This document shows positions 1 to 64,000 of a stretch of 64,000 nucleotides of DNA, one piece after another. Numbering within the stretch: position 1 is the stretch's first letter; every line of letters starts with the position of its first letter. Made by a program: the position numbers and the translations under genes. The stretch covers positions 274,787 to 338,786 of the forward strand of contig NW_015163605.1 of the NCBI RefSeq assembly GCF_001447785.1. The letters are read 5' to 3'. The DNA is from Gekko japonicus (lineage: Eukaryota). Under the pieces are notes generated by a model. It was given only the letters and a program-made list of their open reading frames with translations, was not told the origin of the DNA and did not search any database.

Positions 1-270
1 AAAACTAAAGGGTTTTCCCAACAGGCCAAACAATGCCTCTCCTGAACCATTACAGGTCAGGAAAACAGCACGGAGGGGAAGGCTGAAGCCCTTTTCTACA
101 TGTGCCACAGTCACAGTCAGAACTGGGCACTGCACGCAGGGGAACTGAAGCGTTCATGTTTGCAAAAGCAGAGAGTACATTATTGCTTAGTGTTCCTACC
201 AAGTCTCTTTCAACTGCTAGCAAAGCCAGAGTTGTCAGTTAGGCCTGAGACATTGTTGAAAAGACTGAAC

Positions 271-680
271 ACTGGTTCAGAATCTTTAAATTTGGGGAGA
301 TGTGTTGAAAAGAAGCTGAAAGTTGGATTTTAATTATTTTGTCAGTGGCAAATTTTACAGCCCCAGTTCCTCTTCCTGGGGGTACACCTGTACCCCCATA
401 TTTAGAAGAAGAGAGAAGAGATTGGATTTATACCCCACCCTTCACTACCCAAGGGAGTCTCAGAGCAGTTTACAAACTGGTTCAGAATCTTTAAATTTGG
501 GGAGATCTATTGAAAAGAAGATGAAAGTTGGATTTTAATTATTTTTTCAGTGACAAATTTTACAGCCCTAGTTCCTCTTCCTGGGGGTACACCTGCACCC
601 GCATATTTAGAAGAAGAGAGAAGAAATTGGATTTATACCCCGCCCTTCACTACCTAAGGGAGCCTCAGAGCAGCTTACAA
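271..680 (+). repeat. Diverged tandem duplication, ~205-bp unit, each unit ending in a SINE 3' end
   Basis: actggttcagaatctttaaatttggggaga starts at 271 and 476. Confidence 0.95.
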
Positions 681-3594
681 ACTCCTTATTCCCTCCCCAG
701 GGAGATTTGTTTGTCCCCTTTGATCACTGTCTTCTGCCAAACAGTAGAAGACAGTGTTTTGTTTGCTGTTCCCTCAGTCACCCTTCCTTCCTGTTTATGT
801 GCATGTGTTTATATTCTCTTAAAGTGTTTGTGTTGTTTATATTTTATAAATTATAAATAATTTATTATTATAAATAATGTATAAGAGAAAATGAGAGAGA
901 GGCAGAGATGGATTTGTGGCACTCCCCGACCACCTTTTCACTCAGCAGTTGCAGTATTTTATCTCTGCCCATGGCATTTCCCACCACCAAACAGGTTGGA
1001 ATAAACTGGTATATGGAAAAACAGACGGTGCCTTGGTATTTTGATGGTGCGGTTTGGAAACCAAATGAAACTCAGGTCCTACTGAGTTTCATGACAAAGT
1101 TTCAGACTCGGATCTCCCTGGTCCTAGTCCTATCATTCTAACCACTATACAATATTGTGTTCTTGGGAAGGAGGAGGTTATGGCAGTCCGCCTATTGCTA
1201 GTGTAGGGGAGCGATCAGCCAGCTGGGCTTGTTGTCTTTTCTTTGCTGTCTTGTGAAAATGGGGTTTGTAAGTATAGCAATGGCTTCCTGCTTCCTAAGA
1301 ATGTGGTAATAGCAAAAACAACTGCTGCATTTAACAGCCTATTGGTCAAAAATACTACACCTGTATCTTTCAAGTGACAGCTTAGCTTTAACGAATCTCT
1401 ATTTGTGTGTGCACCTTTCCTGTAATCTTTACAAACAGTATTTCACCAAAGCAGGTTTACTCAAATAATCTCTTTTGTGGTTTTTCTTTTTGCAGTTGGC
1501 GAGGAATTAGCCAAGAAAGTACTGTGCCAGTCGACACGTTTTCAAATTCTGTTTATGCATTCTTGAGCTTTCCTTTAGCACGAGTGAAAATATCACATAT
1601 CAGAAGCGGCCATCAGTTGTGGAGGAGTTCCCTTCTTCTGCTTTCCCAGGTGTCATGAGGTATAATATTAGCCCTCACAGCTTCTGCAAGCCTGTGTGGT
1701 GCCCACTGATGTAGATTTCCAGGAGTCCTGCTGTGTGAAGACCTACTTTCTGCGGCAAACTCATCAGGTGAGCAATGGCCTGTTACAGCTGGGGATAATA
1801 AATGGGAGGCAGACAGAGAACCAGGCTGCACATTAGGGGAAGAAGAGAGAGTTCAGGAGAAATTATATGATCAATAAACACCATCAACTGTTTGAGTAGT
1901 CCATCAAGGTCACAGACACTCAAGTTTCTCTGTTACGGCAATGTGGACAAGAATAAGGAATTGCTCCTCAGAATCAAGCAGCCGCTGCTGTGCTTTCCGC
2001 TTAGCAGCCTGTTCTTTTCTGCTTGAACAATAAACATGGATGAACTATTTGTGAAGAAAAAAGAATTCCAGGAGGAAGAGAGCAAAGTGTCACCCTATAT
2101 ATCTATAACTATCTATATGCTGCTGCTACTTTGTGTGCTTTATAAAACTCCAACCATGTGCTAGGCCCTGTACAGCAGTCTGCAGTGATGTTCCAGAGAA
2201 CCTAAATGGTATAGAAAGGCCACAGGCACTGAGTAGGAAGACAGGATTTGGCAAAGGAGGAACACTTGTTCCATTTGTATGATATGGGGTGAGGAGTCTC
2301 ACTATGTTTTCAACTTTCTGTTGGAGACTTATAATGTTTTTTGGTGTGTGTTCTTGCAGCTTTTTCTGTTTTGCTAGCCACCTTGAGTTTCAGAAAACAA
2401 AGTGGGGTATAAATCTTTTAAATAAATGAACAAAGAGAAGGATTCAGTTGCCACTTTCAACTAAAAGATGCCCATTCCAAAGCTACAAATTTCCCAACAG
2501 AACTGTAAAATAATCAACTTTTGTTCCATCCATCCACCTGTCTTGTATCGTATTAAATGACAGGACCTCACACCCGGTAGCACAACGTTCACTGAAACAA
2601 ACATTGTTAGGTCTGAAGTTTGGGAGACTGGATTTTATATTTAAATATTTCAGTCAGAGAAAAGACACTTCAGTTCTATCGATAACACCATTATTCAAGC
2701 CCAGCAACATCAAATAAACCTTATTTTAAGGTTTAACCTAATGTTAAATTTCCTCTAATGATTCTATTTAATTTGGTATCAGGAGACAGCTCAATCATTC
2801 CCTAGTGGAACAAAATATAGACAGTGTGTGGGAAAGGAAGGAGAGGATTCACTGCACCAGTAAATATACCTCATATCATTTCTGACTTGACTTATGATTT
2901 ATGTGTATAGCAATAATCAGACCTTGAGCCTGGGGATGCCAGCACTAATGGACTCTACCCCATGTCCTCCCTGCTTAACTCTGAAAAGCAGAAAGCCACC
3001 TGTAGCATTTTCTGACCAATTAATTGGTGTTAATGGGATGCAAAATTGTAGTCCCCCTTCCCTTTCCTGTGTAGCTGCTTAGCAGAACTAAAAATGGGAG
3101 AATTATCAGGGTTGCCAGGTCTCCCTGTTCCTCCGGTGGGGGGATTTGGGGGGCGTTCCAGGGGAAGGTGTGGATGTTGCGCAGGGATGCTCTGGTATTT
3201 GGGCGAAACTCTATGGCTTTTTTGCCCTCAAAACCATAGAGTTTGCCCAAATTCTAGAGCATCCCCCACGGCACACCCAACATGATGACATCATTTCCAG
3301 GTGACATCATTGTGTCACGGATGTCACACAGCGATTTCCCTGTTTAGGGGAGAGGTTTCCCCTGCCTGCCAGCCAGTCCATGGAGGAGGGAAGCCCCTGA
3401 AACCAGGGGATCCTCTGCCCGGACCTGGGGGCTGGCAACCCTAGGAATTTCCCTTATGCTACAGAAGTTATATTTGGTTCCCCTTGGATCTCTGGAAGTA
3501 GCGGCGTGTCTTCTTTTCCCATATACAGTGCAATTTCATTTACACTGCAATCCTAAACATAGTTAAACCCTTCCGAGCCCTCTGACTTCAATGG

Positions 3595-3815
3595 ACATGT
3601 GGAGGAAAGTGCTGTCAAACTGCAGTTGACTTATTGCAAACCCCATGGGATTCTCAAAGCAGGAGACTAACAGAGGTGGTTTGTTGTTGCTTGCCTCTGC
3701 ATAGAAACCATGGACTTCCTTGGTGGTCTCCCATCCAAGTACTGACCAGGGCTGATCCTGCTTAGCTTCTGACATCTGATGAGATCAGGTTAGCCTGGGC
3801 CATCCAGGACAGGGC
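3595..3815 (-). mobile_element. 5S-rRNA-derived SINE, full length (other copies ~14990-15193 +, 29506-29650 -, 55997-56150 +, fragment ~23350-23415 -)
   Basis: Same head and tail as the 37576 copy; 7-bp TSD tcaatgg; inserted in the centre of a palindromic MITE (3545-3856). Confidence 0.85.
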
Positions 3816-6800
3816 TCAATGGGCTTAGAAGGGTGTAACTCTGCTCAAGATTGCTCAGGGACAACCAAAACATGTTGGTTCAGGGATGCACAAAAAACTT
3901 TAAGGATCTCATGTATACCCAAGTTAGGCTCCCTTGGTACCTTGCTATAACTAGACCCCAACTCATGTAGAAGAAAGTCAGAAAAGGCTGCTAATAAATC
4001 ATAGAACTACTACTTATGGCTTTACTTATTGTGACAAGGCAAACTGATCTCCAGAAATCTTCTGAGATGTTTTCCTGCCAAAGGATTGATACACACATCA
4101 TTTATGTCAGGGTTTGTTGTTTTGTTGTTGTTGGGTTTTTTGGGTTTGTGGAGAGTTTTTTGTTTTTTGTTTTTGAGAGAGAGAGAGAGGTGCCAGAACT
4201 CTCAGGAGGGGAATGAAGTTTTCAATCTGTATGCTGAAAATTTAGGAACTTTTAAACATTTTTCAAAGAATTTTGTCAAAGAGGTTCTGGAACTCTGTTC
4301 TGGCATGTTCCCCCAGAAAACCCCCCCTGATTTATGTCTAAAACACCTAAACACCACTTTTCTACCCAACAGACAGTTCACAAGAAAACCTAACAAAATC
4401 ACATGAATTATAAATCACAGTCACCGCAACATTTAAGAGCAGCAGCAACACAAGGCTTGGCCCATTAATCTCAAATGACAAACATGGCACTAGTGGAACA
4501 TCTCTTGGTGTTCTACAGGCTGTACGCAAGTACAGGAGAAGCTGTCACATGACCTCTACGGGCTGAACATGTGACTTGATTCCTTTGAGAGTTAGAATGT
4601 TTAAGGTGGTCTGAAGGTTCATTGTGATATTTGATCTGTGACGATTCATTCAGACGTACTAATCCCGGTGGTGAAGATGCCTGTGTGAAGATCTTTAGAA
4701 GCAGTTATGCTACTCAGAAGTAAGGAAAACAGAAGTCCAGAGGGCAGCTACAGAAGCTATCTGCAGCTCACAGACCCCATTACATACAAAAAGCAGAAGC
4801 CTATTATAGTAAGATCAAAGAAAGCAGATGTATAAGTGGTTTGGCCTTCTGCTTTACCACTTTAAAAAACAGCTTTCTATTTCAGAGACGAGCTAAGGCA
4901 CTTACAATTCTACTCATGCTTCAAAACACAAGGCCGCTACCTTGATTTCCACCCCATATGAGGAATACAGATGTTAGATAGTCTGGCGTTTTCTGCTTGC
5001 TTAGATGCCATGTAGTTCCTCTTTCTTGCTCTTTTAGAGTCCCCCCACCAAAAAAATTGACATAGCTGTTACATCCATTCCTTCCACAGGGAATTCTGTG
5101 TCACTAATTTCAACATGTAACCAAAATCTTTTTAAACATTCATACAGTACTGATTTTGTGTTGAGTGTTTAATTCAAAACCCACCAGGAAAGAGAATTCG
5201 GTCCCCAAGAAAAAGAGAAAATGCAGCTACATTGAGGGTAAGCTGTAAGCCAGAGGCAAACATACTGTAGTGGATCTTTTAGTTGAAACAGCAGCCCTAT
5301 TGGTCATGCACTTACAACTCTTCAGGATCAAGATTTCTATTACACAGCCTTTTTGGTCTGAACTTCTGTCAGATGACACCCCTCTCTGCACAGAGCCTGT
5401 CTACTACATGAAAAGGCAAACAAATTCTTGATTTTAGGATTTCAGGCATTACAGTGGCAGAATGTTGAAAAATCAACATGCTGTAACTACCACAGCTGCT
5501 CTTGCAAAGACATATTATAAGCTTTCAAACCATGTCTGCCTTGCTTTAGGTTAATGGTTAAAAGCAAGCTCTGGCTGAGAGACTGTAGACATCCCCCACA
5601 AGTCCTACAGCACTGCATTTATTTCTTCATAAGGATGAAGGTGCCGGCATTTGCAGAACCAAGCTTTTCAGTATCTGACACCCACCTGGTGAGAAGGAAA
5701 TTCTTGTTCTGTCGGTGGCTGATTTATTAAGATCAACTCATTGGTCCCCATTAGTGAAAGAAAGAGTATCTAGTATTCTGAACTCTTTTGAGGTTAGGAA
5801 TCTTCTTCCCTTATAGCAAAACTTGAAAGGTTCTGATTGTCTCTCAAAGTTATTAGTCCAACTTTTAAAGTTGTTGGAACCTGCCTTTGTGGCACAGTCA
5901 CATAAAATTAAATATTACAAAAAGAAAAACTATTGGTTCCATAAGGAATGTAGTCAATTAAACAGGGTACAACAAAAAATTCGAAAGGTTGATAGGAAGA
6001 ATCATGAACCAAGGTTTCTCATAATTCTAGTTCAACTTAAATCTAAATATAGGGCTGTAATTTGAAATAAAAAGCGTGACGCTGTAAGGAAAACTCAGAA
6101 TTCTTACTATGGCTGTTGAAAGTGACAATTCTAAGGAGTTTTGGCAGTTGGTCTTACTATCATCTAATTCCAGGGAAGTATTACTTTTTTGTATCTCTGC
6201 TCAAGTTTGGGGGCAACGTTTTACTAGATTTTTTGCCTCATCAACTCCAAATGAGGTGCCTTTTGCTCTTTCATCATAATTTTGCTCTTTGGCCACCAGT
6301 TTAAAGAGAAGAAGTTGAGAGCTTAATTAGAATTAGATATCTTACACCCAAAGTAGGTTATATTATACATGGGGGTATGGTACAGTGCCCCTGCTATGGA
6401 AGCAGCAGAAGGTGAGATGGAGGTGGGAAGAGATAGCGCCCACAGGCTGGTCATTGCTGTCCGTCCCCCTGTGTGATGGGCCATGTCAGTGCAGAAGTGC
6501 TGAGGCAAGAAACTGTATGCCCCCTCACACTGGGCAGACTCCCTTCCCACTTCACAGCTGAGTGACAATTAAAGTGACACCAAGGACCAGCTGTGAACTA
6601 AAAATAAAACTCCCACAAAACTAAAAATGAAACTCCCATTAAAGGGATGAAAGGGGAAGGAAGAAAACTGTGCTTAGCTGTGCCATTTTGAAGGTAGTGC
6701 TTCATGCCACCCACCTGCCTAGAGTAGAGGTTTGACATTGAAGCTCCACCTGCCTCATGTTATTTCTCCTTAAATCCAGAGCAAAAGATGGAAAGCCCCA

Positions 6801-6917
6801 GCAGCCCCACAAAACATGCTCTGAATGAACACAGTGTTATGAGGTGGCTCCCCCCATCCTGCTGGCCACATAGGTCAAAATCTCCATGTGGAAGGCCCCT
6901 ATGCCAGTACTCTACGG

Positions 6918-7239
6918 CAGGGGTCCCTAACTGTTTCTTAAGCCTGCGGGCACCTCTGGAATTCTGACACAAGCATGTCACAAAATGGCTGCCACAAAAT
7001 GGCTGCTGCAGGAGGAGGAGGAGCCAGGAACAAAATGGCTGCCTCAGCTTACCTTCAGTCACACAGGGAAGATCCTTGTGCTGTGCTGGCAGCTGCTACC
7101 CAAGCAACGTTTTTAAAAATCTGAACAGCCAATCAACTCTCCAGCAGTCAATCTAGAAGCCCTGCTGGGCCTGCTCACACTCACCTGGCCCTGATCACAC
7201 TACTAGAAGAGGTGTCACTGGGCACCATGGAGACCCATG
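6918..7239. mobile_element. hAT (Charlie-like) MITE
   Basis: Left TIR caggggtccc; TSD ctctacgg/ctctatgg. Confidence 0.85.
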
Positions 7240-9532
7240 CTCTATGGTTTTTATCAGCAAAGAGTCGGAATCCTGGGACCCTTCTGAGAATCCTCAAATA
7301 ACCAAGCAATCTGCTAAGCAAAAAAAATGCAGCCATATCCTTACCACACAAGTGCAGATTCTAACAACACTTCTTAGGTTCAACTGTATTGGATTCATAG
7401 GGGTGTTTTTTAATGTTTACATTGATGTTTCAATGGAAGTTAAACAGCATTCATAACAGCTAAATCCACTAAATACAGATTAAAAATAAAAAATGCAATT
7501 GGTATTGTCATTCTTGAACTGATTTTTTTTAATTGTTCAAATAATATTTTTCTAGTAGCATAGTATGGATGTGTACGTCTTACTGCATACATCATTAGAT
7601 GCTGGCTGCCTTGTTTGCTACACTGAAGAAAATAAGCTAATTTAACATTTATCACAACGTGTGGGGTGGTTTTTTTAACAAAAAAACCCTCTTCCCGATC
7701 GTAACAAGAGTCTGCCAGTTTTCCCTCTTGCAGCTTTATTCTGTTTTTTAAAAACTACAGACATTCTTTCATCATTTGACAGTTAAAATGTTGCAGTTAA
7801 TGTAATAAATAGAGAATTTTTTAAGTTGCCTGTCAAAACAAGTGACACATTTTGCAAGTGAGTTTCAGATTCGAAACAATAGAAAGCACCTTTTAAAGCA
7901 ACAGCTTCATTATACAATCAAATGCTCAAAGTAATCTTTTCAGTGATTTTTTTTGGGGGGGGGGAGAGTGGAAATTGCATTATTTCTTTCACAGTAATTA
8001 TGTGAGTTTTGCATCCTTTGGGAGAGTCACAACTCAAAGGCAGCAGCTGTGCCGATTTGCAAATTGGGTGTCGTTTTTCAAGTCAAGCTTCCAGCCAGTG
8101 CCCTAAACCTCTTGTACATTTTAATAATAATCTAGTCAAAATGAGCCTGGGCCTCACAAACAGCAGATGGAGTGGTAAGGCAATCCTGTGTCTGAGCTGC
8201 ACTACTTTGGACTTAAAGGACTGGGATGCCAGCCCCTGGATGGGACCTGGAGATCCCCCGGAATTGCAGCTCATCTCCAGAAGACAGAGATCGGCTCCAC
8301 TGGAGAAAATGGATGCTTTGAGCCAGGGCACTGTACCCCACTGAGGTCCCTGTCCTTCCCAGGATCCATCCCCAGTTTCCACAAATTTCATAACCTGGGT
8401 CTGGCAACTCTACCCCCCTCATCACCCACCGTAGTCAGGGGGGACCTGGCAACTCTAGTAAAGAGCAGGGACTAATTTGAAGAACCCCTGCCCCAATTCC
8501 TACAGGTAGAGTACTAGTACTTCAGAGAGAAGGCCTTTCCCCCAACATTTGTTTTCTTATGTTCTTTCTAGAAGATATTCTGGTTTCTCTTCAGATCGCA
8601 TAAATCTTTCGCCTTTCTTTCTAGAAGAGCTCTCTGAAGTGATACAGTCGAGGCAAAGGTATACCACCTCATCCGCCATTTTCAAGCGCTTGGCCATAAT
8701 AAAGATACCCCATATCCAGTAATGGTTCAGAACTCTTGACATGTTCAAAAGGCCCACTTGCAACCTTTTTTACATTAAGATACACAGGCCCTGTGGGTGG
8801 TGTCAATCAAAGCCCACTGAGGTGATAGTGGAGGCAGCTTTGCAGCCATTTTTCTCAGAAAAGAGACCGCAACTATTGGCAGCCTACAGTTGCTTGACGT
8901 TACTTCAAGTTCTTGGTACCAAAATAATATAGGGCTATTAGACAGTGACACAGTTTTGAGGAGATGCCATGCTTCCCTTTCAGCATGGTGTTGCTTGCTC
9001 ATCTGTAACTTTTTATACTGTTTCTTAAATTGAAAATAAAACGTGGAGATTATTCTTCTCATGGAAGCAGAACATTCCCTGCACTGTTTTCCTTGCTATC
9101 AGAACATTCTCGATCAAAATTTGCTTTAATGATGGTATTGGATGACTGAAAGTGGTTATTTGGCCATATTATAAAGCTGTGTGAGTTGTTGTTAACTGCT
9201 GCTGAGAGAACGAGAGAAATGGAGGAAGGAAGTGAACCACTAAACATTTTCTGCCTGTCCACTCACAATTGCTACTCAACAACTGTCCCAACCATAGTAA
9301 GGGATGAATGTTGCATGGTGGCCAAGGAGATTTTGAAGGTAAAGTCAAATATGCATCCCAATGACAGCCTATTGATCCCCCATAGCTACACAATTTCTTG
9401 TCCAATCCTACTCCAGTCTAAACTGCAACGGAGTAAGTAACTCTGCATAAGACTGTACTATTAATTTCAGGAGGCATTTTTCAGACAGCACACCTATGAG
9501 TCTCAAAAGCAGCACCCTAGAAATCAGCTTAC

Positions 9533-9716
9533 GGTTTTCTAAGGATCATCCTCATATGGGCATCTGGTCCAATCTGAGAGAGCAGAAGCATAGTGTCTTG
9601 TAGCTCTTCCTCACATTCCTTCTTCTCCTCTTCAGTTGGCATGGAGGCATCCTCGTGTTCATCATCCAAAAATCGATAAAATAAGTATTTGTCCTGGAAG
9701 TGTTGTTCTTGATCCA
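9533..9716 (-). CDS. RAPGEF4: RAPGEF4 coding exon (exon 10), [61 protein letters not shown](P)
   Basis: 184 nt; ttctag|TG acceptor, CC|gtaagc donor; near-identical to recalled human Epac2. Confidence 0.98.
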
Positions 9717-10808
9717 CTAGAAGTACCAATATAAAGTTTATTTGAAATTAACTAATTAACATGGGAAGGGCTCAAAGCTGAAACTGCATAAAATCAAATA
9801 GACAAAGAAAACAATCCTACTGGGCGGAAAACAGCTGTCAAAGGAATATTGAATGAGACAACAGCACAACACAGTCGATGGCATGGCCATGACATGTTGA
9901 GGATTAGCCCTGGAGTGCCATTAAGCATAACCAGTTCTTGATTTTGGATTAACTACAGCCTCTTCTGCATGGACTTTATAATATGCCTTCTCTTATGTGG
10001 GGATTTCAGTGTCTAATACAATGGCTCTATGTGTAATTTTGATTAATAGTTTTATGTTTTATCTTACTTGATCGTTTTAGCAAACGTCGGTAGCTTTAAA
10101 AGTTTTAATATGACTTGATTCTGGGGGGTTTTTTGCGGGTGGGGGAAGATAAGAATATAATAATAACAGCTGAAGTGTTTATATCATCACCTCTACTCCT
10201 GTTTTCCTTTGATTGTCTTTCCAAATGTTAGAAAACAAGAAGAGGCATTGCTAGGTGAAGTACCCATTTTATGTTATGGCTTACATCACACAGGCTGGAA
10301 TGCGTTTGCCTTTGATTAGGCCGCTATGACAGTACTTTTTGTTCATCATGTATCTTTTGTGTAGGATGAAGGTATAGCGCTTCAAGAGAACGGTCGCAAG
10401 GGGAAGTTCTCTCCCACCCCAACAGCATCTCAGATGCCACACCAAATTTATTCTGGAGTTCCTTTTCCCTCTGTGGCAAATCAACACTCCCTAAGAGTTG
10501 ACATGGTTCGGAAGAAAGTAGTGAAGTGGGAATAACATTATTGTGTCAAATTGATGGAGGGGCATGAAGTTTCCAAAGCATTGTGCTCCTCCTTTAGAAA
10601 AAAAACTAGCAACGATGTGTTTGACCATGGTTAGATAGGGATATTTAACTGAGAATGCAACTCTGATTTTATCAACAGTGGGTCAACAGTGGGAGGGTCA
10701 ACAGTGGGGGGGGTCAACAGTGGGGGGTCAACAGTGGGAGGGCTTCTAATGTCCTGGCCCCACTGGTGGACCTCCTGATGGCACCAGGTATTTCTGGCCA
10801 CTGTGTGA

Positions 10809-12755
10809 CACCGGCGTAATCTTCATGGGGGCTCCGGGGCTTCAGCCCCCACCGAAATTACCCAGAAGCCCCGCCCACCCCTCACCCTCTCAGACCTTAT
10901 TATTCCCCCCTCGTAGATTTCATTCTAAACGCCGCCTCAGGGAATTGCTGTGCTGTCCCATAGGACAAAAGGAGCAGCCGCGGGAGATCCGCTCTGGCCG
11001 AGCCTGGCGGCAAAGGAGACCCCCCATCCCAAAGAGGCGGCTGCCGTTTCTCTCCCGGGCAAGAGAGAAAGAGAAGGAAAAGGGGAGGGGAAGAAGATGG
11101 AAGTGGCCAGACAGAGCAGCAAGCTGGTCGGGTGGGGGGTGAATGTCCTTTAATATATTCCAAGCCGAAGGATTTCGCCAGAGGAACAGCCCGCCCACGT
11201 TTGTTTTTTTTAAAGTGCAGCAGCAGAGCCCTGGGAGCCCAACAAATTCCTGCACCTAACCAGAGAATGGGGAACTTTGGCATCCTCGCCAACGCTGGCC
11301 CCAGAGACCTGAAGACTGCAAGCGCCGGGGGGGGGGCTCCGCTTGCAGGCAACCCCTCACAGGTGCCGCGCCGCCGTGCTCGGCAGCAGGACAACCACCT
11401 GAACAACGTGAAAGCCTCCTTGCCTAGGAACTGTATTCCCTTCTCTCCCCACCTTCCTCCTCTGCTCTGGCGCAAGGGCCTGAGACTGAGCGGGAACGGC
11501 CACGGCTGTTTCCCGTGACACCGAGCCGGGCCCAGCTGCTTGCAGCGGACTGGATCTGTGAAGAAAGGATCTGGCCTGTCCAAGTGCCAAGCCCCCCCTT
11601 CACCGCTTCTGCACCCCCTCCAGAGAAGAGCGATGCGATGCGATGCAAGCCGGCAAGCACAGACTCCCCCCTCCCCCCTCCCCGGCAGGCACCCAGGCCG
11701 CGGGCCGCGTCCAACTTCCCTCTCGATTCATTCCAGGCAAGGCTTACTATGCAAAGCAAGCCGGAGCCTTCCTCCTCCCATTTGCAACTGTTTATGCCTT
11801 GCTGCATTTTTTGCCGGCCCGGATTGGTCTCATATGCGAAGAGTAAGGGAAGAAGAAGGGGCAGGAAGTCTCCCCTTTGTCCCGCTCTGAAAGGGTCCGC
11901 TTTAGAGCATTGTGGGTTCTTCCCTGCTGCTCCACAAACCTTTGTCCCTTATCAACTAGCTGCAAAGTGGCATCTATTCAAAGTGAAAACATCGACTGAA
12001 TGGGCATCTTTCCCAGCTTCAAGGAAGGCACCAAAACATCTTNNNNNNNNNNNNNNNNNNNNNNNNNNNNNNNNNNNNNNNNNNNNNNNNNNNNNNNNNN
12101 NNNNNNNNNNNNNNNNNNNNNNNNNNNNNNNNNNNNNNNNNNNNNNNNNNNNNNNNNNNNNNNNNNNNNNNNNNNNNNNNNNNNNNNNNNNNNNNNNNNN
12201 NNNNNNNNNNNNNNNNNNNNNNNNNNNNNNNNNNNNNNNNNNNNNNNNNNNNNNNNNNNNNNNNNNNNNNNNNNNNNNNNNNNNNNNNNNNNNNNNNNNN
12301 NNNNNNNNNNNNNNNNNNNNNNNNNNNNNNNNNNNNNNNNNNNNNNNNNNNNNNNNNNNNNNNNNNNNNNNNNNNNNNNNNNNNNNNNNNNNNNNNNNNN
12401 NNNNNNNNNNNNNNNNNNNNNNNNNNNNNNNNNNNNNNNNNNNNNNNNNNNNNNNNNNNNNNNNNNNNNNNNNNNNNNNNNNNNNNNNNNNNNNNNNNNN
12501 NNNNNNNNNNNNNNNNNNNNNNNNNNNNNNNNNNNNNNNNNNNNNNNNNNNNNNNNNNNNNNNNNNNNNNNNNNNNNNNNNNNNNNNNNNNNNNNNNNNN
12601 NNNNNNNNNNNNNNNNNNNNNNNNNNNNNNNNNNNNNNNNNNNNNNNNNNNNNNNNNNNNGAGCCCAGCTCGCCCAGGCTTCTTGCCTCCTGCTGCCTTG
12701 GCAATGCCTCTGGCCCAGCCCCAGCCCCCGGGAAATTGGAAAGTCTACGCCCTTG
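10809..12755. mobile_element. ~1.95-kb non-autonomous hAT-like element, GC/CpG-rich, inserted in a CR1 3'UTR and spanning the N gap
   Basis: 8-bp TSD ctgtgtga (10801-10808 and 12756-12763); imperfect TIRs caccggcgtaatcttc / gaaagtctacgcccttg; subterminal cagcccc motifs at both ends. Confidence 0.75.
12043..12660. other. Assembly gap (618 N)
   Basis: Run of n characters. Confidence 1.
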
Positions 12756-12812
12756 CTGTGTGACACAGAGTTTTGGACTGGATGGGCCTTTGGCCTGATC
12801 CAACATTGGCAT

Positions 12813-12974
12813 CTCTTATGTTCTTATGTTCTTATGATTTATTCCCTGACATATTTCTTACACAGTTCAGACACACTTCTCTCAGCAAACATTTCTTATG
12901 TTCTTATGTTCTTATGATTTATTCCCTGACATATTTCTTACACAGTTCAGACACACTTCTCTCAGCAAACATTT
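12813..12974 (+). repeat. ~80-bp tandem duplication at a CR1 tail
   Basis: cttatgttcttatgttcttatgatttattccctgac...ctcagcaaacattt occurs twice. Confidence 0.95.
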
Positions 12975-13055
12975 GAAAATTTATGTTACATGGGACTCAT
13001 TGAAGTTTCTACGAAAGCCATCGAGATTGCTGTACCTCAGCATCTTACTCTAATC

Positions 13056-13405
13056 CAGGGGTCCCCAAACTTTTTGAACCTGTCGGCATGTTTGGAATTT
13101 TGACAAAATATGGTGGGCACAGCCACACAATGGCTGCCACAAAATGGCTGCTGCAGGAGGAGGAACCAGCCACAAAATGGCTGCTGGAACGTACCTTCAG
13201 TCACACAGTGAAGATTATTGTGCTGTGGAGGCATCATCTGCCAAACCAACATTTTAAAAGAAACCGCAGAGCCAATCAGAAGCCTTACTGGAGTAAAGCC
13301 CCACCTGGCCCCGCCTACTTTATACAAACACTTGGCAGGTGCCAGGAAAGGTGTCAGCAGGTGCCATAGTGACCATGGGCAACACGTTGGGGTTGGGGAC
13401 CCTTG
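13056..13405. mobile_element. hAT (Charlie-like) MITE, same family as 6918
   Basis: TIRs caggggtccccaa / ttggggacccttg; perfect TSD ctctaatc. Confidence 0.92.
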
Positions 13406-13891
13406 CTCTAATCTGACAACACATGGAAATCAAGAATGGAGCTAGACATATGAAGTGTAGGGCTATGCAGCTAGTGATCGACAAAACTGAAAATGACAAG
13501 ACAAGGTAGTAACTTGCTATACAGTTAATAGGTGGGGGTAAAACTTGTCCCTCACTCTAGATAATAATCAGGTTTACCTGTGTACCCCTTCACATTTATG
13601 GATAAAAGGAAAGAGATGAATTTGGGCATACCAGTGAAAGGCACTACACATGTCCACAGCCTGTCACCAATGGGAGTCCATTCAGAGGCACAACATGGCT
13701 CTGTGTATAGACACACATGTATCCCAGTGGGGAATCCAGCAACAAACAGGTCCTCCCATGAACAAATGCTGTTGTTATTAAACACATTTGGTAGTATTTG
13801 TCCATGCCTATATGGAGACGTGTATTCACACACACACACAAGCAGCAACTCTGACGGGAGGAATTTCGTGTAAAGCAAAGGCTCCTCTTAC

Positions 13892-14013
13892 CATGGTTGA
13901 GAACGCCTTCTTCCAATAATACTTGCCACATGCCCACGGCCTGTGTCCGTAAATGGACGCACGAACTTTGCTGCATCATCCAGTCTACTAGTTCTGTTCC
14001 AACGCAGCATTGT
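13892..14013 (-). CDS. RAPGEF4: RAPGEF4 coding exon (exon 9), [43 protein letters not shown] domain core
   Basis: 122 nt; ccctcag|A acceptor, G|gtaaga donor; phases fit both neighbouring exons. Confidence 0.98.
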
Positions 14014-14624
14014 CTGAGGGAGGGAAAAAAATAGATTACACTTTTAGTGCTTACAATGCCCCTAATGGTGACAGGAACTTTATAAGTCATAATAATTTAC
14101 CAATAAACTGAACCAGGTCAGGAGAAGGAATCTGCTTGAAGCAATTATCGGGAATAATGGCACCAAGGAACACTGCTTCAGCTAGTTTAGTCCCAGAAGA
14201 CATGATGTTGATTTATTCAATACAGTCTCCTCACCTCACCGGGAAGGACTGTCTGGGCTGAGTGACACAGTGGCTTGGATCCACTGGGACATTTCTGCAG
14301 GCATTTCTGCCCGTGGACCGTGACTTCCTTGTTCCCCCCTCCTTCTTCAGCCCAGAATGGCCTCCTGTACAGAGGGACAGAAGATTCCCCAGGAACAGAA
14401 TTTTGAGGGGCGTTTGGGGCCACAAGTGAGAAGGGGAGGTGAGAAATGTCCTGGCTCTTTAACAGAGATTTAATGGTTGGTCATTTACCAGATGATGTTC
14501 TTTACCTCCATGCCATGAAAAGCTTCAACATTTCCACACATTAAGCCTTTATTAAAGGGATGGGGCAGTTTTTTCTAGGCCCATTGGCAACCCTAATTGA
14601 TATGCATCGCTGGCTGTTGCTAGG

Positions 14625-14893
14625 AGGAAGAGATTGGATTTATATCTGGCCCTTCACTTGGAGTCTCAAAGCGGCTTACAAACTCCTTTCCCTTCCCCTC
14701 CCCACAACAGACATCCTGTGAGGTAGGTGGGGCTGAGAGAGCTCTGACAGAAACTGCTCTTTTTCAAGAACAGCTCTTATCAGAGCTACGGCTTGCCCAA
14801 GGTCATCCAGGCAGGTGCAAGTGGAGGAGTGGGGAATCAAACCTGGTTCTCCCAGATTAGAGTCTGCACACTTAACCACTACACCAAACTGGC
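14625..14893 (-). mobile_element. Squam3-like tRNA-SINE, near full length
   Basis: tRNA head gccagtttggtgtagtggttaag with B-box ggtttgattccc, CORE-like body, (tct)n tail. Confidence 0.9.
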
Positions 14894-15549
14894 ACTAGAA
14901 GCGTTAGAAATTATATAAGTGTATGAAAGAAGAGCATAAAAAGTCAATAACCCCCACTTGCCAAAATTTGAGAGTGTAAGGGACAAATCACCCTAATCTG
15001 GGTGATCTGAGCTAGTCCAATCTGGTCAGAATCTAAGTAGGGTTGGCCATGGTTAGTACTTGGATGGGAGACCACCACAGAAGCCCAGGGTTGCTATGCA
15101 GAGGCAGGCCAGGGCAAACCACCTCTGAACGCCTCTTGCCTTGAAAACCCTACAGGGTCTCCAGAAGTCAACTGCACCTCGACAGCACTTTCCATCACCA
15201 AGAGAGAGGTCAGCCTGTCCCTTCCCATCAGGTTTTGCAAACATTTGAAAACAAAGGGGAGAAATCCTTCTTGCTGCTTTCGAATATCTTCAGAGCACGG
15301 TGGAATAAAGGAATTGCTCACTTCATACCCTGCTACAGCAGCACTCAGAAGCAGCAAGAACAATTCTCACACCTTCTGAGCATCTGCAAAGCTTGGTACA
15401 AAATGAGAGGTTGATCTTTCCTTTCTAGGCACCAGGACACCAGGGCTTAGAGGCAACCACAAATAATGACAAGCTACAAAGGCCAGTCACGATGCATAGG
15501 CAGCTGGTAAAACAGCAAGGTCACTAGCACAACTCTATGGTGCTAGACT

Positions 15550-15810
15550 AGGACTGAGCCTAAAAACGTTTTCCTGGGAGCAAGTCCTGTTGAATGAACT
15601 GAGCAGGGTTTTATGTAAGTAGACCTGTTTAGGATGACTCTCCTAAGTGCAATCACCCTTCCAAGTCTATTGAACCCAGTAGGTTTAGAAAGGTATAACT
15701 ATTCAGGACTGCACTGCAAAACTGCAGTCCTATGCAGTGTTACTCCTGTTCTAAACCCTGTGAATTCAACAGACATAGACTACAGTTAACTCTGCACAGG
15801 ATTACTCTGT
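15550..15810. repeat. Three adjacent short palindromic MITE relics (relatives at 3545-3856, 24250-24330, 41419-41478, 54310-54385, 56415-56513)
   Basis: gca(a/g)tccta...taggat/caggac arms around a central ttgaa. Confidence 0.55.
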
Positions 15811-16839
15811 AAGGCTACCCTTTCTGTACGTTTAATTCCCACTGTGAGCACAACACAAATAAAATATTATCTTGTTCCGTACAATTGCCCATATGGCAAA
15901 AGCATCCCTGTGATTTGGCACAGGACAAGGAGATTCTTTACTCAAGAGATATAGCAGAACTAATTACAGCAGTAATTTATAATTAAACTGGCTGTATTTA
16001 GGAGAAAGGTTTCACAGCGCCTTCTTGGTCGTTCTGTGCCTGGTTTCATAGTACTTAATTAAATTTCCAAGTTTGTTGTTTTTTAAAAATGACATGAAAA
16101 GGAAAAGAAATAAACTCTTAGGGAAACGTTACTTCAAAGAAACTTGTTTCTGTGGTGCTATTTCAGCTTTCAGGGGGTTAGAGACAATAGAACTAGGAAA
16201 TGCCTCAACAAGACTCCCTCTGAGGTATATTTCAAGTTCCACTGGGGGATTGTTGCAATGGATTTTAACAGCATTTATTGTGGTTACTTTTAAACCTAAT
16301 AATAACTATATCAGTGTTAATCAACAAAGTCAGCACCATCCCTTCTTTCTGACACAAAGGGGTTGGTACTTCTGGAATGCGTACATACCCATTTAATAAT
16401 AATAATAACAATTTAATAATACCAGTCAAGGCATGTGAGTTACTGAAGGGCACTGGAGCAATACTCTTATATGATGTGAAATCCAGGTGAAGAGGTCCTT
16501 TAGCTGTTCTCAAATGTTAAATAATGCTTTCATCAGATAGTCCCAAGATCCTCAACCTTGTTGAGCCTGTGAGCACTTTTGGAATTTTAAGGAAGTTAAG
16601 TGGGCATCACCACAAAATTGCTGCCATAGAGGGGAGTAGTCACAAAATGGCAACCAGCCATGGGGGGATTAATCATGTTTGGAGGTTCCAGGCCACATAT
16701 TCTCGTTATGATGGAGGCGGCAGCAGTCTCTAATGGCTGCTTCCTGCAGGCACAAATACTTTTCTGAGCATGTCCTGCCACTTCCCCAAGCAGGCAGTGG
16801 AAAGCCTGGGTAGACCCTTTTCCTTGAAACATTGCTTGT

Positions 16840-17017
16840 GCTCTTTTTGTAGCAGGAAGTCCTTTGCATATTAGGCGACATACCCCTAATGTAGCCAATC
16901 CTCCAAGAGCTTACAGAGCTCTTCTTACAGGGGCTACTGTAAGCTGTTGGAGGATTGGCTACATTAGGGGTGTGTCGCCTAATATGCAAAGGACTTCCTG
17001 CTACAAAAAGAGCCCTG
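16840..17017. mobile_element. Palindromic MITE with ~75-bp inverted arms
   Basis: ctctttttgtagcaggaagtcctttgcatattaggcgaca... / ...tgtcgcctaatatgcaaaggacttcctgctacaaaaagag. Confidence 0.88.
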
Positions 17018-17138
17018 CTTGTTTTCAGTTTCCAAAGAAAGAGGAATTGTTTGCTCTATAGAATTCTACAGGGAGAGGTTCCCAAACCCAGTGAAGGCCC
17101 TGGTAGAAATGAGCTGGGCACATTTGGTCGCTCAAGTA

Positions 17139-17499
17139 TAGGGTTGCCAGGTCCCTTCATTGCCGTGGCAGGGGGATTTGGGGGGCCTTCCGGGGGTGGG
17201 CAGGGACATTGTGTGATATGCTGATCTCACCTGGAAGTGACATCAGCATATTGGGGGAGATGATGCTCTATGATAAAAATGGCCTCAAACTATAGAGTTT
17301 TGCTCAAAAAGTAGAGTGTCCCCCCCCCATGTCACTGACATGCTGACATCACTTCCGGGGGATGTCAGCACACTGCCTGCAGTGTCACTGTTGGGGGTGG
17401 TGGTGGGAATTTCCTCCTGCCGGCCAGCTGGCCAGCAGCAAGCAAGAGCCCATGAAAGCGGTGGAATCCTCTGCCCCCACCTGGGGAATGGTATCCCTA
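17139..17499. mobile_element. Older TAGGGTTGCCA-type hAT MITE (relatives at 3107-3443 and 37137-37508)
   Basis: TSD ctcaagta/ttcaagta; the 37137 copy has cttatcac/cttagcac; shared central ctctatg...atagagttt motif. Confidence 0.8.
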
Positions 17500-18159
17500 T
17501 TCAAGTAGTAGGGAGAAGATTTAAAGTCCCTGTTTTATTCCATTCAAGACCCTTCAGATTTTATCCCCGAGAAGGAAGTGGGCACCAGGAAACACATCAG
17601 CAGGGTCACATGCTGGGATGCACTGAGACGGACAGTAGTCTTGTCACAAACCTTAACCTTCTACCATTCAATAATCAAAATATACTGTTGACAAATTTGG
17701 GGCTATATAAGAATCCTTTTCACATATTCTAATAAGGTAGAAAGAGCAACCATTAAGACAGGGGTGAAGTATTGCAGACTGACTACTCTAAAACTAATTA
17801 TGGCCAAAGACCAGCTCAGAAATACCAGCAATGGTACATTAAAAAAGTTGCATAAATTACATCAAAATGAGCAAATATAATCCATTAGATTACTATAGAA
17901 CAAAAATAATCTCTAGTAGCTGCACAGCATCTGGCCACTTTAGCTGTGATCCAAAGCTTATGATCTGAGAGGAGATCATTAGGTCTACATGGAATTTTTT
18001 GAAGAATAGGAATAATAAAATTATGAGATCACAATCAAAAGGGCAATATAATAGGACATGCCCAGCAGTTTCAACTCCCCCACTTTCACAAGGCTATGTT
18101 GAAATGTATGTGCATAAACATATCCTCACACAGGGCACTCTGCATGATCAGGAATATCA

Positions 18160-19325
18160 AGGATTCCTGGAGCATGCAGAGACAGGTGTAGTGAGGTGGC
18201 ATTACTATGCAGATGACACTCAGCTTTATTTTTCCTTAACAGGTGAACTGGATGGGTGTACAGAAGTCCTGAAAAGATGTCTGAAGAAGGTAATGGTTGG
18301 ATGAAGACCAATAAACTGGATCTCAACCCAGAGAAGACTGAGATACTCTCAGTCAATGACAATGCTACTTGATGACTGAGGAGTCAGCCTGTCCTAGAGG
18401 GGTTTCACTCCATCTCATAGAAACAGATTAATAGATTGGGAGTGCTTCAGCCAAAATCTCAATGCTCAGGTCTCCTTTGTCGCACAAAGCACCATGACCT
18501 GGCCATGGTGATACATGCACTGCTCACCTCCAGGTTAGATTATGAGGGTTGCCAGCTCTGGGTTGGGAAATACCTGAAGATCTGAGGTATGGGACCTGGG
18601 AATGAAGGGGTTTGGGGAAAGGAGGGACCTCAGTGGAGTCTAATGCTATAAAGCCTACCATCCAAAGCAGCTATTTTCTCTAGGGGAACTGATCTCTGTA
18701 GTCTGAAAAGCAACTGTAATACTAGGAGATCTTCAGACCCTGCCTGGAGGTTGGTAACCCTGTATTGCTGTAATGCGGTCTATGTGGGGTGTCTTTGAAA
18801 ATGGTGCAGGAATTTCAAAATGTAGCAGCCAGGCTACTATTAGGGGCTGGGTCATGAATTGTTATCACGTCCATGTCCGTAGTGAAAAATCGTCATAGCT
18901 GCCCATCTGTTTCCTGGCACAATTCAGTGTGTTGGTTCTTACCTATAAAGCTTTAAACAGTTTTTTTTAATGTGCTGGCACCTCACCTGCGGAATATCTC
19001 CCCCATTGAGACTTGCTTGGTACCTAATATATTCCTGTTCAGGAGCATTTCTTTTTACCCAGACTTTTAATGAAGGGGGTGATCTAATAATTTGTTTTAT
19101 TACAATCAGCTTCTAGCCTGAGTACTGTTATGTGGACCAGTTAGGCTGCCAAATGTTTTATTCTCTGGGTTTTTATGTGCTTTTATGCTTCTGGCCTTTT
19201 ATTGGCTGCTTCATAATGGCTGTTAATTTTTATAATTTTACGCCATTATGCTTTTCTGTTATTGTATTTTTGTAAGCCGCCTTGAGCAGCTCTCTGAAGA
19301 GGTGACATATGGATGGTCTAAATGG
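18160..19325 (+). mobile_element. Decayed L2-type LINE fragment, interrupted by a MITE at 18545-18761
   Basis: RT motif YADDTQLY, then LNPEKTE-like sequence; 3' tail tgtaagccgccttgagcag. Confidence 0.75.
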
Positions 19326-19771
19326 AATACAAACACACACATTTCAAGGTAAATTTGGGGTTGGAGCTTATTGCCAAGATCCTGCTCCCCACCATATGTT
19401 TGTTTTACCCCAATTAAAACATCTCAAAAGGTTGTTTATAAAATGGTGCAAGAACATAATATCTCCACTGAACTTGCTAGAATAATACCTGGAACCTTAA
19501 ATTTAAATGAAAACAAAATAACTGGGAGGGGGAGCAGTATCTCTCAGTGGAACTCTAGAGGAAATCTGCCTGGCCAGTTCACTGATGCTGCTTCGTTGCC
19601 AAGTGATGATTAAAAACCAAAACAAAACCTAGAATAGTTCAGTGTCCCCCCAAAACCACTTATCTTACAGAACTCTATTGGTGCTATGGTGGCGAGATAA
19701 TAGTTGAAAAGTATAAACCTTGTTTAAATAAACTTCTGCTTAGCATTTTGGATGATTTGTTTGTTATGACT

Positions 19772-20014
19772 TAGGGTTGCCAGGTCTCCCCTAGCTACCA
19801 GAGGGGGATGGAGGTACGGTAGCCAGATCCAGGTTGGGAAACTCTTGGAGATTTGGGGATGGAGTCTGGGGAGGACAGGGATCTCAGCAGGGTAAAATGC
19901 CAGAGAGTCAATTTCCAAGCATCCATTTTCTCCAGAGGAACAGATATCTGTAGTCTAGAGAGTAGCTGTAATTCCAGGGGATCCCCAGGACCCACCTGAA
20001 GGCTGGCATCCCTA
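19772..20014. mobile_element. Abundant GGGTTGCCAG-terminated MITE (copies at 8222-8456, 18545-18761, 23045-23225, 23640-23882)
   Basis: Shared body ccattttctccag.ggaac.gat.tctgtagtct.gaga...gtaattccagggg; termini resemble the hAT MITEs above. Confidence 0.75.
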
Positions 20015-20844
20015 TGAAGGCCCTGCAGATTTTGTTTTCTTTATTGTTGTGGGGCCCTTTGGGTATGATTGGTGCAAAGAGTGCAATTCACATGCTTTAA
20101 AAATGTAGAAAAAGAGTATTTACAGCTTTACAAAGAACTGCAGCTGGATGAAAATCCGCTTTGATCCTGTAATTCTGACAAAGAGATCTGTATAACACAA
20201 AAGACTGGAGGTGGAATGAAATATATCCTTTAATCTATTTTGCTTCTATGAAATTAAATAATTCCTACTTCCTCAATTACATTTACTAAAGAAAAAAAAT
20301 CATCCTTGTGGTATTTAATTCAATTTCTTCCACTTCCTAAAAAGAATGAGCTCAATTGCTGTTATACATTAAAATCCATATCGGAAGGAAAGAAAAAGAC
20401 ATGAAATTCCCCTGCCTTCAAAACTCCTATCCCGCTGAAGCCATACAAATAAATCATTTCAACAAGGCACTGCTGCCACCACCAGGATACACAGAAGCAT
20501 AAACTAAAAACAGAAATTTACTGTAAATAAACTTGCCAAACCTGTAACAGGCAGATACTCTGGCTACAATTCAAGACATAACCTCACATAAAATGTATCA
20601 TTGGATACATTATGGAACCCTGATCAAAAAGGTATCCCATGTAGTTTTCTGTCCTACTTAAACCAGGTTGCCTGACCTAGGTGTGGGGATGTTAGCAGGC
20701 CCATTATTGGTAGCTACAATGGGCAATACTACACATAATACTGCTACCATGAATACTACTGCCTTGGATCCTGCACCTTCTTTCCTCTTTCGCTCCTCTG
20801 CGTCCCCTGTAGACTGGTCCTCTGCTGCAGAACTGTGTTCTTCA

Positions 20845-21178
20845 GGGACTAGGTGGGCAGCTCTTTGGTCTGAAGCAGTATTTTCAGAAGTTTCAGTCCA
20901 GTGGCACCTTTAAGATCAACAAAGTTTATTTAAGGTATGAGCTTTTGTGTGCATGCACACTTCCTCAGATACCCACCTGGATCTATCTTCATGGAAGGCA
21001 CCACATGAAGCCACATGGAATGGAACTCTATCAACCTTATGGTAAGTTCCATTTCACTATATCTGAGGAAGCGTGCATTCACACTATATTGGAGGAAGCG
21101 TGCATTCACACGAAAGCTCGTACCTTGAATAAAACGTTGTTGGTCTTAAAGGTGCCACGGGACTCAAGCTTTGTTCCT
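20845..21178. mobile_element. Penelope-like element remnant with inverted terminal copies and hammerhead-like motifs
   Basis: ggcacctttaagatcaac...cacttcctcagatac is followed by its inverse, atctgaggaagcgtg...gaaagctc...ggtcttaaaggtgcc. Confidence 0.7.
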
Positions 21179-21823
21179 CAGGCACTAGGCACTTTCTCTA
21201 ATGCAAGACCAATCCTGATGGCACCTGGGTTTTGGCCATTGACTGGATGGGCCATTGGCCTGTATACAACATGGCTTCTCTTACATTCTTATGTCTTTGG
21301 AAGAGCCAAAGAGTTCCTAGCACAAGAGGAACATGCTCCGCAGAGGAGGACCACCTCCACTACAGAAGGACAGTGCAAGAAGAAAGAAAATACAGGACCC
21401 CACCTCCATACTTATCAGTTAATCTTACATACCCAGCACCACATTGAAATCAGGCCAGAATTACTCATTTATTTCAATTATACACCACCTTTCTCCCCAG
21501 TGAGAAACTGAAGTGGTTTACATTGTTCTCCTCTCTTCCACTTCATCCTCACAACAACCACAAGCAGGAGGTTGGGGTGAGACTGTGTGGCTGGCCCAAG
21601 TTCACCCCATAAGCTTCCATGGCAGAGTGGGGATTTGAAGACCTCTAACCACTGCACCACACTGTCTTCTGATGGAGTTCCGTGGGCTGACCTCTGTCTT
21701 GGTTGCGATTACAGTAATCACCCAATAAGTCCAGGTCTTTGGAGATCTCCAGGGATGGCAAGGCTCAACTAAAAAACACAATATGATATAAAAAAAAATC
21801 CCATGCAAACATATCACATATAC

Positions 21824-21930
21824 CTGTATGTCTTCAGGTGATATTTGCGGTCTCTTATCATGTGAGGTGCTCTGGAGAGGATTGCATTCCGTAATACCTT
21901 CCCAGCTCTCAGGATTTTTTCTGATGGAAC
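21824..21930 (-). CDS. RAPGEF4: RAPGEF4 coding exon (exon 8), [35 protein letters not shown](R), start of DEP domain
   Basis: 107 nt; ctccaag|GTT acceptor, AG|gtatat donor; near-identical to recalled human sequence. Confidence 0.98.
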
Positions 21931-22269
21931 CTTGGAGAGTGATGAAGAAGCAACAAAGAAAACAGTGAGCATATTTTAAATGGCCATGGCTTCTAGAAAG
22001 TCAGGATACGACACCAGTCTTGGTTACGATAGTGCTCTTTGCATAAATATTCTTCCGCAATTCTGTTAACACAAAGCTTTCATACAATAATGGGGCTTGT
22101 AAGCTTTACTCTAGTTATATGTACCTGTCTATCTTCCGGCAATGTTGATGCATCACCAATTTATTGCTAAAGCAGCATCCTGGTTAGTAATGTTGCAATG
22201 GCACAGGATTCAAGGCACCCCATTCTAAGAATTTATATCCTGGTGCACTGAGCTTACAGATCACTGCTC

Positions 22270-22610
22270 AGATCCAAAGTTCTATAAGTGGAGAGGTTTG
22301 TGGTCCATTTGCCTGGTCCATGCATTTACATTTTTGACAGACCACCCACGGACGGTGATTTGTTTTCAGCTGTCCATTGGGTCCACTGGGTGGTCCATGG
22401 GCCAGACATGTTGGTGCCCAGGGAACCTTTTGAAGCCATTCTGCTGCTGCTGTGCGGTGCCAGTGAGTTCGGGAGGCATTTAAATGCCTTCTTAGCCCAC
22501 TTCCGGGTTGCACCAATCACGGACCTCACGAACCACGAACTGGTTCGTAAATCAGGAAAGTCCATGGAAGTTTGTGTTTCATAAAATTCACAAACCACAA
22601 ACCTCCATGG
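22270..22610. repeat. Probable DNA-transposon relic in intron 7
   Basis: Inverted ends gaggtttgtggt / accacaaacctc; internal cacgaacc repeats. Confidence 0.5.
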
Positions 22611-22831
22611 CCTCCATCCCTGATAGGCTCCATCTGTGAGATCAAAGGATCCAACTCGTATTCCAGAGTATTTGATTCGTGCACATTGTATGTAATGGGG
22701 TTACAGAAGGGGGGATAAATCACATGGCATCACTACTCTGATATCATACTAATAACATCTCAATATTTCCTTCGTGAATTATTTCCATTTATCTATCAGT
22801 CTGGGGCTGTACTATAACTACCACCCATTAT

Positions 22832-22885
22832 CTCTGTAATGGTTTTATCTGGTCAAAGTGGGATGTGATGCTCAATGAAAGGAGT
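22832..22885 (-). pseudogene. RAPGEF4: Pseudo-exon: decayed RAPGEF4 exon 7, TPFIEHHIPL*PDKTITE
   Basis: Exactly 54 nt after an intact acceptor (attttatttttcag). Aligns without gaps to recalled human TPLIEPHVPLRPANTITK. TGA at 22855-22853 replaces the Arg codon, and the donor reads GAG|ataatg. Confidence 0.88.
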
Positions 22886-25785
22886 CTGAAAAATAAAATG
22901 GGGGGGAGAAGTAATATAAAAATGAGAATAAAAATAAATGTGAAAGCAGGCGGTTTAAAATAAATGAACATACTAAAACAAATTGGAGGCTGAAGGGAGT
23001 CAACAATTCTCTGAGCCCCACTTTGCCTCGTAGGACATCATAAGGTGGGATTCAACCTTCCACTCCTGGAGATTGGGGGGGAGGACAAGGACTACAGTTG
23101 GGTACAGTACCATAGAGTACACTTTCCAAAGCATACATTTTCTCCAGGGGAACTGATCTTTGTATTCTGGAGATGAGCTCTAATTCCAGGGGATCCCCAG
23201 GCCCCAACTGAGGTTGGCAAACCTCATTTTAGGAGTCCTAATAGCTCAAAAAATGGTGCATGACTTTAAAAACAAATAAATGTTTTTTAGAAAGATCTAT
23301 CCATATCCCGTTGCGTACTGAATAAATATTCTGTGCTCTTCATCCTAGTTGCCATGGTGACCCCATAGTGTTTCAGAGGAAGTTTGCCATTGTCTGCTTC
23401 CACATCACAACCTTGACATCACAACCCATTATTACTATGCTACCTCCCCATAGGCCTCCCAAAAAAATGGGGGGGAGATAACGTTTGCTGATTTCCCCTC
23501 CCCGCAAGGCAGATCTCCAGCTTTTCACTTAGACACAATGCTCTAATGGTCAGCTGGCCGGTGGTGGGCTGAAGCTCCAATGGTCAGCTGGCCAGTGGTG
23601 GGCTGAAGCCCCCAAAACCAGGGGAACCCACACCCCAACCTGGGGGCTGGCAATCTTATCTGGGGATCCCCTGGAATTACAGCTTGTCTCCAGACTACAG
23701 AGATAATCTCTCCTGGAGAAAACTGATACTTTTAGAGGGTGGACTGTGGCTTTGTACTCCACTGAGGTCCCTGTCCTCCCCAAGCACCACCCCCAAATCT
23801 CCAGAAGTTTCCCAACCTGGATCTATCAGCCCTACCCCCCCCCCATCTCCCACTTGTGGCCAGGGGAGACTTGGCAACCCTACCACTGATCCATGGGGAA
23901 ACAATTTCTAGGGGCACTGATGACTGCAGCTGGAGGGAAGAGACAGGAATGTTACAATTTATTTCAGTACAGATCTGATGGCTCTGCATGGGATTCAAGC
24001 CAGAATCATTAATGTGGAAAATAATGGGACCATTGTCTGCACATGATATGGGAATGCACTAATCTCATTTCTTCTGGCTTTCGTTTGTTTTATGATGTAA
24101 TGCTGATTTAATGCTGTTGCTGGGTTATTTCAAATTGTGCATTGATTGATGTTTATTGTTTATGTTGTTTGAAATATGTTGTAAGCTGCCTCAAGCACTT
24201 TTCTGGAGAGGCAACCAAGAAGTGATTTATCAAGTGATTGATTTTTGGAAGTACAATCCTAATCACACTTAACGGGAAAGCCCATTACAATCAGTGGAGT
24301 TTACATCTCAACCACTGTGCACAGGATCATGTAAAAACATCTTTTGCAAATAAATGTAACACAGGCATTAAAGCATTTTTGTGTCTTTCCTTCAATCTTA
24401 TTAATTTCTGAAATATTTGACACCAACCTGTTTTTTGATTGCATCTTTAATTTCATTGTACTATGTACAATGACAATAAAGTATATTATTATTTCCCCAG
24501 GAAAGTGGGGCTATCACAATTATGCCACAGATTTATCAATTATTTTGTTGGCTTTGTATTATATTTGACTCTGTAACATCAGTTTCAGAATTATTTGCAG
24601 GCAGGTGTCTGCAGTATTCTTTATACGATTCTATGACTGACTACACAAATCTTGGTTTTTAAAAGGTTTCCTTTTCCAATTTTTCTGCCAAAGTTGAAAG
24701 AATAATTGTGAAGATTCAAGGAATTCATTTTGCCATTTTCAGTCACAGTTGCCAAATGTGCTACTCACGTGCGCGTGACTTGTCAGGAGAACTGAACCTT
24801 GAAAAGGGCTACTGTGTTTCTCACCATAATTACTTTTCCCAGCAACTGTCCAACTGCAAAAACTAATGGAGCACGTTTGCACGTCTTTATGCACACTGAT
24901 CGAATCCCACAGAATACATGGCAAAGGGACAAGAGCATCCGATGCGTTTCTGACCTTATCGCATCTTGCAATCCAGTGCCACTCTTGACGCAATCATTTT
25001 ATGCAGTCCCCAAAAATGTTCTCAGATTCCAGCATCTAACACAGTTTTCTCCCACATTCAGCATATTAGCATTTTACTATGGAATTTATGACTTCTTATT
25101 ATTTCCTGCCTGGTGTACCTCTGAGTGGATTAGATCCAGACTAAGTTTTTGGTTGTTGTAATTTGTAAGTGCCTTCCATCACCAGAACAGAACTTTCCTA
25201 CCTTCCCCCTCCCAATGCGGCACATAGAGCTCCCCATAATGCTGCTTTGGAGTGACAGGAGATCTTCAGGAACAGCATGAGGTACAGATCAGGGGTCCAC
25301 AGCAGGAAAGAGGAACTGGTGGAAATGACATTTCTCCTTCCGTTAGTAGGAAATTGTCTGGATCGAGCCCATCTGTTTGAATCTGCTCTTCTGTCCTGTA
25401 CCTTTGTGAATGAACCCCTGAGCTGACTTAATATTAGTTGTTGCTGTATTGCTTCTAGGCTGACTTGGTTCTCTTGCTAACTTGGTCTGTTTTATTACTC
25501 ATTCTTTTTTTAATGTTAACTGTTCTTTTTGACGATATTGCTCTGAACAGTTCTCCCTGGGCAGCGGTATATAAACCACCCACATAAACGAACAAATGAA
25601 TTTAAATATAAACGATGGTGCCATGCCAAGATATCTCATGCTACTTTAATCAATTATTCTCATATGTCCATTATTTATTTGTTGAAAACAGAACGATCTC
25701 ATGCTACTTTAATCAATTATTCTCATATGTCCATCATTCCATGTGCAGACATGTGACTTTTAAAAAATGCAACTCCTCAAAACAT

Positions 25786-25964
25786 TGTTGTTGTTGTTCA
25801 GTCACACAGTCGAGTCCGACTCTTCACGACCCCATGGACCCCGTCACGCCAGGCCCTCCTGTCTTCCGTTGTGCTCCAGATTTTGCTTAATTTCATGTTC
25901 GTTGCATCGATAACACTGTCTAACCATCTCATCCTTTGCCGTCCCCTTCTTCTTTGACTTTCAA
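25786..25964 (-). mobile_element. RTE/BovB LINE 3' end
   Basis: (caa)n tail; encodes RRRGRQRMRWLDSV...GVVKSRTRL; 9-bp TSD tcaaaacat (25777-25785 and 25965-25973). Confidence 0.92.
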
Positions 25965-28905
25965 TCAAAACATGCCACCACCTAAAACAGCGCTGTATCA
26001 GACTGTTGTATTGCTACTGTGGAAGCAGATTCTCCTATAAAGTGCTTTATTAACAAAATATTATTTTAATTTAATTTTTTTTTCAGTCTTGCCATATGGA
26101 TCCACAAGATGCTTGGTTCACAACCAATCTTATGGAAACCAAGCGCATGATGAATAAGTAAAGCCTAAAATGTTTAAATTAGTGTGTGCATGCATGCACA
26201 TATGCACACATGCGCGCGCACACGCAAAACAACCACTAATGCAACAGGTTCATATTAAAAATAGCCATTGCTGTTCATAAGCTAACTGAAATAAAACATG
26301 TTTTCCAGTTTTCCTAAACGTGAAAACCCAAGCTGGCCTGCTGAGATTCTTTGGCAAGAGTCAATGACCAAGGAAATAAAAAGAGGTCACCACCCTGTCA
26401 GTTATGCCTTGCCAGCAGAATGTGAGGGGCAGCGTTTCAAATGCTTCCAGTTAGCTTGGCTTAACTGGGATCTGAGGGAATTCTTGGAAGATGATTAGTT
26501 GAAATTTAGGACAACCAGGCCAAGGGCCATCCTAAATGCATCCATGTATATTTATTTATTTGTCTACACATTTATATTTAAAGTAAAGCTTGGGGTGCTG
26601 TTTTGTTTTTTTTACAGAAAATTGAGCACAGAGGTGAGTGGAGCCAATGAGCTCACTCTTCACTTTGTTATGTCACATTGCTTTAAAGACTTTGACCTAG
26701 GCTGACTACAATACCAGAAAAGAACTCAGCTAGAAGAAAAGTGATGAAAGCAGCAGAAAACAGCATCATAATGCAAGGAGGAGAAGGGTTTCGCTACCTT
26801 TACCCAAGTGCACTGTTTTCTGGAGGGAAAAACAGACCTCAGCTTTATATGTGAATTAGCAGACATGACAACAAACACTTATTGGTTCCCCAAGATGTCT
26901 AGTTTGGCCCTTAACCTCCCACACAGTTCAGATGGAGTCACAGGTATCAGTTGTCAAGCAAAGGCCTATACCAAGAATGACCAACCAGCAGCTAGAGTTT
27001 CTGCCCCCCACTCCTGATCAGAAAGGCCTCGCTATGGAACACCATTAGGCACACCCTCTTGTTCACCTCACCTCTTCAAGTTCAACTGCTCCTTGCAAGC
27101 CCATTCAAACACTAAAAGGGCTATATATGTAATGTACCATGTGCAAGAGTGACACAGACTCATATAATGGGCATCTTCTTGTGGCCCACTTACCAACATG
27201 GTAAGACTATGTTTTATCACGGCACAATGGCAACCTTGGGGAGGGTGCTCAGTTTCTAGTTTTCTCCAGATTGCAGAATTCCTGTTCGACCAGGCAACAT
27301 ACACTTCTTTGGTTAGAGACAATAGTTTTCAAGAGAGCTGAAAGCAACACGAGAGTGATTCAACTAGCCATAGTGTACACACCTATTTCATTTGGCTCCC
27401 AGTTCATTCCTGTCAATTATGCTTGGAATTAAAATGTGCAGAAGTGGGTAAGAATACATATACTTCAAAAAAACCACCACTCTTTCACACTGCCCCTTTT
27501 AAACTCTCTGAAAGAAAATGACTGTCTCCAACCCTAGACAGGTAAACGTTGTGAGACTGAGGTTGATATAGGACCAATGGGGAGCAATTTCAGCCCTAAA
27601 GCTGTGGAGCATGTAATGCAAAGATCTGGTTGCTCTCCTTTTGGTCTGAATATCCTGAGAAAAAGTATTTGTTTATTTATTTAATATTGCTTTTTCACCT
27701 TTTTCACCATCATCACTGCCATGGAATAGGGTCTAACACAGGCTCTATGTCGTGTTTGATCAGTCTTTCTCTGACTTTTATGCCAGCGGTGCTCTAGCCA
27801 CCTTCTTATGAAAGAAATCTCTCTGTGTCTGAATAGCGGCATCAAACAACTGTCTTAATACTGTAAAAAATTATGAATGTTAAAATTTTCCTCAGTAAAA
27901 TCCAAAAGCTCTCAGTTATCTTGGTTTACATACAGTGTCTGATTAAATTCACCTTAATCTATTTTATTCCTAACTGGATCACTTCAGAATAAACTTAGTT
28001 TCAACCCTTCAACATTTCCACAAGTTTGTTACATACACTTCAGCTGCAGGAAGATAATTGCAACAACGTCCTTTTCTACACTGCTGGCCTTTTGCACTGC
28101 TGAAATGTGGGAATATGGAAAGTGGAAATATATATATAAAACACTATATCCACACTGAAACTCCACAATACTTGCTATAATTTTGTGCAGTTAAAAACGG
28201 CCATAGATAATTTCTTTTAAACGACAGAAGGACAACACAGTAAACACTAGAATGCAATGGTTTGACAGCAACGTTGTCTGATTCTGAACAAATGATGTCA
28301 GTTAAAGAAAAAACAACCCCAAACCCCTTTGTATGAAAGCAGCCTTAATAAGGGTTGGATCCCATTGAAAAGGTCCAAACATGTATGTATGGGTGTGATT
28401 TACACCAATGCTGTTCTCATCTAGCAGCATCTGTTTCCCCACCATGCACCTCCAGAGTTCCCCTGCCTTCCAGCATTTTGGAGCATTTCAGGAGATGGGA
28501 AGCAGGGAAGTTGAGCTTCTGCACACAGAAATTTTATATATGATCCAACTCCATATAAGTAATCAAATTGAATAGGTTTACATCATTATATACAAAGCAA
28601 TCACAGTTCATTTAGTAAATGCTTGTACTAATACCAAATATTGGGAGGATTCATGGGTACATTTGTTCTTTAGGAATCCCTTTCTTCTCCACTATGGAGA
28701 TTTCGGTAGCTACTCTGAAATTCTCACATTTCTCCCCTCAGGTTCCTAGGTTGAGCAAACAGCCAAACTTTTATACTGTGACAGGGTGGGAAACAGATAA
28801 CTAGGGTGGTTCAGTCACAGAAGAAAAGAAAAACGGAGGGAAAATCTTGCCTCTGACTCGGAGGGAAGTGGACGGGGTCGTCATAGCTGCATTTCAATAT
28901 TTTAC

Positions 28906-28944
28906 CTTATATAAAGAACAAACTGATGACAAGTCAAGGATCAT
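28906..28944 (-). CDS. RAPGEF4: Candidate alternative first coding exon of RAPGEF4 (MILDLSSVCSLYK), phase 0, in frame with exon 8
   Basis: ATG at 28944 with an in-frame TGA two codons upstream, 13 open codons, donor AAG|gtaaaa; lies in a stretch with no recognisable TE. Confidence 0.45.
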
Positions 28945-30379
28945 ATGTCAAGACAGACCTATTTGTCACCAGCTCCTCCACACTTTGCATGTAAAGAGTT
29001 TTTCAGTTTACTTTCCTTTCCCAATATGGCATTTGTTTCCAAACATTCATAGCCTTTGAAATAATATGGAACAGCCAATTCACTGACAGTGATACAGATG
29101 TGTAGTGGAAGTGGGGAGTGGGGAGAATTCTCAATCTCAATCACGTGGCAATTCACATCATACCATTGTGGTCAAGATCACCGTGTCCATATGTTCGAGG
29201 TCACTGGGCTTCAATCTTAGGCTTGTGACCTTCCGGTGGGTTGTGGAGCGTCATGAGATTGAATGTTTTTCCCAATACGTTCCCCCTCCCCAGCCTTGCC
29301 TCCCAGGATGCCAAAGAAACAGTTGGGTATATAAATATTTTATGTAATTTTTAAAATATGTTTTCTCACTTTCTCTGGTTCTACGGTTTTTCTACAAACC
29401 TGGGGGTTGCCTCAGGTTTGTAGACCGTCCCCCCAATCAGTACATGGCCCCACTGCAGATTTGTTGATCTATACTCTGTTCAGAATTGTGTGTGTGTGTG
29501 TGTGTAAAGTGCCACCAAGTCACAGCTGACTTATGGATATCCCATGGGGTTTCCAAGGCAAGAGACAAATGGAAGTGGTCTGCCATTGCCTCCCTCTCTG
29601 TAGCGACCCTGGAGTTTCTTGGTGATCTCCCATCCAAGTACTAACCAGGCTAGTCTTGTTGGTCAGCTGCAAGAAGGATGAGTGGGGCAAGGGGGGTAGC
29701 TTGGAAGGAGCAGGAAACTCTTGACCTCCTTGCATTTTGGGGTGAAGAGAGAATCCAGGAAGCCCTGCGATCCTCTCACAGGAATTATAACTCTTATAAG
29801 AGGATTTCAGAAGAGACGTCCAGGCGTGGCCATAAGTAGACACCTGAGGAATGCTGCACAAAAACAAAAATGTTGCGACTTGAGTAAAAAATGACTGGTA
29901 TCTCATAATTCACAATCTGGTAATTCACCAGCCAGGTATCCGGTTTACAGGGAGTTACACAGCACCCTGAAAGGAGAAGATAGTGTGAAGCCCAAGAGAA
30001 GCCCAAGAGATTGGCACACAACATCACCTTCGAAGATGATGAGCCAGCCTTTTGTTCATCGTAAGGTGTTTTCCCAAGAACTGTTTTGTGATGAGGCTCC
30101 AACGACAGTGAACTTGGAGGACATCTTCCCAAATGTTCCTGGCAAGTTATGCATGCATTTCTCAACTGTGGTAGCATTCTGGAGGGTTGTTTGTTTGCCT
30201 GTTTGTCTTTTCTGACAGATTATTAAACCACAGCTGCTGCATCATTAGCACACTGTCATTTATTGCACAGCATATCATATCTGGTGTTAGTAGATGTTTC
30301 ACAGGTTGTCATGATGGAAAGTAAAGTAGCTTCTGAAGTCTAATGTGATGTAAGTAAATAAATATATAGTCCTATGAAG

Positions 30380-30500
30380 ATAGATCCAGGTGGGTTGCCG
30401 TGTTAGTCTGAAGCAGCAGAACAAATTTTGATTCCAGCGGTATACCCAAAATTAAACTTTATTGGTCTTAAAGGTGCCACTGGACTCAAATGTTGTTCTA
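30380..30500. mobile_element. Penelope-like terminal remnant
   Basis: gatccaggtggg...gtgttagtctgaagcag and ttggtcttaaaggtgccactggactc, shared with the 20845 and 34360 copies. Confidence 0.6.
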
Positions 30501-32267
30501 TATAGTCCAATGACATGCTGCCTTTCTGGATTCTCACTCTTCCAAGCAAGCCCCCCTTGAACCCACTCATCCTTCTCGCAGTTGACCAACAAGACTAGCC
30601 TCACTTCAACCCACAAAAACAAGGAGTTTGCCTCCCTCAGATATATCCTGCGATCCACTTGCCAACAAGCTACTTGCCAGCCAACTGCATCTGGGCATGG
30701 ATGGGCTGCATGGTTGGGTGAACTTCAGGATGTTTGCTACAGACACCTTCTAAGGTTAGCAATGCCAATCACACCAATCACTGATGCCCTGAGCACCCGC
30801 TGCCAGGTCAGCTACTTCTCTCCTTATGTTTCCAGGTAACAACAGCCGCAATCTCATTGTCTCAATATAAGCACTTGAGATTCCTTGAATCAATGGAGTG
30901 AAGGCATCTCAATGGTGCCACTATTGCACTGAAGTGCTATATAAGTTTAGCACTATAGTGCTCAATTTACAACATTCCAAAAAAAAAAAAGTCCAAGGAA
31001 GATCACACAGTGAAAAAGGACAAGAAGAAAGTGGCCTTGTAGGAAGCACTATGGACATTTTAAACAACACACCACAGTGATTCAGAAGTGCAATGAAGGG
31101 GTAGAAAAAGGAAGAAAGCTGTTTCCCTCAAAAGCAGCTCAACCACCCTTTGCTAACCCAACACAAGCGGGTTTGTAAATTCCGCTAGCAGCCAGTTACT
31201 AAAACAGGTCTGTCTGAAATGACAGGAAAAAATCCATTAGCAACCAGTTACTAAAACGGAATACAAAGGCAGTTTGAAAAGGGCAAAATCAAGTGTCCGT
31301 TGTGATGTCTCCAAGGTTAGTAAAGGTTAAAAAGATGCATTAAGCCTCTCGGAGAAAGCAGAATAGACACAAGGGCAGTGGCAGACAAAAATAAGGAAGA
31401 ATAAACTGTTTTCTTATGCAGCAGCTTTTTTAATGCTCCAGTGTTAGGCTTGGAAGCGAAAGGGAAGGTTCCTGCATTTTTTTTCTCTTCAAGGACTGAT
31501 AGTAACTGTGGGGTGGGAGGGGGGTGATAAGCAAAACTTCATGGAGTGAAAGGGTAAAACCTCCGCACTTCTCCAGATTAGAGCTCCACATGGCCGCTAT
31601 TTCCATCAAACAATACTGGGAAGCCCAGCATGATACCTCATTTGTCTCTAATGTGAATAAAATGTGCCGAAGGCATTACGTCTTATGATCCGACACTGAA
31701 GTCTTACTTTGCAAGTATACTGATTCTCTGGCCTACAGAAACAGGAAATGAGCACACCATTCAAGAGCCTCCCCCCTCTAAAATGTAAAAATCGTAAAAT
31801 AAAAAGACAAGCTACACAGATTAACCCAGACACATTCCTATCCCTGCCAAATAAGCTACCGAGAAAAATGCATTATTAATTATAACATAAATTTTGTTAC
31901 GGAAGAAAATAAATGGTTATAAAGGCCTCTGAATTTAAAATGGAAGTGAATATTCTAAGGAATTATGCCACCGAATGCTCTAATGGGATCACTGGAGAAT
32001 ATTAATAGTCATTTGGCTGGATTTACTTTTTTTCTGTTTAAAACTTTGCATTTATTGCAAACGCATTTCATGTGCTGGATAATTTGCTAGCATTCCATGA
32101 CAGTCACTTAGACCTAATGTAAATATAAATGGCATGATTGCTTGTGGTCACATTGTGCAAATGTTCTTCTACTGCTACCTGTGATAGCAGCAACTTCAAC
32201 CAACATAGTTGAAGTTTTTACCCAAAAAGCAGTTGCTGTGAGAAGTGTACAGACTATAATATTTTAC

Positions 32268-32307
32268 AGATCCCCTGATGAAGCTCATGCGAAACGTGTA
32301 GGGGTCT
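32268..32307 (+). ncRNA. Minimal type I hammerhead ribozyme motif (Penelope-like), core intact
   Basis: AGAUCCC-CUGAUGA-A-GC(UCAU)GC-GAAA-CGUG-UA-GGGGUCU: 7-bp stem I, conserved boxes, GUA cleavage triplet. Confidence 0.65.
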
Positions 32308-32606
32308 TAGAGCAAATTAAAATTTATTCTTCCACCGCACCAATTGTCTTCTGTTGTTTGCTTAATTTTTTTCACTGACAATGCTGCATTCTCCATTGAA
32401 CTGGGGGGGATCACTAACATGACATCAAGAAACCGTACGCTCAGAGGTCTGCCATAGGATGGGGAAATGAGGAAAAATTACCTCCCATTAACAAAAATGG
32501 TTGACAGGCTCCAAACCTTTTAAATTAATGTTTCCACAAACCCATTTTACATGTTGGGATTCCCTTCTTCCCACTCCCAAGATTAGCGAAAGAAAATGTG
32601 ATTTAC

Positions 32607-32671
32607 CTTGCTGCAGTGTTTTGAGATTGAACACAGACTGCTACTAGACATATTATCCTTGTCAGGCATCC
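32607..32671 (-). CDS. RAPGEF4: RAPGEF4 coding exon (exon 6, extended 65-nt form), (R)MPDKDNMSSSSLCSISKHCSK
   Basis: Acceptor ttccttgtag|GG completes the AGG codon begun in exon 5. MPDKDN matches human IPDKEN. Frame stays open to a phase-0 donor AAG|gtaaat. Confidence 0.9.
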
Positions 32672-33255
32672 CTACAAGGAAATATGGAATGTGTCAGAAT
32701 AAGACTGCTTGGGGATAAAATTTGCTATCAAAGATGATTCATTCATAGAACTCACATCAGAGATAGGCCTACATAAGGATCCCTGCTATTCCAAAAAGAA
32801 CTTTCTAGATTTCCCCACCCCCCCAAAGATATCCTTTCACCTTCACTTTAACTTTCCACGAGGATTTCTCCAGCACCCTATAATGTTAAATCTTGGGCTC
32901 TCTTTTGTATATATGAAAAATTGGGATACCTTTAAATTAAGCGGGTATTTAATAAAACAGATAAATATTGCCTCACAACCACAAAATAAGAAATGTGCCT
33001 TTCTTGTGCCACAGCTCAAAAAAACCCCATTGCATTCATGGCTGAGAATGGTATGAAATGTGAGAGCCAAACTTTGACCATCATAGAAGATCCATGATCG
33101 CGCAAGGGCCTCAGGCATGGGTGTCGGAGAGACTCCCAAACCTTTTCTCCTTTGTGGCATTTTTCCCAGTGCAAACAGACACATCTGTACATTTCTCCTC
33201 AGACAGCAAACAGCAGTCTGCAGGAGATTATTTGAATCAGGACAATGGTATAGGG

Positions 33256-33755
33256 CAGGGGTGGCCAAATAGGGTTGCCAAGTGGCACTTACCTTGCCGG
33301 CGGGGGACTCCCGTGTGGATCCCGGCGCGTGCGGGGAAGTGACGTCATGACGCCGGGCACACTGGGGGCAGGGCCACGACCATACAAGGGAAAACCATAG
33401 AGTTTCCCCTTGTATGGCCGTGGCCTGCCCCCAGCGTGCCCCGTGTCATAACGTCACTTCCCTGTGACGTGCACGCTGGGGCAGGGTTCCCCCCGGGGCC
33501 CAATTCCCCAGCATCGGGGAACGGGCCTCTGGGGGGGGTCCGCCCCCCGGGGGAACTTGGCAGCCCTATGGCCAAACTTGCTTAACATAACAGCTACATA
33601 GAATAAACATCAGATGTTTGAGAGCCGCAAGACATGAACAAATATTACACACATGTTTTTATTGAAAAATATGCATATTTGTTTTTTATTAACATTAAAA
33701 GAGACTGTGTGAAAGAGCCACATGCGGCTCCCGAGCTGTAATTCGGCCACCCCTG
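33256..33755. mobile_element. hAT MITE carrying a nested MITE
   Basis: TIRs caggggtggccaaa / ttcggccacccctg; perfect TSD gtataggg. Confidence 0.9.
33270..33568. mobile_element. Young CpG-rich hAT MITE (TAGGGTTGCCA termini)
   Basis: TIRs tagggttgccaagt / acttggcagcccta; perfect TSD tggccaaa. Confidence 0.92.
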
Positions 33756-34248
33756 GTATAGGGGAAGAGGTTAAACATTTTGTATCTCATTCTCCAATAT
33801 GAATTGGGCCCCGGTGTGTTACTTTTACCCTTTTAAAAAATCAACTTGTCCTGATCATGGATTTCCCTCACTATCAACCATTTGAGTCTTAGACTTGGCT
33901 TTGTATCTTTCTGAGCATGAATGCAGCAGGTGACACCTCTGATAAAATCTGCAGCACTCTTGGCTGGTTGACTTTCACCACATTTCCAATGCAAATCTGG
34001 CCCTATACCACTGCTTTTAAAACCACATCAACAAAACTGGGGGATCTCACCCCTGTTGTGAGTAGCGTTTGTCCCAGGATCCTACAGAACCAGGTGGTAG
34101 TGGTGGTGGGACTGCTGTTGTGGGACTTGGATGGGCTGAAGAGAAGCAAGGAAGGGATAGACCAAAGAAGCCATGCTCCCCAGGGCAGAAAGCCAGAAAA
34201 ACTCTGGTGGATCCAAGCCATAGACTTTCAAAACTTAATTATACTTAC

Positions 34249-34321
34249 TGTCATTGTTGGAGCTAGTTTCCATAACACCATAAGGAGGAGCCAGAAGTCC
34301 TGACATATATTGACGATATTT
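34249..34321 (-). CDS. RAPGEF4: RAPGEF4/Epac2 coding exon (mammalian exon 5), [24 protein letters not shown](R)
   Basis: 73 nt; acceptor ccccag|AAA, donor GAC A|gtaagt. Translation matches recalled human [25 protein letters not shown]. Phase 0 in, phase 1 out. Confidence 0.97.
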
Positions 34322-34358
34322 CTGGGGACAACAGAAAATAATAGATGTCACTTTGATT

Positions 34359-34450
34359 GAACAAACTTAGAGTCCAGTGGCACCTTTAAGACCAACAAGG
34401 GTTTATTCAAGGTATGAGCTTCCGTGTGCATGCACACTTTTTCAAATACA
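34359..34450 (-). mobile_element. Penelope-like terminal remnant just upstream of the exon 5 acceptor
   Basis: gagtccagtggcacctttaagaccaac...gtatgagcttccgtgtgcatgcacac. Confidence 0.65.
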
Positions 34451-35491
34451 ATGGAAGGTTCAAACTTATAGATGAGCAGAACAGCAAATTAACATGAAAC
34501 ATGATGATGTTTTATGATATGTGAGAACAGAATTAAATAACAAGCTAAGGTTATAAGGTCAACAGTTGTAAAGCAATAAATATGTCAAAATAAGTCTGAG
34601 ATTCTCCATTCACTCCCAGAGCTTGGAGGTCACTAACTCTGGAGCCTTATATGATTTCACAGTACACACTACTATTTTTGCAAAAGTTCATTCCTATCTC
34701 TGTGTTCTCAAAAACTACCACATCATGATTTCATTACATACTTCTGTTTTGCAAATCACAGTCCATCTACATTTCCCCTGTGAAAACAGTGTGTTGGATC
34801 CTATGAATTCCCTCCTACCAAACATGATCCTATGAGTATCTCCTGCTAAGCATTCCTTCAAGGCTCTCCTCCAATGGAGAATGACTTTTTCTGATGGAAA
34901 AGGCTTCCTCTGATAGTTTGTCTTTGTTGAAAGAAGTCCTTCTCTGTTGGAGGAGGGAACCTCAGGACCCAGCTTAAAGGAAAGGAGTCCTGTTCCTGTT
35001 AAAAAAACTCAAGCACCTATGTGCCAAAGCACAAGGGCAAATAAAAAGTCCCAAATTTTTTAATATTAAAAAACAAATAAAATCTTTAAAAAATTAAAAA
35101 TTCAGTCACCAGGTTTACACTATACATACAGACTCCTAACTTTAAGATCAGAAAGAATAAATTTAACTACATAGAGCGTAACTCCCTTATCGCTACCAGC
35201 CAAGAGAATAAAAGGTGATAATCATATGAACAGACAGGAAACTTGGCAACAAGGGGTGTTATAAAGCAATAAGTCACAGGGAGGGGAAAACAAATTTGAC
35301 CCAAAAATTGGAATCAAGAACCACAAGGGTAAGAAAGAAGTCTGATAAAGGGCCAATATTAAAAACCTAGTTGAAACTTATAAAATACAAACATACATGG
35401 ATTTATTAGAAAGACAGTTAAAAACATATAAGGGCCCAATGAAAGCCTCGTTAAAACGTTTAAGTGGCCAAAACACAAGGGCCAATATACA

Positions 35492-35536
35492 TGACCTGAT
35501 GCGTTTCCGCCCTATTGGGGCCTTATTCAGAGGTCA
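35492..35536 (-). ncRNA. Degenerate hammerhead motif in probable Penelope-like remnant
   Basis: UGACCU-CUGAAUA-AGGCCCCAAUAGGGCG-GAAA-CGCA-UC-AGGUCA; perfect 6-bp stem I, G8>U. Confidence 0.5.
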
Positions 35537-35639
35537 AACAGTATTGAGGTACACATAACAATAATGCATATTACAATAAGATAACCAATAAGTTAATACT
35601 GGACCAAGAAAAGGAAGGTTAAGCAGCAAGATCTATTGA

Positions 35640-35861
35640 CACAAGACAAAGATGTTTGTGAGTCCTCTAAAGATGAAAGTCATGTGTCTGGTGCCAAATG
35701 CACAGCTGCTGAATTAGAACATCTTCCAATTTAGGTCCAAAAAGCACCTGTGTGGCTATCTTAGTCAGAGCTAGAGTGTCCTCAAGCAAAGAGCAGTGCA
35801 TTTAGCACCAGACACATGACTTTCATCTTTAGAGGCCTCACAAAAAATCTTTGTCTTGTGT
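35640..35861. repeat. Inverted repeat, ~70-bp arms with an ~85-bp loop
   Basis: cacaagacaaagat...tctaaagatgaaagtcatgtgtctggtgc vs gcaccagacacatgactttcatctttagagg...ctttgtcttgtg. Confidence 0.9.
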
Positions 35862-37575
35862 TATAAAGCAAGTCTGTTGAGTGGAATATAAACCACAACT
35901 AAAGAAAAAAGTTAGCTAGTGATTCAATGTCTGCTCTTCTGCATGGAGAGGATATCTGGGCTAGAAGGGCTCCAGCATGATGGCCCACTGTTTCTGCCAA
36001 AGGTAGCGTGTTTGCTCAGGCTAAAAAGAAAAGCTGATGATATATTGGGACTGTAAAAAAGTTAAAATATTGTCGTTGGACAGGAAATAAAGGGGTTGAA
36101 AAGCCCCAATAAAGTGCAGAACAAAGTATTTTAGCATCCTGGTTAGTTCTATCCTTAACAATTCAAAGGTTTTCTAACACCATGGATATCCAAAGAAGAG
36201 GACAGTAAAGCTATTTCAGTACGGAAATGGAACCATAAGTTTCAAATTCAATCCAATGTGATGCTGGCACTCGGGGGGGGTGAAGTACATGCAGGTACAA
36301 CACTTGCAAAGAGTTTGCTTGGAATTAAATTGAAAACTAGTGCCATCTTATGTTGCAGAGAGGTAAAAGCTATTAAACAAGATCTAGTGCCAGTAACAAT
36401 ACATTGGTTTTCTGTCTTGTTTCATGTAACTGGATAGGACACATTATCTCAGTTTAGGGATGAGATTTTTATTTTAGTGAAAGGTATAGACAGAGATTTG
36501 CCACAGCTCAATTACTAACAGTAGATAATGACGCACAGTTTGTGGAAAGACTTCTCTGAACCTCTGTATTGATGCAATGTACAGTAAATCGCCGTAATTG
36601 TAAATGGTATCATCTCCTTGATACAGCTCACCAGTGAGTGCTTGTGCAGAGCAGACATAATCAATAGATCCCTCAGCTTATGTAATTTTCCATCTAGTAT
36701 TTCAGTCATATCCCAGTCACTGGGGAAAGACAGAATAAAGCGAAACAAAGGCAACATTCTTCTGAGTTCATCTAAATCTCTGCTCATCTGCTAAGGTGTT
36801 GATAAATCATATTGTACTGTTGCCATATTAATGAACATACAAATTTACCTTGTTTCATTTTAATAGGTTTGTACAAAATAGAACATAGCCAAACAGAGCT
36901 CTAACGTTATGTAATTCTCTGTCTAGTATTTCATTCATATCCCAGTAATTGAGGATTACAAAAAAGCCCAAAACCTAGCTGATGATTTCAACTAAGCAGG
37001 CATAATCATTTAACCATAAAACCTCACTCACAATGTAGTTGGAATGAAAAAATATTATCTTTTGAATTCACAGCAGGAGGTATTCATGTAAGCCATAATC
37101 CAGACACAGAAAATATTTCTAGAGGTTTCTTATCACTAGGATTGCCAAGTCTTAATGACGTGCCAGCAGGGGATGGGAGGGAGCCTTCTGGGAGTGGGGC
37201 GGCATCTGCCCCAAATAGCAACTTCCCCAATATGACGATGTCACATGGAAGTGACATCATCACGTTGGGCACGTTGCACAGTGATGGTCTGGTTTGATGG
37301 CCAAACTCTATGGTAAAATCGCCCTTAAACCATAGAGTTTTGCCCAAAAACCAGTATCATGCAATATCCTCAGTGTGATGACATCACTTCTGTGTGACAT
37401 CATGCTGTTTGGGGGTGGGTTTCCCCTGTCGACCAACTGCCTGGTGGCGGACAGAAGGCTCCAAAAGCAGGGGATTCCCCCACCCCCGCTTAGGGAATGG
37501 GAATCCTGCTTAGCACTACCATTCACACTAGAAGATCCTGGGGTGCAAATTCCCTATGTCTAGCAGCTTAATTTA

Positions 37576-37640
37576 GCCCTGACGTGGATAGCCCAGGATA
37601 GCCTGATCTCATCAGATCTCAGAAACTAAGCAGAGTTAGC

Positions 37641-37676
<36 letters not shown>

Positions 37677-38113
37677 TCAAGGGTTGCTACATAGAGGCAG
37701 GCAATGGCAAACCACCTCTGAACCCCTCTTGTAGGGCCGCCAAGTCCCCCCGGGGGGCGGATTTCCCCAGCTTTGGAGGCCCGATTTCTGCCGCCGCGGA
37801 ATCGGGCCCCGGGGGAAACCCCACCCCGGCGTGCACGTCACCCGAAGGTGACGTGATGACGCCGGCCATGCTGGGGGTGGGGCCACAGCCATCTGAGGGG
37901 AAAACTCTATGTTTTCCCCTCAAATGGCTGTGGCCCCGCCCCCAGCGTGCCTGGCATCATCACGTCACCTCCGGGTGACGTGCATGTGGTGTGTGCGCGC
38001 GCGCTGAAGACGCTGTCCGGGAGCTCCCTGCCGCAGACGAAAAACAACTTGGCAACCCTACCCTCTTGCCTTGAAAGCACTATGGGCCATAAATTGGCTG
38101 TACCTTGACAGCA
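37576..38113 (+). mobile_element. 5S-rRNA-derived SINE with RTE-like tail, interrupted by a hAT MITE
   Basis: cctgatctcatcagatctcagaaactaagcag...tggtcagtacttggatgggagacc is the 5S internal control region; tail ggcaatggcaaaccacctctg...cttgccttgaaa. Confidence 0.85.
37732..38060. mobile_element. Young CpG-rich hAT MITE, same family as 33270, opposite orientation
   Basis: TIRs tagggccgccaagt / acttggcaacccta; perfect TSD ccctcttg. Confidence 0.92.
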
Positions 38114-40379
38114 ATTTTTTTAAAAAAGCAACCCTGTTTACATAGATAGTTCTGAGCCTGGTACAGAAGTCTATAAGATCAGCAGCAAACTGCACACAGC
38201 AAGCAATGATGCATTGCTTCCTCCCTTGTTGGGCAGGAATGATCATAGCAGATTCAGCTTTCTCTCCCATTCACTATTTATTCATTGATTCAGAAAATGT
38301 GTGTGTTGCCTGCTCAAGGCAGCGCACAAGATAAAATAATAAAATCATTAAAATTAACAGGCCATTAAAAAAAACCTAACCAAGGAAAACACTGAGTACA
38401 AAAATGCACTAAACAATTGGAGGGTAAAACAAGATAAAACATAGAAGAAGGCAAGATGTTTTTCTGGCTTGGAAGAAGAATAAGTTTTAATAGCTGCCTG
38501 CTTCATTTCTTGGGGGAAGCAGAACAATTGTGAACAAGGGGCTCTTATTAAAAACAACGCCAAAGACGTTCAAGCCAGATATCAACATTTCCACTCAAAT
38601 TTCAGATAGACCATGAAATGCTGTAAACCTATTATTATATTACTTAAATGGCTGTCCAGGCCAGCCATAATCTGACTACAAATCAAAATGAGAAGACTAA
38701 TGTAGCCATTGGGTCCTTCTCTGGCACCGCCTAGGGAGGGGAGGAAAAGTGGGTGCTCACAAAAGGCTGGGAAGTGGCCAACCAGCCACGAGTCTCTCCT
38801 CAAGGAACATGAGAACACTAAATAATCCAGAACTCACATACTTTATTGGTGAGCAATCACACCCAGCTCGCCAGAGAATTGTGCCACACTCCCTGCTCCA
38901 ACTGCCTGGTTCCCTATACTTCTGCACATCATGAAAGTTTTGACTATCACTCATCCTCTCAACTCCTCTCCACAACCGCCCTTAAATCCTGGTATAAGAA
39001 CTGCTGTTGGCCTGGGAAATGGGGGAGGAACCCTGACCTCCTCCACCCCCCAGCATCTTCTCCAGCCCAATGAGGTGCCTTTCCCCATTAGGGAAGCTGC
39101 CCATCCAGTTATCTAATCATGCTCTAGCTGATGGCCTTTGGGCAACACCCTGGCCACAGGTTTAACCCTATCCATACCAACAGGGTCAAGTCCTTGACCC
39201 TTCACCCTACACCCAGGGTGGAACATCTCTGTCTTACATGCCCTGTGGAACTGCATTAAGCCCTGCAGGGCATGGATGTTATTCAGCTGAGAGTTCTATC
39301 AGGTTGGGGCGAGGGAAGAAAACGCCCTGGCCCTGGTCAAGGACAGCCGGATGTCTCTCGGGCCGGGGACCATCAGAAGGTTCTTATCAAGTGAGCGCAA
39401 TGCCCTTCAGGGGGTATACCAGGAGAGACGGTCCCGAGTGGACTTACCATTAACAAAATATATTAGATCTCATTGAGAGTAACCTTCACAGACACACCCA
39501 CAAAACAATCTCTGGCTATCTTTGTCACTCTCACATGTGTATTAAGTCTACCTCGCCATGAGTAGAAAAGCTGCAGAGCAGAAAACTGACCTTACACTTC
39601 TAAAAAAATGTCCATTTCTATCTTTCCTTCCATGACCACCACGATCATGAACACCTTTGTCATTTTTTCCAAGGCAAGGATTTCTGATCTTTTCCTTTGA
39701 AAGCATTCAATACTAGCAGGGCAGGTACCAATGAAATAATGAATTCTGCTAACTGTGACCTGTAAGGTAAGTAGGCCACACAATTGATAAGAACTGAGCT
39801 TGTGAAGGCATAGATGACAAAACTACAGATTTTTTTTACTATTTATCAAAAAAGTTATCTTGTGCTTTTCCTTGTGGCCAGATTACAAACCACAATTTAA
39901 AACGTACACAGTAAAGCCTCTTCTTCAAAAATGCCTGCAGTCTATACTCCGTTAAAAGTCCTGGCATATAAATGTCCTTGCAGTGCCTCCTGAAATTTTT
40001 TAGAGCATGTTCCACCGCTCCCCACCTCAGGGAGCCCATTCCGCAAAGGGAAAGCTACAGTAGAGAAAGCACGGGCTCAGGTTGATGTCAGAGTGTGATG
40101 TAGCAGCTAGTGTAAGACTAGGATCTGGAAGTCTCAGGTTCGAATCCCAACTCTGCCATGGAAGCTGGCTGAGTGACCTTAAGTCAAGTCACATACTCTC
40201 GGCCTAATCTACCTGACAGGGTTGTTGTGAGGGTAAAATGGAGAAGAAGAGAACGCTGTAAGCCACTTTGGATCCCCCTTGGGGAAAAGGCTGAGCTTAA
40301 ATGAAGTAAATAATAAATGCCAAGTGGGTCACCTCTGGGAGGGCAGGGGACCAGCCAATAGGTGGCAGTCTGAGGACCC

Positions 40380-40641
40380 CAGTTGGAGATTATGATGTAA
40401 TACTGAATACCAAAAATCCTGTGTGGATTTCCCGTCCTGTAGAAACCTGCACTTTTTGGAAGCCTGTATCTGAAACAAAGGAGCTGCGGACACAATTAAA
40501 AATAAGACGCTGAACTGCAGTTGGAGATGATGATGTAATATGAGCACCCAAAAATCCTGTGTGGATTTCCTGTCCTGTAGAAACCTGGAACCTTTACCTT
40601 TACCTATCTGAAACAAACAATTTTGGCACACAATTAAAAAT
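40380..40641 (+). repeat. Diverged ~140-bp tandem duplication
   Basis: cagttggagat.atgatgtaata...aaaatcctgtgtggatttcc...cacaattaaaa occurs twice. Confidence 0.9.
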
Positions 40642-42222
40642 CTGAAAACCTTTTAGAAATCAGAGATGACTGCTACCTATAAAGTGGGCTTGGATGTTTT
40701 CTTTGCGGCTTGCTTTGCTGAACTGCACAGCCCTATTCCACGGCAGTCTATAATCACAACGACGTTTTTTTAAAAAAGAAACCCAACGTCTCATTAATGT
40801 TCCTGACATGACTTACAAATGAAATTCAGAATTAAAAATTCAAGAAACATGCAACAAAATCCATTAAACTAGAAGTTTAAAAGCACAGGTCGAGGAATAG
40901 CTGCAGGGAATCCCCCAGCTCTTACAAACCTTCTGCTAATTCAGCACAGGGTAAGTTGTGAAAGCAAAAACTGTCCCTACTCTGCCATGGAAACTCACTG
41001 GATGACCTTGGGCCGCTCCTTCTCACTATAACCTACCTCACAGGTTGCTGTTGTAAGGATAAAATGAAGTAGGGGACAACAGTGTTGTAACCTGACTTTG
41101 GGTCTTCACTGGGGAGAAAAGAGGAATATAAGTATCTAAATAAATAAGGGCAGGCTGGAGAATCCATAAATTCTCTGCCCAGTTAAGATAAACAATTTCA
41201 TGACCACAATGCTTCATATTCTTTCTTTGAATCATAGCAAACAACGTAATTTAACAGAGCTGTCCAGCTTTTATTTAACTATTCTTCAGTGCTTTTTCTC
41301 AAAGTATTAAGAAACCAAAGTTCTTGCAGCTGTTTGTAAATTAAATATGACCTTCACTTCCCACTTAATTCTTTGAGGAATCCAAAAATTACCACTAAGA
41401 GGTCTATAGGTATTCCACAGTGCATTCCTAAGCAGAGTTCAATGCACTTAGAAGGATGTTATCCTGTTTAGGACTGTATGGCTGACCTGTTACATTTAAA
41501 TTTCCTGTCCCAACCAATTTTTACATAGAGACGGCCCCACCTTATTTGCAACAAATCAGTCCTCTTTGTTCCACTTCTTCAATCATTACATAAAGTATTC
41601 TGGAAGATTGTTTCAGTCTCCTCCAAGTGTCAAGTAACATGTCAAACACGTTTTATAATTATTCTCCATTAAATTAATGTTAGCAGACGTCTTCAATCCT
41701 TCTTCCCACATATATTTCCAAATAGATAACTCAGATCTTTATCCCACGCATTGCAGTAGCTGGTTTTTATATTTGGCAGAATGCAAGTTAATCATTAAGT
41801 TGATAAAATTTAGATGGCTTCCCTTTGGTAACTTCAAACATAATGTCCTCAAATTCACATTGCCCTCTCATGTGACTCTTAAAGCTGTGGACGATTTGAC
41901 TCCTGCCTCACCCCATTTTTTTCCCCACTGCTGACATGATTATTGCTGGCCAGGCACCCAAAAGTAAAGGTGTGCCTTAATTGTACATTCCACCATGGTA
42001 AGACTCAAACCATCATCTCTTGTTTCCCCTCTCCCACAGAGCTTTTCACTACTGAACTACTAGGAAGGTGGAAGTAGCTTGTCCTGTAAATCAGGAAGTG
42101 CAAGAAAGTATCTTCCCGTCACCAGATATTCTTTCCCTAGCAAGACTTGAACCCTTATCTGGGTGAAGGCCACAACTGTTCCCTCCCAGCGGAGCTGTGA
42201 AGTTGACTGGCTGATGTTCCCA

Positions 42223-42773
42223 GGTCCTGGTCACACGGACCGGAAAATGCGGGGGGGAAACGTGGCTGTTTGCCCCGGAGCAAAGTAACGCACGGCAGCC
42301 TGATCACATGTCCCATGGAGGTCCCGTGGGTATGCCGTTAGGTGCTGATCACACAGCTATCCTGCAGCGCGGCAAAGAAGCATCGTGGCGCAATCACACT
42401 GGCAATCGCTAGGCGCCGCTTCCGTGGCAAACGGGAATTTTTTCACCTCACCACAGTGTGCACATGTGCCGGTGGGCGTTTGTGCGCATCCTGTGGAGAC
42501 TTAAAAAAAAATCCGGTTTGTGACAGAACATGGGCGGGCGCCGGATGCCATGGGATTCCAGCGGAAACGCGATCAGACGCCCACCCTTGCCCCACGTTTT
42601 CCAGAAACTAGCACATCGTATGTACTAGTTTTTTACTCCGTATCTTCGGCAAGAAGCCACGGGTTAGCCACGGGTGCACTACGCTTCCCAGATGTTGCGG
42701 CGTGATCGCACCCGGAAATATCCGCCTATCATCCGTATCTTTAGCGCGGCAAATGCTCTGTGTGAACAGGGCC
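42223..42773. mobile_element. PIF/Harbinger-like MITE, CpG-rich
   Basis: TIRs ggtcctggtcacacgga / tctgtgtgaacagggcc; 3-bp TSD cca. Confidence 0.8.
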
Positions 42774-45289
42774 CCAGAATGCCTGTGTTTCCTTCCTTTG
42801 TTTCCCTGTCTTATCCCATCACAGGACTTTCAGGCGGGAGGATACATCACAATGTGCTCTTCAATCTCTCCAGAGTGAGGACTTTCTTGTAACTGCCCCA
42901 CTAAGCATGGATTCCCTGAGCTGCCTACTTTTGACATCACATTGATAGGACAGGGAAAGCCAAAGGTATGACCTCACCTATGCCTAGGCCAGGACCATGG
43001 GCAACAGAGCAAAAGAGCCAGGGACAAGGAAACATAATTGAAGCACAAGGAGGAGTACCACAGAATGGAACAAGCCAAAGGTCAGAGTCCTGGAGGAATC
43101 TTCTCCATGGCTGAGTGACCTCTCCTCCCTGTCTCCTGCTCCCCTCAGCATGAATGTGAAAGGGGCAGAAAGTGTGGCACTCCGCATGCATGCAGAAATT
43201 TCTTTCCCCAAACTCAACAGATAACAGCAGGACTATGGAACTCACAGCCCAACAGGGGGTGGCTCCATGGCACATGGATTGAAACCCACTGACATAAAGG
43301 AATTCAGTTCTCCACTTGCAGGGATCCATGAAGCTGCATTAATTGCATGTCAAACATCATATTACGGGCAAAATTTGGAGAGATATCCTTGGAAGCAAGA
43401 ACATGGCCATTGCCTTCAAACTGAGATTAAAACAGCTCTGTACTGAAGATAAATCGGGATACCCACAAATCAACTTAGATGAAAGCCCTGGATGAAAAAC
43501 TGATGAAAGTCAGAATGTTGATTGATGATATTTTTGAGATGGGCAAGACCAAAGCATTTTCTCCAATCGAAAAGCGAGTCCTGGAAATCGACCATAGTAG
43601 TTTGATTTTGAGAGCCCACAGAGTTTGCTCACCCCTATTTTTTGGTCTTTCTTACCCAAAATCTTTACCCCCCCCCCCTATATGTACTATCTTACCATCC
43701 CACGTTATTGCAGAGCTTTTTTGTTTGCAAGACTGAACATTATAGCTACAATGGTTACAATGGTTTTGCAAGGGAGATTTTTGAATAGGCCCTACACTGA
43801 CAGAATCAGCACTGAACAGGGTTGATACGTCCTTTCATGCCCTGCTAGAATGTAGATTTTTTTGAGATTATGGGGGATTACTATACTAAGCGTTTATTCA
43901 ACCAATCTTCCCCTTGTATTCCGGAAACCCTGGCTCTTTTGCTCAGTGAAAAGGACCCCAAGGTCACTCTAGCAATTGCAAAATTGGTCTCAGTCCTTTT
44001 AGCCCTTGCATCTAAAAAATAAGAAACAAGTGTTTTCTGCTGCTCAAGTTTCATGAATCAATGAGCTTCTCAGGGTACAAGAGGAAAGGCGCTGCATTAA
44101 TTATAGGACTTCCATGGGCTATGGAATTACACTACCTGTTGCTTAAAGTGACACAATATTTCTTTCTATTCTTCTATTTTTACTCCACAGGATACCAGTG
44201 AGCTACACCAGTGTAAATTCTGGCATATGTGAGTGCCATCTTTGGATGGACCTGTAAAGCACCTAAATATTTTACAGGGTTTACTCTCTCACTGAACCTC
44301 AATGAAGAACAACATAGCTTCATTTGGGCAGCAATACTTTGGACCCTTCCCTAGGAATAAACCCCACTGAACAGAGAATGCACTGCTAATTGATTGTCCG
44401 AATGAAAAATCTACAAACCCTGTTCTATCATTATTTATTTCAAATTCAGGTATTTGTATGAATAATGACTTCCCCTGGTGGAAGGAGAGGAAGCCATTTT
44501 TTGCCGATCCTTATTTTCAAAGGCAGATTCCCTCAAAATACCAAACACTGCTCCCAGGGATTCTCTGAAACCTTAGAACAGCATTTTGGGACCCATGGGT
44601 AGCAAGGAGACAGGAAAATTCGGCTCATTTTGCTGAGCTCCCCACGTTCTACTCTGGTTTCAACTTAATGGGTCGGGATCCAGAACAAAATTTCCACTTG
44701 CACTAGAGCTCTTGCCCAGGAGGAAACACAAGGAAAAAAACCCTGGAAGTCACTTGTGCTACGTCAAATTTATTTATTTATTCCCACTTGCAATTCTACT
44801 TGCTGCACTTGATCTTAGCCAAAAGGCTGAGGAGCCAAGCTCACCTTTTTAATCTTACTGGGTTTTCTAAGGTGAGCAAGATGTCATCGGATAAGCAGTA
44901 ATTTTGTGATCTCATGAATACATTCAGTGTTTTTTAAATCTAAGTTTAGGATTATTATTTAGGGGGAGGGGGGAACCCAGCTCTCTGGATTAGAGTCCAC
45001 CACTCTTAACCACTACACCATACTGACTCTCTAATGTCTCTAATACCCAGGATAAAGCATCACCATTATTGGAAGCCCAGATTTCAGCTAAAGACTGGCA
45101 CTTGCATTATGGTCAGCTTTTGGGGTCCTTTTCTACCTTAGCTCAGGTGGGCAATAGTTAGGACCTTTGTTCTAACCTTCAAATTCAGGCCCAATGGCCC
45201 CTTGTTACAGTTCTTGAGATAAAAGTCTCCATTTCCTCTCTTGCATCAAGCAAAGCTCCTATGAAAGACAGAATTCCTCAAGAGTTATT

Positions 45290-45730
45290 TAAATACTTCC
45301 CTGACCGGTAAAAGCATAATCGTCCCCATCTTCAAAAAGGGCAGCAAGCAGGACCCCAGAAACTACTGACCAATAAGCCTGTTAAATACATCCTCTAAGA
45401 TTACAGAAAATATCTTCTTAGTAAACTGGAGGAGTCAGAACAGGCTAATGAGGTCATTCACCCAGAACAAGTGAGCTTCAGGAAAGGACAAAGTACTACA
45501 GATCATAACCCTCACCACATTGATTGATCCTGCCCTGAAATTGTATCAGAGCAAGGCCACAGCACAGCTTCTATATGGAGCAGAATTTTGGGGCTGGAAT
45601 GATGTTCTCATCAATAACCTGGAGACTGTTCAAAAAAAAATTTTTTTTAACTAGCTTTGCTTAAGGGCATTCCAGCTGCCTTGATGTGGGTCGAACTTGG
45701 CCTTCCTTAAGGGCCCAGGTACATGTTTGC
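45290..45730 (+). mobile_element. Decayed non-LTR retrotransposon RT fragment
   Basis: IIVPIFKKGSKQDPRNY*PISLL...EQVSFRKGQSTTDH and QLLYGAEFWG motifs, with stops and frameshifts. Confidence 0.75.
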
Positions 45731-46181
45731 TTCAAGTAAATTTTGATGCAAGCAAACGAAGGCCCCAGTCTTCCATCTCTCAAGACAATGTTTCATCCTC
45801 ATCGAGAATGGATAACACCTGGGTCACTAGACACAATATTTATTTATTTATTTTATTATTTTATTATTCAAATTTATATCCTGCCCTCCCCAACGAACTC
45901 AGGGCGGCTAACAATAAGGGCACAAAGCCATGATAAAACAGTTAAAAGCAGAATAAAACAATAAAAAATTACAATAAAGTGCTGGTGCTCTGAAAGCTCA
46001 TAATTCCAAGATGGGTTCTGAAAGATGGACCAAGAACAACGAAGCAAGTTCCAAGACAACGCTGCCTTCCGATCTTCAGGCCAGGGCCATCATGCACCCC
46101 GATGGCATCCCCACACTTTGTGGTAGTGGTGCAGTGGTGGTGCAGTGGTGGTGCAGTGGTAACAATAGTATTCTTAATATT

Positions 46182-46735
46182 GGCCCCGTTCACACGGAGC
46201 ATTTACCGCACGAAAGATACGGATGATAGGTGGATTTTCCGGGCGCAATCACACCGCAACATCTGGGAAGCGTAGTGCACCTGTGGCTAACCCATGGCTT
46301 CTTGCCGAAGATACGGAGTAAAAAACTAGTACATATGATGTGCTCCTTTCCGGAAAACGCGGGGCAAGGGCGGGCGTCTGATCGCATTTCCACTGGAATC
46401 CTGTGGCATCCAGCGCCCGCCCATGTCCTGTCACAAACCGGATGTTTGTTTGTTTTTAAGTCTCCACAGGATGCACACAAACGCCCACCGGCACATGTGC
46501 ACACTGTTATGAGGGGGAAATTCCTGTTTGCCACAGAAGCAGCGCCTAGCGATTGCCAGTGTGATCACGCCACGCCGCTTCTTTGCCGCACTGCAGGATA
46601 GCCGTGTGATCGGCATCTAATCGCATACCCATGGGACCTCCAAGGGACATGTGATTGCGCTGCCGCGTGTTACTTTGCTCTGGGGCAAACAGCCACGCTT
46701 CCCCCCTGCATTTTCTGGCCCGTGTGACTGGGACC
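46182..46735. mobile_element. PIF/Harbinger-like MITE, inverted relative to 42223
   Basis: TIRs ggccccgttcacacgg / ccgtgtgactgggacc; TSD att. Confidence 0.8.
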
Positions 46736-46833
46736 ATTATTTTCTAGTTGACTCCCAAGGGATTCCCCTGGTATCTCCAAACTCCATGAATGGATACACA
46801 TACCTTTCATACCTTGATGGATAGGCATACAAT

Positions 46834-47185
46834 GGCCTCGGCCACACGGGCAGGAAAATGCGGGGGGAGGCGTGGCTGTTTGCCCCGAAGCAAACTAATG
46901 CGCGACTGCATGATCAGGCGTCAGGTTGTGGTCCCGTCAAGCTCCCGTGGTTAGGGGGGAGGTGCCGATCACACGACGCGGCAAAGAAGCAAAGCGGCGC
47001 GGCAAACAGGGTTGTGGGGTTTTTTTTAAACTGAAATGTGTGCATTCTCTGTTGGGTGCTTGTGCGCATCCGTGGAGACTTGGGGGGGGAACCTTTTTGC
47101 GAGGGGACATGGGCAGGCGCCAGAACTACCACCGGAAACGGGATCAGATGCCCGCCCTTGCCCCGCGGTTTCCGGAAACTAGTAC
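46834..47185. mobile_element. Truncated copy of the same Harbinger-like MITE
   Basis: ggcctcggccacacgggcaggaaaatgcgg...ccggaaactagtac, fused to a truncated Squam3-like SINE. Confidence 0.75.
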
Positions 47186-47427
47186 CTCCTTCACTACCCG
47201 AAGGAGTCTCAGAGCAGTTTACAATCTCCTTTCTCTTCCCCTCCCCACAGCAGACACCCTGTGAGTTAGATGGGGCTGAGAGAGCTCTCTCGAGAACTGC
47301 CTTTGAGAGAACAGCTCTGAAAGAATTTATGACTGACCCAAGGTCCCACCAGCAGCTACATGTGCAGGAGTTTATGGGTTGCTTAGGGCTTCATGTTCAT
47401 CAGCATCAGCCCATCAAAAATCTGTAA

Positions 47428-48840
47428 ATGGTCCGGTTTTCGGCGCTTCAACGATGGCCGCATCTCTCTGTTCCTCCGAGAGATGTGTGCCATGAATCAG
47501 GGATTAGGAGGGAGTGTGATTGTGCGCACTCCCCCATGGAGTCCATAGGCAATGGGCTCCTAGCCAGGGGGCTTTGGAGAGCCCTACCTCCGGCCGACAG
47601 CCGGCACAGGGGGGCTACTCTCTGCCCCGAAGGTCCTGCCCTAATTCCCAGTATTGGATTTGAAGCGACCACCGGGACAAGCATATGAAGGTTTGGCGAG
47701 TTTACTCTGCCTAGCGAGATCCCAGGGAGACCTGTTGAATCATTTTTGAAGACGGATGAGTGAGTTTAAGTTAAAGCGAGACATCGGAGCCCTGTTGCGA
47801 AGCCCCTACAAATTAAAGCAGGAAGGGGGAGGGGACGCCCTACCCCCTCAAGCGATTGAACGAAGTGGGACGATGGGAGACTAAGCTAACAGTGGCAATG
47901 GATTACAGTAGAAGGACTAGATTAGATAAATTTTCCAATAAAAGCGTTTATAGACCTTTGAGACTTTGGCAACTTTAATCAGTAAATGTAAACAACCCTC
48001 CAAGATGGCGATCAGAGGCATTGAGGGAGGTGGGACGCAAGTTTCTCTCAGGAAGAAGAAAAATGGAGGGCTAGGTCAGGTGACCTAACCATAGACTCTT
48101 CCTACAGCATAGAATCGGGTGCCATCTGCTGGCTAAAGTGGGATATTTGACAGGAACGGCTCTAAATGTGGTGATACTTTTAAAGGGACAGTGTTTATAA
48201 CAAGAAGCAGCGAACCTTGGATTATAGATGAAATTGAGAACGTGTCTATCTTATATTGGATGGTAGCAAGCAGATCAAAAAGCGATAACAAAGGGTGGAT
48301 TACTCTTGTACTATAAAATCTACATGCAAAGTGAACGGCTGGTCTCTCCAACCAGAGTGTGGATGAAGCAACAAGCAAGTGAAAGCCCTGGAAAAAGGAA
48401 AGTGGTACTAACTGGACAGAGCCTGTTTCATTAAAGCTGTTTATGAAAGAAGAATCAACAGAGAAGGAAGAGGATCGATTGAGATGACTGTATGGACTGA
48501 GTGAATCTAGGCTCCACAACGTAGCGTTTGTGGGGAGAGAGGGAAAGCGTAATGGGAGATGTCAATGTCTTTTAAGGTCTCTATATTTTTTAATTAGCTT
48601 TGGAGCTATTCTCTGTCTAGACAGATAAGCTGGATTTTAACTTGAAGCGATGAACAAGGAAACTCCTCATGTCGGAAGTTAATTGTCAAGAGTTACAACT
48701 TTGTATCTATAAGCATATGTAACCTTCTACACTTGGGCTTTTAGTGCCTTCTTCTCTGTCTCCCTTAGTCTGTTGTCTTCCCCATTCCTTTTTTTTCGTT
48801 ATAGTTATGTAGTTATTTTAGAAATGCAAATTTTAAAAAA
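47428..48840 (+). mobile_element. Possible L1/Tx1-like internally deleted retroelement
   Basis: CpG-rich 5' start (tccggttttcggcgc), A-rich purine-skewed body, T-rich 3'UTR and A tail; no intact ORF. Confidence 0.35.
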
Positions 48841-49164
48841 TCCCCTTCGGGGGGGGGGGCAAAAAATATATATCTGTAAATGCAGTAATGACAGCAGCTG
48901 TTAAAGCCACAGCCTATCTAGGGTGCCTTTAGTTCCACTTCTTTAAATCTAACAATTTATAAATGTCAGGATGCAATCACTTATAGAGCAGGCTTTGCAT
49001 CTGGAATAAGTACAGAATATGATGAAATTACTGAAGTGGAGGTTCCAGCCTTGTTTAAAAACTAATGCGATGTGAAAGTTTACATGACATTTTTAGTTGT
49101 AGCTATGGCCTGCATCCTGTGAAAGTTTGCAAGGTTGTACCCATCTGAAGTTTACAAAAAATGG

Positions 49165-49392
49165 CAGTGTGGTGTAGTGATTAGGGTGTCAGTCTAGGAT
49201 CTGGGAGACCCAAGTTCAGATTTCCGCTCTCCCATGGAAGCTCACTGGGGGACCTTGGGCCAGTCCCTAGCTTTTAGCCTAACCTACCTCACAGGGTTGT
49301 TGTGAGGATAAAATGGAGCACAGGAGAAGGACATAAGCCACTTTGGCTTCCACTGGGGAGGATGGGGGAATAAATGTAAATAAATAAAATAA
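49165..49392 (+). mobile_element. Older Squam3/MIR-like SINE (related copies at 21470-21665 -, 40090-40315 +, 40975-41146 +, 47190-47370 -, 44970-45030 -, 1075-1150 -)
   Basis: tRNA head, gaccttgggc CORE, cctcacagggttgttgtgagg, (aaat)n tail. Confidence 0.8.
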
Positions 49393-49769
49393 AACTTGCT
49401 CCCACAATGATGCTGCAAATCTGATTGCTTTTGTGTATAAGCAGTGTTCATACATACGCACCCTCATGTAATTTACGAGAGCTATTCATCGTGCTCTGTA
49501 TTACTTGAGTTGCTACTCCAAAATCCTATTTTAGCATCCCTGAATTTTCTTCTCCAACTTAATGCCATTTGCCAAAGACTGTTACATAACAGCTTTCAAT
49601 AGGAGAGCTGTGTATTTTTAGTAACAACATAACATTTTTACAACCTCATCCAGCGTAAGGAAGAGGACTGTGCCTTGTGACATCCCTGGATTACAAAAGG
49701 TGACAGGTGATGCTATGGAAAAGGAGCACACACTCCTCAAATAAGTTCAAAATGCTACTGTGTACTGCC

Positions 49770-49855
49770 TCATTTGGAATATGGTGTATGGTTCAGGTTG
49801 CCTTATCTCACAAAGGATGGAGAGTTTGAAAAAGTGCAGAAGAAGGCAACCAAGG
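49770..49855 (+). mobile_element. Short CR1 ORF2 fragment
   Basis: catttggaatatggtgtatggttc...gaaaaagtgcagaagaaggcaaccaa resembles 63260-63350. Confidence 0.6.
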
Positions 49856-50114
49856 CACCGGTCACACTGGGGGAAATAGGCACGGCCAAAGTGCGGCTTT
49901 TTTGAGCCTCACCAAAAGAGTCTGCAGTGCAGATGCAGAGATGCAGTGCAGATGCTGGTATGTATCCAGACACCTGTGTGCTTTGCAAAGTGGGACTCGC
50001 TTGCTTCTTGCTGCTGCTGCCATTTTGTGGTTGTGTCCACCATCCTGTGTCAGAATGATGACACCTGCCTTACATTTTCCAAGTTAACTGTAGCTATTGA
50101 TATATCTGCATCAG

Positions 50115-50574
50115 GATTTCTACGAAGTGGTGGAGTGGCGAAGCGGCGGAGCAGCGGCGAGGTTGGCGAGGCGATCCCTGGTAGCCAGTAAGCGTAACAT
50201 CGAAGTGGCGAGACCCGACAATGGCGGAGGCGGAGTCGCGGAGGGGCATGGAGGCGCAGGCGCAGCGGAGCCGGAAATGGCCGTTGGCCGGGCTGTGGCT
50301 GACACGGGCCGCATGCCAGGAGACTGCCGAGCTGGAGGACCTGCTCCTGAACACCAGAGACGGGACACCGACCCCGAAGACCGCCTGGAGGAAGAAGCCG
50401 GAGCCGGAGAACAACAAGCCCTGCCACCTGGGTGCCGGTAGGCAGCCCCACCCCTGTGTACTATGTGGCCTTAGATAGGGAACTGTATTTGGAACTTGCC
50501 TGTAAACCGCTCAGAGACCCTTCGGGGTCAGAGCGGTATATAAATCGAATGTATGAATAAATAAATAAAAATAA
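50115..50574 (+). mobile_element. CpG-rich short retroposon with L2-type 3' tail
   Basis: Tail tgtaaaccgctcagagacccttcggggtcagagcggtatataaat...(aata)n preceded by ~350 bp of very CpG-rich sequence. Confidence 0.55.
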
Positions 50575-51031
50575 ATCTCCATACCGCAGGTTGCAAACAT
50601 GGTTAAAAACACAAATCCATATTAGTCCCCCCCCCCCGAACATGAAGGGAAGTTTGTGAATTGAATGGGATCGGGGAAGGAATGAGTGCTTGTGCCTGCC
50701 TCTCCTAATTTCCTCACTATGGTCAGGAGATTGGGCAGTTATATCTGAATTGATCTGATAAGCAGCGTTCAAAAGTGGTGGCAAAACAAAAAATGGAAGG
50801 GAGATGGTTTTGTTTCAAGTGCTACCTTGCTCTGAATAACAAAGCAGGATGGTGTTACATCCATTCAAAGCTTGAAAATAGGTCAATCAAAAAGGCTCAC
50901 ATCAATATAACTATGGAAAAAGAAACAAAAAGGCATATTCACACGACCCTCTACTTAAAGCAAGTGAGACTGGATCTGCGTTACCCATCCAGATCAGTTT
51001 TGCAAAACCACTACCAAATGTTTCCACACTT

Positions 51032-51318
51032 GGAGCCAGTTTGGTGTAGTGGTTAAGTGCGCAGACTTTAATCTGGGAGAACCAGGTTTGATTCCCTACT
51101 CCTCCACTTGCAGCTGCTGGATGATCTTGGGCAAGCCATAGTTCTGTCAGAGCTGTTCTCTCAACGACAGTTCTCTCAGAGCTCTCTCAACCCTGCCTGC
51201 CTCACAGGGTGTCTGTTGTGGGGAGGGGAAAGGAGTTTGTAAGCTGCTCTGGGACTCCGAGTGAAGGGCGGGGTATAAAACCAATCTCCTCCTCCTCCTC
51301 TTCTTCTTTTTCTTCTTC
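51032..51318 (+). mobile_element. Squam3-like tRNA-SINE
   Basis: Same family as the 14625 and 61684 copies; (cct/tct)n tail. Confidence 0.9.
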
Positions 51319-51341
51319 AGATCCCCATCAAAACTCTGCTG

Positions 51342-51842
51342 GGCCCCGGTCACACGGAGCACGAAAGGCACGAATGTTGGGCGGATTATCAAGGCGCGAT
51401 CACACCGCAACACCTGGGAAGCGTAGCGCACCCATGGCCAACCTGTGGCATCCCGCCGAAGATGCAGAGTTAAAAAGTATCAAGGAAAGTGCACTAGTAT
51501 CTGGAAAACGCGTGGCACAGGCGGGCGTCTGATCGTGGGAGCATCTGACGCCCGTCCATGTCCTGTCACAAACCAGATGATTTTCGTAAGGGCATGCTCG
51601 CAAACGCGAAACTGAAAGCAGTGCTGCTCCACGGAACTGCACATGCACACAAATGCGAAACACTTGTGTGATTGCGCTGCACCGCTTCTTTGCCACGCTG
51701 CAGCATCGCCATGTGATTGCCAGCTAACAGCCTAAGCATGGAGACTCGGGGGACCATGTGATCGGGCTACCGTGCTTTATTTTGCTCTGGGGTGAACAGC
51801 CACGCCTCCCCCCTCCCCATGTTATCTGGCCCGTGTGCGGCC
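51342..51842. mobile_element. Harbinger-like MITE, diverged subfamily
   Basis: ggccccggtcacacgg ... ccgtgtgcggcc; TSD ctg. Confidence 0.78.
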
Positions 51843-52221
51843 CTGATTTATTATTTCCTAATGCAGGCTTCACAAGAAGAAAAAAACAGAGCATATTTGC
51901 ATTAATAAAATATTATCTTCCGAGATTTACAGAAGACTCACCAGCATGATTCTAAATTAAGACACTGCCTATTCAGTACATGAGAGTAATTAGTAAGCAT
52001 TCCTCCAAGGCAGGTTTAAATAGAAGGAAAATGCATTGCATTGCAGATCGATCCCATTTAACTGAATGTCATAAAAGGGACCTGCCTTGTCGCCATTTTT
52101 AACTGGCCACTAAATCATAGACTAGGTTTTGCAGTAACAACACCATAGTGACTGTTGCGGTTATTGAATCAAATCTAATGAGAACAAAATTGAAAAACTG
52201 GAAACATACATACATTAAAGG

Positions 52222-52316
52222 CAGCTAGATTCAAGTCCAGTAGAACTTTAGAGACCAATAAGATTTGGGGGGGGGGGATGGGCTTTCGAGAGTCAAAGCT
52301 GCCTTCATCAGATACG
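52222..52316 (-). mobile_element. Penelope-like terminal remnant with mutated hammerhead motif
   Basis: Minus strand GUAU-CUGAUGA-AGGCAGCUUUGACUCUC-GAAA-GCCC-AUCC. Confidence 0.6.
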
Positions 52317-52329
52317 TCAGGCAAAGAGC

Positions 52330-52580
52330 ATAAGAACGTAAGAACATAAGAGAAGCCAACGGTGGATCAGGCCAATGGCCCATCCAGTCCAACACTCCGT
52401 CACACAGTGGCCAAAAATACCAGATGCCATCAGGAGGTACACCAGTGGGGCCAGGACACTAGAAGCCCTCCCACAAGCACCAACAATACAGAGCATAACT
52501 GGCCCCAGACTGAGAGTTCCTATCTACGGTCCTTGTGGCTAATAGTCACTGATGGACCTCTGCTCCATATGCTTATCTAA
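52330..52580 (-). mobile_element. CR1 3' end
   Basis: (cataagaa)n tail followed by the reverse complement of the CR1 3'UTR. Confidence 0.85.
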
Positions 52581-53239
52581 TTCCCTCCAAAAGCCCTATC
52601 ATTAACAGTCTTGCTCAGGTCATGTAAAGGGAAGGCCATGGATTCCGTGATGGAGTCAATCCCTCTCATGCTGGGTCTTCCTCTTTTCCTACTACCTTCA
52701 AATTATTGCCTTTTCCAGGGAATCTGTCTCCTCATGATGTGACCAAAACACAATAGTCTTAATGTAGTCATTTTAGCTTCTAGGGACTTAGTTGTCTTTT
52801 TGGTAGTCCATGGTATCCATAAAACTCTCCTCCAACACCTGTCCTGTTAATAATGGGGAAACCAGGGGAACTGCGATCCCCTGCGATCTCCCCGAAATGA
52901 CCTCTGCTTGTGGCTAATAGTCACTGATGGACCTCTGCTCCATATGCTTATCTAATTCCCTCCAAAAGCCCTATCATTAACAGTCTTGCTCAGGTCATGT
53001 AAAGGGAAGGCCATGGATTCCGTGATGGAGTCAATCCCTCTCATGCTGGGTCTTCCTCTTTTCCTACTACCTTCAAATTATTGCCTTTTCCAGGGAATCT
53101 GTCTCCTCATGATGTGACCAAAACACAATAGTCTTAATGTAGTCATTTTAGCTTCTAGGGACTTAGTTGTCTTTTTGGTAGTCCATGGTATCCATAAAAC
53201 TCTCCTCCAACACCTGTCCTGTTAATAATGGGGAAACCA
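52532..53239 (+). repeat. 333-bp direct duplication with a 42-bp spacer
   Basis: 52532-52864 and 52907-53239 appear identical by eye. Confidence 0.95.
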
Positions 53240-53340
53240 TAGTCTTCCTTAAACTTAAGGATCTTTTCCAGCTCCTTCATGGTTGCTCTTCCAAGTCTCA
53301 AACTCCTTCTGATTTTTTGCATGCAATCTCCCTCGGTGGC
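52600..53340 (-). mobile_element. RTE-clade LINE 3' fragment, partly duplicated
   Basis: Minus-strand SRKRGRPSMRGIDSITESM is an RTE ORF C-terminal motif. Confidence 0.65.
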
Positions 53341-55168
53341 AGTCTCCTTCTTGGCTGATTAAATAAAGTGTTAGTATTCCTCTCCCATATCCTAAGGCTT
53401 GGATTCTAAATCTTGCTTCCAGTTGTGCTCCATTGTGGGACAGTCTTCTGCACAGCGTTTTCCTCTGGTTCTAGGCTTTTTTTGACTCATTAAAATACAA
53501 AGAACATGTGTTACAAAAGAATCCACTCTACAGCAGAAGAATGCTGCCACATGGGCTTGATTCAGGATGGGCGGCCCTTCAGAGAAGTGGCCCCCATGCT
53601 GTGAAGGGCTTTACACAGAAGCACCAGCACCCTGGACTTGGGAGAGCTGCAAGACTTCTGGGAACTCAAAAGCTTGCTTGCTGCTCATTTGGGCTTGCTG
53701 CTCATTTGGGGTATCCAAAAGGCAAAGAAAATTTCTCTACAGACCAGAGATAAATTCAAGATTCTATATGATTATTCATTCTTACTATAGCCAATGGGTG
53801 CACCAAACCCAAGGCAAATGGCGCTGGATCCATGTGGCTCATTCTGCTTTTCTTTCCCCACAATTAATGCAGTTCTGCTCTGTGCAGAGAGCACGCCGGT
53901 TCCTTGGGTTTCAATCAAGAGGCAAAAAAGTGCCCGACTCACTGAAACCATGCCAGATAACTGGCAGCTGGGCTAACAGACACGTACGCCAAGAGAAGAC
54001 AGCAGGCTTTAAGAGCACATCTCCAAGGAAACTAATGTATGAACAATGACCACACCATAAATTGCTTAGTACTCTTCTGCTTCAGTTAATTTAAGGGCAG
54101 AAATGACATCATGTTGTTGTTCCAGTTCAAAATTCAGAAAGATTCTAATTCCATCTCCTAGAGGAACCCAATAAGAACTGGGCAGAGATCACACTCAGGG
54201 GAGGAGAGGGGGGGAAATACATCCAGGGTGATGGGGGAGAAAGGGCCACTTGTACTAATTATTCATTTCTACTATAAAGTTGAAAAAGCAGAAATACAGC
54301 ACATACAGCACTGTCCTACACTGCTTTCTAAGCACATTGACTTCAATGGACTTAGAAGTGTGTTGCTCTGCTTAAGACAGTACTGAAAAGACATTTGCGA
54401 GATACCAGAACACTTCACGGGCCCCAGGATCTTTACATGCTGTTGAAGTCAGTAAAAACTACTCCTCACTAAATACATTCACTTTACAAATCAGATGATG
54501 AACTGTCTAAGTGCTTATGCTGAAAACATAACTTGGAATCGGGGAAGTCACGCTGTGTCCTTTCTGCCTCCTCCATTATCTCTGTAGTAGCGATTCTGCA
54601 ATCAGAACGTAGCAGGAAGTTTAGGGGGATGATGCAGGCGGCATGAGAATATCCCTCTTCAAGCTCCAACAGTTGCAAGCACTTATTGGCAATGATGAAG
54701 TCAACAGATACGACTTGAAAACACACAGAGAGCCAAACTATCGAATCAGGCGGCCTGCTTTGCATTAGAATCTCTTTTCCCGCAGCCATATTTTAAGATG
54801 TTTGGGCATCACTTTCGCAGCAGAACATCCTGCGTCTTGCCGACAATGAACGCATTACCAGGGCAGATATTTTTCACAAGGGGAGCCATATCTGGATTAT
54901 TATTTTTTAGCAAAAGCAACTGAACACATAAAGATGCCTTATACTGAGTCAGACCATTGGTCTATTGCAGGCTGTACTGTCTACTAGGAATGGCAGCAGG
55001 GAATCTGCTGCAGTCTTTCACATCACCTACTGCCTGACAGAAAGTGGGACCTTCTGTACACAAAGCGAATGCTCTGCTGCTGAGCTCTCGTCCCTTCCCA
55101 GTTCCTGTCTTCACGCATAAGTGTTCTTCCAGCGGAGCCAGAGAGTAAAAACATGCACTCCCATCATG

Positions 55169-55374
55169 CAGTGTTCCCTCTAAGCTGAGTTAGTGTGAGC
55201 TAGCTCACAGTTTTTTAGCCTCTGGCTCACCCATTTTTGTCTTAGCTCAGGAAGGATGGCTCCAGAGCAAACCCATTTATGCAGCAGCCAAATCACTCGC
55301 TCACCACTTTAATGCCAGTAGCTCACAAAGTAGAATTTTTGCTCACAAGACTCCACAGCTTAGAGGGAGCATTT
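55169..55374. mobile_element. hAT MITE (CAGTGTTCCCTCTAAG termini), copy 1
   Basis: TIR cagtgttccctctaagctg / cagcttagagggagcatt. Confidence 0.85.
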
Positions 55375-55587
55375 CTCCCATGCCTTAGTAAAGAATGGGC
55401 GATTCTGCATCCAGCATCCGCTCTAAATTTTCTCAACGCTGAGAAAAAGGTGCAGCTCAAAGCCGCATTCAAATAATAACTCGGGACAATGACAGCAAAG
55501 TCACCCCTGAATGGCCATAAATCTATGCAGAAGGTACCATAAAGCTCGATGCTCAAAGAAAGCAAAAGCGGCATGCAGTGCAGAGGG

Positions 55588-55792
55588 CAGTGTTCCCTCT
55601 AAGCTGAGTTAGTGTGAGCTAGCTCACAGTTCTTTAGCCTCCTGCTCACACATTTTGTCTTAGCTCAGGAAGGATGGCTCCAGAGCAGACTAATCTATGC
55701 AGTAACCAAACTGTTCGCTCACAACTTTAATGCCAGTAGCTCACAAAGTAGAATTTTTGCTCACAAGACTCCACAGCTTAGAGGGAACATTG
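55588..55792. mobile_element. hAT MITE (CAGTGTTCCCTCTAAG termini), copy 2
   Basis: TIRs intact; TSD gcagaggg/gtagaggg. Confidence 0.9.
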
Positions 55793-57368
55793 GTAGAGGG
55801 TACCATAAAATCTGATGATCAAAGACAGTGAAAGCAGCATGCAATGCAGAAGGGAATTTCTGTTCCAGCGTGGGTTTTGTAAAACAACGAGGGAATAGCC
55901 AATGCAGAAATTTCCCAATATTAACAGTTGTTACTTAGGTTCAGAAGGTCTGTACAATCTTGATCCCCAGCTGTTGCTAGGAACAAGGATCCAACGCTTC
56001 TCTCATCAGGTCTCAGAAGCTAAGCATGGCTGGCCCTGGTTAGTGCTTGGATGGGAGACCACCAAGGAAGTCGAGGGTTGGTACCCAGAGGCAGGCAATG
56101 AAAACCCAATGGAGGTTGCCATAAATTAGCTGTAACTTCATAGCTCTTTCCACCACCAAGTCCATAAGCCCGCAGCTTGCGTGTGCCTAGAGTCCGTACA
56201 GAAGAGCCAATCATTGTATGGGCCAGGATAGTCCCTGTTTCCCCTTTCATGTATTTATTATCCCCATATTAAGTGGTCTGCACAGGGCCCTAATCTGCTC
56301 TCCTTCCTATCATCCCGCAGACTAAGATGAAATCCACGACCTATAAGGTAGTGCAAAGAGAGACAATGCAAATTTACCATTCTCTTAAAAGGGTGACAAT
56401 TTGGGACTCTTTGACAGTGCTGTGCTGGAGTTACACCCTGAGCAGTTACACACTTCTAAAGCCATTGAAGGCAACAGGCTTATAAGGGTGTAAGTATGTT
56501 TAGGACTGCACTGTGACTCAATGAAATCCTCAGTGCAGTTTAGTTTATCAGATCTCAGATCCTTTTAAGTTTCACAAGAAATTCATCCCATCTTCTACAC
56601 GTAACAGTTTGTGATACAGAATTCTTAGAACTAGAATAATTTTATATTGGAAAAAAACCCTCTGAAATTCGTCATTTCATTGTGAAGGAATTGAATGATA
56701 ACATCTCATTCTCTTTGAAACAGATGACAAGTTCTGAATTTAGCAGGACCGGAGTTGTCCTTACGCAATACTTCTCACAACAAGCTCTGCCAAAGAACCC
56801 TGGATGCCTTTTTAATATTCAATCAGTCTTTTTGATTGCTAATCCCACAAAGAGGAGCCAGTTTCCGTTATGATTAAATCCAAGAGAAAGCCCTTTTCTT
56901 CGGTTAATTTCCTATCAAAGAAGGCCTTTAATCCTTGTATATTTAATGGAACCATTAATTTGAAGAGGTCATCAGCAGCTCATCTAGTATCAGCATGGTA
57001 GCTATCTACACAAATCACAGATTCTGAAACTGGTAAATATTTGGCCAGATGATCAAAGGGTCTGTGAAGGGCTTGGGAAGTGGGGACCAATTACAGTTTT
57101 TCCTTCCATCATATTTTAAATTAATACACCAGAGAATATAGTTCTGAGTGCATATTCATAGAATCATATAATGTTAGAGTTGGAAGAGACCTTGCATCTA
57201 GTACAGCCCCCTGCACTCTGCAGGAGCATAGCCGAAAGATATTTTTTCTTTTGCAACTTTTTTTAAAAGCAAGGAAGCCCTTCTGCAGCTTATCAATTCC
57301 CTAGACTTGGGACAGTAACAAGGTTGGTCTCAGGGAGATGACCTGTGTGTTACTATCAGCCTCTACAG

Positions 57369-57797
57369 CAGGGGTGTCGAACTCATTTGTTATGAGGGCC
57401 AGATCTAACATAAATGAGACCTTGTTGGGCCGGGCCATGTGTGTCATAAAATGTAATGCCAGGTAGCAGAGATATAAACTTTATAAAGGACACAAACACA
57501 AAGGGTTTCTTTTACTTAAAATAAAAACATGCTTAAAACATTAGCACTCTTGCAATATTTTATTTAACAATGTCTGATAACTGACACCTCTTGCTCTGAA
57601 TTATTGCATCAAAATGCCTGTGCTGTTGCAATCTTGAGTATGCTGTTCAGGTGTGTATCCGTAAGCTGCAAACCTGCAATGACACAGCAGCAGCAGAACT
57701 GGAAGAAGAAGCAGAAGACAGTCAGCTCCACTGCGGGCCTGATAGAAGCCCTCCGGGGGCCTGATCCGGTCCCCGGGCCACATGTTTGACACCCCTG
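57369..57797. mobile_element. hAT MITE (CAGGGGTGTC termini)
   Basis: TSD ctctacag/ccctacag; TIRs caggggtgtcgaac / gtttgacacccctg. Confidence 0.9.
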
Positions 57798-59314
57798 CCC
57801 TACAGGATCCAGCATCCTTACTCCAAGGGTCAAGGGGATCCAATAGCCTCTTTTCCCTTTCTAGGCTGGCTTCTTTTTCTCCTCCTTCTTGTCTCTTCAA
57901 TTTATTCTTCCTACTCAATTCCTCTGCCACCTCCACCCTCCTGATGCCTTCATGTTCTCTAGTAGTCCATTCCCGCTGCTTCCCCTGGCTACTCAGTTGG
58001 AAGCATGGATGATGCATGTTGTCACCTAATTATGACATCATACAGTCATGTTGACAGCCCTTTCCAAAGCCAGTTAGCCCCTACCTATGGCCTCCTCTTT
58101 GGCTGTGCTATTTTCCTTGGCTCCACCAGGTGCACCCAAGTCTTTAAGATAAACCTCCCCCTTCTCCCCCGGGTCTCATTGCTGCCAGGCCATCAGAAAC
58201 CTGCAGTCCTCTGCAGACCTGCCTCAACAGCAGCATCTTCCTACGGGATTAAGTTGCCAAGGCCAACCCATGATTCACAACATATGCACATTCCATTTAT
58301 TTCAATGGGACATTCAGGTTCACAATTCTGTATGCTGTCCACATAAGGCAACTTCTCATATGCATATTCCTCACCCAGCGGTGGGTATCCGACCACTTCA
58401 CTTAGCAAAGGTGGAAAAAATTTTCCCCAGCTTTAAGAAGCCTTTTGCCAACTCTTAGCAGGGGAGCCACTTAAGTTGGAGGAAGGCACTTTAGGGTGGG
58501 AGGAATAGCCAGAGACATGCCAGTGGTTACAACGTCAAGTAGTGGCTTGCATTGTGTGGGTCATCTCACCACCCTCTAGAAAGCAATGGTCATTATGACT
58601 GACATTTAAACTATTGGCATCATCATAATCATCTCCATATTCTACAAATGGCTATGAGCTAGTGCTGCACACGCCGAAGGATTATTTATTACCCTTGAGA
58701 AACTGGACCAAAAGTTCTGATCTCAGCTCTAATATATTCTGCGAGGCAAATGTCTCAGCTTGCCAGTTAATTTTCAAAAGCAGGAGCTCCCACTGCTGCT
58801 GAGCAGCTTGAAACTGTATGTGTCCCGGCTGGCTTCCTTCCCCCCCCCCTTCTCTCTTAAATGCTTTGTTCTGTGTACAGAGAGGTAGAAGACGGTTCCT
58901 ACCTCCTTCTCGCCTCAGAAGTAGCTTTCGATGTGAAACACTGAATGATATAATGGATATCATGGAATAACCCAGCCAAGAAAAGGAAAAGATGATCATC
59001 GCTTTGGCAATAGGCAAAGACGAGGAAAGGAAATATCAAATGAGATGCATGTATGAGCTGTACATCTTTTTCTTTTTTTCTTGCCCACAAAAGAAGGAAG
59101 AGTGGAAACCATGCAGACCTAATTTTCTTGAAATTTTACAATATTGTGAAGCTGGTTAGTACGGAAAACTCGACATGAACAGATGTGAACAGAATGGTCT
59201 CCAGCAGAGGACATGGGTACAGATGATAAAAGGAGACACTGGCGGGATTTTAGAAATGGGTGAAATGAAAAAGAAGTAAAAAGCAGTAATAGTGTTTCAA
59301 ATGCAGACACACCT

Positions 59315-59403
59315 TCTTGTCAGGGATGCTTCAGGCTGAACCTGTGCTGAGCAGGGGGTTGGACTAGATGGCCTGTTTGGCCCCTTCCAACTCTATGATT
59401 CTA
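59315..59403 (+). mobile_element. CR1 3' terminal fragment (different subfamily)
   Basis: gcagggggttggactagatggcc...ccttccaactctatgattcta. Confidence 0.75.
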
Positions 59404-60258
59404 AAATTCTGCTCTGAAACTGCAAAGAGGTTGTCTACTGGCACCCACTTAGTCCCTCTAGAGGTAACAGTCAAATTAATCTTGCTCCAGCAGCAAATAT
59501 TCAATTACAGCACAACTCAGAGTGACAAAAGGGTAACAACTCAGACTGGCAGGAAATCCTCACGTTTACAGGAACCCTATTTACTTGGATACCCCTTCCC
59601 ACACTACTTCTGATTTAACTGAAAAAATGCAAGAGGTTCACAGCTGTGACAAAATAAGTCCTTGTTTCATGCACTTGCCTTATTCTGAGAGCTGGAACTG
59701 TTCTACAAACAAACACAAATATCAGTCTTTGATTGGTGTATTCAAGCATCATTTTTGCACGGCTAGCTACCACCATTAATAAAGGCAATCTCCAAGAGAT
59801 GAAGATGTAATACATCTGAGGGATTTATCTCTCCGTGTTTGGAAACAGTCCACCATTTAACTTCATCCCATAGTTGATTACTGCATTAATCTAACTATAA
59901 GGAGGATCTGGCAGCCATCGGTTATCTTAATGCTTCGCATTATCCTGGAGAAGCAATGGCAACACTACCATAGTAATCCTACTATATGCATAAAGGCAAC
60001 CATAGAAGCTGTGGTGGAGTGAAGGAGGACATCCCCTGAGAGTTTCTGCAGCAGATATTATGACACCGTTTTAATTTCATACTTCAGTGGCTCCAAACAA
60101 AGTCCAGTTCCCAGAGGCATGAACCTGTGAGCTTCCCCCTGACCCTTAGCTTCATGGTCTAACAATAGATTTTGGACATTCATCTCTAAGACACTCATCA
60201 CTAAGAGAGCTTGGGCTATCTTCTGTTTAAGACCCACAATATCAAGTTTCAGCTAAAC

Positions 60259-61472
60259 CAGGGGTGTTAAACTCATTTGTTACAAGGACCAGATCTGATA
60301 TAAATAGGAGTTTGTCTGGCCAGGCCATGTATGTCATAAAATGTAATGCCAGGTAGCGAAGATATTAACTTTATAAAGCAAACGAAAGCGAAGATATTAA
60401 CTTTATAAAGCAAACCAACAAACACAATTAAAGGGATTTTGAAACTTAAAATGCAAACATACTTATAACAGTAACACTCTTGCCATATTTTATTTAACAA
60501 TCTTTGATAACAGACACTTCCCAAACCTTTCCCCCCCACACACACCCTTAAAAGATGTCTACCTAAAATGGAAAGGTGGAAGGATTTGGCAATGCAATTT
60601 CTTTTTAAAAAATCAAGAAAAAGCACAAGGATTACAGCAGAATTTTTTAAAAAACCTAAAAATATAAAATGCTCTGAGCCAGGCCTGCAGCTACAGTGGG
60701 GCATTTTGGGGGCTGGCTCCCCTACTTCCTGCTAAGGCCCCCTGACTTCCATCCAGTCTCTGGACTCCCCACTGCTACCCCTTCCCCAAGCGTGGCTTGC
60801 TTCCCCACATAGGCAGGCAGAGTTGCAAATGCTGCAAAAGTGATTTTTAAATTTTTTATTTAAATTTTATTTTTTTATCTTGTGAATCAGTGCCTCATGA
60901 CTTATTTAAAGGCCCCCCAAATTACAAAATCCTGGCTACAGGCCTGCTCTGAGCCAAGGAAAAAATGAAATGGCTGGGCCCAAACACTGGAAACTAAAAC
61001 TCCACTCCATTGAAATACACTGCAGCTCCAAAAAAGGTGCGAAGAAAATGCAGAATGGATTTTCCATTAAGGTTTCTGGGCCCATATAGACTACTCTGGG
61101 ACTGGAATGACAGTCCCCAGAGTAGAATTCCATTCCCAGAACTCAGCTGCTACTCCCAGGGACCATCATTCCACTCTGGGGGCTGCCATTCCAGTCTCAG
61201 AGTAGTCTATCTGGGCCCAGACACCTTAAAGGAAAATCCATTCTGCATTTTCTTTGCACCTTTCTTTGTGCTTCAGCCCAGAGGAGCTTCCTGCTGGAGG
61301 AGAAACTGCAAAGACAAGGCCCAGTCAGCTTGGAAGTTCAGCAGCCCCAATCTCCCTAGGAAGAGTGAGGACAGGCAAGGGAGGGGATAGGGGTGAAGAA
61401 GAGAGCCATCGGCCTGATTAAAGCTCTGAGTGGGCCACTTCCGGCCCACAGGCCTTAGGTTTGACACCCCTG
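60259..61472. mobile_element. 1.2-kb non-autonomous hAT element, longer relative of 57369
   Basis: Perfect TSD agctaaac; same TIRs and 5' arm as the 57369 element. Confidence 0.9.
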
Positions 61473-61683
61473 AGCTAAACTGTCAAAGAGGAGGGGATAA
61501 AATAGGCACTATGGGATCCAAGCAGTCTGTCATCACTGCCAGATTCCACTAGCACTTCATGATTCCACTAGCAAATTATGATTCATTCACCAAACCTGAA
61601 GATTTATGCTTCCTACACAACTTCCCCAACCCCTGGGCCTTCACACATTTTTGTAGTATTTCAGCTGAACTCATGTGCTTCTT

Positions 61684-61976
61684 GAGAGCCAGTTTGGTGT
61701 GGTGGTTAAGTGCACGGACTCTAATCTGGAAGAACCGGGTTTGATTCCCCACCCCTCCACTTGCACCTGGCTGGATGGCCTTGGGCAAGCTGTAGCTTTG
61801 ATTAGAGTTGTTCTTGAAAAAGAGCAGTTTCTGTCAGAGCTCTCTCAGCCCCACCTACCTCACAGGGTGTTTGTTGTGGGGAGGGAAAGGGAAAGGAGTT
61901 TGTAAGCCGCTCTGAGACACCTTTGGGTAGTGAAGGGCGGGGTATAAATCAAATCTATTCTCCTCTCTTCTTCTTC
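61684..61976 (+). mobile_element. Squam3-like tRNA-SINE
   Basis: gagagccagtttggtgtggtggttaag...gggcggggtataaatc...ttcttc. Confidence 0.9.
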
Positions 61977-62581
61977 ATGAAGGAAATAAATGAAGCAAAT
62001 GAGATACTTCCGGACTGAGGAAGATACAAAGGGTTTTACTGAGAGGGCATGGATTTGCCCTCCTCTCCACTAGTTTGGTGGAGTTATAGTCGATTTAAAC
62101 ATTCAAGGGAATAAGAATGAACCTCACCACTTCAATGTGCAGGTGGAGGATCACATTTAGAACACTTCTCTATGTTCAAAACTCCTTGAAAACTAATAAA
62201 CAGTACAGCAAGCAAAGAGAGGATATAGAACTATTCTCCTCCCTGTGCTAGTTTTCTCTTCACAAGAAGCTTTTTATCTCAAGAAACATTCCAAGCTGGA
62301 ACCCACCACTTGCAGTTTGAAGTGGTTCAGTCCATTCTTCTTCCTCAGTTAAAAAAAAAAAGCCTTATTCCCCTACTGAAAATGGTTCTAAATTGGTTCT
62401 GACAACATTTTTGGAAGGCAAGAGATATAATATTTATTTATTTAAAATACTTCTTCCTTACTTTTTTGTCACATAACATCTAAACCAATATATTAAAATA
62501 CTAAACAGCAAAACTATCACAATAGAATCAATCACAATAAAAAGCAGCAGTGTCCGAATATATGTTTAATATAAATTTAGT

Positions 62582-62918
62582 AAAGGTAAATGTTCCCTTG
62601 CTCAAAAGCCAGCCAAGTCCAACTCTATGGTTGTGGTGCTCATCTCCATTTCAAAGCCAAAGAGCCAGCGCTGTCCGAAGACGTTTCCGTGGTCATGGGG
62701 CCGGCATAACTAAACACCAAGGCGCACGGAACACTGTTACCTTCCCACCGAAGTGGTACCTATTTATCTACTTGCAATTTCTTGCTTTCGAACTGCTAGG
62801 TTGGCAGGAGCTGGAACTAGAGACAGGAGCTCACTTCGTCATGCGGCAACTCGGGTCTCAAACTGCTGAACTACTGACCTTCCACAGCCTGCAGTTCAGC
62901 ATCTTAGCCACTGCAGTC
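62582..62918 (-). mobile_element. Sauria SINE
   Basis: aaaggtaaa tail, ccgtggtcatg.ggccggcat, ttaccttcccaccgaagtggtacctatttatctac, gctttcgaactgctagg. Confidence 0.9.
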
Positions 62919-63257
62919 CCAAATCTATATATCTAATTCTGAAGTCGCCCCCTGGTGTGCGGATACCTAAATCCGTGCACCGGGGGGACCTGGAGGGGAG
63001 GGAGAGTTTTGTGCACATGTGGGGCGGTCCCCAGGTGTGCACAAAAATCTTAAAACTTTAAAAAACTATCGGGGGGATACTTAAATCCCCCCAAAAGTCA
63101 CAGAGCGTCCCCTGCGCATGTGCAGGGAACGCTCTGCGACCTCCCTCGCCGCCACCGCCGCTCGGGGAATGGGAGGAGGAGCTACTTCAGATATTACGGC
63201 CCTAAGAAATTTATAGTTTTAAATGTTATTACCAGCACTTTTATTTGGATCCAGAAA

Positions 63258-63921
63258 CACAATTTGGAATACTGTGTAAAGTTCTGGTCACCACACCTCA
63301 AAAGGGATTTTATAGCATTGAAAAAAGTGCAGAAAAGGGCAACAAGAATGATAAAAGTGTTGGAACACTTTCCCTATGAAGAAAGGTTAAAGTGCTTAGG
63401 GCTCTTTAGCTTGGAGAAACGACGACTAATGGGAGACATGATCAAGGTTTACAAGATTATCCAGGGGACAGAACAGGTAGAGAAAGAAGTACTTTTCTCC
63501 CTTTCTCACAATACAAGAAATTGTGGGTACTCGATGAAATTGCTGAGCAGTCGGGTAAGAACGGATAAAAGGAAGTACTTCTTCACCCAAAGAGTGATTA
63601 ACACATGGAATTCACTGCCACAGGAGGTGGCAGCGGCTACGAGCATGGCCGGCTTCAAGAGGGAATTAGATAAACATATGGAGCAGAGGTCGATCAGTGG
63701 CTATTAGCCACAAGGTATAGATAGGAACTCTTAGTCTGGGGCAAGTGATGCTCTGTATTCTTGGTCCTTGGGTGGGGGCAACAGTGGGAGGGCTCCTAGT
63801 GTCCTGGCCTCACTGCTGGACCTCCTGATGGCACCTGGCATTTTTGGCCACTGTGTGACAGAGTGTTGGATTGGCTTCTCTTATGTTCTCTTTGGCTTCT
63901 CTTATGTTCTCTTTTGTTCTT
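63258..63921 (+). mobile_element. 5'-truncated CR1 LINE: ORF2 C-terminus, 3'UTR and tail
   Basis: LEYCVKFWSPHLKRDFIALKKVQKRATRMIK...FFTQRVINTWNSLPQEV...ISGY* is typical CR1 ORF2; ends in cttatgttct repeats. Confidence 0.95.
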
Positions 63922-64000
63922 ACAATGGAAGGCAGTAAAGCTGTTAAAAAAACTGGAGCAATTTCTCTACCCTGTAGGTACACAGTAAGATTCTCATTGC

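Follow-up and report, generated by a model that had tools for sequence, protein, structure and literature searches.

What has become of exon 7 of RAPGEF4, the cassette exon of the gene encoding Epac2, in the genome of Gekko japonicus? A stretch of 64,000 nucleotides of contig NW_015163605.1 (the window, to which all coordinates below refer) holds, between exons 6 and 8 of this gene, a 54-nt segment that resembles the exon, contains an in-frame stop and is followed by AT instead of GT. The original prediction described it as a fossil exon, inactivated twice over, and offered a poison exon as the alternative. We consider it probable that the segment is the remnant of cassette exon 7, decaying in a RAPGEF4 gene that still works, that its donor is dead and that the exon is always skipped.

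RAPGEF4 and the exon 7 segment in the window

Five other exons of RAPGEF4 were identified on the minus strand, each intact and bordered by canonical GT-AG sites: exon 5 (34249..34321, 73 nt; 23/24 residues identical to Heteronotia), exon 6 in a long form of 65 nt that ends in phase 0 (32607..32671; 21/21), exon 8, which starts in phase 0 (21824..21930, 107 nt; 35/35), exon 9 (13892..14013, 122 nt; 40/40) and exon 10 (9533..9716, 184 nt; 59/61). Their 551 nt contain neither a frameshift nor a stop, and 178 of the 181 residues are identical to Heteronotia binoei (177/181 for Paroedura picta and likewise for Sphaerodactylus townsendi). Geckos provide the top single-domain matches for the exons of the window, and exon 8 matches the Epac2 chains of PDB entries 1O7F, 2BYV and 4F7Z with E-values of 6e-16 to 1.5e-15. 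One residue of exon 9 and one of exon 8 are common to the window, Heteronotia, Paroedura and Sphaerodactylus and differ from Eublepharis, a weak hint that the source of the DNA may belong among the non-eublepharid geckos. The first exon of Epac2B was sought as well and not located.

Exon 6 (minus strand, 32607-32671) is 15 residues longer than the 20-nt mammalian exon. The 65-nt form is also found in birds and turtles, and frogs and eels have one of nearly that length; because the long form is present in birds, turtles, amphibians and eels, it is in the mammals that exon 6 appears to have been shortened. A short form occurs in two bird models (P0076, P0088).

The exon 7 segment lies at 22832..22885, 901 nt from exon 8, in line with the roughly 900 bp given originally. 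Read on the minus strand (22885-22832), its 54 nt translate to TPFIEHHIPL*PDKTITE and are in phase 0 at both ends. This is the translation that had been claimed, although the strand had gone unstated and the plus-strand translation bears no relation to it. The Heteronotia model P0004 has the peptide TPFIEHHIPLRPAKTITE immediately ahead of exon 8, and the segment is identical to it at 16 of 18 positions. When all 127,888 six-frame 18-mers of the window were scored against the Heteronotia peptide, the segment reached 83 and the runner-up 29 (7/18 identical). A single high score among so many 18-mers means that the segment is neither a chance match nor one of two copies; a second exon-7-like 18-mer was not found among them. 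The proposed orthology to RAPGEF4 exon 7 is thus borne out by the 16/18 match, the position between exons 6 and 8, the length and the phases, and by comparison of protein sequences 22832-22885 can be regarded as the orthologue of that exon. The mammalian exon 7 peptide given in the original prediction agrees with named mammalian proteins; the common placental peptide is identical to the remnant at 11 of 18 positions.

An intact 3' splice site precedes the segment (22886..22974), with its AG at 22887-22886, a pyrimidine tract and 89 nt upstream that are free of AG; it reads ...ccccattttatttttcag/. With a crude weight matrix, this acceptor takes rank 14 among the 4,387 AGs of the minus strand, so that the description of a strong, intact acceptor holds at the resolution of that matrix. 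At the other end the boundary is GAG/ataatgggtg, the sequence after the remnant being ATAATGGGTG. As predicted, AT takes the place of the GT donor, with an A at +1 (22831). The remaining positions of this dead 5' splice site (22824..22831) are donor-like: they score 3.05, within the top 2.5% of the 3,461 GT sites. Splicing of the U12 AT-AC type was rejected on inspection, as the site is unlike the U12 donor and the acceptor of exon 8 is AG.

In the exon and the 100 nt upstream of it (minus strand, 22832-22985) eight YCAY motifs are found, three of them close together at 22878-22858; the mean for the window is 2.7, and 1% of 6,308 windows reach eight. A Nova silencer is one possible interpretation, and it would agree with skipping restricted to the brain; the count is a post hoc test, and exon 8 with its upstream 100 nt likewise has eight motifs. 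No link between Nova and Rapgef4 exon 7 was found in the literature, and Rapgef4 is absent from the main text of PMC2014790. Short interspersed repeat copies in both orientations flank exons 7 and 8 (around 23050-23880 and at 18545-19990). Among them are inverted pairs as long as 101 nt (79% identity), and one pair spans both exons, an arrangement that could favour looping or circularisation. A stretch at about 25780-25900 (minus strand) ends in a CAA-repeat tail, which we take to resemble the 3' end of a BovB/RTE-type element. Degenerate 5S rRNA matches at 37580-37692 (plus strand, 46.7 bits) and 3699-3821 (minus strand, 44.7 bits) are probably pseudogenes or the heads of 5S-derived SINEs in introns.

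Distribution of exon 7 and the lesions of the gecko copy

A total of 246 named RAPGEF4 proteins were compared, and 19 unnamed matches were excluded. The exon 7 peptide stands before exon 8 in 143 of the 246 and is absent in 87, and the other 16 lack the start of exon 8. The 143 proteins represent 43 distinct peptides, from geckos, other lizards, turtles, birds, mammals and amphibians, with a version of 17 residues in eels. Both the included and the skipped isoform are annotated in Eublepharis, Anolis sagrei, Rhineura, birds and Xenopus. The exon is intact in Heteronotia, Paroedura and Eublepharis, which are all three of the gecko genera having exon 7 models. Since these three keep the exon, its loss can be placed inside the geckos and is, by this comparison of protein models, recent. 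The predicted loss of the exon 7 isoform in the lineage is in this way retained as the main reading, with a more precise placement. Protein sets hide stops, and a species with an identical lesion would resemble a skipped isoform; in Sphaerodactylus, Lerista and Thamnophis (P0003, P0016, P0051), for which the sole models seen are without exon 7, loss and skipping look the same at the protein level.

The peptide belongs to a variable linker; column identity is 65% for exon 7 as against 90-95% for exons 5, 8, 9 and 10. In the Heteronotia protein it occupies residues 195-212, ahead of a Pfam DEP match that covers 237-304. An AlphaFold2 model of that protein is of low confidence throughout (mean pLDDT 41) and was set aside as evidence on disorder of the linker. 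Pro9, Pro12 and Lys14 are mostly conserved among the exon 7 peptides. Positions 6-11 read P-x-x-P-x-R in placental mammals and turtles, which resembles an SH3-ligand motif, and geckos have His at position 6.

Three differences separate the remnant from Heteronotia: Arg11 has become a stop, Ala13 has become Asp, and the +1 position of the donor is changed. Two of these, the stop and the donor, are the lesions that had been reported and both are confirmed; the third is a further derived change that had been passed over. The in-frame TGA (22853..22855; read as 22855-22853) is indeed located at the position of the mammalian Arg, which is also Arg in other geckos. Among the 43 peptides codon 11 encodes Arg in 33, His in seven, Cys in two and Gly in one, which suggests a mutable CpG codon. 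An origin of the stop by CGA>TGA, and with it a CGA ancestor in geckos, would be plausible, but the His and Cys of other lineages are one step from CGY and not from CGA. Codon 13 (22847..22849) is GAT, for Asp, where other geckos have Ala; each of the 43 peptides has Thr, Ala, Val or Ser there, and none has Asp. As to the donor, its read-through in the frog model P0108 is V-M-G and the corresponding residues of the window are I-M-G; this pair fits what a single G>A at +1 within a conserved donor context would produce.

All three changes are substitutions; none is an indel, none lies in a homopolymer, and their clustering is unremarkable (p=0.42). Residues unlike those of all compared geckos number 2/18 in exon 7 and 2/181 in the flanking exons (Fisher p=0.04). 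Against exon 6, which is equally variable, the excess is non-significant (2/18 vs 0/21, p=0.21). Two changes in about 42 non-synonymous sites amount to 0.047 per site, with a 95% range of 0.006-0.17 that is too wide for dating. The flanking exons are intact beside the AT donor and the TGA, so the exon carries its lesions within a host gene that is preserved.

The course of events that we favour starts with a G>A change at +1 that would have abolished the donor. An exon without a donor would no longer be defined, exon 6 would be spliced in frame to exon 8, and the skipped protein would be the only product. Released from selection, exon 7 would then have acquired the stop and the non-conservative Ala>Asp change, and the acceptor would still be intact as little time has elapsed since the loss. 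We prefer loss of the donor before the stop, since a normal isoform would result immediately, whereas a stop arising with a live donor would send all exon 7 transcripts to decay, which to judge by the mouse would include those of islet and adrenal and about 75% of the transcripts in CA1 cell bodies; the reverse order, with the stop first and the donor loss as a later compensation, is possible. We infer this order, and likewise that the changes are real and fixed and that the exon is skipped in vivo.

Skipping leaves the protein in frame, as had been argued from the phase 0 flanks: joined translations of exons 5-6-8-9 and of exons 8-9-10 contain no stop, and exon 6 continues into exon 8 in frame. 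The skipped form is also a natural one. It is found as Epac2A2 in the mouse (PMC3701594), in a gecko model (P0003) and in the chains of PDB 2BYV and 4F7Z, in which the exon 6 peptide runs straight into exon 8. Indeed, the full-length crystal constructs of Epac2 (2BYV and 4F7Z, with 1O7F in the same numbering) correspond to Epac2A2, the isoform without exon 7, and the exon 7 segment is accordingly absent from the structures found; a PDB search with the 20-residue read-through peptide gave zero matches. Because exon 6 is 65 nt long, the skipped gecko protein keeps a linker of 22 residues, compared with 25 in mammalian Epac2A1 and seven in mammalian Epac2A2. If exon 7 is a spacer, the long exon 6 may thus cushion its loss and help the animal to tolerate it. 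That the loss came free of cost is not obvious, given that the exon has been retained from eels to mammals.

Alternative explanations

The apparent lesions could be an assembly error or a rare allele of the sequenced animal, in a species that keeps a working exon 7. The window does show features of a draft: a run of 618 Ns (12043-12660) with an 80-nt copy of 98% identity beside it (12810-12974), and a perfect tandem copy of 375 nt (52532-53239, 100% identical), all of which are possibly artefacts of assembly joins. The intact exon in each of the three other gecko genera with exon 7 models points the same way, as does the lack of any protein 100% identical to exon 10 among the best 120 of 1,174 database matches. 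An error would, however, have had to introduce three separate substitutions, free of indels and outside homopolymers, two of them transitions if the ancestor was CGA, while leaving the five flanking exons, 551 nt in all, without a stop or frameshift. A recent rare allele is disfavoured in turn, since three changes on one haplotype would need time to gather. We regard this explanation as unlikely.

Slightly less likely still is that the exon has remained in use as an unproductive one. Its acceptor would be joined to a cryptic donor, or intron 7 would be retained, and the stop would expose the transcripts to nonsense-mediated decay, leaving less Epac2 where the exon was formerly included. By the rule that a stop must lie more than 50-55 nt ahead of a later junction to provoke decay, any transcript that included the TGA would qualify, with the exon 8/9 junction 128-236 nt downstream. 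The acceptor outscores that of exon 8 (6.2 vs 3.0 in the crude matrix), and GT donors exist at +7, +10 and +108. Skipping, retention and use of cryptic sites are all known outcomes of splice-site mutations (PMC9311317), and regulated decay has been described as viable for ancient exons (PMC2697156).

The specific proposal that the cryptic donor at +7 (G/gtggta, with its GT at 22824-22823) makes a poison exon has little support: the site scores -3.3, a value equalled by 39% of the 3,461 GTs, and the TGA would be redundant. The two nearby donors (22820..22824; +7 at 22824 and +10 at 22821) both shift the frame and lead to a stop in exon 10, 55 nt from its start, and use of the +108 donor or retention of the intron leads to a stop at codon 30. 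The TGA is therefore unnecessary for the decay of any of these products, and its presence is no sign of selection. Of the other two candidate donors, +10 scores -0.3 (equalled by 14% of GTs) and +108 scores 1.1 (7%), against 3.3, 5.7, 3.0 and 5.1 for the real donors of four exons. Since the real donor of exon 10 itself scores only -0.2, like the +10 site, the matrix leaves room for some use of the latter. A young remnant would be expected to retain its acceptor anyway. Like a poison (AS-NMD) exon, the segment is intronic, has an acceptor and carries an in-frame stop with a later junction more than 55 nt downstream. It differs from such exons in having no usable canonical donor at its end and a stop that is not conserved in relatives; a stop-bearing state was seen in none of those compared, and the protein models of three gecko genera read exon 7 as coding. 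Some leaky use of the acceptor is likely, whereas a selected switch is unsupported. The stronger version, in which an ancient coding cassette has become a regulated decay switch, with the old inclusion signals driving the acceptor together with a cryptic donor or a retained intron 7, strikes us as distinctly improbable. If it were true, islet, adrenal and neuronal cell bodies would now lower the dose of Epac2 instead of making the exon 7 isoform.

It is very improbable that the window shows a duplicate or sex-linked RAPGEF4 in the course of degeneration, or that the locus has an intact exon 7 elsewhere. The window shows exons 5-10 only and the 618-nt gap is unread, yet that gap separates exon 9 from exon 10, where exon 7 would not be expected, the window has no second exon-7-like 18-mer, and the other five exons are intact with canonical splice sites. 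Rescue by A-to-I editing, for which each lesion does hold a suitable A (the donor A would yield a GU-like donor and UGA a Trp codon), hardly merits belief, as none of the 25 longest of 198 inverted repeats at 17000-29000 covers exon 7 or its donor, the local fold is weaker than that of shuffled sequences (z=+1.5; 191/200 shuffles fold as well), the most stable duplex partner found in some 6 kb (-36.6 kcal/mol) is equalled by 24/40 random controls, and editing disfavours the context of the two As, each of which is preceded but not followed by G (PMC11276115).

Exon 7 in other systems and the possible consequences of its loss

The decaying cassette exon that we favour for the gecko has a counterpart in the mouse, where exons 6, 7 and 8 of Rapgef4 measure 20, 54 and 107 nt (PMC8820740, supplement row). 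Both have an orthologous 54-nt, 18-residue phase 0 cassette ahead of a 107-nt exon 8. The mouse exon is regulated, whereas that of the gecko has a stop and lacks its GT; exon 6 is 65 nt in the gecko against 20 nt in the mouse, and intron 7 is 901 against 325 nt. In the mouse, Epac2A1 and Epac2A2 are both present in brain, the skipped Epac2A2 being brain-restricted, and Epac2B contains exon 7 (PMC3701594). The simple contrast of the original prediction, with exon 7 included in brain Epac2A1 and skipped in Epac2A2, needs correction in the light of this pattern. The exon-7-bearing isoforms Epac2A1 and Epac2B include those of the endocrine pancreas and adrenal (PMC3701594; table in PMC8016657), and inclusion of the exon is 75% in CA1 cell bodies and 25% in dendrites (PMC8820740). 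Because mouse Epac2B has exon 7 and the skipped form is restricted to brain, the largest effect of a loss would be expected in the isoforms of islet and adrenal.

Loss of conserved cassette exons in single lineages has been called frequent on the basis of human, mouse and dog (PMC2231371). As in those losses, one lineage would have given up an alternative exon that leaves the frame unchanged and that its relatives conserve. The gecko exon is of greater age, occurring from eels to mammals, and its remnant can still be read, lesions included. It also resembles the tCONDELs (bioRxiv 10.64898/2026.09.16.752114), in which conserved coding sequence leaves the transcriptome via splicing and not by deletion of DNA. 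The tCONDELs were derived from human and chimpanzee RNA-seq, with HMMR as a partial shift in skipping, whereas the gecko case is read from DNA and would be complete. No report of an exon 7 loss in reptiles or of a gecko RAPGEF4 case was found in the literature, most subscription journals lying outside the search; in a phylogeny of Epac (PMC8534922) the strings "exon", "splic" and "gecko" are absent.

Since the process itself is already known and frequent (PMC2231371), what the locus adds is specific to this gene. No function is assigned to the 18 residues in the passages on Epac2 that we consulted. If the changes are fixed, the gecko would be a naturally occurring knockout of a single splice form of Epac2. 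A viable lineage without these residues would imply that the segment is dispensable, at least in the presence of a long exon 6 and a linker of 22 residues, and a gecko lacking exon 7 would offer a close comparison with the geckos that keep it.
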